DNA from: the human T2T-CHM13v2.0 reference genome, Homo sapiens
Direction: 5' to 3' (one strand)
DNA: 64,000 nucleotides
Assembly: GCF_009914755.1 (NCBI RefSeq)
Contig: NC_060947.1
Position numbers and translations under genes: made by a program. The notes below the pieces were generated by a model. The model ran no database searches. It was given only the letters and a program-made list of their open reading frames with translations, and was not told the DNA's origin. This document shows, piece after piece, positions 1-64,000 of the stretch; positions within the stretch are counted from its first letter, which is position 1, and each line of letters starts with the position of its first letter.

Positions 1-249
1 GCTCCCACTACTCCTCTCCCTGTAGAATCGTCTCCTCCAGCCAATTGGTAGAACTACTGGACTCTAGTGATATCATATACATTTCTATATTTTTTCTGTA
101 CCCTTTGCCATGCCTAGAGGACCTCCCTGGCTCTCTCTTGGCATCTATGATCTGCCTGGATGAGATCAAGATAAAACTTAGCCATAAATCCAGAATTCTT
201 GTGGTTTGCTCAGCCTTTGCCCACCATTCTCTTCTCTGAACTTCTACCA

Positions 250-410
250 TGTTTATATCTAGCATCTAGGCTAGCCCTTCTGTGCCCCCAATATGTCTAC
301 TCATAGCTAAAATGTTAGTTTCTGGAGGATAGACCGATTTGCAATTCTGTGTATCCCCATTCCCTACATCAGTGCCATATGGATACAATAAATACTCAGT
401 TGATGGAATA
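250..410 (+). mobile_element. Degenerate L2 LINE 3' end fragment
   Basis: Ends in an L2-like terminus (...tgtgtatcccc...cagtgcc...caataaatactcagttgatggaat). Heavily diverged; recognised by eye. Confidence 0.4.
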
Positions 411-699
411 TGATGCCTAGAACATCTAGCACAAAAACCACAATGTTTAAGGAGCAAAATTCCTTGCATTTACCTGGAGCTTCCTTCACAGGCCCACCTG
501 ACTACTGACTTCATTCTTATTCTTAAAAGGGTCACATGATCCCTTTCTTACAAAGGTCACATGATTATTTTACTGCTTCCCTCCAGTAATAGAGAGGAAA
601 GGGCTCTGTATTGGTCTTTCATCTCAATTTTCTCCTTGTGCTTTCTGTGCATGAGGTGCCAAAGCAGTGTGGCCCTTGATCTACTCGCTTGACTGATTC

Positions 700-870
700 T
701 ATTGTTTAATCGCCACAACAACCCTAAGAGTAAGTGCCATTATTATTCCAATTTGGAGATATGGAAACTGTCATGGAGAAGTTAAGTAACGTATTATCTC
801 AAGCTATTAACTGGAGGAGCCAAGATTCAAACCAAGACATTACGGCTCCCAGGTCTGTGCTGTTAACTCC
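700..870 (-). mobile_element. MIR SINE
   Basis: Reverse complement of the MIR core: tttaatc..cacaacaaccct..attattattcc..gaaactg..gaagttaagtaac..gattcaaacc. Confidence 0.75.
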
Positions 871-3110
871 TATATGAAACTGTCTTTCCTGATGCCCAGG
901 TATTCCATTAGATGATCCTTGAAACCTCAGAGTTTCTTGGGTCAGAAAGTTTAAGTAAACGGAAGAAATTACAGATCCGGGAACCTCTTCTGTTATTCTC
1001 ATTGTGCTACCAAGAATCCCACAACATCCTCTTGGTGGAAGAAACAAATGATTAGGAATTTAGTATATGATATTCCCTCAAGGCTGCAAAATACAGTACT
1101 TCAGAATTATTCACATCATTAAGATCAAATCTGGTCTATAAGTAAATGCAGATTCAGGATGTGAATTCACACTAAGTAAAGTACAGTGGTTGGAATTCTG
1201 CTATTGCCACTTACCAGTTATAATATGGGTATGTTACTTTACCTCTTTTATCTGGCACTTAGTAAATACTAAATAAGTATTAACTACTATTTCTATACCA
1301 CAATATTTCCCTGTTTCTCTAGCCATCTATGCTTCCTTACAACAAAGCACAGTGTAAAGCTCTTTGCCTCCACCTCATTGGATTAAATAAACAGGTCTGT
1401 AAATATAAGAGGGAACAATAATAGTGAAAAAATTGGATACTCAAGAAGTCTAGATGATCAGAGTGACTTTGTTTCTTTTGTTAATGAAAGGATGAGTTGG
1501 ACGGAAAAGGAGTGAGTCACACTGACAACGAAATGCTACCAATTTAGGATTTGATTCATTATTTTATGACCGTTGCTTGTTTCCTGATGCTATTCATTGC
1601 TTATTCATTGGAGGAACAATAATCCCATTTTGGCTTTTGTGGTTTTATAGCTGAGACATCCACTTTGAAGCACATTAGCTACACCTCTCCCTCTCCCTAC
1701 TACTTCATCACCATCTCAAACATCAGAAAATCAAATTTTGAAAATTGCCCAGAAGTATTGGGTGTACAAAAACATTGGTTTCTCCTTTGGAAGTTCTTCC
1801 TGTGAGGGTTTAAGCATGGGGATTTTATAGAGGAGATGAACATCAGGGATATTTGTGGCAATGTCACTTCCCTTCTCTTAAAATGGTGTTGGATGGAGAG
1901 CCTCCGAGGTAAAGATTCTCAAATTGTCTGCAGTTATAATGTCCAAATATTCGGGAGAAAATCCCATATGGCAAGCAATAAAACAAAATTATTATGACTT
2001 CCAGTTGATGATCCATTTTTAAAGGGATAGTTTGAAGTAATAAAGTAAGTAAATATTAGTCTAGGGAAAATGTGGATATACTTTATGAACTATTTAAATA
2101 CAAACTATCTTTTCATTTTGTGCCATGACCTGAGACTACTCAATGAATTTTCCATATGTATACATTTGCTCTTACATGTGCCTTTTGGCAATGCCCTTTA
2201 TTATCCTTGAAAACAAAGGCACCACTATAGTATAATTCAAATGTGTCTAGTTCTTCAGTCCTTAGAGATTGGTGGAGGGGCTGCATTACCTCTCCCTTTA
2301 ATATAAACTAGGAACATGATTATTTGAGAATGTTGGGGGTCACTTTCCTCTCCCAGTAAGATTGAGGAACCCTGGGTATTTTTACGTGTGTCACAAGCTT
2401 AACGTGAATTTTCTCTTGTCCCCTCACTTAGTATCACATACATAACAGCTTTTCTTTCAGTCACCCCTGCTTCCTAGTAACTGGTTCTCCATGATACTAC
2501 TACCTCTCTCTGACCCATTTCATCCCCAAACTGTGGAAAACAGCCTCTTTCTCAAAACCCAGCTAACAGAAAGTTGTCTTGTTTAAGGCTTGAGGATAAT
2601 ACCAGGGATTTACAATGCAGAAAGGAAATTTAAAACTTGGTATCAGATATATTGTGCTTTCCGTCCATTGGCCCTGCCCTTTTGCAGGGAGGCACACTGT
2701 CTTTACTCTCCTTATCTCTTGGCCTGCAGCCATGTTGCAGATGTCCACTTATTCCCCTGCTGTAAGAGTCATTCTTTTCATATCCTCAAATCTTTCTTTT
2801 CCTCTATGCCAGAAGAAGCAAAAGCTGTTTACAAATTGACCCTGGGCATAACAAAGACACTGTTCTACATTATTCTACAGAATCTGTTCATGGTTTCTCC
2901 ACTAGTTTAGTCTTGAGTGTGTAGTAATCTCTCACCTGCTTGGTTACAAAGATGCCCTTAAGTAGTGTTTCCAAGAATGAAAGAAGTACTGTTTCATTTA
3001 TTACTCTGAAGAGTAAAAATGACTACAGGTTCAAAAAGCATTTTTGATCCTCTAGTCCAGTGGTTTACAAAGGGGAAATATGACTATGGAATCTATAACA
3101 AATATAAACT

Positions 3111-3171
3111 TTATATATATATAAAGAATGGCATACATACACGTATATATATATATCTGTGTATATATATA
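3111..3171. repeat. (TA)n-rich low-complexity tract
   Basis: Interrupted tatatata runs visible directly. Confidence 0.7.
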
Positions 3172-3834
3172 CAATTCTCAGATATATTCTCAAAAGGTTT
3201 AACTCCAAAGGTTAAAGGTCATGGAACTCATGTGCTTAGCAGTAGGAGGGGCTCCTTGTGTTAGAAAAACATCACTACCAACAACAACAATTAAGACTTT
3301 GCTTCAAAGAACACTGAAACCCACTTAGTCAATATTGTGAATTTCACCTGCAAATCCTGTTTCTAATTTGATTTAAGTGCTTATGATTTAACTCTTTATT
3401 AATTACCTTGGTAGAAGCAGGTGACATTCTTAGTTACCATAAGACTTTTCCCTAGTGTGTTGTTCAAAAAACATTGGTGTTATTTGAGGAAAGACTTAAT
3501 AGTTAGTGACTTAATTCTAAGCTTCTGGGTTTATTTCATTCAGTTAAGTATTTAGGCATATGTTTAAGAGGTTCCCGCCAAGGTTCTGACACTCTACCAG
3601 ACACCGAAGATGATTCAGACACAGATGCCACTCTCATAAAGCTTATATAACCTCTTGGGGAAAATTGACACAATATAAATAAATACAAAGTAGAAAGTTC
3701 TGCATGCCCTAAGGTAAGTCTAGATAAAAAGTAAATTTACATCACTTGGTATGCAAGGCAGTATAATTTCTCTGACTGGCACTTTCCAGTAGCTACGTAG
3801 GGCATCCAGCTTTAGCTTCACGACTTTGAATCCC

Positions 3835-4022
3835 ATCAGTCATGGGTTCAAATCCTACCTCTGATACTTAACGACTATATGGTCTTGGGTTATTCACTTA
3901 TTTTCACTGAACTTTAGTGTCCCCGTTTATACAGCAAGCTTACTAATACTTCAGAGGTTGATGATGAGGATTAAATGAGATAACATATATAGTATATAAA
4001 GTGTGTGGCACATAGTAGGTAC
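3835..4022 (+). mobile_element. MIR SINE
   Basis: gggttcaaatcc...gaggattaaatgagataac...tggcacatagtagg matches the MIR core and 3' end. Confidence 0.8.
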
Positions 4023-4299
4023 CTGGAAGGTGGCTTCTCTTTTCCCATTGCTCCATAAACTGACCAAATAGATGTAAATACCTTAATGCGTGAATACTTA
4101 TTGTATAGCTTATAGAAGAAGTAAGAAGTTACATCTTCCAATCTGAAGGCATAAAAATTTTATGAAATACTTGTAAGTTACTTTATCATGAAGCTTTCCC
4201 TGACTGCCCTATATAAAATAGCAAGAGTACTCCTAACCTCTTTTTTACTTCATTTTTCCCTACCACATATCTGAAATATTACATATTTATTGTTTCTAT

Positions 4300-5960
4300 T
4301 AATTTTTGTTGATAAATATTAGTTATACATATACCCCAAAAGTTGTACATGTACCCAAAAGGAGTACATGTGGTATTTTGATACCTGTATACAATGTGTA
4401 ATGATCAAATCAGGGTAATTGGGATATCCATCACCTAAACTATTTATCTTTTCTTTGTGTTGGGAACATTACAAATCTTCTCTTGCTGTTTTGAAATACA
4501 TAATAAACTATTGTTAACTAGAATTTCCCTACTGTACTATCAAATGCTGGAACTTATTTTTTTTTATCTAAATGTCTGTTTGTATCCCTTAAGCAATCTC
4601 TCATTCCCCCTCCCCCTACCCTTCCCAGCCTCTGATACCACCATTCTACCTTTTATCTCCATGAGATTCACTTTTATAGTTCCCATATATGTGTGAAAAT
4701 ATGTGCTGTTTGTCTTCTGGCTTATTTCACTTAACGTGATGACTTTCAGTTCCATTCATGTTGATGTAAATGACAGAATTTCATTTAAATTTTTAATCTT
4801 TTCTAATCTTTTTATGGCCAAATAGTATTCTATTGTGTATATATACCACATTTTCTTTATTCATTTATCCATTGATGGACACTTGGGTTGATTCCATAAC
4901 TTGGCCATTGTGGATAGTGCTGCAATAAACATGGGAGTGCAGATGTCGTTTTGATATACAGATTTCCTTTATTTTGGAAATATTACCAACACTGGGATTG
5001 CTGGAGCATATGATAGTTCTATTTTTATTGTTTGGAGGAAGCTGTTTACTGTTTTCTGTAGCAGCTCTGCTAGTTTCCATTCCCACCAACAGTGTATGGT
5101 GTTCCCTTTTTCTCTGCCAGCATTTTAAAATTACTCTTTTTAATAATAGCCATTCTAACTGGGATGAGATTGTATCTCATTTTGGTTTTGGTTTTAATTT
5201 TTTTATTTCCATAGGTTTTTGGGGAACAGGTGGTATTTGGTTACATGAGTAGGTTCTTTAGTGGTGATTTTTGAGGTTTTGGTTCACCCATCAGCCAAGC
5301 AGTATGCACTGAACCCAATGTGTAGTCTTTTATCCCTCACCCCCCTCTTCCCTTTCCCTCAAGTCCCCAAAGTCAATTATATCATTCTTATGCCTTTGCG
5401 TCCTCATAACTTAGCTCCTACTTATGAGTGAGAACATATGATATTTGGTTTTCCATTCCTGAATTACTTCACTTAGAATAATAGTCTCCAGTTTCATCGA
5501 GTTTTCTGTGAATGCCATTAATTATTTCCTTTTTATGGCTGAGTAGTATTCCATCATATATATATGTACCACAATTTCTTTATCCACTCGTTGATTGATG
5601 GGCATTTGGGCTGGTTCCATATTTTTGCAATTGTGAATTGTGATGCTATAAACATACCTGTGCATGTATCTTTTTCGTATAATGACTTATTTTCCTCTGG
5701 GTAGATACCCAGTAGTGGATCAAATGGTAGCTGGATCAAATGGTAGTTTTACTTTTAGTGCTTAGAGGAATCTCCATACTGTTTTGGTTTTGATTTGCAC
5801 TTCCCTGACGATTAGTGATGTTGAGCATTTTTCATATACCTGTTTGCTATTTGTATATCTACTTTTGAGAAACGTCTTTTCAGATCATTTGCCCATTTTA
5901 CAATACGATTGTTTTTTGATATTGAGTTGTTTAAGTTCCTTATGTATTCTAGTTATTATT
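4300..5960 (-). mobile_element. L1MA-type LINE-1 3' end, interrupted by a younger L1PB
   Basis: gtacatgtggtattttgatac...aatgatcaaatcagggtaattgggatatccatcacc is an antisense L1MA 3' UTR. The sequence resumes at ~5783 (ttttgatttgcacttccctg). Confidence 0.85.
5196..5782 (-). mobile_element. L1PB-type (L1PB1-like) 3' end nested in L1MA
   Basis: ttttatttccataggtttttggggaacaggtggtatttggttacatgag 3' UTR motif, flanked by a ttttggttttg duplication. Confidence 0.8.
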
Positions 5961-5994
5961 TACTTTTTTTTTTTACTGGCTGACCCCCCTCCCC

Positions 5995-6112
5995 AATAGA
6001 ACATGTTTCACAAGAGCAGGGGCTTTGTCATTACACTGCTGTGTTCCTGGAGCCTAGAATAGTGTTTAAAATATAGTCAGTGTGCTCAATAAATATTTTT
6101 TAAATGAATGAT
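5995..6112 (+). mobile_element. L2 (L2a-like) 3' end; probable 5' portion at ~4190-4295, split by the L1MA
   Basis: gagcctagaatagtg...gtgctcaataaatattttttaaatgaatga, the canonical L2 terminus. Confidence 0.75.
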
Positions 6113-7081
6113 TGCAGGAATTAAGTAAAATTTTAATCAAATAAAATTTAGGATTTTTCTATTGGTTTTAGTAATAAATAGAAAACTTTTGACAAGTGAA
6201 GTGGTAGTCACTGCTATATTGGATACTGAGGCTTTACAACTGCATCATGTCTGTTAGTAATGGTCATCTCTTAGCTATTTTTTAAAAAATTTTCATGTGG
6301 GCTACCAGTCTCCAGAATCTCTTTCTCTCCATGAACTTTATCATTCTCTCTCAACCGTGATAATTTATTTCTGTCAGGGGTATCCATGATTTCATATTTT
6401 AAATTTCTAATCTTCGTTTCTTTTTTCTCTCTGACTCAGTAGTTTGTGTGTGATAGTTGCTCTGTCATATTTTCACCAGTAGGTGCCAGTATTTGATATA
6501 ACTTATAGAGACAGATCTACCACTTATGGAGGATTGCCTTTCCAGGAAATGTTCTCTCTCTTGTAGATAATTCAGAAAGAGCAAACCATTCTCTCTGCTT
6601 GCAGTAAGCCTGTATTGAATCTTCTTTACCTACAAAAAGATGGCATGATTGGGGGGTGAACAAAAGGCTCTGATAGCATTTTTTCACATAAATAAATGCA
6701 AATCCATATGGAATCCTTCTGACGGATATGTCTACATACTGGAAAACTTTAAAAGATGTATTTCAATCAACCTAAAAGTTAATTATGCCATTCCATTCCT
6801 CAAATATTCAAGAAAGTCTTCCATGCATTTGGGCTACACAGCAGCAAATCCATAATCATGGTTCCCAGCTTGCATATTAGTTTTAGTGTTTTGTTTAAGG
6901 CTCTCTGGTTGGGGGAAGAGTTTAATGTAAGATTACCTTAAACCAAATCAAGATACTTTCGAGAACAAAGGGATTCTTATGAGAGACTAAAGCAGGTAAA
7001 CAAAGGCAGCTCCGACTGATAAAATACTTGTTTGAAGGTGTGTGGAGGAGATGGTGGTATGCAACTTTTAAAAACTGGCAG

Positions 7082-7390
7082 GGCTAGGTGTGGTGGCTCA
7101 CTCCTGTAATCCCAGAACTTTGGGAGGTCGAGGCGGGCGGATCACAAGGTCAGGAGATCAAGACCATCCTGGCCAACATAGTGAAGCCTCGTCTCTACTG
7201 AAAATACAAAAAAAAATTAGCTGGGTGTGGTGGTGCGCACCTGTAGTCCCAGCTACTCGGGAGGCTGGCAGGAGAATTGCTTTAACCCAGGAGGTGGAGG
7301 TTGCAGTGAGCCAAGATTGTACCATTGCACTCCAGCCTGGGTGACAGAACAAGACTCTGTCTCAAAAACAAAACAAAACAAAACAAACAA
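7082..7390 (+). mobile_element. AluS (Sc-like), full length
   Basis: Dimeric Alu with (AAAAC)n tail. TSD aaaaactg(g/a)cag at 7070-7081 and 7391-7402. Confidence 0.95.
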
Positions 7391-7945
7391 AAAAACTGAC
7401 AGAATTCACAGATACTCCTTCTGTCTTATCGTGTACTTGCCCTGGATTCTACTCTATAGCATCAGTCAAGCCACCATAACTTTTCTTGGAAGTGAAAAAA
7501 TGGCCTGAAAATATGGCTAATCCCCAAGATAACTTTAAAATACTTTCAGAAGTAGTTTCAAAGAAAACACAATGGAAATGGTGAGGTTATACAGGTCTGG
7601 CTCAAACCTTGTGTGAGTTGATATGGAAAAGAAAATTTGATTTTATTACTTAAATATTTTACATGAATTGCAAAGAGGAAGTGAAGGCATTACATATATA
7701 CCTGTCCAGAATCATTCCCTGATTTCATGACATTTCCACATTTGTATCTACTTGTTCACTGCCCATGCATGGGGGCTGTATCAAGTTTTGGGGGTCCTGC
7801 ACCTTATACTATTTAAGTGGTTGCCATTAAGAAAATGGTTACAAAATAAATATCTCACACATTCAACCTAACTAGTCCCCCTTTCCAGAGAAGGAGCTTT
7901 CTCATCCATTCACTGCAGTCCCTTACCTAATACATACCCTCACAC

Positions 7946-8157
7946 CGGGGGTCAGCAAGCTACTGCTTTGTGAGCCAAGCCTGGATCACCACGTTTTTGT
8001 ATTAGAACATAGCCACATCCATTCAGTTACAGATTGTCTATGGGTACCTTTGTCTTACACTTACCAAGTTGAGTAACTGCCACAGAGACCACAAAGCCCT
8101 GCAAAGCCTAAAATATTTACTCTCTGGCCAACTACACAAACTGTTTACCAACTCCTG
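7946..8157. mobile_element. MER58A-like hAT-Charlie MITE
   Basis: TIRs cgggggtcagcaagc / gtttaccaactcctg. 8-bp TSD cct(c/t)acac at 7938-7945 and 8158-8165, the length typical of hAT elements. Confidence 0.85.
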
Positions 8158-9843
8158 CCTTACACAGTAGCTGTGGGTTCTAGCCCCACTTCTCTCTGGA
8201 TCTACCCAAGAGAATCTAAAACAACCATTCACCACATCATAGGATTGTATAAGACATCAGGTTAATCAACTGGACAAACCCTCGTGCCTTTTGATTTTGT
8301 CTTCTAAGAAGTCCAAAATCAAATTTAGTCCTTATTATAATAACTCATCCCTGATTACTGGCACAATTATTTTTCCATTTCTCATTAAATTTTATTTTTT
8401 CTTTATCTTAGTCCAGTGGTAGTGACTTTTTGGTAAGCCATCTTATTTCTTATCCGGAAGGTGGAATTTAAGTGGTAAGCTAACATGGTAAATTATTATC
8501 AGTCTGCCTAATTAGTCATATGTGCTTTAGAATATTTAAAGCAGGACTAAAAGTTGCTATTTTTAAAAAGCTACCTTGGAGTTTGTGCTTGTAACTCCCA
8601 AGGTGAAGACAGAATTTATCACTGGGATACCTGAGCTTTTGTGTACACAAGAAAAATAATATTTTAATGCATCTCTTAGTTATGCAGAGGCAAAGCCCAG
8701 ATCTTACAATGCATAAAAATGTAAAATGTTGTTTTCTTTGGAGTAAGACTGCATCTCTGGAGGATTATTGTGCTATTAATGGGCTTTTCACCTGTTTTTT
8801 CTTCCTTAAAGGGAGTGTGTTGTAGGCCCAAGAGTTTGAGAGAGAGCACAAGACAGAGGTCACTAATCTGAGGAGATAAGGGCTTTTCTTCTCAGCAACA
8901 GGATGGCATGCTGAGTGGCTAAAGAGGAAGGGGGTCAATATGAGACCTCTGGGAATGAATAAGACCTGTGGGCTCTAGAAAACTCAGAACAGGTTTTAAA
9001 TCTTTCCAGATTAGTGTTTAAATTACCCTCTGTTTACCACAAAGCTTCAATAAAGTTTTTAAAATAATAGCCTACTGTTTATTTTGCTTTGGTAAAAGAT
9101 GGGCAAGGCTGTATTATGCTTTGCATCAACTATTGTTGAGATAAGTAGAAGTGAAGAAGGTACCATGCAGAGGAAAACAAAAGGGAGGGGCAGTTACAAA
9201 ATGGATAGGGGTGGTCTGAGGAGGATTGAAGAGGTGATCCTAGCCTGATCTGAGACAAATGGCCACCTTTGGGAAACCTCAGAAGCATTTGAGGAAATTA
9301 TTTCCTTTTGCTAAATCAAAAGAGAGATCTCAGAAAGCTGGAATGCCAGAGTTGCTTATGTAAAGCACTTTGACAAATATGTTATTAGATGACTTTAGGG
9401 TTATGAATGAGAGACGTGAAAACTATAACTGATTTGGTTTTCATCCTTCTAAAAAGAAAAAAATATAATAAGAATTCAGAATTCAGTCAGGCTGCACAGA
9501 GGTTAACTGAAGGAAGTTAGCTGAAAATTAATTGGAATTCGGGGTCGACTTCTAGTTAAGTCAAATGGAACCATTAACTTTAGGGTAAAACCTGAAACCA
9601 ACAAAGACCAATCCCTCTCAAAAAGATAGAGAGTCTCTTGTTTTCATAGCAAATGTATAAAAGGGTAAGGGCACCTATTAGGGCCTTACCCTAGTAGATT
9701 CTGTGTCCTGACAACCTGACCCGTCCGCTGAGATGGTAACCCTGGTTTAACTAGTTGGTAATTCCAGTTTGCTTAAGCATTGAGATTGCTATGTTGAGAC
9801 AGCTGGTTATCCTTAAATATTATAATTTACTTTTTTATTTTAA

Positions 9844-10252
9844 TAGAACCCCAGATTTTTAGCTGGGCACATGTGTGCTCAGAATCAAGATTATATTTCC
9901 TAGCCTTCTTTATAGCCAAGTTTGACCATACGAATATGTTTTTGTCAAAGGGATATAAGAAGTGATGTACAACATCCAGAAGCTATCTCTGAAGAGAGAA
10001 AAAGCCTATCTTTATTCTTTCCCTTTTTTCCCTTCTTTGTGGCTGGAGTATAGATAAGATGGCTAGAACTGGAGTAGTCATCATTGGCAATGAGGTGACC
10101 TATACTAGAGCAACAAGATAGAAGGAGCCTGGGTCCTTGACATGATGAAACTGCCGTACCAATCTGACTGCCTTTCTCTAGACTTTTACATCAGGGGAAG
10201 TACATTTTTCCTTGGTCAGCTACTTTTGCAGGTGAATCTCATCCTGACTAAT
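9844..10252 (+). mobile_element. MLT1 (MLT1J-like) MaLR LTR
   Basis: agaaccccagattttt..agctgggcacatg..gagcaacaagatagaaggagcctgggtcc..tcctgactaat. Confidence 0.65.
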
Positions 10253-10349
10253 TTCGCACAAAATGCTCAGCTCCCTTGAAATGAAAACATTGTGTCTTAG
10301 TTGTTAAGTTTATTTTTTACCCATGGAACATGAAGAACAAACACAGGGT

Positions 10350-10690
10350 TTGCATCAGTTATCTCTCTCTACTATAATGCTGTGTAACAACCACAAAATC
10401 TCTGTGATGCAACTCAAATTTCCTCCATGTGTCCCTCATCCTCCAGCAGGATAGCCCAGGTATGGTCTCATGGCAATGATAGAGGAAAAAGAGAACAAGT
10501 ACTTTTTCAAGCCTCTAGTTGTCTCATGTTTGTTAACATCACATTTTCCAAAATAAGACATGTGCCTGGACTCAGAATCAAGGGGTAGGAAAATATATTG
10601 TCTCTTGATAGGAGGAACTGCAGTCAATTGGCAAATGGCATGGATACAGGGAAGGGTAAAGAATTTACGTCATTATTTCAATCATTCTAA
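10350..10690 (-). mobile_element. Old MLT1 LTR (MLT1I/J/K-like)
   Basis: tgcatcagttatctc...aatgctgtgtaacaaccacaaaatctc start and ggatacagggaagggtaaagaatt end motifs. Confidence 0.6.
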
Positions 10691-11054
10691 CCTTCATATT
10701 AAAGTTTTAAAAATAAGCTTAGAATTAAATTTTGGGATAGGTTTTCATAATCATTGTAATACTGTATCCATTTGGTATTTAATGGTTTTGCAATATCAGA
10801 GAGAATTTGGCATGTTAGAGAATATGCAAGACTTAGATTATGATTCCAATTCCAAATGTAAGATTTTGTCATTGATTTTAGTCTTTTGAATGATATTTGG
10901 AAAGTGTGAGATAAATTTACTAAGTTAGCAAACAGTACTGAAGGCCTAAGAGAAGTTCAGGTTCACTAGGTCTCAAGCTGAATTTTTAGATTTTCTAGCA
11001 TTAAGTTTTGTGAAAATATCTTATTTGGTACTCTTCTGAAATGTTAGCCCTTCT

Positions 11055-11290
11055 AAAAGGCTTTCCCTGACCATTCAATAAAAAGTGACTATATCACTTT
11101 ACCTTCTCTTCTATAGAGCATTTATCAGTATCTGGAATGATACCATATACTTGTTTATTACCTATTTTACCCACTAAAATACAGTCTCCACAAAGGCAAG
11201 CATTTTGTTTTGCTTGCTGCTGTATCCAGAACACTTATAAAGGAGCTTGATATATAGTAGGTGCTCCAAAATTTGCTGAATGACTGAATA
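11055..11290 (+). mobile_element. L2a 3' end
   Basis: aggctttccctgacca...tgctgtatccaga...atagtaggtgctc...gctgaatgactgaa. Confidence 0.75.
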
Positions 11291-11400
11291 AAGCTTTGGT
11301 TTTAGGTCATGGCTTTGAAATACTTAAAGAGAAATTTTAATATAATAAATTTATGAATGTAATTCAAATCCTGTAAATTAATTAACTGAATTATAAACAG

Positions 11401-11546
11401 GGCTAATAGTTTGAGGAGTTCAGTCTGCTCAATTTGAGTTGACTAAATATTAATTAAAGGTTTTCTAGTCAGTGGCTAATAGTTTAAGGAGTTCAGTCTG
11501 CTCAATTTGAGTTGACTAAATATTAATTAAAGGTTTTCTAGTCAGT
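11401..11546. repeat. 73-bp head-to-tail tandem duplication (2 copies, 1 mismatch)
   Basis: 11401-11473 and 11474-11546 are identical except g/a at unit position 13. Confidence 0.95.
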
Positions 11547-12729
11547 CACTGTTAAAATTTAGTGTGTATAGAAATAGAATAATAGGATTTGCAAACTGGT
11601 CTTAAAGACTTATAGGAAAGCTAGCTTGTTAAATGTTGTTTTAGTAATTGAATATTATTTTTAAAAGTAAATTTTAAGAATTAAAAAAATAAAGTAACAA
11701 TACTGATTATTTCTGAATTAAAAAACTGTGCAAGGACTTAGGAATCCTCATACTGTCCACACGAAGTCTGTATGATGCACATATCGAGGGGCATGGAGCA
11801 GTAAACAGCTGAGTCCCAGAGAAGGAGCGAGGAGACATTATTTACTGGGATTGCTGTCACTGTGGAGAATGATGATGGTGTAACACAGGAAATGTAGGGG
11901 TTGGGGTAAAATGGAGGGGGAGCCATCTTTACTTTAAAGAGATGGGTAAACCTTTTCATGTCTTCAAAACTGAAATTGACTTCTGTCTCTCCAAAAACCC
12001 CATGATGAGTCAAGACAGAGTTGAGGAGAGAGAATAAAGGAATATTTAGGAGGAATTATGGTAGCATTCCTTTTATAAATCAATTGAAAAGGAGAACAAA
12101 TAAACAATTTTCAAAGGCTTAATGATAAAGGTACCCACTGAGGGTGTTGGAATAGCAGTAATGGCAGTCACAATGACTCTGGTTTTCATCAGAGCAGAAT
12201 CTCCTGTTTCTGGCTTTAATTATCTACCATTTTGGCTATATTGTCACATAACAACCACCTCAAAAACTAGTGGCTAAAAATAATTATTTTATTTTGTTCA
12301 CAATTTTGTGGGCAAAGAATTTGAGAAGGGCTCAGCAGGACAAATTTCTGGTTCAGATTGTATGAGCTAGAAAAGATGGGACTGCGAGGTTAGCTTCCAA
12401 GAAGAATTTTTTTACCCACATGCCTAGTACCTTAGTGCTCTTTGATCTCTCACTCTCTACATGTTGTATCATTCTTCAGAGCCTCTACGTGTAGCTTGAG
12501 ATTCTCACAGCATGATGGTCTCGGGGTAGTTGCCCTTCTTACAGGATGGCTGGCTTCCAAGAGGCAGAAAGTAGGAGTTGCCAGGGCAGTTATGGCCTAC
12601 AAGTGGAACTGGAGTAGCATTACTTCCACTGACTCAGTTGGTCAAAGCACTCACAAGGCCTGCACAGATTTAAAGGAGGTGGCGATATAGACTCCACTTT
12701 TTAATGGTGCAGTGTCAATGTCACATTGA

Positions 12730-15700
12730 GTGAAAATGGCAGAGTAAGGACCTCTGAAAATTCACTCCTACATAAAAATAATAAGAACACTGAAAAATGG
12801 TCAGAATCAACATTTTCAGAACTCTGGAAATTAACCAAAGGGTTGCGCTAATCTGGGGAGCATTTATTCAAGAACAATGGCTAAAACTCATTAAGAACTG
12901 CAAAAATTTCTGGCATTTTAACTTTCCATATTCCCATCCCCCTCTCTTCAGCCCCATGGTAGCCTTAAAAAAACCAATAGCCTACAATCAGTGAAAACCA
13001 GCATCCTGACAGCCACCGGAAAGGGTAGAACAGAGTTGAAGCACTCTGCAACATTCCAGAGAATTATCATTATTTGACCTGTCTGTGGTTCCCTGAAAGA
13101 TCACTCTCAAAGCTGTCTTTATTTTACCTGACTTGGAGCTTGCTCAGTATGTAAAGCTTTTTCTTCAGAGAATTTGTCAAAAACAACAGAGGCAATTGTT
13201 GAACCTTGAAGCTGCCTGAGGTGGTACATAGATTGCAATTGAGGTAGACAATAGGCTAAACAAAAAACTTAAATGGAATAACTGGAAAATGAAATGTCCA
13301 TGGGGGCTTCAAAAATTGTAACATGTTTCTGGAAATCTGGAGGGCCATGCACATATATAGGGCTCTTTGCATGCTCAAGAAAAACCTGAGAAGTCTCTAA
13401 CTTTTTATGTCTGACTAACCTCAAGGTGCTCTGCAAATAGGAAGTAAAGGCTAAGGTGGAGTTGTAAACTCTCTGCCTGAGTGTTGAGGGGGTGCCTCAA
13501 CATGCACTCAGAGACCCTCAACAAAGACTAGGAGACTTATTGGTTTCAGACATGTAAGGAAATCTCAATCTAATCATTAGCTAACAGAGTAGAGACTCCA
13601 CTGGCCACACATGACAAGAAATACAGATTTCACTGAATTAGTTTAGAAAAGTCACTAAGCAATCAAGAAACCCTGGGGAGGTAGGAGAAATTGATTTCCA
13701 GAGTTACCACATTATATTATTTTAAATGTCCACTTTTAAATTACGAGGCATGCAAAAGAACAAGAAACTATGGCGTATCCACAGGAAAAATGAGTCAATA
13801 GAAACTATCTTTGAGGAAGCCCAGTTGCTGAGGTTACTGACTTGAAATCAGCTATTTTATAAAGAGCTGAAGGAAACCACATCTAAAGAACTAAGGAAAA
13901 GCATAGAACAATGTCTTACAAGTACAGAACAGAACATCAATAAAGAGATAAAGTATTTAAAAAGAAACTTGCAAGTTGAAAAGTTCAATAACTAAAATAA
14001 AACTTTCAGTCGAGGTGTTCAACAGATTTGGGCAAGCAGAAGAAAGAATTAGTGGACTTGATAATAGACTGATTGAGATAATCTAATCTGAGGAGCAGAA
14101 AAAAAAAAGAAAAACATAGCCTAAGAGACCTGTGGGACACCAGCAGGCATACTAGCATATTCATAATGGGAGTCCTAATAGGAGAAGAGAGAGAAAAGAC
14201 AGCAGAAATAATATTTCTTTTTTTTTTCTTTTTTTTTTTTGAGATGGAGTCTTGATCTGTTGCCCAGGCTGGAGTGCAGTGGCACAATCTTGGCTTATGC
14301 AACCTCTGCCTCCTGGGTTCAAGTGATTCTCCTGCCTCAACCTCCCAAGTTGCTGGGACTACAGGCACCCGCCACCACACCCTGTTAATTTTTGTATTTT
14401 TAGTAGAGGTGGGGTTTCACCATGTTGGCCAGGCTGGTCTCAAACTCCTGACCTCAAGTGATCAGCCTGCCTTGGCCTCCCTAAGTGTTGGGATTACAGG
14501 CGTGAGCCACAGCGCCTGGCCGAATGCTTCAAAATAAAATGGCCAAAAACTTCACAAATTCAATAAAAGATATGAATCTACACATTCGAGAATCCCTATG
14601 AATTCCAAGTTGGATAAACTCAAAGAGATCTACATTTAGACAAACAATAATCAAACTGTCATCATGAAGAGAAACCTTTGAAAGCAGCAATATCATCACA
14701 GATCAGGAATCTCCAATAAGATTAGCAGCAGGTTTCTTATCACAAACCAAGGAGGACAGAAGGCAAAGTGTTGATATATTTGAAGTGCTAAAAGAAAGAG
14801 ACTGTCAACTAAGACACTAAGACTTCTATATCTATCAAAACTATCATTCAAAAGTGAAGGAGAATTTAAGGCATTCCGGATAAATAAAAACAGACAGAAT
14901 TTGTCACTAGCAGACCTGTCCAACAGGAAAAATTAGAGAGTCTTTCAGGCTAAAATGAAAGGACACCAAACTGCTACTCAAAACCATGTAAAGAAATAAA
15001 GAACCCAGGTAAAGATAACTACATAGTTAAACATATATAAAGTATAGCATAAATTTATTTTTTCTTTTTAACTGTTTTTTCTCCTCTTTGATTTAAAAGG
15101 CAATTTCATAAGGCAATAATTGTATGTCTGTATTGATGGGCATGCAATGTTTAATGCTTTAATTTTTATGACAATATCTACACAAATAAGGGTGCATAGA
15201 ATGGAGATAAATTGGAGCAGTGTTTTTTGTATTATGTTGTAATTAAATTGGCATGAATTTGAGCCAGTTTGTTTTAAGTTAAGATGTTAATTGTCATTGC
15301 CAGGGCAACTACTAAGAAAATATCTTAAAAAAATACAGTAAAAGAAATGACAAGAGAATTAAAAGGTACACCAGAAAGTATCTTTTTAACACAAAATAAG
15401 GCAATAATGGATGACTAAAAGAACAAAAAGGCATAAGGCATATAAAAAATAAATTTCAAAATGGCAGACACAAATCCTGCTTGACGAGTAATCGCATTAA
15501 ATATAAGTGAATTAAACAGCATAACGGATTTTTAAAAATGATACAACTGTATCCTGGCCACAAGAGACATACTTTAGATTCAAAGTCACAAATATGTCGA
15601 AAGTTAAAAATGGAAAAAGATATACCATGCAAATAGTAATCAAAAGAGAGCTGGAGAGGCTATTCTAATATCAGACAAAATAGACTTTAAGACAAAATTG

Positions 15701-15825
15701 TTGCTAGAGATAAAGGAATACATTTAATAATAAACAGTGTCAATCCAACAAGAAGATATGAAAATTATAAACATATATGCACCCACGAAGAGAACATCAA
15801 AACACATGAAGCAAAAATTGACAGA
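12730..15825 (+). mobile_element. Old L1M (L1MC/MD-type) 5' UTR, ORF1 and start of ORF2; no 3' end
   Basis: gaaaatggcagagtaaggacctctgaaaatt 5' end; decayed ORF1; ORF2 endonuclease-like start at ~15461 (atggcagac...gaaaaagatataccatgcaaatagtaatcaaaagagagctgga). Confidence 0.8.
14214..14521 (-). mobile_element. AluSx/Sz inserted in L1M
   Basis: Poly-T followed by a full antisense Alu ending gcgcctggcc. Confidence 0.95.
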
Positions 15826-16347
15826 AAAACGTATGTGATGGGAGATATTGTTGTGGCCATCTTTAGAAAATATAATCTGCCACATGCACTAGAAAAATTA
15901 CACTATGTTTAGTATTCACATTATCTTGTTCTAGTAACTCTCATTTAGATATCTGTTATAGAAATTAATGGACTGATTATCCCTCAAATCTCAAGATCAT
16001 TTATTAAGACTTCACATTAGCATCCAGAGGCTGAGGAGGCTGAGGAGTTCATATGATACAGCTCATATAATTTTAAAAAGAAAGTATCCTTTTATCTAGG
16101 CTTTTCATCTTTTATATATAAGCCTGCCTTCCCCTAGAGGTCTAGATATAATGTATTGATAGCCAGCTATTGAGGACTGTAGGTGATTCACTCACCTCCG
16201 ACTTCTAGAGGCAAATTCTTATGGTCAACCAGGAAGCTGAGGCTTCCTTCATTGAACATTTAGAATGCGGTTATTCACCCAACAGTTGATATAGTCCATG
16301 TCATACTCATAAATTGTTCCCACAAGGGGACAGTATATATCAAAACG

Positions 16348-17305
<958 letters not shown>

Positions 17306-18562
17306 GTGGATCAACAGAGTACCAATGTGGAATCCCCATTAATTCTTATCTTTCTTCTTCCCATGATCACATGAGTGAGCTACACAGATGTTGTATATAA
17401 AGCAAACATGAAGATGTCTATGACAAGCGATGGGCATTGCAAATTCAGGGATTTCCCCAACACAGACAGAAAGTCTATGGATTTAATGATTGTTGCATAT
17501 GTGATACAGGTTTTATTATTGCTTCAAAACATTATGTTTCATTATGGAAGGGGGTTGGGCTGTAATCCTGGCTGGAGGATATATGAACTAAGAAAATATT
17601 ACTACATAGATGATTGGGGGAATATGTGAGAAATGAATACATGATATATGTGCACAATTTCAACTTTATTTTTACTGCAGCAGATAATGATAAGATGTAT
17701 TTTCACTGAGCCTGCAGAATTTAAAGGGCTTGTCCAGGGAGATTTTTGAATGTACAGGTTTGGAAAGTTTTCAGAAAATGAATAGAGAAACTTATCTATG
17801 GATGTCCTTTATTGTCCAATCTTCCGTCATTGAAAATAACCCTTTGTCAGGCACTGGTGATAACTATCAAATTGTTAGTCATTCTGTAGCCCCACTAAAG
17901 TAGAAAATCTTTCTGCTCTCAGATGCTGCATCTCTCTAATAGTAGCAGCCTAACCTTGCACCTTGACATGAATCAACTTGTGGCTGGCTTTAAAATACTT
18001 AAGCAAATGCTTATTTGCATTGAATTTTTCATTTCTTTATACTATATCTCCTTGTTGTTCATAAAGTCACATGCTTTAAAACTTTGGTTTGAATGGAAAA
18101 GAAACTTAAAGATACAAAGAGCTGAGGATGATCCCTAACCCACAAAATAAGAATTTTCCATCTCTGCCATTCATTGTGTCATTTTGTCATATTCTCTCTC
18201 TCTGTCTCTCTTTCTCTCTCTCACCCCTCACTCCTTTCCTCCTTCCTTCCCTCTTCAGCCTCCTCCCTTGCCCCTGTTTTAAATATGTATTCCTATCCCA
18301 TTGTAATGCCAAAATGCTTTAGACTGAGCACAACCCTCACTTGAGCTTTTTCCCTTTTATCAGCTAAGCTTGGAATTTTTCAAAGGTTAGATATGATTAC
18401 TTACTGTGAAATACTAAGACAGACCTTCTGGCAATTGTTCTTTCATCCAAATGAAGGGTTGAACTTTCAAACAGTTCATTTACTAGGTACTGCACCTATT
18501 CAAATGAGCCTGCATTAATACAAAAATTTTTGAAACAAAGTTGTTGAGATTGTTTGAAAAAT

Positions 18563-18932
<370 letters not shown>

Positions 18933-19417
18933 TTAGTCACAAATTTATACCTAGGCTTAACTTCTTTCTATGTTTTAGCTTTATCTTTATTCTTCTATCC
19001 TTCCTCTGCTGTGCTGGTGCTGTGGTAGAAATTATCTAGAGGAAGACCTGTATAGGGCAGCGGCAGGGCCTGGCTTAAGATGAGACCTGGAGAGTATTGC
19101 TAATAATTACAATGGGAAATGGAAAGGCTATCTTAGAATATTTTATGTGCTATTCATTGTCATCCTAGGTGCACTGGCTGAGCGCCATCAATTATACACA
19201 TTAATGCAATTAGTCAAGATACAGAAGCTTGTATTCCAAATGAAAATTTCCTACATCTGAGGCATCTGTGTAAAAGGTAAGATGTGCTACATTTCCAAAA
19301 CTGTGTCTAAAATTCTATTTACAATGGGTTACGAACTCAATACCCCTAGAGGCAAGGCAGGTAGACAATGAGGAAATGGTGATAACTATGATAAATTGGG
19401 TGTGTCTGCCCTATCTT

Positions 19418-19721
<304 letters not shown>

Positions 19722-19991
19722 TGTGTCCACCCTATCTTAAGGAGAGAGCCATTCTCCAACCTCTGCCTTTTGTTGCCACACAGATTCTGAGACCACTGTT
19801 GCCTGATCCTGATTCTTGAAAGAGGAAGCAGAAACATGGATTATTTTATTTGAATTCCCCTATATGTAAATGCTTATTCCTTTTTCATACAAATGAAACA
19901 TAATAGACAAGACAAACAAAACACTCCTATAGGCTGGATTTAGCCACTGGATCATTAATATCAAGGTGACCATTAAAATCAAGGGTTCCCA

Positions 19992-20081
19992 TGGGAGACG
20001 GAACTTGCAGTGAGCCGAGATCGCGCCACTGCACTCCAGCCTGGGCGACAGAGCAAGACTCCATCTAAAAAAAAAAAAAAA
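19992..20081 (+). mobile_element. 5'-truncated AluY
   Basis: cttgcagtgagccgagatcgcgccactgc (Y-type, CpGs retained) plus poly-A. Perfect 17-bp TSD aaaatcaagggttccca at 19975-19991 and 20082-20098, at a tt|aaaa site. Confidence 0.92.
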
Positions 20082-20183
20082 AAAATCAAGGGTTCCCAGT
20101 GATCTCGTTTCCCACATTGGTTCTCTCTCTTTTACTAGGTATACATGTTTAGTATACAGACAAGTATTTTCAGTTAGGGATAG

Positions 20184-20222
20184 GTGTGTATGTATATATA
20201 TATATATATATATATGTATATA
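20184..20222. repeat. (TA)n microsatellite
   Basis: gtgtgtatgtatatatatatatatatatatatgtatata. Confidence 0.85.
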
Positions 20223-21027
20223 ATTTGTGCAAGGATGTTATCTTTTGCATGAAAATCAATCTAGGTGTATGAACTGGGCCTGTAAAATTTATTGGAAGTC
20301 AGTAATAAATAAATATGACCACTGTGTTTATTTTACTGTCTTCTGATTAAATTTTGTGTTGACTCTGGGGTAAATTATCTGATATGCTGCAATGGGATAT
20401 TTCCAGGAGACTTATTTGGAAAACCTGATTAGAACCCAGTAGAGGGTAAATGACAGAGTCCAGTGAAAGAAATCATTCTTGGAGGCAGTTGTTTTCACTC
20501 TTCATGACTATTTCTAGAAATAAGCTTTAGGGAAGGATGTTGCCTAACTAGGGCTTACTATAGAGGGATTTTCCTGTTCCTACTGGCAATTTATGTAGTT
20601 ACTATGAATCAGTGGTAGAATTAGATGCATTTGTTGACTGAATCAATTGGAGTTTCTGTTTGTTTTAAATCAGGCATACAATATATCATGCCTTACAATG
20701 ACAATTAAATACAGATTTAGAATCACTGGATTATTAAATGTAAGTGTCATAAGGACAAGTAAAATGCATCGACTTCAGGGATTCCCTGCCAGAAAGTCAT
20801 GCTTACTGGATTCATTGCACAGCCGTATCTGGGACCCGCTCCCCACCACATCCAGCTTGTGCAGGGACAATCCCAGAAAGAAATGTAAAGTGGCTGATTA
20901 CAATTTTGGAGTGTATTTCCTGAGACCCCTTACCCCTTTCTGACCGTGTAATTCATCATTGACGTTAACATAATAATGATGATTGAGGTAATAAAGCCTA
21001 GATCTTTAACATATGAAGTTCAGAGAC

Positions 21028-21300
21028 CATAGCAGAGGCTGCTGGTGCCCTACCATCCCTTCCGTGTTCACCCGGACATGCAAAAGGCTGCTTGCTGCAA
21101 AAACCTGCTACTATTACTCTCTGAGGGCTTTTTTTCCCCTGTGGTCAAAGAGGCAAGCTCTCCTTGTGTCTAGGATAAGGTCCCCAGAAGTAGCCTTTAA
21201 CCAATGACTGATGGGAAGTTGATGGATAAAAACACCCCAACTTCTTTGACTGTCAAATTATGTATCTCTAAGACGTGACTTTGCATTTCCAGCAAGTTCC
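21028..21300 (+). mobile_element. LTR16-family (ERVL) LTR fragment
   Basis: tagcagaggctgctggtgccc start and taaccaatgactgatgggaagttg motif. Confidence 0.55.
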
Positions 21301-22866
21301 CATGTGATGCTTATCCTGCTGGCCAGGGACTACACTGTGAGAGCCACTGTACTAAAGACATTGAGCCACATCAAGGACTGAAGCATTTTAGGATTTGATC
21401 ACGTGTTCTTTTCATAGAATAATTTTCTAAAATCTATTTTTACTTATGCCTCCTACCCACGGAAGTCAATTACTTGAAATAACTTGTAGGGAAAAAAAAC
21501 TTTTCATTTATATTTTATCTTAGCCATTCCCTTACTGTGATTTTGATTTTCTTGCTGTCAAGGTTAACCGTTTTGGTAGGCCTAAACTACCATTAAAAGT
21601 CGTTAGTGGTATAAATTTTCTAATAATTCAGAAAAATTCTATTGTATTATTTGTGAATCTAATTGAGTTAATGAGTTTTATTCTACAAATAATATTTATA
21701 ATAATAGGTCTTTCATAAACATAAGCACAAATTCTTTCATTAGTACATTTTTCCTGTATGTCAACATTTTAAATAAAGTACATATGTGAATTTTATGGCA
21801 TTTTTTCATTTGTGATCATATATTTCTTTAAGGGAAATAGCACATCACTTCAGATTCCTGTTAATTTTACCTGCTGTCATCTCCTACTTAAATGAGTCAT
21901 GTCAAGTATTACGTGCTGCTTCTCCTGACAAGTACCTGAAAGTTGGAGCAATTTTCACACACTCTGTCCTATTCTTCTGTCATAGTTCTTCAATGCATTA
22001 TGGGCAGGAAATGACTTTGACTGATGAGAAGAGTTAGTGGGAGGATGTTCAAATCAAATGGCACTTATCCTTGCCCTCCACCCCCTTATCTCTAAGAACT
22101 CCCCACAGATGGCTTACGTTGTCCTGGGCTGGTTTATGGTATAGCACCATTCTCTGCTAAGCTCTTGAACACCAGCTCATCTGCTTAATTCCAGGTCTTC
22201 TCTATCCGTTCTGGGCTCTCCTATCCTCTTCCCCATTGCTGTGCTTCACTTCTCCCTTTTTTCAAATAAAACTAACATATGGCTTTTGTGTGTGGCCGAT
22301 TTCTAAATCTTGGAAATAACAGGGAAGGGAAAAAATGGTGACAACCCAGCCCAGTACCACAAACTTACAACAGAATATCATGCCACCATGTTCTCAGTTC
22401 TTTAGCTATGCCCGATCACAGAGAATTTCTCCTCAGGCCTCCATATTGCTTATATCTTTGCCTCTTCCTCTTTCTGTCCCCTGCTTTCATCCCTTCCTCC
22501 CTTCTTGCTGGCCTCCCTTCTGGCCACCTTAGTCTCTCTTACTCTGTTTCATGGTGTAATTTGGCTCTCATTCATTTAAAATTTGAGCAAGGGTCCTCAC
22601 ATTTCTCTATGAACAAGTCAGTCAAGGCCCATCATCAAAGTATTTTTCTAAACAAAAGAGCTATCTACCTCTGAGAAGATTTGAATCATTCCCCTAGAGA
22701 GGATGAAGTGACCATAGTCAGTATTGTTTTAAGTACCATTTTAAATTCTCACTACATTTGTTAAAGGGAAGACAATAGGGAGGCTTACTGCTGAGAGTAT
22801 TTTTGTGAATTGACACAGGTTTGGAAAGGAAAACTAAGGTGAATTAGGAAGTGCATTGCTGGCTTA

Positions 22867-23306
22867 TGTTAAAGAAGAAAATGTTTAAGGACTCTTGCTA
22901 AAGATGGTAATGAAGGCTTTATTTGGGGAGACTATTGGCTATAGGTAGAGGAACCACTGCAATGAGGTCTTGAAATGGGGGAAGGAGACTGGGCTTAACT
23001 CTGACTCCAATAAGGCCAAGTGGGGATTTACAACCAAGGAGCAGGTTGAGGGTCAGTGGGTGGAAAATTACTAAAAGGAAACCTCAGGGTAAGGGTGACT
23101 CTTACTAGACCAACTCAACATAACTCCTGCTGAAGGCTGGCCAGGGTGATTTGATATCGAGGATGGGGGATGAGAAATTTGATTATACAAAGTGTGGGGG
23201 ATTTTCAGTAAACTAACTTAGCCCCATTCTTGCTTATACTTGATTCTACAGGGACAAAGAGGGGAGCCCAAGGTCGGAACTAGGTTAAAGGAGGGAGTCT
23301 TTGTTA
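22867..23306 (-). mobile_element. MER31/MER67-group ERV1 solo LTR
   Basis: tgttaaagaagaaaat...ggagtctttgtta termini with a 4-bp TSD ctta (22863-22866 and 23307-23310). Confidence 0.7.
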
Positions 23307-24064
23307 CTTAGAAGTCAGATTCCTCGTTTTAGCTCTGCTTCTGTCTGGCAGTGTGGTCTTTAACAAGCCACTTAATGTCTCCCAGCCTGTGTTTCATTTG
23401 TAAATCGAGAGAATTTGTTCTGTGTCTTTCAAGCTGAAGCATAAGCCTAAACAAAACAAACAAAAATTCACCATGGCTCCTGTTGAAGCAAGGGAGGAGT
23501 CCAGACCTACCCCTTTATTTTTTTCTCTCCCATGGCCTCATCGGCAGAGTTCTGAACACACTAATCTAGATGATTTTCATAAACAATTGTTCCCTGCTTT
23601 TCTGGAGCTTTTTATCAAAATTCAGTTTACTATAAATGCTCCTTATATGTCAAGCAGAAGCCTCTCAGGTGGAAGCCTGAGAAAGGAACTTCCCATGGCC
23701 TGACATAGCTGAGGAATTTTGGAGCATAGTCGTTTCATGTTTATTTATGGATTGTTTATGGCCCTAGGCTAAGCTATAACCAAATCTTCTTACTCACCAT
23801 CCTATGTATTCTTAATATTTAAAAGTCTATCACAGGTCTGGTCTGTTTTGGAAATGATGTACCTGTTGAAAAAGATTTTTTTTTTTCTGGGAAAAGAGTC
23901 TGGGGGCATTTTGATTGAGATTTGACATTTGGCAATAATTGATGAGTATGTTTTTTATCTTAAAATGCCTGTGTAATTGATAATATACTTAAAGAAATCT
24001 ATTACATTAGCAGGTGATTCCATGAAGAAGGCAGAAATCACTTAAACCTCTATAGCAGGAATTT

Positions 24065-24520
24065 GTGACATACCACAAAACTGCCCCAACCCCTTGGGAA
24101 CTTGATTTCCATTCACTTGTGGAGATGAGTCCCCTGCACTTGCCAGACACCCATGCCAAGTGGGCAGTGGGGCAAAAAATGGAGGGTCATTCCATGAATG
24201 CGGGCACAACTGAAAGTAAGTTAACACCTCCAGAGACAATCCTTAGCCAATGGTGAGTAGGAGTAGGTAGAATAATGCCCCAGCCACTCCTACCTTTGAT
24301 GGTATAATTTTGAAGAGCATTGTGTGCAGTTCTTCACAGTATCCTTAAGGAGACTGAGTCTCATTTTTCTATAGAAGTAGAATACATTTGATTTTTTCTT
24401 CCTTTCTCTGTCTCACTTTCTCTATCTCTCACTTTTGCATCCTGGGATTACCTCATAAATACTTATCTGCCTCCAAGTCCTTGCCTCAGGGTCTACTTTT
24501 GGGGGAACCCAAATTAAACT
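24065..24520 (+). mobile_element. LTR16-family (ERVL) solo LTR
   Basis: ccttagccaatgg and 3' ctgggattacctc..aaat..tgcctcagggtctacttttgggggaaccca motifs. Confidence 0.65.
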
Positions 24521-25468
24521 AACTTCCAAAGCTGGTACAACTTCCCATACTAATAATTAAATAGATGGTCGACTGATTTCAAAGCAAAGCTTTTGCATTC
24601 TGCAACTACTCTTAACTTTACATATATGTTATTGTTTCAATAAATTGTACTGTGTTCTTGAGAATACAATCTGAAGCAAAGCAGAGATATAGGTATAGTA
24701 ATTCTATTTTTACAAGAATTATAAATTGAGATAACTGTGAATTATATGATTTTAGAATTTACCTTTTCAGCTTTCATGGAGCAAGTTTGTTGAGGGTTTT
24801 TAATTCAGTAAGAAGAAAAATATGATGTGGTTTTATTTTTTTCTGTTAACTGTCCCCCAACTGTGTCAACACCCCTTTCCCAAAGATTTGATACTAACTT
24901 TATGACATCTTAGTCAGATTTCATGACTCTCATCTTACTTTGTATTCCTGGAAATAATCATTTTATTTCAGAAAATTATTTTCTCCTCAGTGGGATGGGA
25001 GGGAATAATCAGTCTCCATGAACAGCGCCCAAAAGACTGGTGACTTTTCCACCTTCTGCATAGTTCTCCAGTCTTGATGGGAAAGCAGGGTGGTGTTGGT
25101 TGATGATAAGGGTGACACTGTCCTGGCACCTTCCAATAGACCTGATCTCCACTGTTGGTGGCTCACTGAAGACTCAATGAACTTAGAGCGTGTCTTCAAA
25201 TTGGGCCTTAAAATTCCATCTGCATCCTGTTGTGGTATGTTTACTTAATCTTAACAGTAAACAAATTTGTACTTCCTGAGTTCGCATCAGCAAGTCTGTT
25301 GTTAGAAGTCAGTTTGAGTTTTAGAAATTTATTAGGTATGATTTACTCATGAGTAAATGAGAGTTGGCTAAAACAGGTGGAATGACAAAATCAGAAGCAT
25401 CAAAAATCATGGCTACAGTCACCTTATGACTATCCAGAATTAGAAGGCTCTATGCAGAGATTTGAGAA

Positions 25469-26360
25469 ATGGCAACAAATGAAAGTGCCAGCATCTGTAG
25501 TTCAGCATTTGTAGCTGTGGAGTATGTAGATTCACTTTTACCTGACAGTCCTCTGCAAGAACCATTTTAAAATGCTTGGAATTGTATGTTAATAATTATA
25601 CAATGTTCTAGATTGCAACATGGGGATCTGCTATTGTTCATGAAAACTTTTATTTCTTGTTCTTTTTACCTGGGTTTCTATTTCAATTTATACCTTGCCT
25701 TAAAAAGAATAACATTGAAAAATATAAACCAGAGACATAGGAAAACCAACGGAAGTGCTTTAAATTACTTCTCTTTAATCACTTTTGTATCCAGCTGCTT
25801 TTATGTGTGGAACCTATTATTTTACAGAGTATTTCAATATTCTTTATGATTGAAAAAGAATGACAAAATGGTATATGCTTTTGGTAAGGTGCTTTGGCTA
25901 TACTACAGTCTTTGATACTACTTGGCACTATTTCTAAGCCTGCATAGATTCTTTTACCACAAAAAGAATATGTAAATAGATTCATAAAATTCATCATGAG
26001 TTTCAAGCTCCATTTGGAATAGAAGCTGCATATGCACATCCTTTGGAAATTCTAATTCTTGGAACTGGATTTTTCATTGGAATCATGCTTTTGTGTTACC
26101 ATGTAATTAATTCTTCTTTGGACATGGGTGACAATTTATTTGATAGAAACTATTGATGCCCATCGTGGTTATGATATTCCTCTCAAACCTTTAAATCTCA
26201 TCCTTTTCTATGCTGGTTCTCAGCATCATGATTTACACCACATAAACTTCATCAGAAAGTATGCTTCTACATTTTCATGGTGGAATACAATTTTTCGAAC
26301 ACACTTTCAGTTTAATGTTTATAGTGAAAATATGAAGAAGTTTGAGAAAAAGCTGAATAA
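25469..26360 (+). pseudogene. MSMO1: Processed pseudogene of MSMO1/SC4MOL (methylsterol monooxygenase 1); the symbol given is the parent gene. UTR-like homology probably extends to about 25420-26560
   Basis: ATG at 25469 reads [33 protein letters not shown]; MSMO1 begins [34 protein letters not shown]. Downstream frames give [28 protein letters not shown] and [32 protein letters not shown] (His boxes), ending FEKK..E-TAA at 26360. The whole CDS spans 892 bp without introns, with a TAA at codon 34 and several frameshifts. Confidence 0.95.
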
Positions 26361-26835
26361 ATATCTCATATAAACCTTTCTGAAGATATACATTTTCCTG
26401 AATTGAAACTAGTAGCTAACATTGCTTCTGGGGAGCAGAAATAAGCATGTGTCTTGGTTGCTAAGTGATAAAAGGAATATTGATAACCTCTAATTATCTT
26501 CCTAGTGGAGACTTTTTCTACTTTACACACAGATTCCGTATATGTAGGAATACATGGATAATAAGTATTTCCTGCAAAACTGGTCCCCTCTTCATCACCT
26601 CATTGCCTTACTCTCTCTCTTGCCCCACTTTCTTCTCTCCCTCATTTCCTCCTCTCCTTAAACTTTCCTCTTTCATTCACTGTCCCTTATTTCTCCCTCA
26701 CTTCTGAGGGGCCAAATTGATTGTCTTCATATTATAAGGCTCACCCTTTTCTTGATAATCTCTGGTCAATCAGCTTCATTCAGTTATTGCTTTGTGAACA
26801 TTCCTGTGCATCGTAAGACATTTCCTATTTCCATC

Positions 26836-27200
26836 TGATATGGTTTGGCTCTGTGTCCCTACCAAAATCTCACCTCAAATTGTAATCCCCACGTGTCGGA
26901 GGAGGGACATGGTGGGAGGTGATTGGATCATGGCGGAAGTTTCCCTCATGCTGTTCTCGTGATATTGAGTGAGTTCTCACAAGAACTGATGGTTTAAAAG
27001 GATGTGGCTTTCTTTGCTCTCTCTATCTCTCCTGCCACCATGTAAGACATGCCTTGCTTCCCCTTCACCCTCTGCCATGATTGTAAGTTTCCTGATGCCT
27101 CCCCAGCCATGCGGAACTGTGAGTCATGTAAACCTCTTTCCTTTATAAATTACACAGTCTCAGGTACTTCTTTATAGCAGTGTGAAAATGGACTAATACA
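26836..27200 (+). mobile_element. THE1 (THE1C/D-like) MaLR solo LTR
   Basis: tgatatggtttggctctgtgtccc...ggactaataca with a perfect 5-bp TSD ccatc. Confidence 0.93.
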
Positions 27201-27309
27201 CCATCAGAAAACTGATATCATTTTAGCTAAGATTTACATCTTTTTGGGCGCTGTGTTCTGGCCACTCTTTCTCTGTTGGGTAGAAGAAATAGAAACTGCA
27301 TAGATTTGG

Positions 27310-27460
27310 CAGACAGACTTTGGTGTAGATCCTAATTTTCCCACTTTGTAAGTTTGGCTAAGCTAGTTATTTTTTTCCATATTCAGTTTCCTCACATTAA
27401 GTGAGGCTAATAATAGCCACCTTGAAGGATTTTTGTGAGATTAAATAAGATGAACTATTT
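27310..27460 (+). mobile_element. MIR fragment
   Basis: cagtttcctcac...taataatagccacc..gtgagattaaataagat. Confidence 0.6.
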
Positions 27461-28054
27461 GATTATTTGTTAACATCTTAATTTGAAAACATTTTCTCCT
27501 GTGCCTCCCCAACTCCATTTCATATTTCTTTTCCTGATGTTTTTATACATTTCCAAACAAAACCAAAGTACCAAATGACTCAGTCAATTTAAGCCCAAAT
27601 ACACAGAGTTCCAAATCTTCTTCATAGCTTCATTGTTTCAGTATGAGAATATTTCTTAAGTGGGCAAATTCTACTCCAGGAGGCTTCAGAATGGTCAGGA
27701 ACTTTTTTTCTTATTTTCTTACACTTATTTCATTTAGATCCTGCATAATTCCTCCCAAGTTTATCCTATTACCAAGCAGTCTAATGGACAATAATGACAG
27801 GGAACCTTATATAACAGAGTAGTAAAGGTTAATGACAACAAGAGGTATAACATGAGCTGCTTTTATTTACTAGGAATATTAGTTGTTCTAGAATTTAAAG
27901 TCCAAAAGCATCACTGGAATCAATTTTCTAAGCATTAGTTTTATGTTTTATTTTTAAAAATAAAAAAGCATATATCATTTCAAGGAATATTATTACATGT
28001 TATTATAAAATTATATATTATATTATGAAATCATTTACATAATTTTTGCTTAAA

Positions 28055-28485
28055 TTATTTTTTGCAACTTTATTGAAGTATAGATGATGGTTAGAATTTA
28101 TATATTTACATATATTTTTATATATATTTAGAGTATACAACTTGATGATTTGATATATGTATACATTGCCACTTTCCCCATCTGCCACCACCTCCCCGCC
28201 TCAGCCTCTGGTAACTACCAAGCTACTTTCTATGTTCAACTGTTTTAGATTCCACATATAAGTGAGATCATGGATGTTTGCCTTTCTAGGCCTGGCTTAT
28301 GTCACTTAACATAATGTTCTCCAGGTTCCTCCATATTGTCACAAATGACAGGATTTCCTTCTTTTTTATGGCTGAATAGTATTCCATTTTGTTTATGTAC
28401 CACATTTTTTAAATTCATCCATTGACAGACACTTAGTTTCGCTATTGTGAATAATGCTGCAGTGAACATAGGAATACAGATATCT
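28055..28485 (-). mobile_element. L1MA/L1MB 3' end fragment
   Basis: cagcctctggtaactac..tagattccacatataagtgagatcatg..ttttatggctgaatagtattccatt. Confidence 0.8.
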
Positions 28486-28599
28486 AAGGGGGAGAGATTT
28501 TAAAACAAACTGAGCCTCAATTTGTTGCTATTTCTTTTCTGTATGTAAACTCTAAAGGTTCCTATTCAATTTCAGTCATGTTATCTGATATGGTAGCCA

Positions 28600-29085
28600 T
28601 TCACATTGGAATCTAAAAATCATTTCCAACCCGTTTCTTCTCTTGTCCACCTCTACCATGGAGGCTGAAAAAACCTGAGACTCACTTTCCTATTCTCCCC
28701 TGCCAATGAGATATAAGGGAAGTTATTATGGGGCTTCATGGAAAGTTTGTACTTTCTAATAAAAGGAACAAGGTACATAAATGGCTTGTCTCAGTCTAAT
28801 TTCTATGAATTCCTGCCTTTAAATGCTACTTTGTTATTGTGATACTTGCAGCTAGGAAGAGCATCTTGAAACCATGAAGCAACCATTCAAAGAACAAAAT
28901 CCCATATGCTAAGGATGGTCAAACATAACAGCAGAAAAAGCCTATGTCTTTCATGACATGGGTGAGCCACCAAACCAACCTGACATTGAGGTACCTCCAA
29001 TGGTTTATATCATTGCAGTTTGTTTATTATTGTTGTTGTTATTCATATTGCTATTGCTTGCTGCCCAAAGCATTCCTCATTGATT
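28600..29085 (+). mobile_element. Old MLT1 (MLT1K-like) LTR
   Basis: gcatcttgaaaccatgaag..atgctaaggatgg..cagaaaaagcctatgtc..ttgctgcccaaagcattcct. Confidence 0.5.
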
Positions 29086-30987
29086 AAATCTGGAAAGAGT
29101 AAGCTATCATGCCATTAGTGCTTCCACCTTAATCAGCTTAATTTCTTACACCTCACAAGATCTGAGAAGAACAGGTACATTTTGATTGTGGTTAGAGGGT
29201 AGAACATGAAAAAAGGAAAAAATAAATAATGTTCACCATAATGAGGGAAGCTTATTTGGCACCAAGGAAGACAAAAAAGGAAAATATACACTAGTTAGGG
29301 AAAATAAAAGGAAATGTAGAGTACATGTTTTGCCCTTTTAGTTGCACCTGGGTGCCCAGTTGACCCTGGGTACAACATTTAAAAAAAGTTGTGTTTAATT
29401 TGTAATTATATGCTGTTTAACATTATAATTGCATGTGAACCATGACAAATTATTAATTCCACTCTAGATCTCTCCTGTCATATAGACAGTGGTTTGAATG
29501 CTTAGGACATGGAAATCAATTTCTTGACTGGTCTAAGGTACACATCATTAGAAAAGAATACCTGTTGCAAAAAATTTTTAAATGTGAGTGATTTGTATCC
29601 TTTGTTGTTTTGGACTATTCATGCTCCCAGCCCTTTTCCGTATTTTATGAAGTCTTTAATCAATACCTATTTAAATCTTTGAGGAATGCCATCATGATCA
29701 AATTGGAACTTCAAGAAGTTTGAAAGATTTTCTCTCAATAGATTGAGTCACTGCCTTTCACCTGTTTTCCTACTTAAGGAAATATAAATTATGTATTTAA
29801 ACATCCTCTTGCTCTTAGATATGGTATATATGCTTCTGGGACCCTTTCTGTTGGCACCTGTTCCTCTACTCTACAGTATTTCTCACTTAGAGGAAACCTA
29901 ATAAATGTATATCTAAAAGATATTGCTCTATTGTGCATATATATTTTATGAAATAATTATTTGCTGAAAGTATTTTCAGAAGAGCTGTTTTAGGTAGGAA
30001 GATTTTCAAATACCATTTGATAACTTATATGTGAATTACTACCTTTCAGAAATAATAACTGTAAAGCAGGATATATCTTTATTTACTTTTACTTTTCCGA
30101 AGGTTTGATGTATGCTTTCAGTCTTCAGAACCTGTACTTGGAATTCTGTTTATAACCGAGAAGTATGCAATGCTTTCCTATTTAAGAAACTCAAACCAGC
30201 GTATTGCTTTTTTGGTGGCTTTAATATTGGTTGAAATTACCTTTAATGTATGATGTATATTCAGTTGGTTGTCATAGAAAATATTATTCATTAACAGTTT
30301 TATTATAAAAGACAGTAATTGAAAATACACCAAATATTGATTTTTGACCAAATTAAATAAGTTCTTTTTCTGAGAGCTTTTCAGGCTATGAAAGTATAAA
30401 GATGTTTGGAAACATATCTTGATATGTGTTCATTTTAAGGTATACTGAAGTTTTTCAATTGTTAATCAGTGCAGCACATGATGGGTGTTATCCATCCAAC
30501 ATGTAATACAATTTTACTTTTATAGCAATTACCGAAATTGACTGAAGAGCCTGAGTAGAACAATAATCATGGAAGAAATTGGAATATGTGTAAATTGATC
30601 TGATCTGAAGGGCAGAAAGACTTACGAGGAATAAAAAAAAAAAGTTATGGATCCATAAAGTAAAAGAATTTTTTTTTCAAAGTTTAGTTCACTATTATAT
30701 ACCAAAGAAAAGTGCCATCTGACTAAGAAGCCCTGTTCTATTAAATTCTTACTAAATATCTGTTTCTATGTGGAAATAAATGCTAAACTCCATTATCTTG
30801 CTTTCATATTACTAACATTAGATTTGTTAAAAGATCCTCGGTAAATAAGTGAATTGATTTCAATGGTGATTTTTTGAATCACATGTATTAATAGCAAGAA
30901 AAATATATTATTTGGGATTAGGAACAGAAAATATCAAAAGCATTTTAATAAACGGTATAAATATGTTTTATGAGTTTTTTTTAAAAA

Positions 30988-31735
30988 ATCAGTCATTCAT
31001 TCATTTACTCACTAAGTATTTACTAAGCATGCCGTATGTGTCAGGTTCTGCCCTAGGGTGGCGGATTCCAATTAAAGCATGAGTAAGACAGTCTCACCTC
31101 AAAAAGACAGTAGGAGAGATAGACTGATAGGTCATTATACTGTGGTAAGTACATATAAATATGTACAGCAAATTGTGAGGAGCAAGGAGGAGAAAACCAT
31201 AAACTGGGTTAAGGAGAGGCCCAGGGATTGCTTTCTGGAGAGGTTTTGAGGAACTACAAGCAGTGTTGCTGTAGTAAAAATTGTAAGGCAGGAGTGGTGA
31301 GGGATGAGTCTAAAGAGTTAGCTAGGGCCAGACCTTGAGGGTCTTGCTTGGAAGTTAGACTTTATTCTGTGGATGGTGGAAACCCATTAAAGAAGTTTTA
31401 ACAAAGTGGAGAAGGAATACAATGGGGAGAAATGGTCAAATTTCCTTAGAGAAAGGTCCTTTGGTGGATACATGGATCATATTCTTGAGGAGGATGGGCT
31501 AGACACAAGGAGACCAGGCAAATCTATTGCAGTAATCCAGGATCAAAGATATGAGGGTTTGAATCAGAGCAGTGGCAAAAGAAATACAGAGGGGGCTCTG
31601 AATTCAAGAAATGTTTGGAATATAGATTTGTAAGATCTAGGAATTGTTGGAATGTAAAGGTCAGGGTGAGGAGGGAAAATCAAGGATATCTTTAGGCTTC
31701 TCTTTTGGGTGAATTCAGTATTACTAACTAAAATA
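30988..31735 (-). mobile_element. L2 LINE, 3' part; continues in fragments to ~33900
   Basis: tcattcattcatttactcactaagtatttactaagc..gtgtcagg antisense L2 terminus, followed by a purine-rich L2 body. Confidence 0.75.
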
Positions 31736-31747
31736 GAGAGGGGAGTT

Positions 31748-32248
31748 ATGTCAATAAGCTATTGTTCCATTAAAAAGTACAGGAAAATTAACTGGCTTAA
31801 AACAACAATAATTTATTCTTCTTCACGCTTCTGCTACTTGATTGAGAGTTAACTGTTCTGCACTTGGGTTTGTCTAGCCCTGGGTTTGTCTGCACTTAGC
31901 TCCAGATGGTAGACAGGGTCCAATTTTTGCTGACCTTACTCTTGTCTTTATTAGACTTATGGGCTAGCCAAGAAATGTTCTTTCCATGACAAGGTCAAAA
32001 GCACAAGAACTGAAGTTGCCAAACTCCTACTTGAGTTACACCTGTGGTTATACTGACCGAAGCAAATCACGTGGATAAGCCCAAAGTCAAAGGGTAGGGA
32101 AGTATACTCCATCTCTAGTGGAAGGAACTTCAATGTCATTAGCAAAGGTAACTGGGGTAAGGAGAGGGCCAGGGATTGCTTTCTGGAGAGGACACTAAGA
32201 GGATGGACACTAGGAGGGATGAAGAATTTGGGCCAATAATTCAACACC
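31748..32248 (-). mobile_element. MLT1 (I/J-like) LTR within L2
   Basis: ggcttaaaacaacaataatttatt..agcaaatcacgtgg..aagcccaaagtcaa..gatgaagaatttgggccaataattcaa. Confidence 0.7.
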
Positions 32249-32515
32249 CTTATTGTTATTGTGAGTGATAGATTTGAGGGGAAGAAGACTGGAGGTTAAG
32301 AGGCTATTTCAAAGATGGTAAAAGTCCAGAGCAGTGGCAGCTGGAAAAGAGAGAAAATGATAGATTCAAGAAGTATTCAAGGCCTGGACATTGTTATAAC
32401 ATGGAGGACAGATTTAGGGGAAAGAGTCAAGGATGACTCTAGGCTTCCAATTTGACTGACTGAGATATGGAAAGAAGGATAGTGGGTTCAGTGTAGGAAA
32501 CATTGAGTCTGAGAG

Positions 32516-32652
32516 AGAGTGACAAAGAATTTTATCGTCAAAACCAGGGCACTTCAGAGAACGTGAAAGAGTGCTATTAATAATTACGCCAGAACCACCA
32601 GGGTAAACATGTCTTGGGACTGATCTCAGGAAAACGAGTTTATATTCACTCG
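32516..32652 (-). mobile_element. MER94-like hAT-Blackjack MITE
   Basis: gagtgaca..tttatcgtcaaaaccagggcactt..gtgaaagagtgctattaataattacgcc matches the reverse complement of the recalled MER94 consensus. Confidence 0.7.
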
Positions 32653-32690
32653 GGAGCGAGTTGCCTTTGGGTAATCAAAGTGAAGTTATT

Positions 32691-32738
32691 GAGCATCAGA
32701 GAAAGACTCTGTCTAAAAAATAAATAAATTAATTTAAA
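32691..32738 (+). mobile_element. Extremely 5'-truncated Alu (last ~25 nt plus A-rich tail)
   Basis: cagagaaagactctgtctaaaaaataaataaa flanked by TSD aaagtgaa(g/a)ttatt at 32677-32690 and 32739-32752. Confidence 0.7.
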
Positions 32739-34604
32739 AAAGTGAAATTATTTAGTATAATGTTGATATTTGAGTATGAAATTCAGTGGAGAGAACTGGT
32801 CTGGTGATATAGACTTGGGAGTTATCATTCATAGTTTAAAGTTTGAAAGCATGAGTCTGGTTGAAATCATCAAATGAAGCATATGCAGGATGAAATGAAT
32901 ATAATAGAATGAGAAGATGTTGCTGGAGTAGATGACAGATGAGGAACTTGAGAAGGAAAAGTCAACAAATAAGAATTTGATTTAAGCCAAAGAGTAGAAT
33001 TTAATGGACAAAATAATCATATGAGAACACTCAGGGTCAGAGCTGGCTTTGAGTATGACTAAAGTTAGAAATTTTAACACCATCTTTTTTTCCCTCAGAC
33101 TCTCTGTTTTTTTGTTTTGTTTTGTTTTTAAGCTGAGTGACTCTTTGAGGCTAGAGTCATGATCTTAGGCAGTTCCAGATTCATATTCTATTAGCTCCAA
33201 AACCAGAAAAAAAAAGGAGTTTTTTCCTTGTTATCTCAAAATACAAAATAAACCTGAGGGAAGACTCTAATTGGTCAGGTATAAGTCACATGCCCATCCC
33301 TCTACTAATCACCATGGCTAGAGAGTTGGGGACCCCCACATTAGTGAAGATGCAGGAGAGCAGTGGGGGTAAAAGTCAGATTACAGCAACTTGAGAAGTG
33401 ACTGAGAGGTGGTTTGGATGCAGCAAGTACAGATAAGCATTTTAATAAATTTATTATAATAAATATGAAGAAGAGACAAACTATACAGTAGACTACATGA
33501 AGGGCAATGCGTATGTATTTTAGATTTGTTTATAGGCTGAGATAAAGGAATCAGTGAAACTTGAGATATTCAAGTTAAAGAAAAAAAGAGAATGCTTGTT
33601 GGAACAAGATCATGGAGCAAGTCTGAGGAGATGAGATTTAGGACAAAAAAATGAAAGAATGTAGATTTGAAAAGGGAAAAGAACATCTAGTCCTCTGAAC
33701 CTATGATGAGGTACAGCTAAGTGTGGACATCAGTAAGTTAATGGAAGGGCAGTATATTGAGAGAGCCAAGGCTAAGAGGGAGGGCATCAGGGCCTGAGTA
33801 ATTTCAGAAGAGCATTGAAAAGTCATTGAGGGCACTGGCTTCAGGAACTGACTGAAGGTAAGGAAAAGAATTCACAGGTGATTAGGCTTAGCTGATTTGT
33901 GGACCACGAGTTTGTCTTCTCACCCAGTCTGTAGGGCTGTGTGATTTTTCTCTAGCTGTCCTGGATATGGGCATGAAGAAGGTAAATTGATCTAGGGTTG
34001 GTGCTTTGATGAGTTCACGTAAATGGGGACAAGATGCTCTCCTCAAGGAAACATACAGCTTTAGAGGCAAATACAAGGTCTTAAAGATAAGTAAGCAAGA
34101 ACAAGAAGGGAACTTTACTTATTTCTGGCATTCTGACATGGTAATGGTAGACCTCTCTATGAAATAACATTTCTAATTGACCTTTGCTTTCAATTTCTGT
34201 TGTGATGAGAAGTTTATAACTCTTGGACCATGCTGGAGTAAATCAAAACATAACAGATGTTTCACAATTTGCAAAACTGATTTAATTGTGTTTTATGTTG
34301 TATTATATTTCTGATAGTTATAACTTTCCTCCCCATCTTTCACCACACACGTACGCACACACATACACGCACAAATGGACATATAGCAACATCGTGTGCA
34401 AAGCTCTTTTGGTGTCACTATGAAGCTATGGTGAGTTAACATAATCAGAACATAATTTCAGGTCTCTAAGTTTCAATTCCAGTATGCCATATGAAGAAAA
34501 AATATTATCAAAAATAGAACAACTTTTATATAACTTTTATTTAATGATACCAAAATTCTTAGAGGTCATTGCAACAAAGTCTTATCAATAGCAGGAAATA
34601 TTTT

Positions 34605-34790
34605 GCAGCATACTGTAAAGAACACTGGATCTTTTTACCACTAATGAGATACGAGATCCAGGGCAAATGAGTTTTCTCATATCTGTAAAATTAGGGTTAT
34701 GGTCCCTTCTTGTATACCTCACAATGTGGTTATAAAAAAATCAGAGAGGATGTGGCAAAAAGTGTTTTATAAATAATAAATGAGATTATA
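34605..34790 (+). mobile_element. MIR fragment
   Basis: gtaaagaacactgga..catatctgtaaaattagg..tacctcacaatgtggttat. Confidence 0.55.
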
Positions 34791-37512
34791 ATTTATTGAT
34801 CAATTTTTTTAACATTACATTTATATTCATTTGGTACCACAGCATGGATTATTTAAAAACTGATGATTACACATTGGTCTCTTTCCAGGGAACTTAGAGG
34901 AATGGTTTAAATTGGTTGCCTATTATATGTAAGTTTGTTTAAAAATATCTAAATTATTTATGCTTCTTTCAATTTATGTAATAGATTTTAAGAGTCCAAA
35001 GATGATGACTCAAACTATTTACTTTGTTTTACTGTGTTTGCAAAATGAGTGAGGTAAAAGACTGGAATTATCTGCCAACATCGTCTGTATTGTGTTATGC
35101 TAGAAACATATAATTAGATGAACATTTTTTACTTATTTTTGTTCTTAAGGTTAAGAGACGACAGCCTTTTCTGACTGGGGAAAATGCTCACATCTTTTTA
35201 GTTGAGACTCACCCTTATGTAGCAATACACTGGCCGGGAAATGTAAAGAAAGTTCTAGGTTTTAAGTAATTAAATTTATGATTATCTTTCCCTAAAGGAC
35301 TCTGTGAATTGGCTCAATAGCTATTTCCTACCTCAGGATTCAAGTTCCATGTTGGGCTTTGGTAAGGACTCCTTCACTCCTACTTCTAGACTGAGTCCCA
35401 AGCTTCCAACCTGAGTATTTGTATCATCTGGGGCTTCTTAGTCATCACCACAAAGTGATCATGAGAGGAACAGGAGACAAATGCAGACCTTAGTCATTTA
35501 CTTATGGCCTGTTTTCCATGGTGGACCAAGTTGAAATTGAACACACCCATATACAAACATCCATACTGTATTGATTCTCCTAAGCCAACTCTACTGGTTG
35601 AACTGTGTGGGAAAGAAACAAAATGTAACTACATGGACTAATCTTGCAATTCCAAGCTAAACAATTATTTAGCATATAGTCTCAGTTTAAGATGCAAAAG
35701 CAGAAACTATTGTGGCCAGAGATTTTAGAATTCTACATCTATACTTGTACTTCACTTTGCCTAGTTGCTGGTTCTTGTCTATGCTCAGTGTAATTTGGGG
35801 CACTTTACTGAAAAATCTGTACTTAAATCAAGTCATTTAATTAATTAGATAATTAATTTAGTTCATTTTTATTTTGGTGAGAACATTTAACATGAGATCT
35901 ACCCTCTCTACAAATTTTTAAATGTACAATGAAGTGTTATTTACTATAGGCACAACGTTGTACAGCAGATTTCTAGAACTTAATCATCTTGCATAAGTGA
36001 AACTTTGTACCGATTGAATAGCAAGTGCCCATTTCCCCCTGCCAGTCCCTGGCAACTGCCACTCTAATTTCTGCTTCTGTGATTTCACTATTTCAGATAC
36101 TTTATATAAGTAAAATAATGCATTATTTGTTCTTCTATAACTGGCTTATTCCACTTAGCATAACGTCCACAAAGATCATCTATGTTATCTCATGTGGCAG
36201 GATTTCATGATTTTTTAATAATGAATAATATTCAATTGTATTTATATACCGTATTTTTTATCTATTTATCTCTAGTTGGACATTTAGGTTGTTTACATAT
36301 CATGGCTATTGTGAATAATGCTGCTATGAGCATGGGAGCGCAGATATGCCTTCGGGATCCATATTTCTATTTAATACCAGTAAATACCCAGAAGTGGGAT
36401 TGCTGGATCATTTGGTAATTCTATTTTAAATTTTCTGAGGAACCTCCGTATTGTTTTTTATAGCAGATCCACCATTCTACAGTCCCACTAACACTGTACC
36501 AGGGTTGCAATTTCATCACATCTTCACCAACACTTGATATCTTTCCTTTTTATTGTAGCCATTCTAAGAGGTATGAGGTGATATCTCATTGTGGTTTTGA
36601 TTTACATTTCCCTGATTATTAGTGATGCTGAACATCTTTTTATATGCCTCATGGCCATTCGTATGTCTTGTTGGGAGAAACGTCGATTCACAGTTTTTGC
36701 TCTTTTTAAATTTGGTTATTTGTTTTTCTGCTACTGAGCTGTAGGAAACCTTTATATATTTGTATATTCGCCCCTTATCAGATATATAGTTCGCAATTTT
36801 TTTTCTCATTCTGTAGGTTGCCTTTTATCTGTTGTTTCCTTTTCTGTGTAGAAGCTTTTTGGTTTGATATAGTCCCCTTTGTCTATTTTTTGCTTTTGTT
36901 GCCTGTGCTTTTGAGGCTACAGCCAAGAAATCATTGCCAAGAACCAACATTATGAAGCTTTCCCTGCTGTGTTTTCTGCTAAGAGTTTTAAAGTTCAGGT
37001 CTTACACTTAAGTCTTTAACTCATTTTTAGTGAATTTTTGTGTGTGGTGTATGGCATGGGTAGAATTTCATACTTTTGCAAGTGAATGTCCAATCTTCCC
37101 AGCATCATTTACTGAGAGGACTCTTTCCCAGTTGAGTGTTCTTGGCACCCTTCGTGAAGGTCTGTTGACTACATGTATGGGTTTAATTCTGGGCTTTCCA
37201 TTCTGTTCCATTGGTTGTATAGGTCTGTCTTTATGCCAGTATCATACTACTGGGTTACTGTAGTTTTGTAATACATTTTGAAATAGTGAAGTATGATGCC
37301 TCTAACTTTTTTTTAACAAGATTGTTTTGGCTATTCTGGGTATTTTGTGGTTCCATATGATTTTAGGATTTTTTCTATTTCTGTAAATAATGCCATTTGA
37401 ATTTTGATAGAAATTTCACTGAATCTGTAGATTGCTTTAGGTAGTATAGGTATTTTAACAATATCAACTCTTAGTCAATTTTCTGTTGCTATCACAGAAT
37501 ACCATAGACTGT

Positions 37513-37816
37513 GACTGGGCGTGGTGGCTCACGCCTGTAATCCCAGCACTTTGGGAGGCCAATGCAGGCAGATCACTTGAGGTCAGGAGATCGAGACCAG
37601 CCTGGCCAACATGGTGAAACCTCGGATCTACTAAAAATACAAAAATTAGCCAGGTGGAGTAGTGGGCACGTGTAATCCCAGCTACTCAGGAGACTGGGGC
37701 AGGATAATTGCTTGAGCCTGGGAGGCGAAGGTTACAGTGAGCTGAGATCGTGCCACTGCACTACAACCTGGGCAACAGAATGAGACTCCATCTCAAAAAA
37801 AAAAAAACAAAAAAAA
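37513..37816 (+). mobile_element. AluSz/Sx inserted in the MST 3' LTR
   Basis: Full Alu plus poly-A; agactgt duplicated on both sides. Confidence 0.93.
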
Positions 37817-38763
37817 CCCAGACTGTGTAATTTATAAAGTTTATTTACCTCATAGTTCTAGAGGTTAGGAAGTCTGAGAGCATGGTACCAGCATCTGCTA
37901 ATAGCCTTCTGGCTGTGTCATAATATGGTGGAGGACATCTTATGGCAAGAGGGAAGAGTGTGTCAGCTCAGATCACTCTTCCTCTTCTCATAGAGCCTCC
38001 AGTACCATCATGGGGGCCCTAGCTTGATGACCTTATTTAATTCTAATTACCTTTCAAAGACCCCATCTCCAAATCCCATTAACATATGGATTTGGGGATT
38101 AAGTTTCCAACACACACACAACATTTAGGGGACACCATCGAACTATAGCGTTCTGCCCCTGGCCCCCAAATTTTATTTTCTTTTCACATGCAAAATGTAT
38201 TAATTCCATTCCAGTAGCCCCAGAGTCGTAACTTGTTTCAGGATCAACTCAGAAGTCCAAAGTCCAGAGTCTCATCTGAATCAGATATAGATGAGACTCA
38301 AAATGTGCAATTTCCTTGCCAGCTGCAAGCCCGTGAGATCAAAACAAGCTATGTATTTGCAAAATGCAATGCTAAGCACAGGATAGTCATTCCTATTAAA
38401 GATGGAGAAAATAAGCAAGAAAAAATAAGTAGCTGGTCTTAGCACATCAAAACCCCAACAGGGAAACAACATTAAACCTTAAAGCTTAGAATGATCTTTC
38501 ACTCCATGTGCCATCTCTGGAATGTACTGGCGTGGGAGGGGGGGTTGGAATCTTCAAAGCCTTGGGCAGTTCCATCCCTGTGGCTTTGCTGTGCTCAGCC
38601 CATGCAGCAGTTTATACAGGTTGGAGTCTTATGCCTGCAGTTCTCCCAAGGGGACTGAATACTTGTAGATCTACAATTCTGAATTCTTGTGGGTAGTCCT
38701 TCCCCTGCAGCTCCACTAGGCATTGCCCTAGTGGGGACTCTCCGTGACAGCTCTAGCACTGAC

Positions 38764-39366
38764 TGAGGTGTGGCTCCTCACAAGAGGGCATTAGCTATGG
38801 GGATCTGCCCGCAGACCCTGACCTAAACGACGGATGAATAAAACGTACACTGACACACAGATATTCTGTTTTGCCAGTCCTGCTGACTGTCCGACCACCT
38901 GCACACCAAGAGAGGTTTGTCATTACGGCCGGCCCTGAGCAGCTCGCACTCCAGGCATTTATTTAGTACAGAATTAACAACAGAAGCTTTGAGTAAACAC
39001 ACTTGTGGATAATTAACATGGTTAAGAGAGTAGTTCTACTAATGATTAAAGCTCAGGTACCGCGGTTTAAAGTAAATACCATTAGGGGGCAATAGCCTTG
39101 GTCAACCTTCCCCCATGAGGGCCATCTGGCTCAAAGGTTAGTTATTGGAGGTAGGGTAAACAGACTTAAATGAGGAAGACTCTGTTGTCCCTAGTATTTA
39201 CCTTATGACCTAATTCTCTAATGTAAGAACCGGCTGCCTTCAGCCTGTTCAATTATTACAAGCTATGTAAGCTTTCGGCCTTCCAAACGGTTTGTGACTA
39301 TTCCCTATAACTTTCCCTAATATGTCCCTTTAATATTTCTGCCACCATCCTGAGTGAATCCCAACA
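38764..39366 (-). mobile_element. LTR22-family (HERV-K HML-5-like) solo LTR inside the MST internal region
   Basis: TG...CA termini. Minus-strand start tgttgggattcactcaggatggtggcagaaatattaaaggg. Perfect 6-bp TSD actgac at 38758-38763 and 39367-39372. Confidence 0.8.
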
Positions 39367-40333
39367 ACTGACCTTACATTTCTGCTCAGCATTGCCCTTG
39401 TAGCGGCTCTCTGCTGTGGCTCTACCCTGTGACAACTCTCTGCCTGGGCCTCCAGGCTGTTCATGCCATCCTTTGAAATCTGGGTGAAGGATGTTCCCAC
39501 AGCTCTTACATTCTGCACATCTCCAGAATTAGCACTTCATGGATGCTGCCAAAGTTTATGTCTCATACCGTTTAGAGTGGTAGGTCAAGTTGCACCTGGA
39601 GCATCTTGTGCCACAGCTGTTATGATGAGGAGTGCTGCACCAGAATGCAAGGAACAGAGACCCAAGGCAGCCCTGGCCAGTGGCCCATCCCTCAAAACCA
39701 TTCTACCCTCCCAGAGCTCTGAGCCTGTAATGGGAGGGGAAGACTCGAAGATCTCCAAGAGTTTTTCTCCTGATGTCCCGATAGTCTCTGGCTTTGTTTT
39801 ATCCATACTAATCTCCTTATCAATTGATCACTTAGTCACACCCTTGGTTTCCTGTGCTGAAAATGCTCTTTCATTCTCTACCACATGTCCAAAATCATTT
39901 CACTCTGCTTTCATTTTAATTACAAATTCTCTCTTCAAATCATCTCTTTCCTCTTTTGTTTTACTATAAGCTGTTAAAAGTAGCCTTGAAACATCCTGAA
40001 TGCTTTGCTGCTTTCGTATATGTTCCACAAGCTATTCCAGTTCATCACTCTTAAATTCTGCCTTCCATAAAGCATTCAACCATGAACATAGTTCAGCCAA
40101 GATTTTTGCTACTTTATAACAAGAATGGCCTTTTCTCCAGTTTCTTTAGTTCCATATGATACCTCATTAGAGTGGCTTTTACTGTCCGTATTTTTATCAA
40201 TATTTTGGTCAAGGCCACTTAAGCAATCTCTAAAATGTTTTAGAATTTCTCTGGTCTTCTCCTTTTTCTGAGCCCTCACCAGAGTCACTGTTAATGCACC
40301 ATTTATGGCAATGCAGGTATTTTTTTTTCCTAG

Positions 40334-40677
<344 letters not shown>

Positions 40678-40993
40678 TCCTCCAGATTCTTACAGCCTCT
40701 ACCCATCACCCAATTCCAAAGCTGTTTCCATATTTTCAGATCTCTGTTATAGCAATGGCCTCACTTCTTGTTGCCAATTTTCTACCTTAAGTGCATTTTC
40801 CATTGCTATGGCAGAATACCATAGACTGGGTAATTTATAAAGAAAAGAAGTTTATTTAGTTCATGGTTCTGGAGTCTGAGAAGTCCAAGAGCATGGCATC
40901 GACATCTGGCAAGGTCCTTTTTGCTTCATCATAACATGGCAAAAAGCATCATGTGACAAGAGGGCAAATGTGTGTTACCTCTCTTCCTCTTTT

Positions 40994-42395
40994 TTTTTTT
41001 TGTTAACTAGTTTCTAAATTGTTATTTATTTTTATTTGTAACAAGCCATTTACTTAAGTTTATGTAAAGGGATAGTTTATGCTTAAAGGATAGCAGAGGT
41101 TGTTGCTGTTCTATTTAGCGTATAGCAAACATGGCCAGATTTTACTTTTGAACTTCCTGGAAGCTCTTCATTGGACCTTGAGCTAACACAATATATCTTT
41201 TGTCACCAAAAGAGTATTATTCTTATGTCATAATGAGAACAATAATTTACATGCTTTGCATAATAAATGCCTAAAAGACATTTTATTTTATGACTGCATT
41301 ATTTTTCTTGCTATAATGGGGATATTGTAAATCATATATTTGTATAATATTGATGGTACTTATTTATTTTTTATATGTTACTGTATGATGTACATTACAA
41401 AATCAAAGCAATTTGTCTTGATCTCTTAATCTTAAGAGTAACACTTTAACTCACTTAATCTTTCTAATGCATATTACAAGTGATGTATACTTTTTTTTGA
41501 AGTTACATACTTGCCAATTTAATTTCAAAGCTACAAACCAAGCTCAAGTCTCAAGTGCAGCAAATGCCTCTGAAATGAGGTTTCTATGGATTCATAAACA
41601 TAAAACAATCAGTGCAAAAGAATAATTGAAATGATTTGTCTCCTACTTTTTTTTTTCTTGTCCCAAGCATTTTTTTTTAATTATACTTTAAGTTCTAGGG
41701 TACATGTGCACAATGTGCAGGTTTGTTACATATGTATACATGTGCCATGTTGGTGTGCTGCACCCATTAACTCGTCATTTACATTAGGTATATCTCCTAA
41801 TGCTATCCCTCCCCGCTCCCCCGACCCCACGACAGGCCCCGGTGTGTGATGTTCCCCTTCCTGTGTCCAAGTGTTCTCATTGTTCATTTCCTACCTATGA
41901 GTGAGAACATGCAGTGTTTGTTTTTTTTGTCCCTGCGATAGTTTGCTGAGAATGATGGTTTCCAACTTCATCCATGTCCCTACAAAGGACATGAACTCAT
42001 CTTTTTTATGGCTGCATAGTATTCCATGGTGTATATGTGCCACATTTTCTTAATCCAGTCTATCATTGATGGACATTTGGGTTGGTTCCAAGTCTTTGCT
42101 ATTGTGAATAGTGCCACAATAAACATACGTGTGCATGTGTCTTTATGGCAGCATGATTTATAATCCTTTGGGTGTATACCCAGTAATGGGATGGCTGGGT
42201 CAAATGGTATTTCTAGTTCTAGATCCTTGAGGAATCCTTACACTGTCTTCCACAATGGTTGAACTGGTTTACAGTCCTATCAACAGTGTCAAAGTGTTCC
42301 TATTTCTCCACATCCTCTCCAGCACCTGTTGTTTCCTGACTTTTTAATGATCACCATTCTAACTGGTGCAAGATGGTATCTCATTGTGGTTTTGA
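40994..42395 (-). mobile_element. 5'-truncated L1PA (L1PA4-like, 41670-42395) with a ~670-bp 3' transduction (41002-41669)
   Basis: One TSD, ttacc(t/c)ctcttcctctttt at 40975-40993 and 42396-42414, encloses poly-T, unique DNA, a second poly-T and the L1PA 3' UTR. Confidence 0.88.
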
Positions 42396-42772
42396 TTACC
42401 CCTCTTCCTCTTTTAATAAAGCCTCCAGTACAATCAGGGAGGCTCCACTTTAATGACCTTCTCTAGTCCTAATTACGTCCCAAAGGCGCCACCTCCAAAT
42501 ACCATCAACATACAAAATTGGGGATTAAATTTCCAACACATGAAATTTTGGGGACACATTCAAACCATAGCAGGTAATATGGACATTTTAACAATATTCA
42601 CTCCTTCAATCCATTAACATGACATGTCTTTCCATTTATTTGTGTTTCCTTTAATTTCTTCATCTGTGTTTTGTATTTTTTGGTGTATAAGTTTTTTATT
42701 TCTTAGTATTTTAAGTATTTTAAATGTTTATTTAAAACTTAAGTTTATTTCTAAGTATTTTATTCACCTTGA

Positions 42773-43177
<405 letters not shown>

Positions 43178-43602
43178 TTGATTTTGTATTTTTAAACTTT
43201 ACTAATTTTTAAATTAGTTCTGTTTATTCTGGAGTATTTAGGGTTTTCTACACGGAAGATCATGTTACCTGCAAAGAGATTTTATATCTTTCTTTCCTAT
43301 TTGAATGCCTTTTATTTATTTTCCTTGCCTAATTGCTTTTGCTAGGATTCCAGTACTATGTTGAATAGAAGTTGTGAGAGTGGGCATTCTTGCCTTGCTC
43401 CTAATCTTAGAAGAAAAGCCTTCAGTTTTTTATTATTGAATGTGATGTTAGTTTTGTTTATTATGTTGAGGTAATTTATCCTTATTCCTAGTTTGTTGAG
43501 TGTTTTTATCATGATATGGGGTATTACATTTTGTCAAATGCTTTTTTTATTACATCTGTTGAGACGATCATGTGATTTTTATCCTTTATTCTGTCAATGC
43601 AG

Positions 43603-43968
43603 TGCTATGCTCTGAATGTTTGTGTGCCTCCCCCTATTTCTATGTTGAAACTTAATCACCAATATGATAGTATCAGAAGATAGGGCCTTTGGGAAGCAAT
43701 TAGGTCATGAGGGCAGAGCTCTTAGGAATGGGGTTAGTGCCCTTACAAAAGAGGACCCAAAGAGCTCCCTTGCCCCTTCCATTATGCAAAGACACAGATA
43801 GAAGACACCATCTATGATCCAGAGAGCAGACCTTCACTAGACAAAAAATCTGCCTGGGCCTTGATCTTGAATTTCTCACCCTCTAGAACTGTGAGAAATA
43901 AATTTCTGTTGTTTATAAGCCAACCAGCTTATGTTCTTTTGTTATAACAGCTTGCACAGACTTAGGTA
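43603..43968 (+). mobile_element. MLT1A0-like solo LTR within L1MA9
   Basis: tgctatgctctgaatgtttgtgt..aattaggtcatgagggcagagc..agaactgtgagaaataaatttctgttgtttataagcca. Confidence 0.85.
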
Positions 43969-45877
43969 GGTGGTGTGTATCACATTTATTGATTTGCATA
44001 TGTTGAACCATCCTTACATCCCAGGGATAAATCTCACTTGGTAATGGTACGTGATTCTTTTAATGTGCTATTGAATTCTGCTTGATAATATTTTGTTCAG
44101 GATTTTTGCATCTATATTCTTCAGGAATATTGGCCTGTAATTTTCTTTCCTTTAGGTATCTTTGGTTTTGGTTATCAGGTTAATGCTGGCCTCATAAAAT
44201 TAGTTGGTTAATGTTCCTTCCTCTTCAATTTTTCAGAAGACTTTGAGAATTATTGGTTTGAATTCTTCTTCAAATGTTTGGTAGAATTCATCAGTGAAGA
44301 CATCTGGTCCTGGGCTTCTTGTCATTGTCAGAATATTTTTGATTACTGATTCATTCTCGTTATCATTATATATATATGTTATGATTTTCTATTTTTCATG
44401 ATCCAGCTTTGGTAATTTGTATGTTTCTAAAAAAATTATCCTTCTAGTTTATCCAGTTTGTGTAAAATTGGGTAAGGTAATCTCTTATGTCCCTTCTGAT
44501 TTTGTGGCAGGGGTTGTCATGTCTCCTCTTTAATTTCTAATTTTATTTATTTCAGTCTTCTCTCTTTTTTCTTAGTTATTCTAGCTAAAGGCTTGTGAAT
44601 TTTATCTTTTCATAAAAACTCTAAATTTCATTTTTTTATTGTTTTTCGATACTCAATTTTATTTGTTCTCTAACCTTTATTTCCTTCTTTCTTCTAACAT
44701 TTGTCTCAGTTTATTCTTTTCTAGTTCCTCGAGGTGTAAATTTAGGTTGTTTTCGAGAAACCTTTCATCATTTTTAATATAGGAATTTATTGCTGCAGAC
44801 TTTACTTCTAGTACTGCTTTTGCTGGACCCCATATAGTTTGGCATATTGTATTTTTGTTTTCATTTGTCTCAAGATTTTTATTTTATTTTTTTCTGTAGA
44901 CCTCCTCTGTGGACATCAAGATATTTTTAAATTTCCCTTTTGATTCTTCTTTGATCCATTTGTTATTCAAAAGTGTGTTATTTAGCTTCCACACATTTAT
45001 AAATTTTCCAGTTTTTCTTTTGCTATTGATTGCTAGTTTCATTCCATTATGGTTAGAAAAGATATTTGGTATAATTTCAATCTTCTTAAATTTATTAAAG
45101 CTTGTTTTTGTGATCTAATGTGATCTATATTGAAATTTTTCTCTGTGTGCTTTAGAAGAATGTGTACTTATTACTTTGGGGTGGAATATTCTGTATATGA
45201 CTGTTAGGTCCATTTGTTCTATACTGTTGTTCAAGTCTACTCTTATGATATTGATTTTTTCGTTTGGATATTCTATCCATTATTGAAAATTGAGTATTGA
45301 ATCGCCTACTATTATTGTATTGCTGTCTATTTTTCCTTTCAGTTATGTGAATATTTGATTTTTATATTTAGGAGCTCTGATGTTGGGTGCATATATATTT
45401 ATAGTTATATATTTCTGTTGCATTGGCACTATTATCATTATATAATGTCCTTTTTGTCTCTTGTGACAGTTTATGACTTACTATTTTGTCTGATATAAGT
45501 ATAGCTACTGTTCCTCTCTTGATTACCATTCGCACAGAATATCTTTTTCCAATCTTTCACTTTCAACCTATTTGTGTACTTAAACCTAAAATGAGTCTAT
45601 TGTGGACAATGTATAGTTGGATCTTATTTTTTTACCCATTCAGCCACTCAATGCCTTATTATTGGGGAGTTTAATTCACTTACATTTAAAGCAATTTTTC
45701 TTAGGGAATCATTTATTATTGCCATTTTGTCAATCAATTTCTGTCTGTCTTTTAGTTCTTTTCTCCCTTTTTTCTTCTCTTGCAGTTTTCCTTTGTGTTT
45801 CATAGATTTTTGTATTGATCCGCTTTGATTCCTTTCTGTCTCTCTCTGTCTCTCTTATTTTTGTTTATCTTCTATAG

Positions 45878-46327
<450 letters not shown>

Positions 46328-46578
46328 CCATGAATGTATTTTATAGTTACTTTTAATACTTTTGTCTTTTAAGTTATATAATATGGTTAAAAGTGATTTA
46401 CCCACCAGCATTACAGTATTATAATATTCTGAATTTGCCTATATATTTACCTTGACCATCGAATTTTATGCTTCTGTATGCTTTCGTTTTGCTGTTTAGC
46501 AACCTTTTATTTCAATTTCTGCATTTTTTGTAAGGCATGTCTAGTGTTAATGAACTCCTGAAGCTTTTGTTTGTTTAG

Positions 46579-47019
<441 letters not shown>

Positions 47020-47409
47020 TAATTGAATTTCCCTTATACATGCCAGGTCACTGTTCTTCTGCTACTTTCAAAATGCTCTCTTTGACTTTAACTTTTGATA
47101 ATTGATTATAATATATCTTAGTGTAGATTTTCTGCGTTCATCTTATTTGGCATTTATTGGGCTTTCTGGATCTGGATGTCCATTCCCTTTCCAAGATTTA
47201 TGAAGTTTTGGATATTATTTATTTGAATACTCTTTCTGTCCCTTTCTATATCTTTTTTCTTTCCGATGCTCACATAATGCATATGTTGGTTTGCTTTATG
47301 TTGTCTCATAAGTCTCTTAAGTTTTATTCACTTCTTTTCATTCTTTCTTCTTTTTGCTACTCCGACTTGTTAATTTCCAATAACCTGTGTTTGAGATTAC
47401 TGATCCTTT

Positions 47410-47492
47410 GTCACGCTCCTGGCTTCAAGCAGTCTTCCTTCTTTGGCCTCCCAAAGTGCTAGGATTATAGGCATGAGTCACTGCACCTGATT
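47410..47492 (-). mobile_element. Alu 5' fragment (first ~83 nt, AluJ/FLAM-like)
   Basis: ctcctggcttcaagc..ggcctcccaaagtgctaggattataggcatgag; flanked by tt(a/g)ct(g/c)atccttt. Confidence 0.8.
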
Positions 47493-49232
47493 TTGCTCAT
47501 CCTTTCTTCTGCTTGATCTAGTCTGCAATTGAACCTCTCTAGTGAATTTTTCAGTTCAGTTATTTATTGCATTCTTCAGCTTCCAGATTTCTGTTTGGTA
47601 CTTCTTATATTTTCTCTGTTGAAATTCTCACTTTATTTATGCATTCTTCTCTTGACCTCCTTGAGCATCTTTATGATGGTTATTTTGATTTCTATGTAAG
47701 GTAAATCAAATATCTCCATACCATTAGGGTTTCTGGAAATTTATCCTGTTCCTTGTTCTGGAATATATTTTCCTGTGTCTTCATTTTCCTTACATGGTTT
47801 TAGTTTCATAGTACTAGAAAGGCGAAAACATCCCCCAGTTAGATACAGTACCCATTTTCATAAGACATTTAGGTAAAAGGGGTTACAGCTACCTTACATA
47901 AAGCTTGTTTAAACATCTTACACCTGTTATAATTCTATTAACCTGTATGTTTTTATGTTCTGATCCCAGGAAGCCTTTTTACCCCCAGACCATTTTACCT
48001 TTTCTGGTGAAAAGGGTTTGAAAGGGGGTTGGGTCTGTAAGACCTATGAGGATAGCAGATTTGATAAGGCTTCTTAAATAGTCCTATGATTCTGTGGGAG
48101 GGGCACCCATGTAAAAAGGGCCCCCTTAACCCCCAAATTTACCATGATCCAGATAATAGACATATTAGGTGGGAGGATATCACAGTTATCATAAATCTAG
48201 TCCAACATGGCTTGCGTATGAAATATATTAACGGTTTCATCTGGGGTACTTCACTTGGTATTTTATAGAGAGAGTTGGGCAGTCCCCTTCTTAGGGCAAA
48301 TAGACCTTTTAATGGCATTATCTGGCCCACTAGGCTGATCGCTTTCTCAGGAATAACCCCCTGTGCATTAGTGATTGTTCAGTAATGAGCTGTTGGTCCT
48401 GTATTAATCCAAACAAGCTTTTAAAATCTGTAGCATTTAAAATTAAGAATTTTGTTCTTAAAGTGGTTATTTTTACAATCCACTATAGTGAAGTTTCTTT
48501 AAAGAAGCCGAATTATACCAATCTACAAAATGGAACAATTTCTTTATATTACACCCTTTGGTTTTAAATAGTTAATTGGTTTTGCCCTTCCCTCATATCG
48601 ACTATTTTCTTGGTAACCATAGGGCTCAGAGTTTTGTTGCCCTGGCTTGTTCTTTTTAAAATTTACTTAGTTTTATCCGTATAAGTTCCTTTATTATAAA
48701 GCAACTTTTAAATAGATCTTTAAGCAAAAAAACTTACTTTTTTGAGAATTGACATCCTTTTGTTTATAAAACTTTAACAAAAGCATATTTTATGCTTCTC
48801 CTATTTTAACTTTTTAGTAACCTAAATTTCTAATGGGGGAAAAAAATCCAAGGGTTTAAACAGGACTTTAAGATTTTTAAATTACTGGAGAGTTTTCAGA
48901 TTAAATTTACCAAATTAATTTTTACCAAAAAATTACCAAGGTTATGTAAATTAGAAGGCATCTGAGCTAGCTTTTACCAATCTAATAAGCACTTACATTT
49001 TTTAAGTTACTTGATTAGAGCTCTCACATGTAGTTTTGAAGTGAAACATCACTTCCACATGACACATATAAAGATCGAGATATAACAGGCATGCAGAATA
49101 AAAGGCATGTTCAAAAGATACTTAATTTGCCTGTTTTCGAAAACAATTTTTCTCCCTTACTTAGATAATTAGTAAAAGTTACAGGAGCCAACAAAAGGTA
49201 GAGGAAAGGAAAGAGCCATCACTCAAGGCCTT

Positions 49233-49525
49233 TCCGTTTTTTTTGACCGAGTCTTGCTCTGTCGCCCAGGCTGCAGTGCAGTGGTGAGATCTCGGCTCAC
49301 TGCAATCTTCACCTCCTGGGTTCAAGAGATTCTCCAAGCCTCAGCCTCCTGAGTAGGTGGGATCACAGGCACCCACCACTACAGCCGGCTAATTTTTGTA
49401 TTTTTAGTAGATACAGGATTTCACCATGTTGGCTAGCCTGGTCTCAAACTCCTGACCTCAGGTGATCCACCAGCCTTGGCCTCCCAGTGTGCTGGGATTA
49501 CAGGTGTGAGCCAAGGTGCCCAGCC
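49233..49525 (-). mobile_element. AluSx in the ERV internal region
   Basis: Antisense Alu flanked by ggccttt. Confidence 0.92.
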
Positions 49526-51108
49526 TGGCCTTTTCAAAAGAGAAAGAGTGGCACTTTTAAGATATCAATCTGAAGAATGTTAAAGAAACAGATTATAGAA
49601 TTTAAAAGTTTAAAAACTTCTTGCATTAAAAATAAGTCAGTATTTGTAATAAAATTTTGTTTTAACCAATTATTTAGTTTTGTATTAGTGCATTTCCTTT
49701 TAATATTAAAGACCCATCTCTAGAAATATTATTATGATTTCATTTTAATTATAGCCAACTGAATTATACAACCCCTTTAAAAATTCATTTTGCTGACCTT
49801 ACTACGACTTATGTAGTTCATTCACAACATGTTTAGACTGTTTTGTCTTAAACATCCCTCTTTCTTGTACAACCCCGTCATTTTTATTTTAGGGCAAAAA
49901 TTTACCACACAAGATTCTTTCCTATATAAAATTACTTTTTTTTACCTTTTTTTTTTTTTTTACCAAAAATACCTCTTTATATCTTTAACTTTCTTTACAT
50001 CTCTTATTTTCTGATTCCTTTACCTTGTTTTTTACATAACCCTTAAATAAGCCTTGAATTAGACAAAGATATTTTACCTTTAATAAGAATATTTTTTTAA
50101 AAAAGGTTTTCCTGTAATTCTTAAATTAGAATTGCCCATTTAATACTAATTAATAACCTTAGATCCTAAATTATGACAAGTTTGTTTAAAAGCATTTATC
50201 TTGTTACGTTTACCTGATTAATTTAGTAGTTTACCTAGATTATTTACAAAAACTGTGATAGCCAATATTTAAAGTTATTTTTCTATTAACCATTCTTATA
50301 GCTGTGAGTTTCAGGTATCTACTTAAGTAATAAAACTTATGGTTAGTTTTAAGGGTATTTATACCAATAGCTGAGTATTTAGCTGTTTTCATTTAAGCCA
50401 ACCATATTTCATAAGCATATACAAGCAAAGATCATTCTGTCTTAGGCTGGGTTTTATAGTTTATAACCCTTATGGCAAATCTTATAGTATTCTGCAGGAA
50501 TAAACATGAAGCTACTTGATTAATAGATGCAAACATAATGTTAACAATTCTAAAGACATTGCTGATATTATTTTACCAATAATTTTAACGCCACCTTATT
50601 TAGTAAAGATTTCACTTAAGTCACATGAGCTTGAAAAAGCATTTGACTAGTCTTCCTTTTTTTCTAAGTATCTGATTTGAGCACTTTTTAAAGCCAATTA
50701 ATTAGAGCTCTTTACATATTTTTAGTATTGAAGATGTTGTGTACATACACATAAATATATAGACGTATTAAGCATGCCAATAGAAGCACATTGCATAGAC
50801 TTATAAAGACCTTCTTTTTTTTTTCATGTTTTAAAAATCTTACCCCAGGCAGTTGTCAGCTAAATAGCCTTACATTTGTGTATTAAAAGCAACTCAGGTG
50901 AAAATCAGATAGCAAAGTTTACATCATAAGGTAAGAAGAGAAAGTCTGGTGTGCTAGAGGGAAATTAAAAAGGATTCAATTGCCAATTGAACATAAAATT
51001 ATAGAAGTCTATTATAAAGGCCTTTAAATATACACACACACGCAAAGTTCCCATAGCTATTACTTCAGTACTTTAGCCATGAGACAAATACAACTTTGCC
51101 AGTTTGCA

Positions 51109-51146
51109 AAACAACAACAACAACAATAACAACAACAACAACAACA
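51109..51146. repeat. (CAA)n microsatellite
   Basis: aacaacaacaacaacaataacaacaacaacaacaac. Confidence 0.9.
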
Positions 51147-52159
51147 AAAAACCACTGTTAGATGGCAGTGGTTTTTATCTCAGTTGAAAAGTAACAGCAG
51201 ATTTAAAGCAGGCAGAAAATAAAATAGAACCCAAAAGCTCTATAGTTTGCAGGTCAACCTTAGGACTCTTTTTCCTTAATGTAAATGTGCACAAAGACCA
51301 TATTACTTCCATTTTATATAACTCTGGCAAGTACAGGTGTGATAAAACCTATGGAGCGCCCAGAAGGGGGTCATTCTCCTTGTTTTATCTTTATTCCGGC
51401 TTTTTTTTTTTTCTTAAAGGAGGAACTGAGCTGTGCCCTAGGTTCTTGTGTGGTGGATCCACGTGTGCTGTTTGTGGGATCCATGTGTGCTGTTTGCGGG
51501 CAGGACTCTACAGTTTGTCACCACTGAGTGTTTCTGCCCTCTTATGTGTCTCAGTTTCTCTCTCCAGAGGTCTATGACCTCTGAAAGGGCTCAAAACGCT
51601 GGGTAATGAGCAATTCTATGCGTTTCCTGGACGAGCCATTTTTTAAAATTGATTTTTGTTGGGGATTTCCCTGCAGGGCCGCTGCACATCTCGGGGAGTC
51701 AACCCCTCAGACACTCCCATGAGGCTCCCGGTCACCCAAGGGCACCTTTCAGCTGGGAGGAGCAAATGCCCTTTCTCTTCAGAGATGAAAAACTCAGTCT
51801 CTCATTTATCTAGGAAAACAACAGCTCAGTTCCTCACACAAATGCACACAGACAAACCGGAATAGGATAAATTTTAGTAGAAAAAGCAATAGAGAATTCC
51901 CTTTAGAATGCATCTCTGAACTAGAATTAGGATCCTTAAACAACAACTTCCTAGGAGAAAACCAACTCAGAATAAATCAAGGACCATCAACCAAAGGGAG
52001 GTCCAGGACTCAGAGGACTCACCAGTTCCACTGGAGGAGAAGCTCCAACTCGGTGGGGCTTCAATGGACCCCTGCTGATACGTTAGCTCCGGTTTCGGGC
52101 AACTCCTTCGGGGTCCTGAGTCTTCTCTGAGGCCCCACATGTTTTGGGAGCCAGATTAT

Positions 52160-52917
52160 TGTTGACGAAAAGAGTCAAACTCTGTAAAATATTTTAAGAG
52201 ATTTATTCTGAGCCAAATATGAGTGACCATGGCCCGTGACACAACCCTCAGGAGCTCCTGAGAACATGTGCCCCAGGTCTTTGGGGTACAGCTTGGTTTT
52301 ACATATTTTAGGAAGGCACGAGACATCAGTCAAATACATTTAAGAAATACATTGGTTTGGTTCAGAAAAGCGGGACAACTCGAAGCGGGGGCTTCCAGGC
52401 TATAGGTAAATTTAAACATTTTCTGGTTGACAATTGGTTGAGTTTGTCTAAAGACCTGGGATCCATAGAAAGGAATGTTCAGGTTAAAGATAAAGTATTG
52501 TGGAGACCAAGTTTTATTGTGCAGAGGAATCTCTCAGATAGCAGACTTCAGAGACAGCATGTTGTAAATTGTTTCCTATTGCACTTAAAAGGTTGCCTTG
52601 CTCTTAGTTGATTATCTCCTGGATCGAGAAAGAAAGGAAGGAAAACAAAGGGGGAAGGGGCTTCTCTATAGAATGTGGGTTTTTCTCACAATAGACTTTG
52701 CAGGGGAATTTCAAGGTCTGGCAAGGAAATATATTTTGGGGTTAAATATTTTTTCATTGTCTCATAATGTTATGCCAGAGTCAGATTGAAAAGTAAGTCA
52801 CAATACATAGGGTCAAATAAAGCTCATCTGATGAGAATTTATGGTTTGTAGGGCATGACTCCCTCGACCCCTTAGGTAGGAATTTGGGTAAGAAAAAAAA
52901 TCAGAGCGTAGTCCTCA
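52160..52917 (-). mobile_element. MER4D/E-like 5' LTR
   Basis: tgttgacgaaaagagtcaaactctg...cagagcgtagtcctca (TG..CA termini), 758 bp. Confidence 0.85.
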
Positions 52918-52924
52918 AATGCAT

Positions 52925-53225
52925 CATCAGAAAAGGTCACCAAATTATTGGAGTAGCGCACTCCAAAACCCTGTTCTTCCACTAAAAGAAAAATTAAGCA
53001 AAAGTGGTCAGAATCAACTTTTTCAGAACTCTAGAATATAATCCCAAACTTACAATGACTAGGGGAATGTTTAATGAAAGAAGCTGCTGAAGTTTGTTAA
53101 GAGAACTCTGATGATTTAACTCCTCACTTCCCATTCCCCACTCCCACCAGCTCAGTGGTGAGTATCATAAAAACAGCAACCCACATACCTGGTGCAGCTT
53201 GCTAGTACCAGAGGAGCAATATAAA
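52925..53225 (+). mobile_element. L1M 5' UTR fragment related to the element at 12730
   Basis: tggtcagaatcaactttttcagaactct is nearly identical to 12798-12825. Confidence 0.65.
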
Positions 53226-53229
53226 ACAC

Positions 53230-53481
<252 letters not shown>

Positions 53482-53514
53482 AATTGTGCTTGTTTAAAGA
53501 CTTAAAAATAAGGA

Positions 53515-54345
53515 CACCATGCTAAGTGAAATAAGCCAAAAACAGCAAGAAGAATACTGAATAATTTCACTTATATGTAGAATCTAAACAAGTCAAATAC
53601 ATAGAAACAGAGTAAAATGGTAGCTACCAGGGGTTGGTGGGTAGGAGAAACAGGGAGATGTTGGCCAAATGGTACAAAGTTGCAGTTATATAGGATTTAT
53701 AAGTCTAGAGATATAATGTACAGTATGGCAACTATAGTTAATAATACTGTATTGTAGACTGAAAATTTGCTAAATAAATGTCTATCAGCTAATGAATGGA
53801 TAACAAAATGTGTTACCATCCATACAATGAAATATATTCTGTCATAAAAAGGAATGGAGTGCTGATACGTACTGCAACATGAATGAACCTTGAAAACATT
53901 ATCGTAAGTGAATAAAGCCAGTCAAGAAAAATCACATATTATATGACTTTATATATATGAAATATTCTCAGTAGGTAAATAGAGAGAAACAAAACTAATG
54001 GTTGCCATGGGCTGGGTGAAGGTAGGTATGGGAAATGATTGTTTGGGTAGTGAGCTTCCTTTTGGGATGATGAAAAGGTCCTAGACTTAGGTAGTAGTGA
54101 TGGTTGTACAATATTGTAAATGTACTAAAGGCCACAGAATTGTGCACTTTAAAATGGCAAATTTATGTTAAGTGATTTTTACTACAACAATAATTTTATA
54201 AAACAATGAGAAACAGAATGATGAAGCAAATGTGGTAAAGTGTTAACATTTGGGAGTCCTGTTTGAATATGAGAACTATTTGCAATTTTGCAGATTTTCT
54301 ATAAATCTGAAATCACTTCAAAATAAAATGTTACAAAAAGTTTCA
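53515..54345 (+). mobile_element. Mosaic of L1MB/L1MC 3' ends
   Basis: atgctaagtgaaataagcc..ggtacaaagttgcagtt (to ~53775); aaatgtctatcagc..gaaccttgaaaacatt (to ~54200); aagcaaatgtggtaaa..cttcaaaataaaa. Confidence 0.75.
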
Positions 54346-54559
54346 AGACTAATGAATCCAGATAACAGATTGTTGGGTTATTCTTAAGTAAAAGAATAGG
54401 CAACTCTTCCACTGAAGGTGAAGGGCAGAAGGGGAGTATGTGTGTGGATTTAATTAAGTTTGTAACTGGATCACCAGGGTTATAGATCATCCCTGGGATA
54501 GGGGTGGGGTCATTGTTCTTTCTGTGTAATAGAAGGTTAGTGCTTTTGCTGAAAGAGAA

Positions 54560-55020
54560 TGTCTTAGCATTGTACCCTCAGAAGTTAATACTGAGACAGG
54601 GTTTGCGTGAACATAGTTTATTTGGGTGTTACTTCCAAAAATCACCATTAGATTTATTTAGGAAGTTAGACAGGTAGGAGAAGTAAGCCAATAAAATGTG
54701 TACTATGTAGCAGGTTTCCGCTTTGGCCAACTGTGGCTCAGTCTTGCTGGGAAATGCTGGGAAACAGAGCAGAACATACATCAGAATTACTCCATTTTAG
54801 AAGCAAGGGAACTGGAATATTTCTTCTCCATCTTCCACCTGTCATTGGCTGAGAGCTCCTCCCAGGGACATTAGCTTTCCACGACTTCCAGTCCTCCCCA
54901 GGCCAGCTGAGATAAAAGATTTTAGTTGAGAGGTATGGGTGTTTACAGTAGGGTGAAGTCAGCATGTACTGGAGCAGCAGGGACTGAGGAAATATTTGAA
55001 AGCATTGACAGCACCTTCAA
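54560..55020 (-). mobile_element. LTR16/LTR33-class ERVL LTR
   Basis: tgtcttag..tactgagacaggg..agtttatttggg..gtcattggctgag..cattgacagcacc. Confidence 0.6.
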
Positions 55021-56280
55021 TAATGAGATAGAAAATGAGGAAAAACATGGTTTGAAGAGAGTGATGAGGTTAAAAAATATATACTAGTTAGGAGTGGGCA
55101 AAGGGATCCTCTAGGGAACATGTATATTGGTTGCCATGATTGCCATGCAGGCTTTTGAACCTGATGAAAGTTGGTGTCCATGGATTTATCATGGCACCAA
55201 TCCTCCCATGGTCACAGAGTGGGTGGAGTATAGAAGCTGTGGAAGCAGTCAGGAATTTGACCTTTTGTGTTTTTCTTAGCAATTGTATAAACCTATTAGC
55301 ACATCTCACTGAGACTTCGGACTACGAAAACATTTGCTCGTATATTTTCATATGAAGTAGAATACTCTTAAGCTGGTTCTCTTTCTTATACATACTTAGG
55401 ATGTGAACCTCAATATATAAGTTTATATTTATATAATCCTGTTGTTTTCAGGATTTCCAGGCTTTAGATATCGGTACATTTTATAAGGTCATGAAACTAA
55501 ATCTTCGTCAGCACTGGATGAATGTGCCAACTCAGTGCATAGTAGTGGGTACTATATAAAAGTAGAGTGGCCTCTGCCCTCCAAAGCTCAAAAACTTGCA
55601 GGGGGTGAGAAACCTGTAAATAGATAAGCAGGATACAGTGGATTCAGTGCTGTGATAGAGATGCATAATAGATGCTCAGTTAACATTTGTTGAATAACTG
55701 AATGAAATGTGATCCAAGATACAATTTTTCTTGTTGGAATATGCTTATCTTTAAGGGTGTCATCTAAGTTGACAAAATGTTGCAAATGGCATGTTCTTAG
55801 ATAAAGTTAGTGACTACAGACTTCAACTGTTATCAAGAAAAGATGTAAATATTTACCATCACATGGTGAGAAGGTTTTCTTAACTCTTGCATAAGCAGAC
55901 TAGGGAAAACAGAAGAAAACACTGTGACCCATAATTTTCCAAATTTGTTTTCATGGGAGGGGAGAATGAGACACATGAGTCATTTTCACTTCTGTTAGCT
56001 GATTTTTCTCATGATTATTAAGCCACAGAGGCCACATTGCTTCTTCTATGGTGATCAAGTTTAACAGAGAAGCATCATGAGTCCTGAAAGAATCTCACTC
56101 CATGACGATGAAGTGTGTATATTCTGGGAATAATAATGAACTCATCTCACCTTGACACTCATAAAAGTGAAAGCCTTTAGTAGCTAGATTTTAAATATTT
56201 TACAATTGTTTTATTAGCCATGCAACAATTTCTTAAAATTTATTTTCATCTAACACTAGAGACAAATAAAGAAAAGTCCT

Positions 56281-56560
56281 GGCCAGGCATGGTGGCTCAC
56301 GCCTGTAATCCCAGCACTTTGGAAGGCCAAGGCGAGCAGATCACCGACCAGCCTTGCCAACATGGTGAGGCCCTGTCTCTACTAAAAATACAAAAAAAAA
56401 AAAAAAAAAAGAGCTAGGTGTGGTGGTGCACAACTGTAGTCCCAGCTACTCGGGAGGCTAAGGCAGGAGAATCGCTTGAACCCAGGAGGCAGTTTGCAGT
56501 GAGCAGAGATTGCACCACTGCACTCCAACCTGGGCAACATAGCAAGACTCCACCTCAAAA
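56281..56560 (+). mobile_element. AluS with an internal ~17-bp deletion in the left monomer (B-box region)
   Basis: gatcacc|gaccagcc lacks tgaggtcaggagttcga; expanded middle A tract. Confidence 0.9.
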
Positions 56561-56654
56561 AAGAGAAAAATCCTTCTCTATCTCAAAGAACTCACAATCT
56601 TTTGTTTACTAACATCACTTTACTCTTAATAAGAATTTGACTTTACTTTGAAAA

Positions 56655-57220
56655 AATTATTTATTTACTCAACCAATATTATTTAGCACTGATTATATTC
56701 ATAAGAATGTGCTAGAAATCAAGCACAGTAGATGAAAAAAGGAAGGTCCCTACCATCGAAAAGCTCAGATTCTTGCAGAGGGAGAGAGACCTGTAAGCAT
56801 GCAAGAACAATGATTTCAATATTGTTATAGGCCAGGAAAAGAAGAGAAAATATCTGCCTAGAGAAATTAGTGGAGACTTTAGGAGGAGAAGCCATCCTAC
56901 TCAGTACTAGGGATGGAAAAAAAACATTTTGTAGACATCAAGGAGAAAGAAGGTGGCTTGGGGGTAGGAAAGGGAAGAGGGAAGTGGAAGTATGAAAGGC
57001 GTTCCAGGTAAAGGAAACAGGAGATATACACTCAGCAATTGTGACAGAGCATAGAATGTTCTGGAAATGAATGGTCAGGGGGTTAAATATTGGTTTGTGT
57101 GGGGAGGAGGAAATGAGGAATAATGCAAGGGAGGTAGGATAGGGAGAAATGGTGAAGAGTCATATGAGATGTATTCTGTACTCTACTTTGTGGGGTAGAA
57201 GGGACTGAATGTTAGGGAAA
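56655..57220 (-). mobile_element. L2 fragment; continues at ~57660-58000
   Basis: ttatttatttactcaaccaatattatttagcac antisense L2 end plus a purine-rich body. Confidence 0.6.
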
Positions 57221-57223
57221 TAC

Positions 57224-57292
57224 TGTTGTGTCCACCTTAAAGATACAGGATGAACAACCACCCAAATTTGATTTCGGTATGGGGACCAATGA

Positions 57293-57338
<46 letters not shown>

Positions 57339-57633
57339 AGAGGGTATGAAGATTTCTTACTCACATAATAAGGCTTTCTAGGAAGAGTAGGGTGACTCAC
57401 AAGCAGTAAAAATGGCTTGAAGTTTTATGGTGGTTAGTGAGTAAGGCCAGGGTGGTTCCCATGCACAGGAAGGGGTTGGTGGCGGTTTGAATTTTCCACT
57501 GGCACCAAAGGAAAGAACACCTAGACTTTATTGTTAGCTTGATCACTTGTAGGATAGAAGAAGAAAACGGAGTGTGGCTTTACAGCTATCAGAAATCAAA
57601 CATTTAAAAAATGGAGTCAGTCTCTTTATTTCA
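57224..57633 (-). mobile_element. ERVL LTR (LTR53/MER74-group)
   Basis: aagagggtatgaa..tactcacataataaggctttct and end aaaaatggagtcagtctctttatttca. Confidence 0.6.
57294..57336. repeat. (CA)21 microsatellite
   Basis: Uninterrupted CA run of 43 bp. Confidence 0.97.
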
Positions 57634-58649
57634 CTAGTGCAATCACATTTTTGAAAATTCAAATCAAAACCAAAAAGAACCCAGTAATAGTGAGAAAATA
57701 ACCTGGAAAAGGATGAGAATGGACCAGAGAAACCAGCAGGAGGTCGTGGCAAATACCTGGGCAAACGAAAATGAGGTCCTGAACTATCACACTGACAATG
57801 AGGATGGTTTGGGGAATATTTCTAAGAAAGAATTGAGAGTTGGTGCCCATAATGAGTGAGAGAGGCTATTAGATGACTTTGAGATCTGATTGGGCAACTG
57901 GAGAAAAAATGACAACTAATGATAGGATATATGGGAGGAAAGACAGGTGGTGAGGGGGAGACAAGTTATTATTTCAGTTTTCAACATGTGATTGAAACGG
58001 CTTAGAGCCACCTTGTCTTTTGAGAAATGAACCGCAGTAGTTCCAGGCTCTGTCTTTTCCCAGATCAACTTATGTGATCACATAACCTGGTCACACATCA
58101 TAATGCTTACAAATAAAGCCCCTCTGTGAATCTCAATTGAGCATGATTTAATTTTCATTTTCTATGGAAATTTTATTGTTTCTTTCCCTATTACAAAAGC
58201 AATTCATGTTTTATATAAACAATTATGAAATATAGACAAGTAGAAAGAGGAAAATACAAATGACCTTCCATGAAGAAGTGATAACTAATACCATTTTGGT
58301 GTATTATCTTTTAGAGAGTACCACTGGAGCCCAAATATGAGAACAAAATAACCTAGAAAACTGAGAAAAAGCTTCAAAGATGAAAAAAATGTTTTATTTG
58401 GGTCTTTAAGGATCTTGAGTACATTTACTGGCTATAAAGGGGAGAAGGTGAGGTGAAAATGGAGGTTCAGGAGAAGAAGGAAGGGTAAACATTTTAAAGC
58501 TGAGATTGTGCAGTACATTCTGTATTATAACATAATGATTTTAACTTAATATATTATTTAACTTAATATTTAATTTAATCTATTATGAACACAAATTGTA
58601 AGTGAAATTTTTGCAGTGAAATACATACAGTGATTTTGACATTTTGTTT

Positions 58650-59096
58650 TGTAACCAAAGAGTGTGTGAGACAGGTCTCCATCAATTTAGAAGTTTATTT
58701 TGCCAAAGATAAGGAAATGTCCAGAAGAAAAAACATGAAATTACACAAACAGTCTGTGGTCTGTGCCTTTCTCCAAAGATGATTTTGAGGGCTTCAATAT
58801 TTAAACGGGAAAAGTGGGCGGGAGGGGAAAGAAGGAGGTTATAGTCACATTACTGAATCCACATGTTGCAAGAGAAAAGGAGCAGGTAGGGGAAAGGTTA
58901 ATTATGTATTCATCTCACTTTACATAAGATAAGGTGAACATAGTGTAGCCGCTGTGGGGATATTAAATCTTTAATATCTAGCTATCTGCTTCTGAACAAA
59001 AGGAAAGACAGTTTCTTGCATGACTCAGCCTTCAGCTTAATTTTTTTCCTTTTGGATAGTGAATTGGGTTCTGAGTTTTTATTTTTTTCTTTCACA
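58650..59096 (-). mobile_element. MER4A1-like solo LTR
   Basis: tgtaacc..agacaggtctccatcaatttagaagtttattttgccaa...ctttcaca with a 4-bp TSD gttt. Confidence 0.85.
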
Positions 59097-59380
59097 GTTT
59101 GTATTATGAATAAAGCATACTAGATAGACTATCTTTCTGACTCTGGAATTAAAGTAAGGAGGTTTTTAGATGTGATAATAACCACTCTCCACTTTCTCTC
59201 TCATTCTGGCAAAATGTCTGAGGGAAGATCTCACTCTGCAAGTTTAGCTTTCATGAAATGTTTTCAAATGGAGTGATGGCTCCTCCTAACTGAAGACAGA
59301 TCTTCAGTCTTGTGTTTGCTTGCCACTGAATTGTGAGAGTACTTTTTCTCTGTAATAGAGTAAATGCTTGACCATTTCTT

Positions 59381-59684
59381 TTTTTAAATTTTCTTTTCTT
59401 TTCTTTTTTTTTTATTATACTTTAAGTTCTAGGGTACATGTGCACAATGTGCAGGTTTGTTACATATGTATACATGTGCCATGTTGGTGTGCTGCACCCA
59501 TTAACTCATCATTTACATTAGGTATATCTCCTAATGCTATCCCTCCTCCCCCTACCCCACGACAGGCCCCGGTGTGTTATATTCCCCTTCCTGTGTCCAT
59601 GTGTTCTCATTGTTCAACTCCCACCTATGAGTGAGAACATGCGGTGTTTGGTTTTTTGTTCTTGCGAGTTTGCTGAGAATGATG
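59381..59684 (-). mobile_element. Short 5'-truncated L1PA (L1PA4-like)
   Basis: ttatactttaagttctagggtacatgtgcac 3' UTR. TSD ccatttctt at 59372-59380 and 59685-59693. Confidence 0.92.
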
Positions 59685-60009
59685 CCATTTCTTACTGCCT
59701 AAAGAATTAAACTTCCTTTGCACCTATCTATAAGTAAAATTCTTTTAACTTGACTTAATTTGTCACTTTTGGAAATTACATAATGAAGTGTTTTTCAGAC
59801 CACTGGATTATGTATCATGGAAGTGTTTTCATGCACTAAATCCATATGGTGGTTTCAATTGCCAATAGAGGAAATACTCTGGATTCCCCACGAAGTACTG
59901 GGAGCCTGGGGTTCTAGTGGTTCCACAATTAGGTAGTGTGCAACAGTTATCTATTGCCCCAATAATGCTGCGTAATAAACTGGCAAGCCTTAGTAAATCA
60001 AAAAACAAC

Positions 60010-64000
<3,991 letters not shown>

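What the first reader, a model, noticed from the sequence alone, without database searches (positions are those of the whole stretch)
40975..42414. L1-mediated 3' transduction of ~670 bp of foreign DNA into an LTR
Seen: the MST 5' LTR breaks at ...ttacctctcttcctctttt and resumes at ttacccctcttcctctttt|aa, a 19-bp TSD with one mismatch at a TTTT/AA endonuclease site. On the minus strand the insert reads: L1PA 3' end (42395-41679), short A tail, ~670 bp of AT-rich non-L1 sequence (41669-41002), AATAAA (41030-41025) about 23 nt before a second poly-A (41001-40990). Established: this is the signature of L1 read-through to a downstream polyadenylation site. Inference: the tag identifies the source L1 locus and possibly sibling insertions. 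An extra A tract at 41647-41656 could record a serial transduction.
Basis: partly seen in the sequence, partly recalled or inferred. Interest (0 to 1): 0.75.

Follow-up and report, generated by a model that had tools for sequence, protein, structure and literature searches.

The report
L1 carrying three stacked transduction tags
A truncated L1 that landed in an old MaLR-type LTR on chrX drags behind it DNA copied in turn from chromosomes 5, 6 and 15, a fossil record of several successive jumps whose parent L1 copies are absent from this reference; it is a neat example of a known process.

Summary
A 19-bp target-site duplication (18/19) at a TTTT/AA site brackets a 1,402-bp insert. On the minus strand this reads: 717 bp of L1 3' end, A9, about 670 bp of non-L1 DNA, AATAAA, poly-A.

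The "670 bp" is not one read-through. It is three segments from three chromosomes: chr5 (146/153 identical), chr6 (112/119) and chr15 (337 of 358 aligned bases). They share one orientation and are separated by A-tracts. A 13-bp unmappable micro-tag precedes them.

All three source loci lack an L1. Each segment starts at a TT|AA site in its source. Two of the three end about 20-30 nt after ATTAAA or AATAAA.

The best reading is a serial (concatenated) 3' transduction through at least three "parentless" progenitors. No siblings were found in T2T-CHM13.

Tag-to-source divergence (K2P 0.058) dates the event to about 13-29 My.

The host is a real two-LTR MaLR-type element on the minus strand (LTR pair K2P 0.26, about 60-110 My). 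The MST and L1PA subfamily names could not be checked with any tool.

This is a known kind of event and a good specimen of it. Interest is moderate.

The parts
40975..40993 (.). Target-site duplication, copy next to the final poly-A (19 bp).
   Evidence: it matches 42396-42414 at 18/19. No other match with up to 2 mismatches occurs in the window, against 0.01 expected from shuffles.
40994..41001 (-). Final A-tail. It is 8 A beyond the 4 A that belong to the TSD, so the full A-run is 40990-41001.
41002..41364 (-). Tag segment 3, the youngest. It was copied from chr15:24707650-24708007 (minus strand). That source lies downstream of the annotated TVP23BP1 pseudogene and on the strand opposite to it, presumably its unannotated 3'-UTR part. 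The segment carries two AATAAA about 24-36 nt before its end.
   Evidence: 337 of 358 aligned bases are identical (21 differences, plus 5 gap columns). The other TVP23B/C gene and pseudogene copies are only 75-80% identical.
41365..41373 (-). A-rich junction (A6 with interrupting T) between segments 2 and 3. Read as the remnant of a progenitor's poly-A tail.
41374..41492 (-). Tag segment 2, copied from chr6:46816254-46816372 (minus strand, with no gene overlapping in the table).
   Evidence: 112/119 identical. In the source the copied stretch stops right before a (TG)n run.
41491..41498 (-). A8 tract between segments 1 and 2. Its end bases also match the two sources.
41498..41650 (-). Tag segment 1, copied from chr5:112755700-112755852 (minus strand), inside the EPB41L4A gene span and on that gene's strand. 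ATTAAA lies 20-26 nt before its end.
   Evidence: 146/153 identical.
41647..41656 (-). A10 tract. Its last 4 A also match the chr5 source.
41657..41669 (-). 13-bp micro-tag between two A-tracts. It may be a very short earliest transduction. Its source cannot be mapped.
   Evidence: with flanking A it occurs 7 times in T2T. Five of the other six sites lie in one interspersed repeat family, and none lies next to an L1 tail. Searches found no L1 tail carrying it.
41670..41678 (-). A9. Read as the genome-encoded tail of the ancestral L1.
41679..42395 (-). 5'-truncated L1 3' end, 717 bp: the end of ORF2 plus the 3' UTR. The ORF2 remnant is broken by 4 in-frame stops and at least 1 frameshift.
   Evidence: LINE-1 ORF2p, E 1.7e-22. 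(39 copies at 94-95%). (counts of breaks).
42396..42414 (.). Target-site duplication, copy next to the truncated L1 5' end.
40781..42572 (-). 5' LTR of the host MaLR-type element, split by the L1 composite. Its own sequence is 40781-40993 plus 42415-42572.
   Evidence: similarity to the partner LTR; 39 genomic copies at 80-85% identity, 30 of them starting exactly at the terminal base (the other 9 start 2-8 bases in); 40 scored of 1330 candidates.
38151..40780 (-). Internal part of the LTR element. It holds an Alu at about 40386-40677. Its inner genes were not examined.
   Evidence: A purine-rich tract abuts the 3' LTR on the minus strand.
37465..38150 (-). 3' LTR of the host element. It holds an Alu at about 37515-37820.
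   Evidence: the non-self copies (39 of 40 scored, of 315 candidates) are 75-84% identical, and many are the same loci as for the 5' LTR.
37440..37464 (.). 25-bp flanking duplication of the LTR element, left copy. The right copy is 42573-42597.
   Evidence: 20/24 in the printed alignment, and 21/25 by my count once the adjoining G at 42573 is added. Both copies abut the outer LTR ends. 6 of 5000 random 40-mer pairs score as high.
42573..42597 (.). 25-bp flanking duplication of the LTR element, right copy.

Best explanation
The insert is a serial (concatenated) L1 3' transduction.

Proposed history (inferred):
1. An active primate L1 lineage moved at least three times, possibly four, before the copy seen here.
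2. At each stop, transcription ran past the L1's own weak poly-A signal and past the tags it already carried. It ended at a signal in the new flank, so the RNA gained one more segment.
3. Reverse transcription at the next site wrote L1 plus all earlier tags into DNA.
4. The order on the L1 sense strand gives the itinerary: unknown locus (13 bp) -> chr5 (153 bp) -> chr6 (119 bp) -> chr15 (363 bp) -> chrX.
5. On chrX a 5'-truncated, dead copy was inserted by target-primed reverse transcription at a TTTT/AA site inside the 5' LTR of an older MaLR-type element, in an intron of SYTL5 and antisense to the gene.
6. The full-length progenitors at chr5, chr6 and chr15 are absent from this reference. 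I infer that they never reached fixation.

Shown: the segment map, the empty sources, the junction motifs, the PAS and the TSD.

Inferred: the order of events, and that the progenitors were full-length and are lost.

A further inference is that a carried-over PAS loses its downstream element at each copy. This would favour further read-through.
For: 1. One 18/19 TSD pair encloses the whole composite, with no internal TSDs.
2. The tag splits into three collinear, same-strand segments. Their only other genomic copies lie on chr5, chr6 and chr15, at 146/153, 112/119 and 337/358 identical.
3. Every segment is followed by an A-tract: A8, an interrupted A6 and a final A8. The L1 tail A9 and an A10 precede them.
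4. In all 3 of 3 source loci the copied stretch begins exactly at TT|AA (tt|AAAA, tt|AAGT, ttt|AATAAA), which is the L1 endonuclease motif given in PMC11838501 (passages read). The chance of TT|AA at all three, estimated from the loci themselves, is 7.5e-7. For TT| alone it is 4.6e-3.
5. In 2 of 3 sources the stretch ends at ..CA, 20-36 nt after ATTAAA or AATAAA. PMC13009371 (passages read) reports a PAS 10-30 bp upstream of 79% of transduction ends.
6. No same-orientation L1 lies within 500 bp of any source. "Parentless" sources are common in print (PMC13141329, passages read).
7. The chr15 segment lies on the strand opposite to the TVP23BP1 pseudogene and to every TVP23B/C copy matched. It is therefore not a piece of that mRNA.
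8. Three clocks agree: the TSD at 1/19, the tags at p = 0.056, and the best L1 copies at 5-6%.
9. Sequential accumulation of transduced pieces from several source loci is in print for SVA, with 27 "concatenated" cases (PMC12593883, passage read).
Against: - No intermediate was found. No locus in T2T carries L1 plus a partial tag set, and there are no siblings. The series therefore rests on junction anatomy alone.
- The chr6 segment has no canonical PAS 10-30 nt before its end. It has only a variant hexamer at the very end and a (TG)n run just downstream.
- The junction between segments 2 and 3 is a short, interrupted A-tract.
- The 13-bp micro-tag cannot be mapped and may be tail heterogeneity rather than a transduction.
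- The order of divergences (chr5 lowest) does not add support, although the differences are within noise.
- Some regions of the reference are closed and only the best candidates are scored, so a missed copy cannot be excluded.
Confidence: 0.85

Rival explanations
1. A single retrotransposition event with repeated template switching or RNA ligation. The L1 reverse transcriptase started on a polyadenylated chr15 RNA. It then jumped in turn to the tails of a chr6 RNA, a chr5 RNA and finally an L1 RNA, stitching four cDNAs into one insert.
For: - Template switching and RNA ligation are accepted routes to chimeric L1 insertions (PMC11838501, passages read).
- Every segment ends in an A-tract, as polyadenylated RNAs would.
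- Segments begin with A-rich bases, which could give microhomology to a poly-A tail.
- A 10/14 similarity between the end of the chr6 segment and the chr15 upstream flank showed up.
- No intermediates were found.
Against: - In the printed chimeras the other RNA sits 5' of a 3' L1 part (PMC11838501). Here L1 is the 5'-most part and has its own tail. The first template would then be a non-L1 RNA, against cis preference (my knowledge).
- The 5' ends of all 3 segments sit at TT|AA in the sources. A switch point does not require the TT (P = 4.6e-3 for TT at all three).
- By the gene table, one source lies inside a gene span on that gene's strand, one overlaps no gene, and one lies opposite a pseudogene. 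None is a known abundant mRNA 3' end. Exon tables for those chromosomes were not available to me.
Confidence: 0.06
2. One ordinary 3' transduction of ~670 bp from a single donor locus.
For: - The outer anatomy is that of a single transduction.
- In the serial model the last step is indeed a single read-through from chr15.
Against: - No locus in T2T holds the 668 bp contiguously apart from the window itself.
- The three parts map to three chromosomes.
- They are separated by A-tracts that are absent from the sources.
Confidence: 0.02
3. Independent nested insertions: several separate retrocopies or orphan transductions that happened to land one after another at the same spot.
For: Retroelements do nest. 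This very region holds Alus inside the LTR element and the LTR element inside an older L1-like sequence.
Against: - Each insertion would make its own TSD, yet only one pair exists and it encloses everything.
- Each later insert would have had to hit the exact 5' junction of the previous one, three times.
Confidence: 0.02

Closest known systems
L1 3' transduction (read-through of the L1 poly-A signal)
   Same: L1 3' end, A-tract, foreign DNA, PAS, poly-A, a single TSD and an endonuclease-type target. The sources have no L1, the "parentless" configuration described in PMC13141329. Short tags are the rule: 71% are under 100 bp in PMC13009371.
   Different: The tag is not one flank but three, or four with the micro-tag, from different chromosomes.
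[quoted passage not shown]
   Same: Pieces from several source loci sit in tandem on one element. This shows that offspring became sources in turn.
   Different: - Here the carrier is an L1, not an SVA.
- The event is old and fixed (about 13-29 My) rather than polymorphic.
- All intermediates are missing.
- I recall serial L1 transductions from Goodier 2000, Macfarlane 2013 and Tubio 2014, but none of these papers was held, so that rests on recall.
- The supplement of PMC12593883, which may give the largest number of pieces seen, was closed.
Chimeric L1 insertions by template switching or RNA ligation (U6/L1, Alu/L1, mRNA/L1; PMC11838501)
   Same: Several unrelated sequences in one orientation within one TSD pair at an endonuclease site.
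   Different: Printed chimeras have the partner RNA 5' of the L1. Here the partners are 3' of a complete L1 3' end with its own tail, and each starts at an endonuclease-type site in its source.
ERVL-MaLR LTR retrotransposons (MST / MLT / THE1 groups; PMC10735291)
   Same: - Two LTRs of about 370 bp in direct orientation around an internal part of about 2.3 kb net.
- The LTR belongs to a dispersed family of over 1000 copies.
- The age estimate is compatible with the printed MST time frame.
   Different: - It is flanked by a 25-bp duplication instead of the 4-6 bp that I recall for LTR elements.
- The MST label itself was not testable.

Membership tests
L1 3' transduction | An L1 3' end with an A-tract, followed in the same orientation by non-L1 DNA that ends in a second poly-A. 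| tested here: met
L1 3' transduction | One TSD pair encloses L1 plus tag, and the target resembles TTTT/AA. | tested here: met
   (18/19; 0 of 100 shuffles gave 2 matches).
L1 3' transduction | A PAS lies 10-30 nt before the terminal poly-A. | tested here: met
   AATAAA lies 23 nt before the A-run.
L1 3' transduction | The tag maps elsewhere, directly 3' of an L1. | tested here: not met
   0 of 3 source loci have a same-orientation L1 within 500 bp. All three look like empty sites (the parentless form).
Serial / concatenated transduction | The tag is made of two or more collinear, same-strand segments from different loci. | tested here: met
   chr5, chr6 and chr15.
Serial / concatenated transduction | Each segment is followed by an A-tract that is absent from its source. 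| tested here: met
   3 of 3. The middle one is short and interrupted.
Serial / concatenated transduction | Each segment starts at an L1 endonuclease-type site in its source. | tested here: met
   3 of 3 at TT|AA, with chance 7.5e-7.
Serial / concatenated transduction | Each segment ends 10-30 nt after a PAS. | tested here: inconclusive
   2 of 3 are canonical. The chr6 segment has none in that range, only a (TG)n run downstream.
Serial / concatenated transduction | Intermediate elements with partial tag sets exist. | tested here: not met
   each segment has only its source and the window copy in T2T. Other genomes could not be searched.
Template-switch / ligation L1 chimera | The partner RNA is joined 5' of a 3' L1 part, and the partner is a known cellular RNA. 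| tested here: not met
   (the partners are 3' of the L1). (by the gene table, the sources lie inside a gene span, in a gene-free stretch, and opposite a pseudogene).
L1PA subfamily (primate L1) | A match to a named subfamily consensus or its diagnostic positions. | not testable with these tools
   No repeat library was available. Only the human LINE-1 ORF2p match and 94-95% genomic copies were obtained. The paper with subfamily ages was not held.
ERVL-MaLR, MST group | Two LTRs in direct orientation around an internal part, with the LTR a member of a dispersed family. | tested here: met
ERVL-MaLR, MST group | The LTR matches the MST consensus rather than MLT1 or THE1. | not testable with these tools
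No Dfam or Repbase library was available.
ERVL-MaLR, MST group | A short (4-6 bp) integrase-type TSD. This norm is recalled, not taken from a call. | tested here: not met
   a 25-bp duplication (20/24 printed; 21/25 by my count) abuts both outer LTR ends.

The most novel reading that the evidence does not exclude
The composite is a four-generation travel log of one L1 lineage active roughly 13-29 My ago. It preserves the exact insertion points of three or four progenitor copies that are absent from this reference. If such multi-tag fossils are common among the sequence left unannotated next to L1 tails, extinct "hot" L1 lineages and their lost alleles could be reconstructed genome-wide. The bolder alternative that my evidence does not exclude is a single-event, multi-template reverse transcription with L1 as the last template. 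I know of no description of this, but I made no search aimed at it.
Probability: 0.1. Interest if true: 0.6.

Novelty: new member of a known kind. Interest (0 to 1): 0.42.

Why it matters
- It shows, in one fixed insertion, that L1 offspring became sources again several times. About 630 bp of DNA from three autosomes was thereby shuffled onto the X.
- It marks three former L1 insertion sites that today look empty. This gives direct evidence for active progenitors that are no longer present.
- It is a caution for annotation. A TVP23B-like fragment and two "unique" stretches on chrX are cargo of an L1, not local sequence or independent pseudogene fragments.
- It has no evident effect on SYTL5, because it is intronic and antisense to the gene.

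Tried and rejected
- **Pfam.** A scan of four open stretches of the L1 part found 0 of 4 with any family. The PDB sequence search gave the identification instead.
- **13-bp micro-tag.** I searched for a source or sibling.
  - A 101-bp query across the L1 tail gave 5 other hits. I fetched the 3 that reached into the micro-tag. Two share only the first 6 bases of the 13-mer, and the third matches it only loosely before diverging.
  - The 17-mer pattern gave 6 other sites. Five lie in one interspersed repeat, and none lies beside an L1 tail.
  - The source therefore stays unknown.
- **L1 inside the source loci.** I found none, except a 22-bp L1-like hit in the opposite orientation about 170-190 bp from the chr15 site. 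I rejected it as a progenitor.
- **Two solo LTRs of different families.** I considered this because the partner LTR (77.6% identical) is not among the best copies of the 5' LTR (80-85%). I rejected it. The two LTRs hit largely the same loci, and the 3' LTR is simply more decayed.
- **Literature on serial L1 transductions.**
  - Searches found no L1 paper using "serial", "sequential", "consecutive" or "concatenated" transduction.
  - The only printed statement I found concerns SVA (PMC12593883, one passage).
  - PMC10606232 and PMC3525338 gave no passage for my terms.
  - PMC156586, PMC1356131, PMC3880804 and PMC4380235 are not held.
  - What I say about L1PA subfamily ages, neutral substitution rates and earlier serial L1 cases is therefore recalled.
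  - All papers cited were seen as passages only (find mode), never in full. Supplements were closed.
- **Subfamily names.** L1PAx and MSTx could not be tested because no repeat library is on hand.
Full report
**1. What is there**

- The stretch ttacctctcttcctctttt (40975-40993) recurs as ttacccctcttcctctttt (42396-42414).
- With up to two mismatches this 19-mer has only these two matches in the 64-kb window. Shuffles expect 0.01, and 0 of 100 shuffles reached two matches.
- Between the copies lie 1,402 bp.

On the minus strand these 1,402 bp read as follows:

| Feature | Window coordinates |
|---|---|
| L1 3' fragment (717 bp) | 42395-41679 |
| A9 | 41678-41670 |
| 13 bases | 41669-41657 |
| A10 | 41656-41647 |
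| A+T-rich DNA running to 41002 | 41646-41002 |
| Two AATAAA | 41036-41031 and 41030-41025 |
| A12, whose last four A belong to the duplication | 41001-40990 |

The empty target reads TT|AAAA on the L1 sense strand.

The partner LTR of the same host element carries the duplicated stretch once. Both copies align to about 37976-37986. This serves as an internal empty-site control.

**2. The L1 part**

- One open stretch of it matches residues 1195-1236 of human LINE-1 ORF2 protein in the PDB. Four distinct chains matched, with best E 1.7e-22.
- Pfam gave nothing for 4 of 4 fragments.
- In the genome search, 40 of 7502 candidates were scored. The 39 other than the window itself are 94-95% identical over essentially the full 717 bp (11 rows at 95%, 28 at 94%).
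- The ORF2 remnant is 5'-truncated. It carries 4 in-frame stops and at least one frameshift.
No tool here can name them.

**3. The tag is a mosaic**

Searching the 668 bp against the whole reference gave 12 matches from 11 candidates. No locus holds it contiguously except the window.

| Segment | Window coordinates | Source in T2T-CHM13 | Identity |
|---|---|---|---|
| 1 | 41650-41498 | chr5:112755700-112755852 | 146/153 |
| 2 | 41492-41374 | chr6:46816254-46816372 | 112/119 |
| 3 | 41364-41002 | chr15:24707650-24708007 | 337/358 aligned (21 differences) plus 5 gap columns |

All three match on one strand.

- The remaining matches are to TVP23B and TVP23C or lie beside their annotated pseudogenes, apart from two on chr14 with no TVP23 annotation nearby. 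All are 75-80% identical to segment 3.
- Gene spans place the chr5 source inside the EPB41L4A gene span, on that gene's strand.
- No gene overlaps the chr6 source.
- The chr15 source lies 712 bp downstream of the annotated TVP23BP1 pseudogene and on the opposite strand. Every hit that lies in or beside an annotated TVP23 gene or pseudogene is likewise on the strand opposite to that annotation.
- Segment 3 is therefore not a piece of TVP23B mRNA.

**4. Junction anatomy**

In each source the copied stretch is continuous with its flanks. The flanks show no L1, no A-tract and no duplication.

- Within 500 bp no same-orientation L1 is present. There is one 22-bp L1-like hit in the opposite orientation near the chr15 site.
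- The 5' edge of every segment lies at TT|AA in its source: ...ccttatt|AAAAGT (chr5), ...ttacatt|AAGTAT (chr6) and ...ttgcttt|AATAAA (chr15).
- An edge found by extending through A always has a non-A on its left. Allowing for that, the frequency of TT|AA in the three loci is 0.0035, 0.0154 and 0.0139, with product 7.5e-7. For TT| alone the product is 4.6e-3.
- TT/AAAA is the endonuclease motif as printed in PMC11838501.
- The chr5 stretch ends at ...CTTCA, with ATTAAA 20-26 nt upstream.
- The chr15 stretch ends at ...TTAACA, with two AATAAA 24-36 nt upstream.
- The chr6 stretch has no canonical signal in that range and stops right before a long (TG)n run.
- In the window each segment is followed by an A-tract that its source lacks: A8, then T-A6-T-A, then A8 before the duplication.

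**5. Mechanism**

The simplest account is a series of ordinary 3' transductions. An L1 inserted at the chr5 site and read through into its flank. The offspring, now carrying the chr5 piece, inserted at the chr6 site and did the same. Then the same happened at chr15. The last RNA was reverse-transcribed, 5'-truncated, into the LTR on chrX.

The 13-base stretch between A9 and A10 may record a still earlier stop, with cleavage a few bases into the flank downstream of the L1's own signal.

- Its 17-mer with flanking A occurs 7 times in T2T, against 0 for the reversed control.
- Five of the 6 other sites lie in one interspersed repeat, and none lies beside an L1 tail.
- The three L1 tails fetched as apparent matches share only its first 6 bases, or match it only loosely before diverging.
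- Its origin is therefore open.

In print:

- Short tags are common, with 71% under 100 bp.
- 79% of transduction ends have a PAS 10-30 bp upstream (PMC13009371).
- Sources without an L1 ("parentless") are common (PMC13141329).
- Pieces from several source loci on one element are described for SVA (PMC12593883; 27 cases).

That the progenitors were full-length and were lost before fixation is inference. So is the idea that a transduced PAS, stripped of its downstream element, favours further read-through.

**6. Rivals**

- **Single-event multi-template switching.** This would also give A-tracts between pieces and A-rich 5' edges. It does not predict TT before each edge. It puts a non-L1 RNA as the first template. 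It needs polyadenylated RNAs from three sources that the gene table places inside a gene span, in a stretch with no gene, and opposite a pseudogene. Printed chimeras have the partner 5' of the L1 (PMC11838501). I give it 0.06.
- **Single donor locus.** Excluded for this reference.
- **Nested independent insertions.** These would leave internal duplications, and none exists.

What weakens the serial reading is told in full:

- No intermediate or sibling was found in T2T.
- The chr6 signal is weak.
- One A-tract is short and interrupted.
- Closed regions, and the scoring of best candidates only, mean that absence is not proven.

**7. Age**

- Segment-to-source differences are 7/153, 7/119 and 21/358. 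Summed counts give p = 0.056 ± 0.009 and K2P 0.058.
- With rates of 2.2e-9 to 1.0e-9 per site per year (recalled values) this is 13-29 My.
- The duplication (1/19) and the best L1 copies (5-6%) agree.
- By recall this bracket corresponds to middle L1PA subfamilies. The paper with subfamily ages was not held.

**8. The host element**

It is real and older.

- Two LTRs in direct orientation lie at 37465-38150 and 40781-42572. They enclose an internal part at 38151-40780.
- Each LTR or internal part holds later insertions: Alus at about 37515-37820 and 40386-40677, and the L1 composite.
- Minus-strand orientation is supported in three ways.
  - A purine-rich tract abuts the 3' LTR.
  - An AATAAA is kept in both LTRs about 70 nt from their 3' ends.
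  - 30 of the 39 genomic copies begin exactly at base 42572, and the other 9 begin 2-8 bases in.
- Compared piece by piece, never joined, the LTR pair gives K2P 0.31 (n 160), 0.13 (n 34) and 0.25 (n 170).
- Summed counts give 78/364 and K2P 0.26, or about 59-109 My by rate.
- The 5' LTR piece has 39 copies at 80-85% (40 scored of 1330 candidates). The 3' LTR piece has 39 copies at 75-84% (40 scored of 315), largely at the same loci.
- This is one dispersed family, and the 3' LTR is the more decayed.
- The age fits the printed time frame for MST-type MaLRs: some before the haplorhine-strepsirrhine split, others within the last 70 My, with activity until about 45 My (PMC10735291, passages).
- Whether it is MST rather than MLT1 or THE1 cannot be tested without a repeat library. 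Naming by inner genes was not attempted.

**9. Verdict**

- Stacked transductions are in print only for SVA among the papers I could read. For L1 I rely on recall.
- This case is a clean, old, fixed L1 example with three mapped empty parents.
- Interest is moderate (0.42).

Noticed in passing
window 37440-37464 and 42573-42597: The two-LTR element is flanked by a 25-bp direct duplication that abuts both outer LTR ends (20/24 in the printed alignment; 21/25 by my count with the adjoining G). 6 of 5000 random 40-mer pairs score as high. LTR elements normally leave 4-6 bp (recalled), so this long duplication is unexplained.
   Followed up: partly
window 36277-36602, and the flanks at about 37300-37464 and 42573-42830: An older L1-like sequence in the same (minus) orientation hosts the LTR element. 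Stretches 36277-36342 and 36521-36602 are 72-74% like the young L1's ORF2 end (families D5 and D6). That the immediate flanks are L1 is my recall only.
   Followed up: no
window 37515-37820, 40386-40677, about 42878-43180 and about 46028-46940: Several Alu copies lie here. One is inside the 3' LTR and one inside the internal part of the LTR element. They were called Alu by eye, not by a tool.
   Followed up: no
L013, L015-L018 (chr2, chr5, chr6, chr10 and chr11 sites): The 17-mer holding the 13-bp micro-tag is part of an interspersed repeat family, with shared flanks at 5 of 6 other genomic sites. I did not name the family.
   Followed up: partly
L010 (chr6 source), immediately 3' of the copied stretch: A long (TG)n run starts right after the point where the chr6 segment ends. 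It could have served as a GU-rich downstream element for a weak poly-A site.
   Followed up: no
L002 (chr15 source), about 170-190 bp from the junction: A 22-bp L1-like match lies in the orientation opposite to the tag. Separately, 10 of 14 bases are alike between the end of the chr6 segment and the chr15 upstream flank. Both are probably chance.
   Followed up: partly
window 40685-41590 and 42401-42486: The RefSeq soft-mask leaves most of both LTRs and the tag unmasked, while the L1 part is masked. The mask is therefore not a full repeat annotation.
   Followed up: no
window 38110-38119: A short (AC) run lies in the 3' LTR near its 5' end. This coincides with the part of that LTR where many genomic copies stop matching: their matches start at query base 37.
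   Followed up: no
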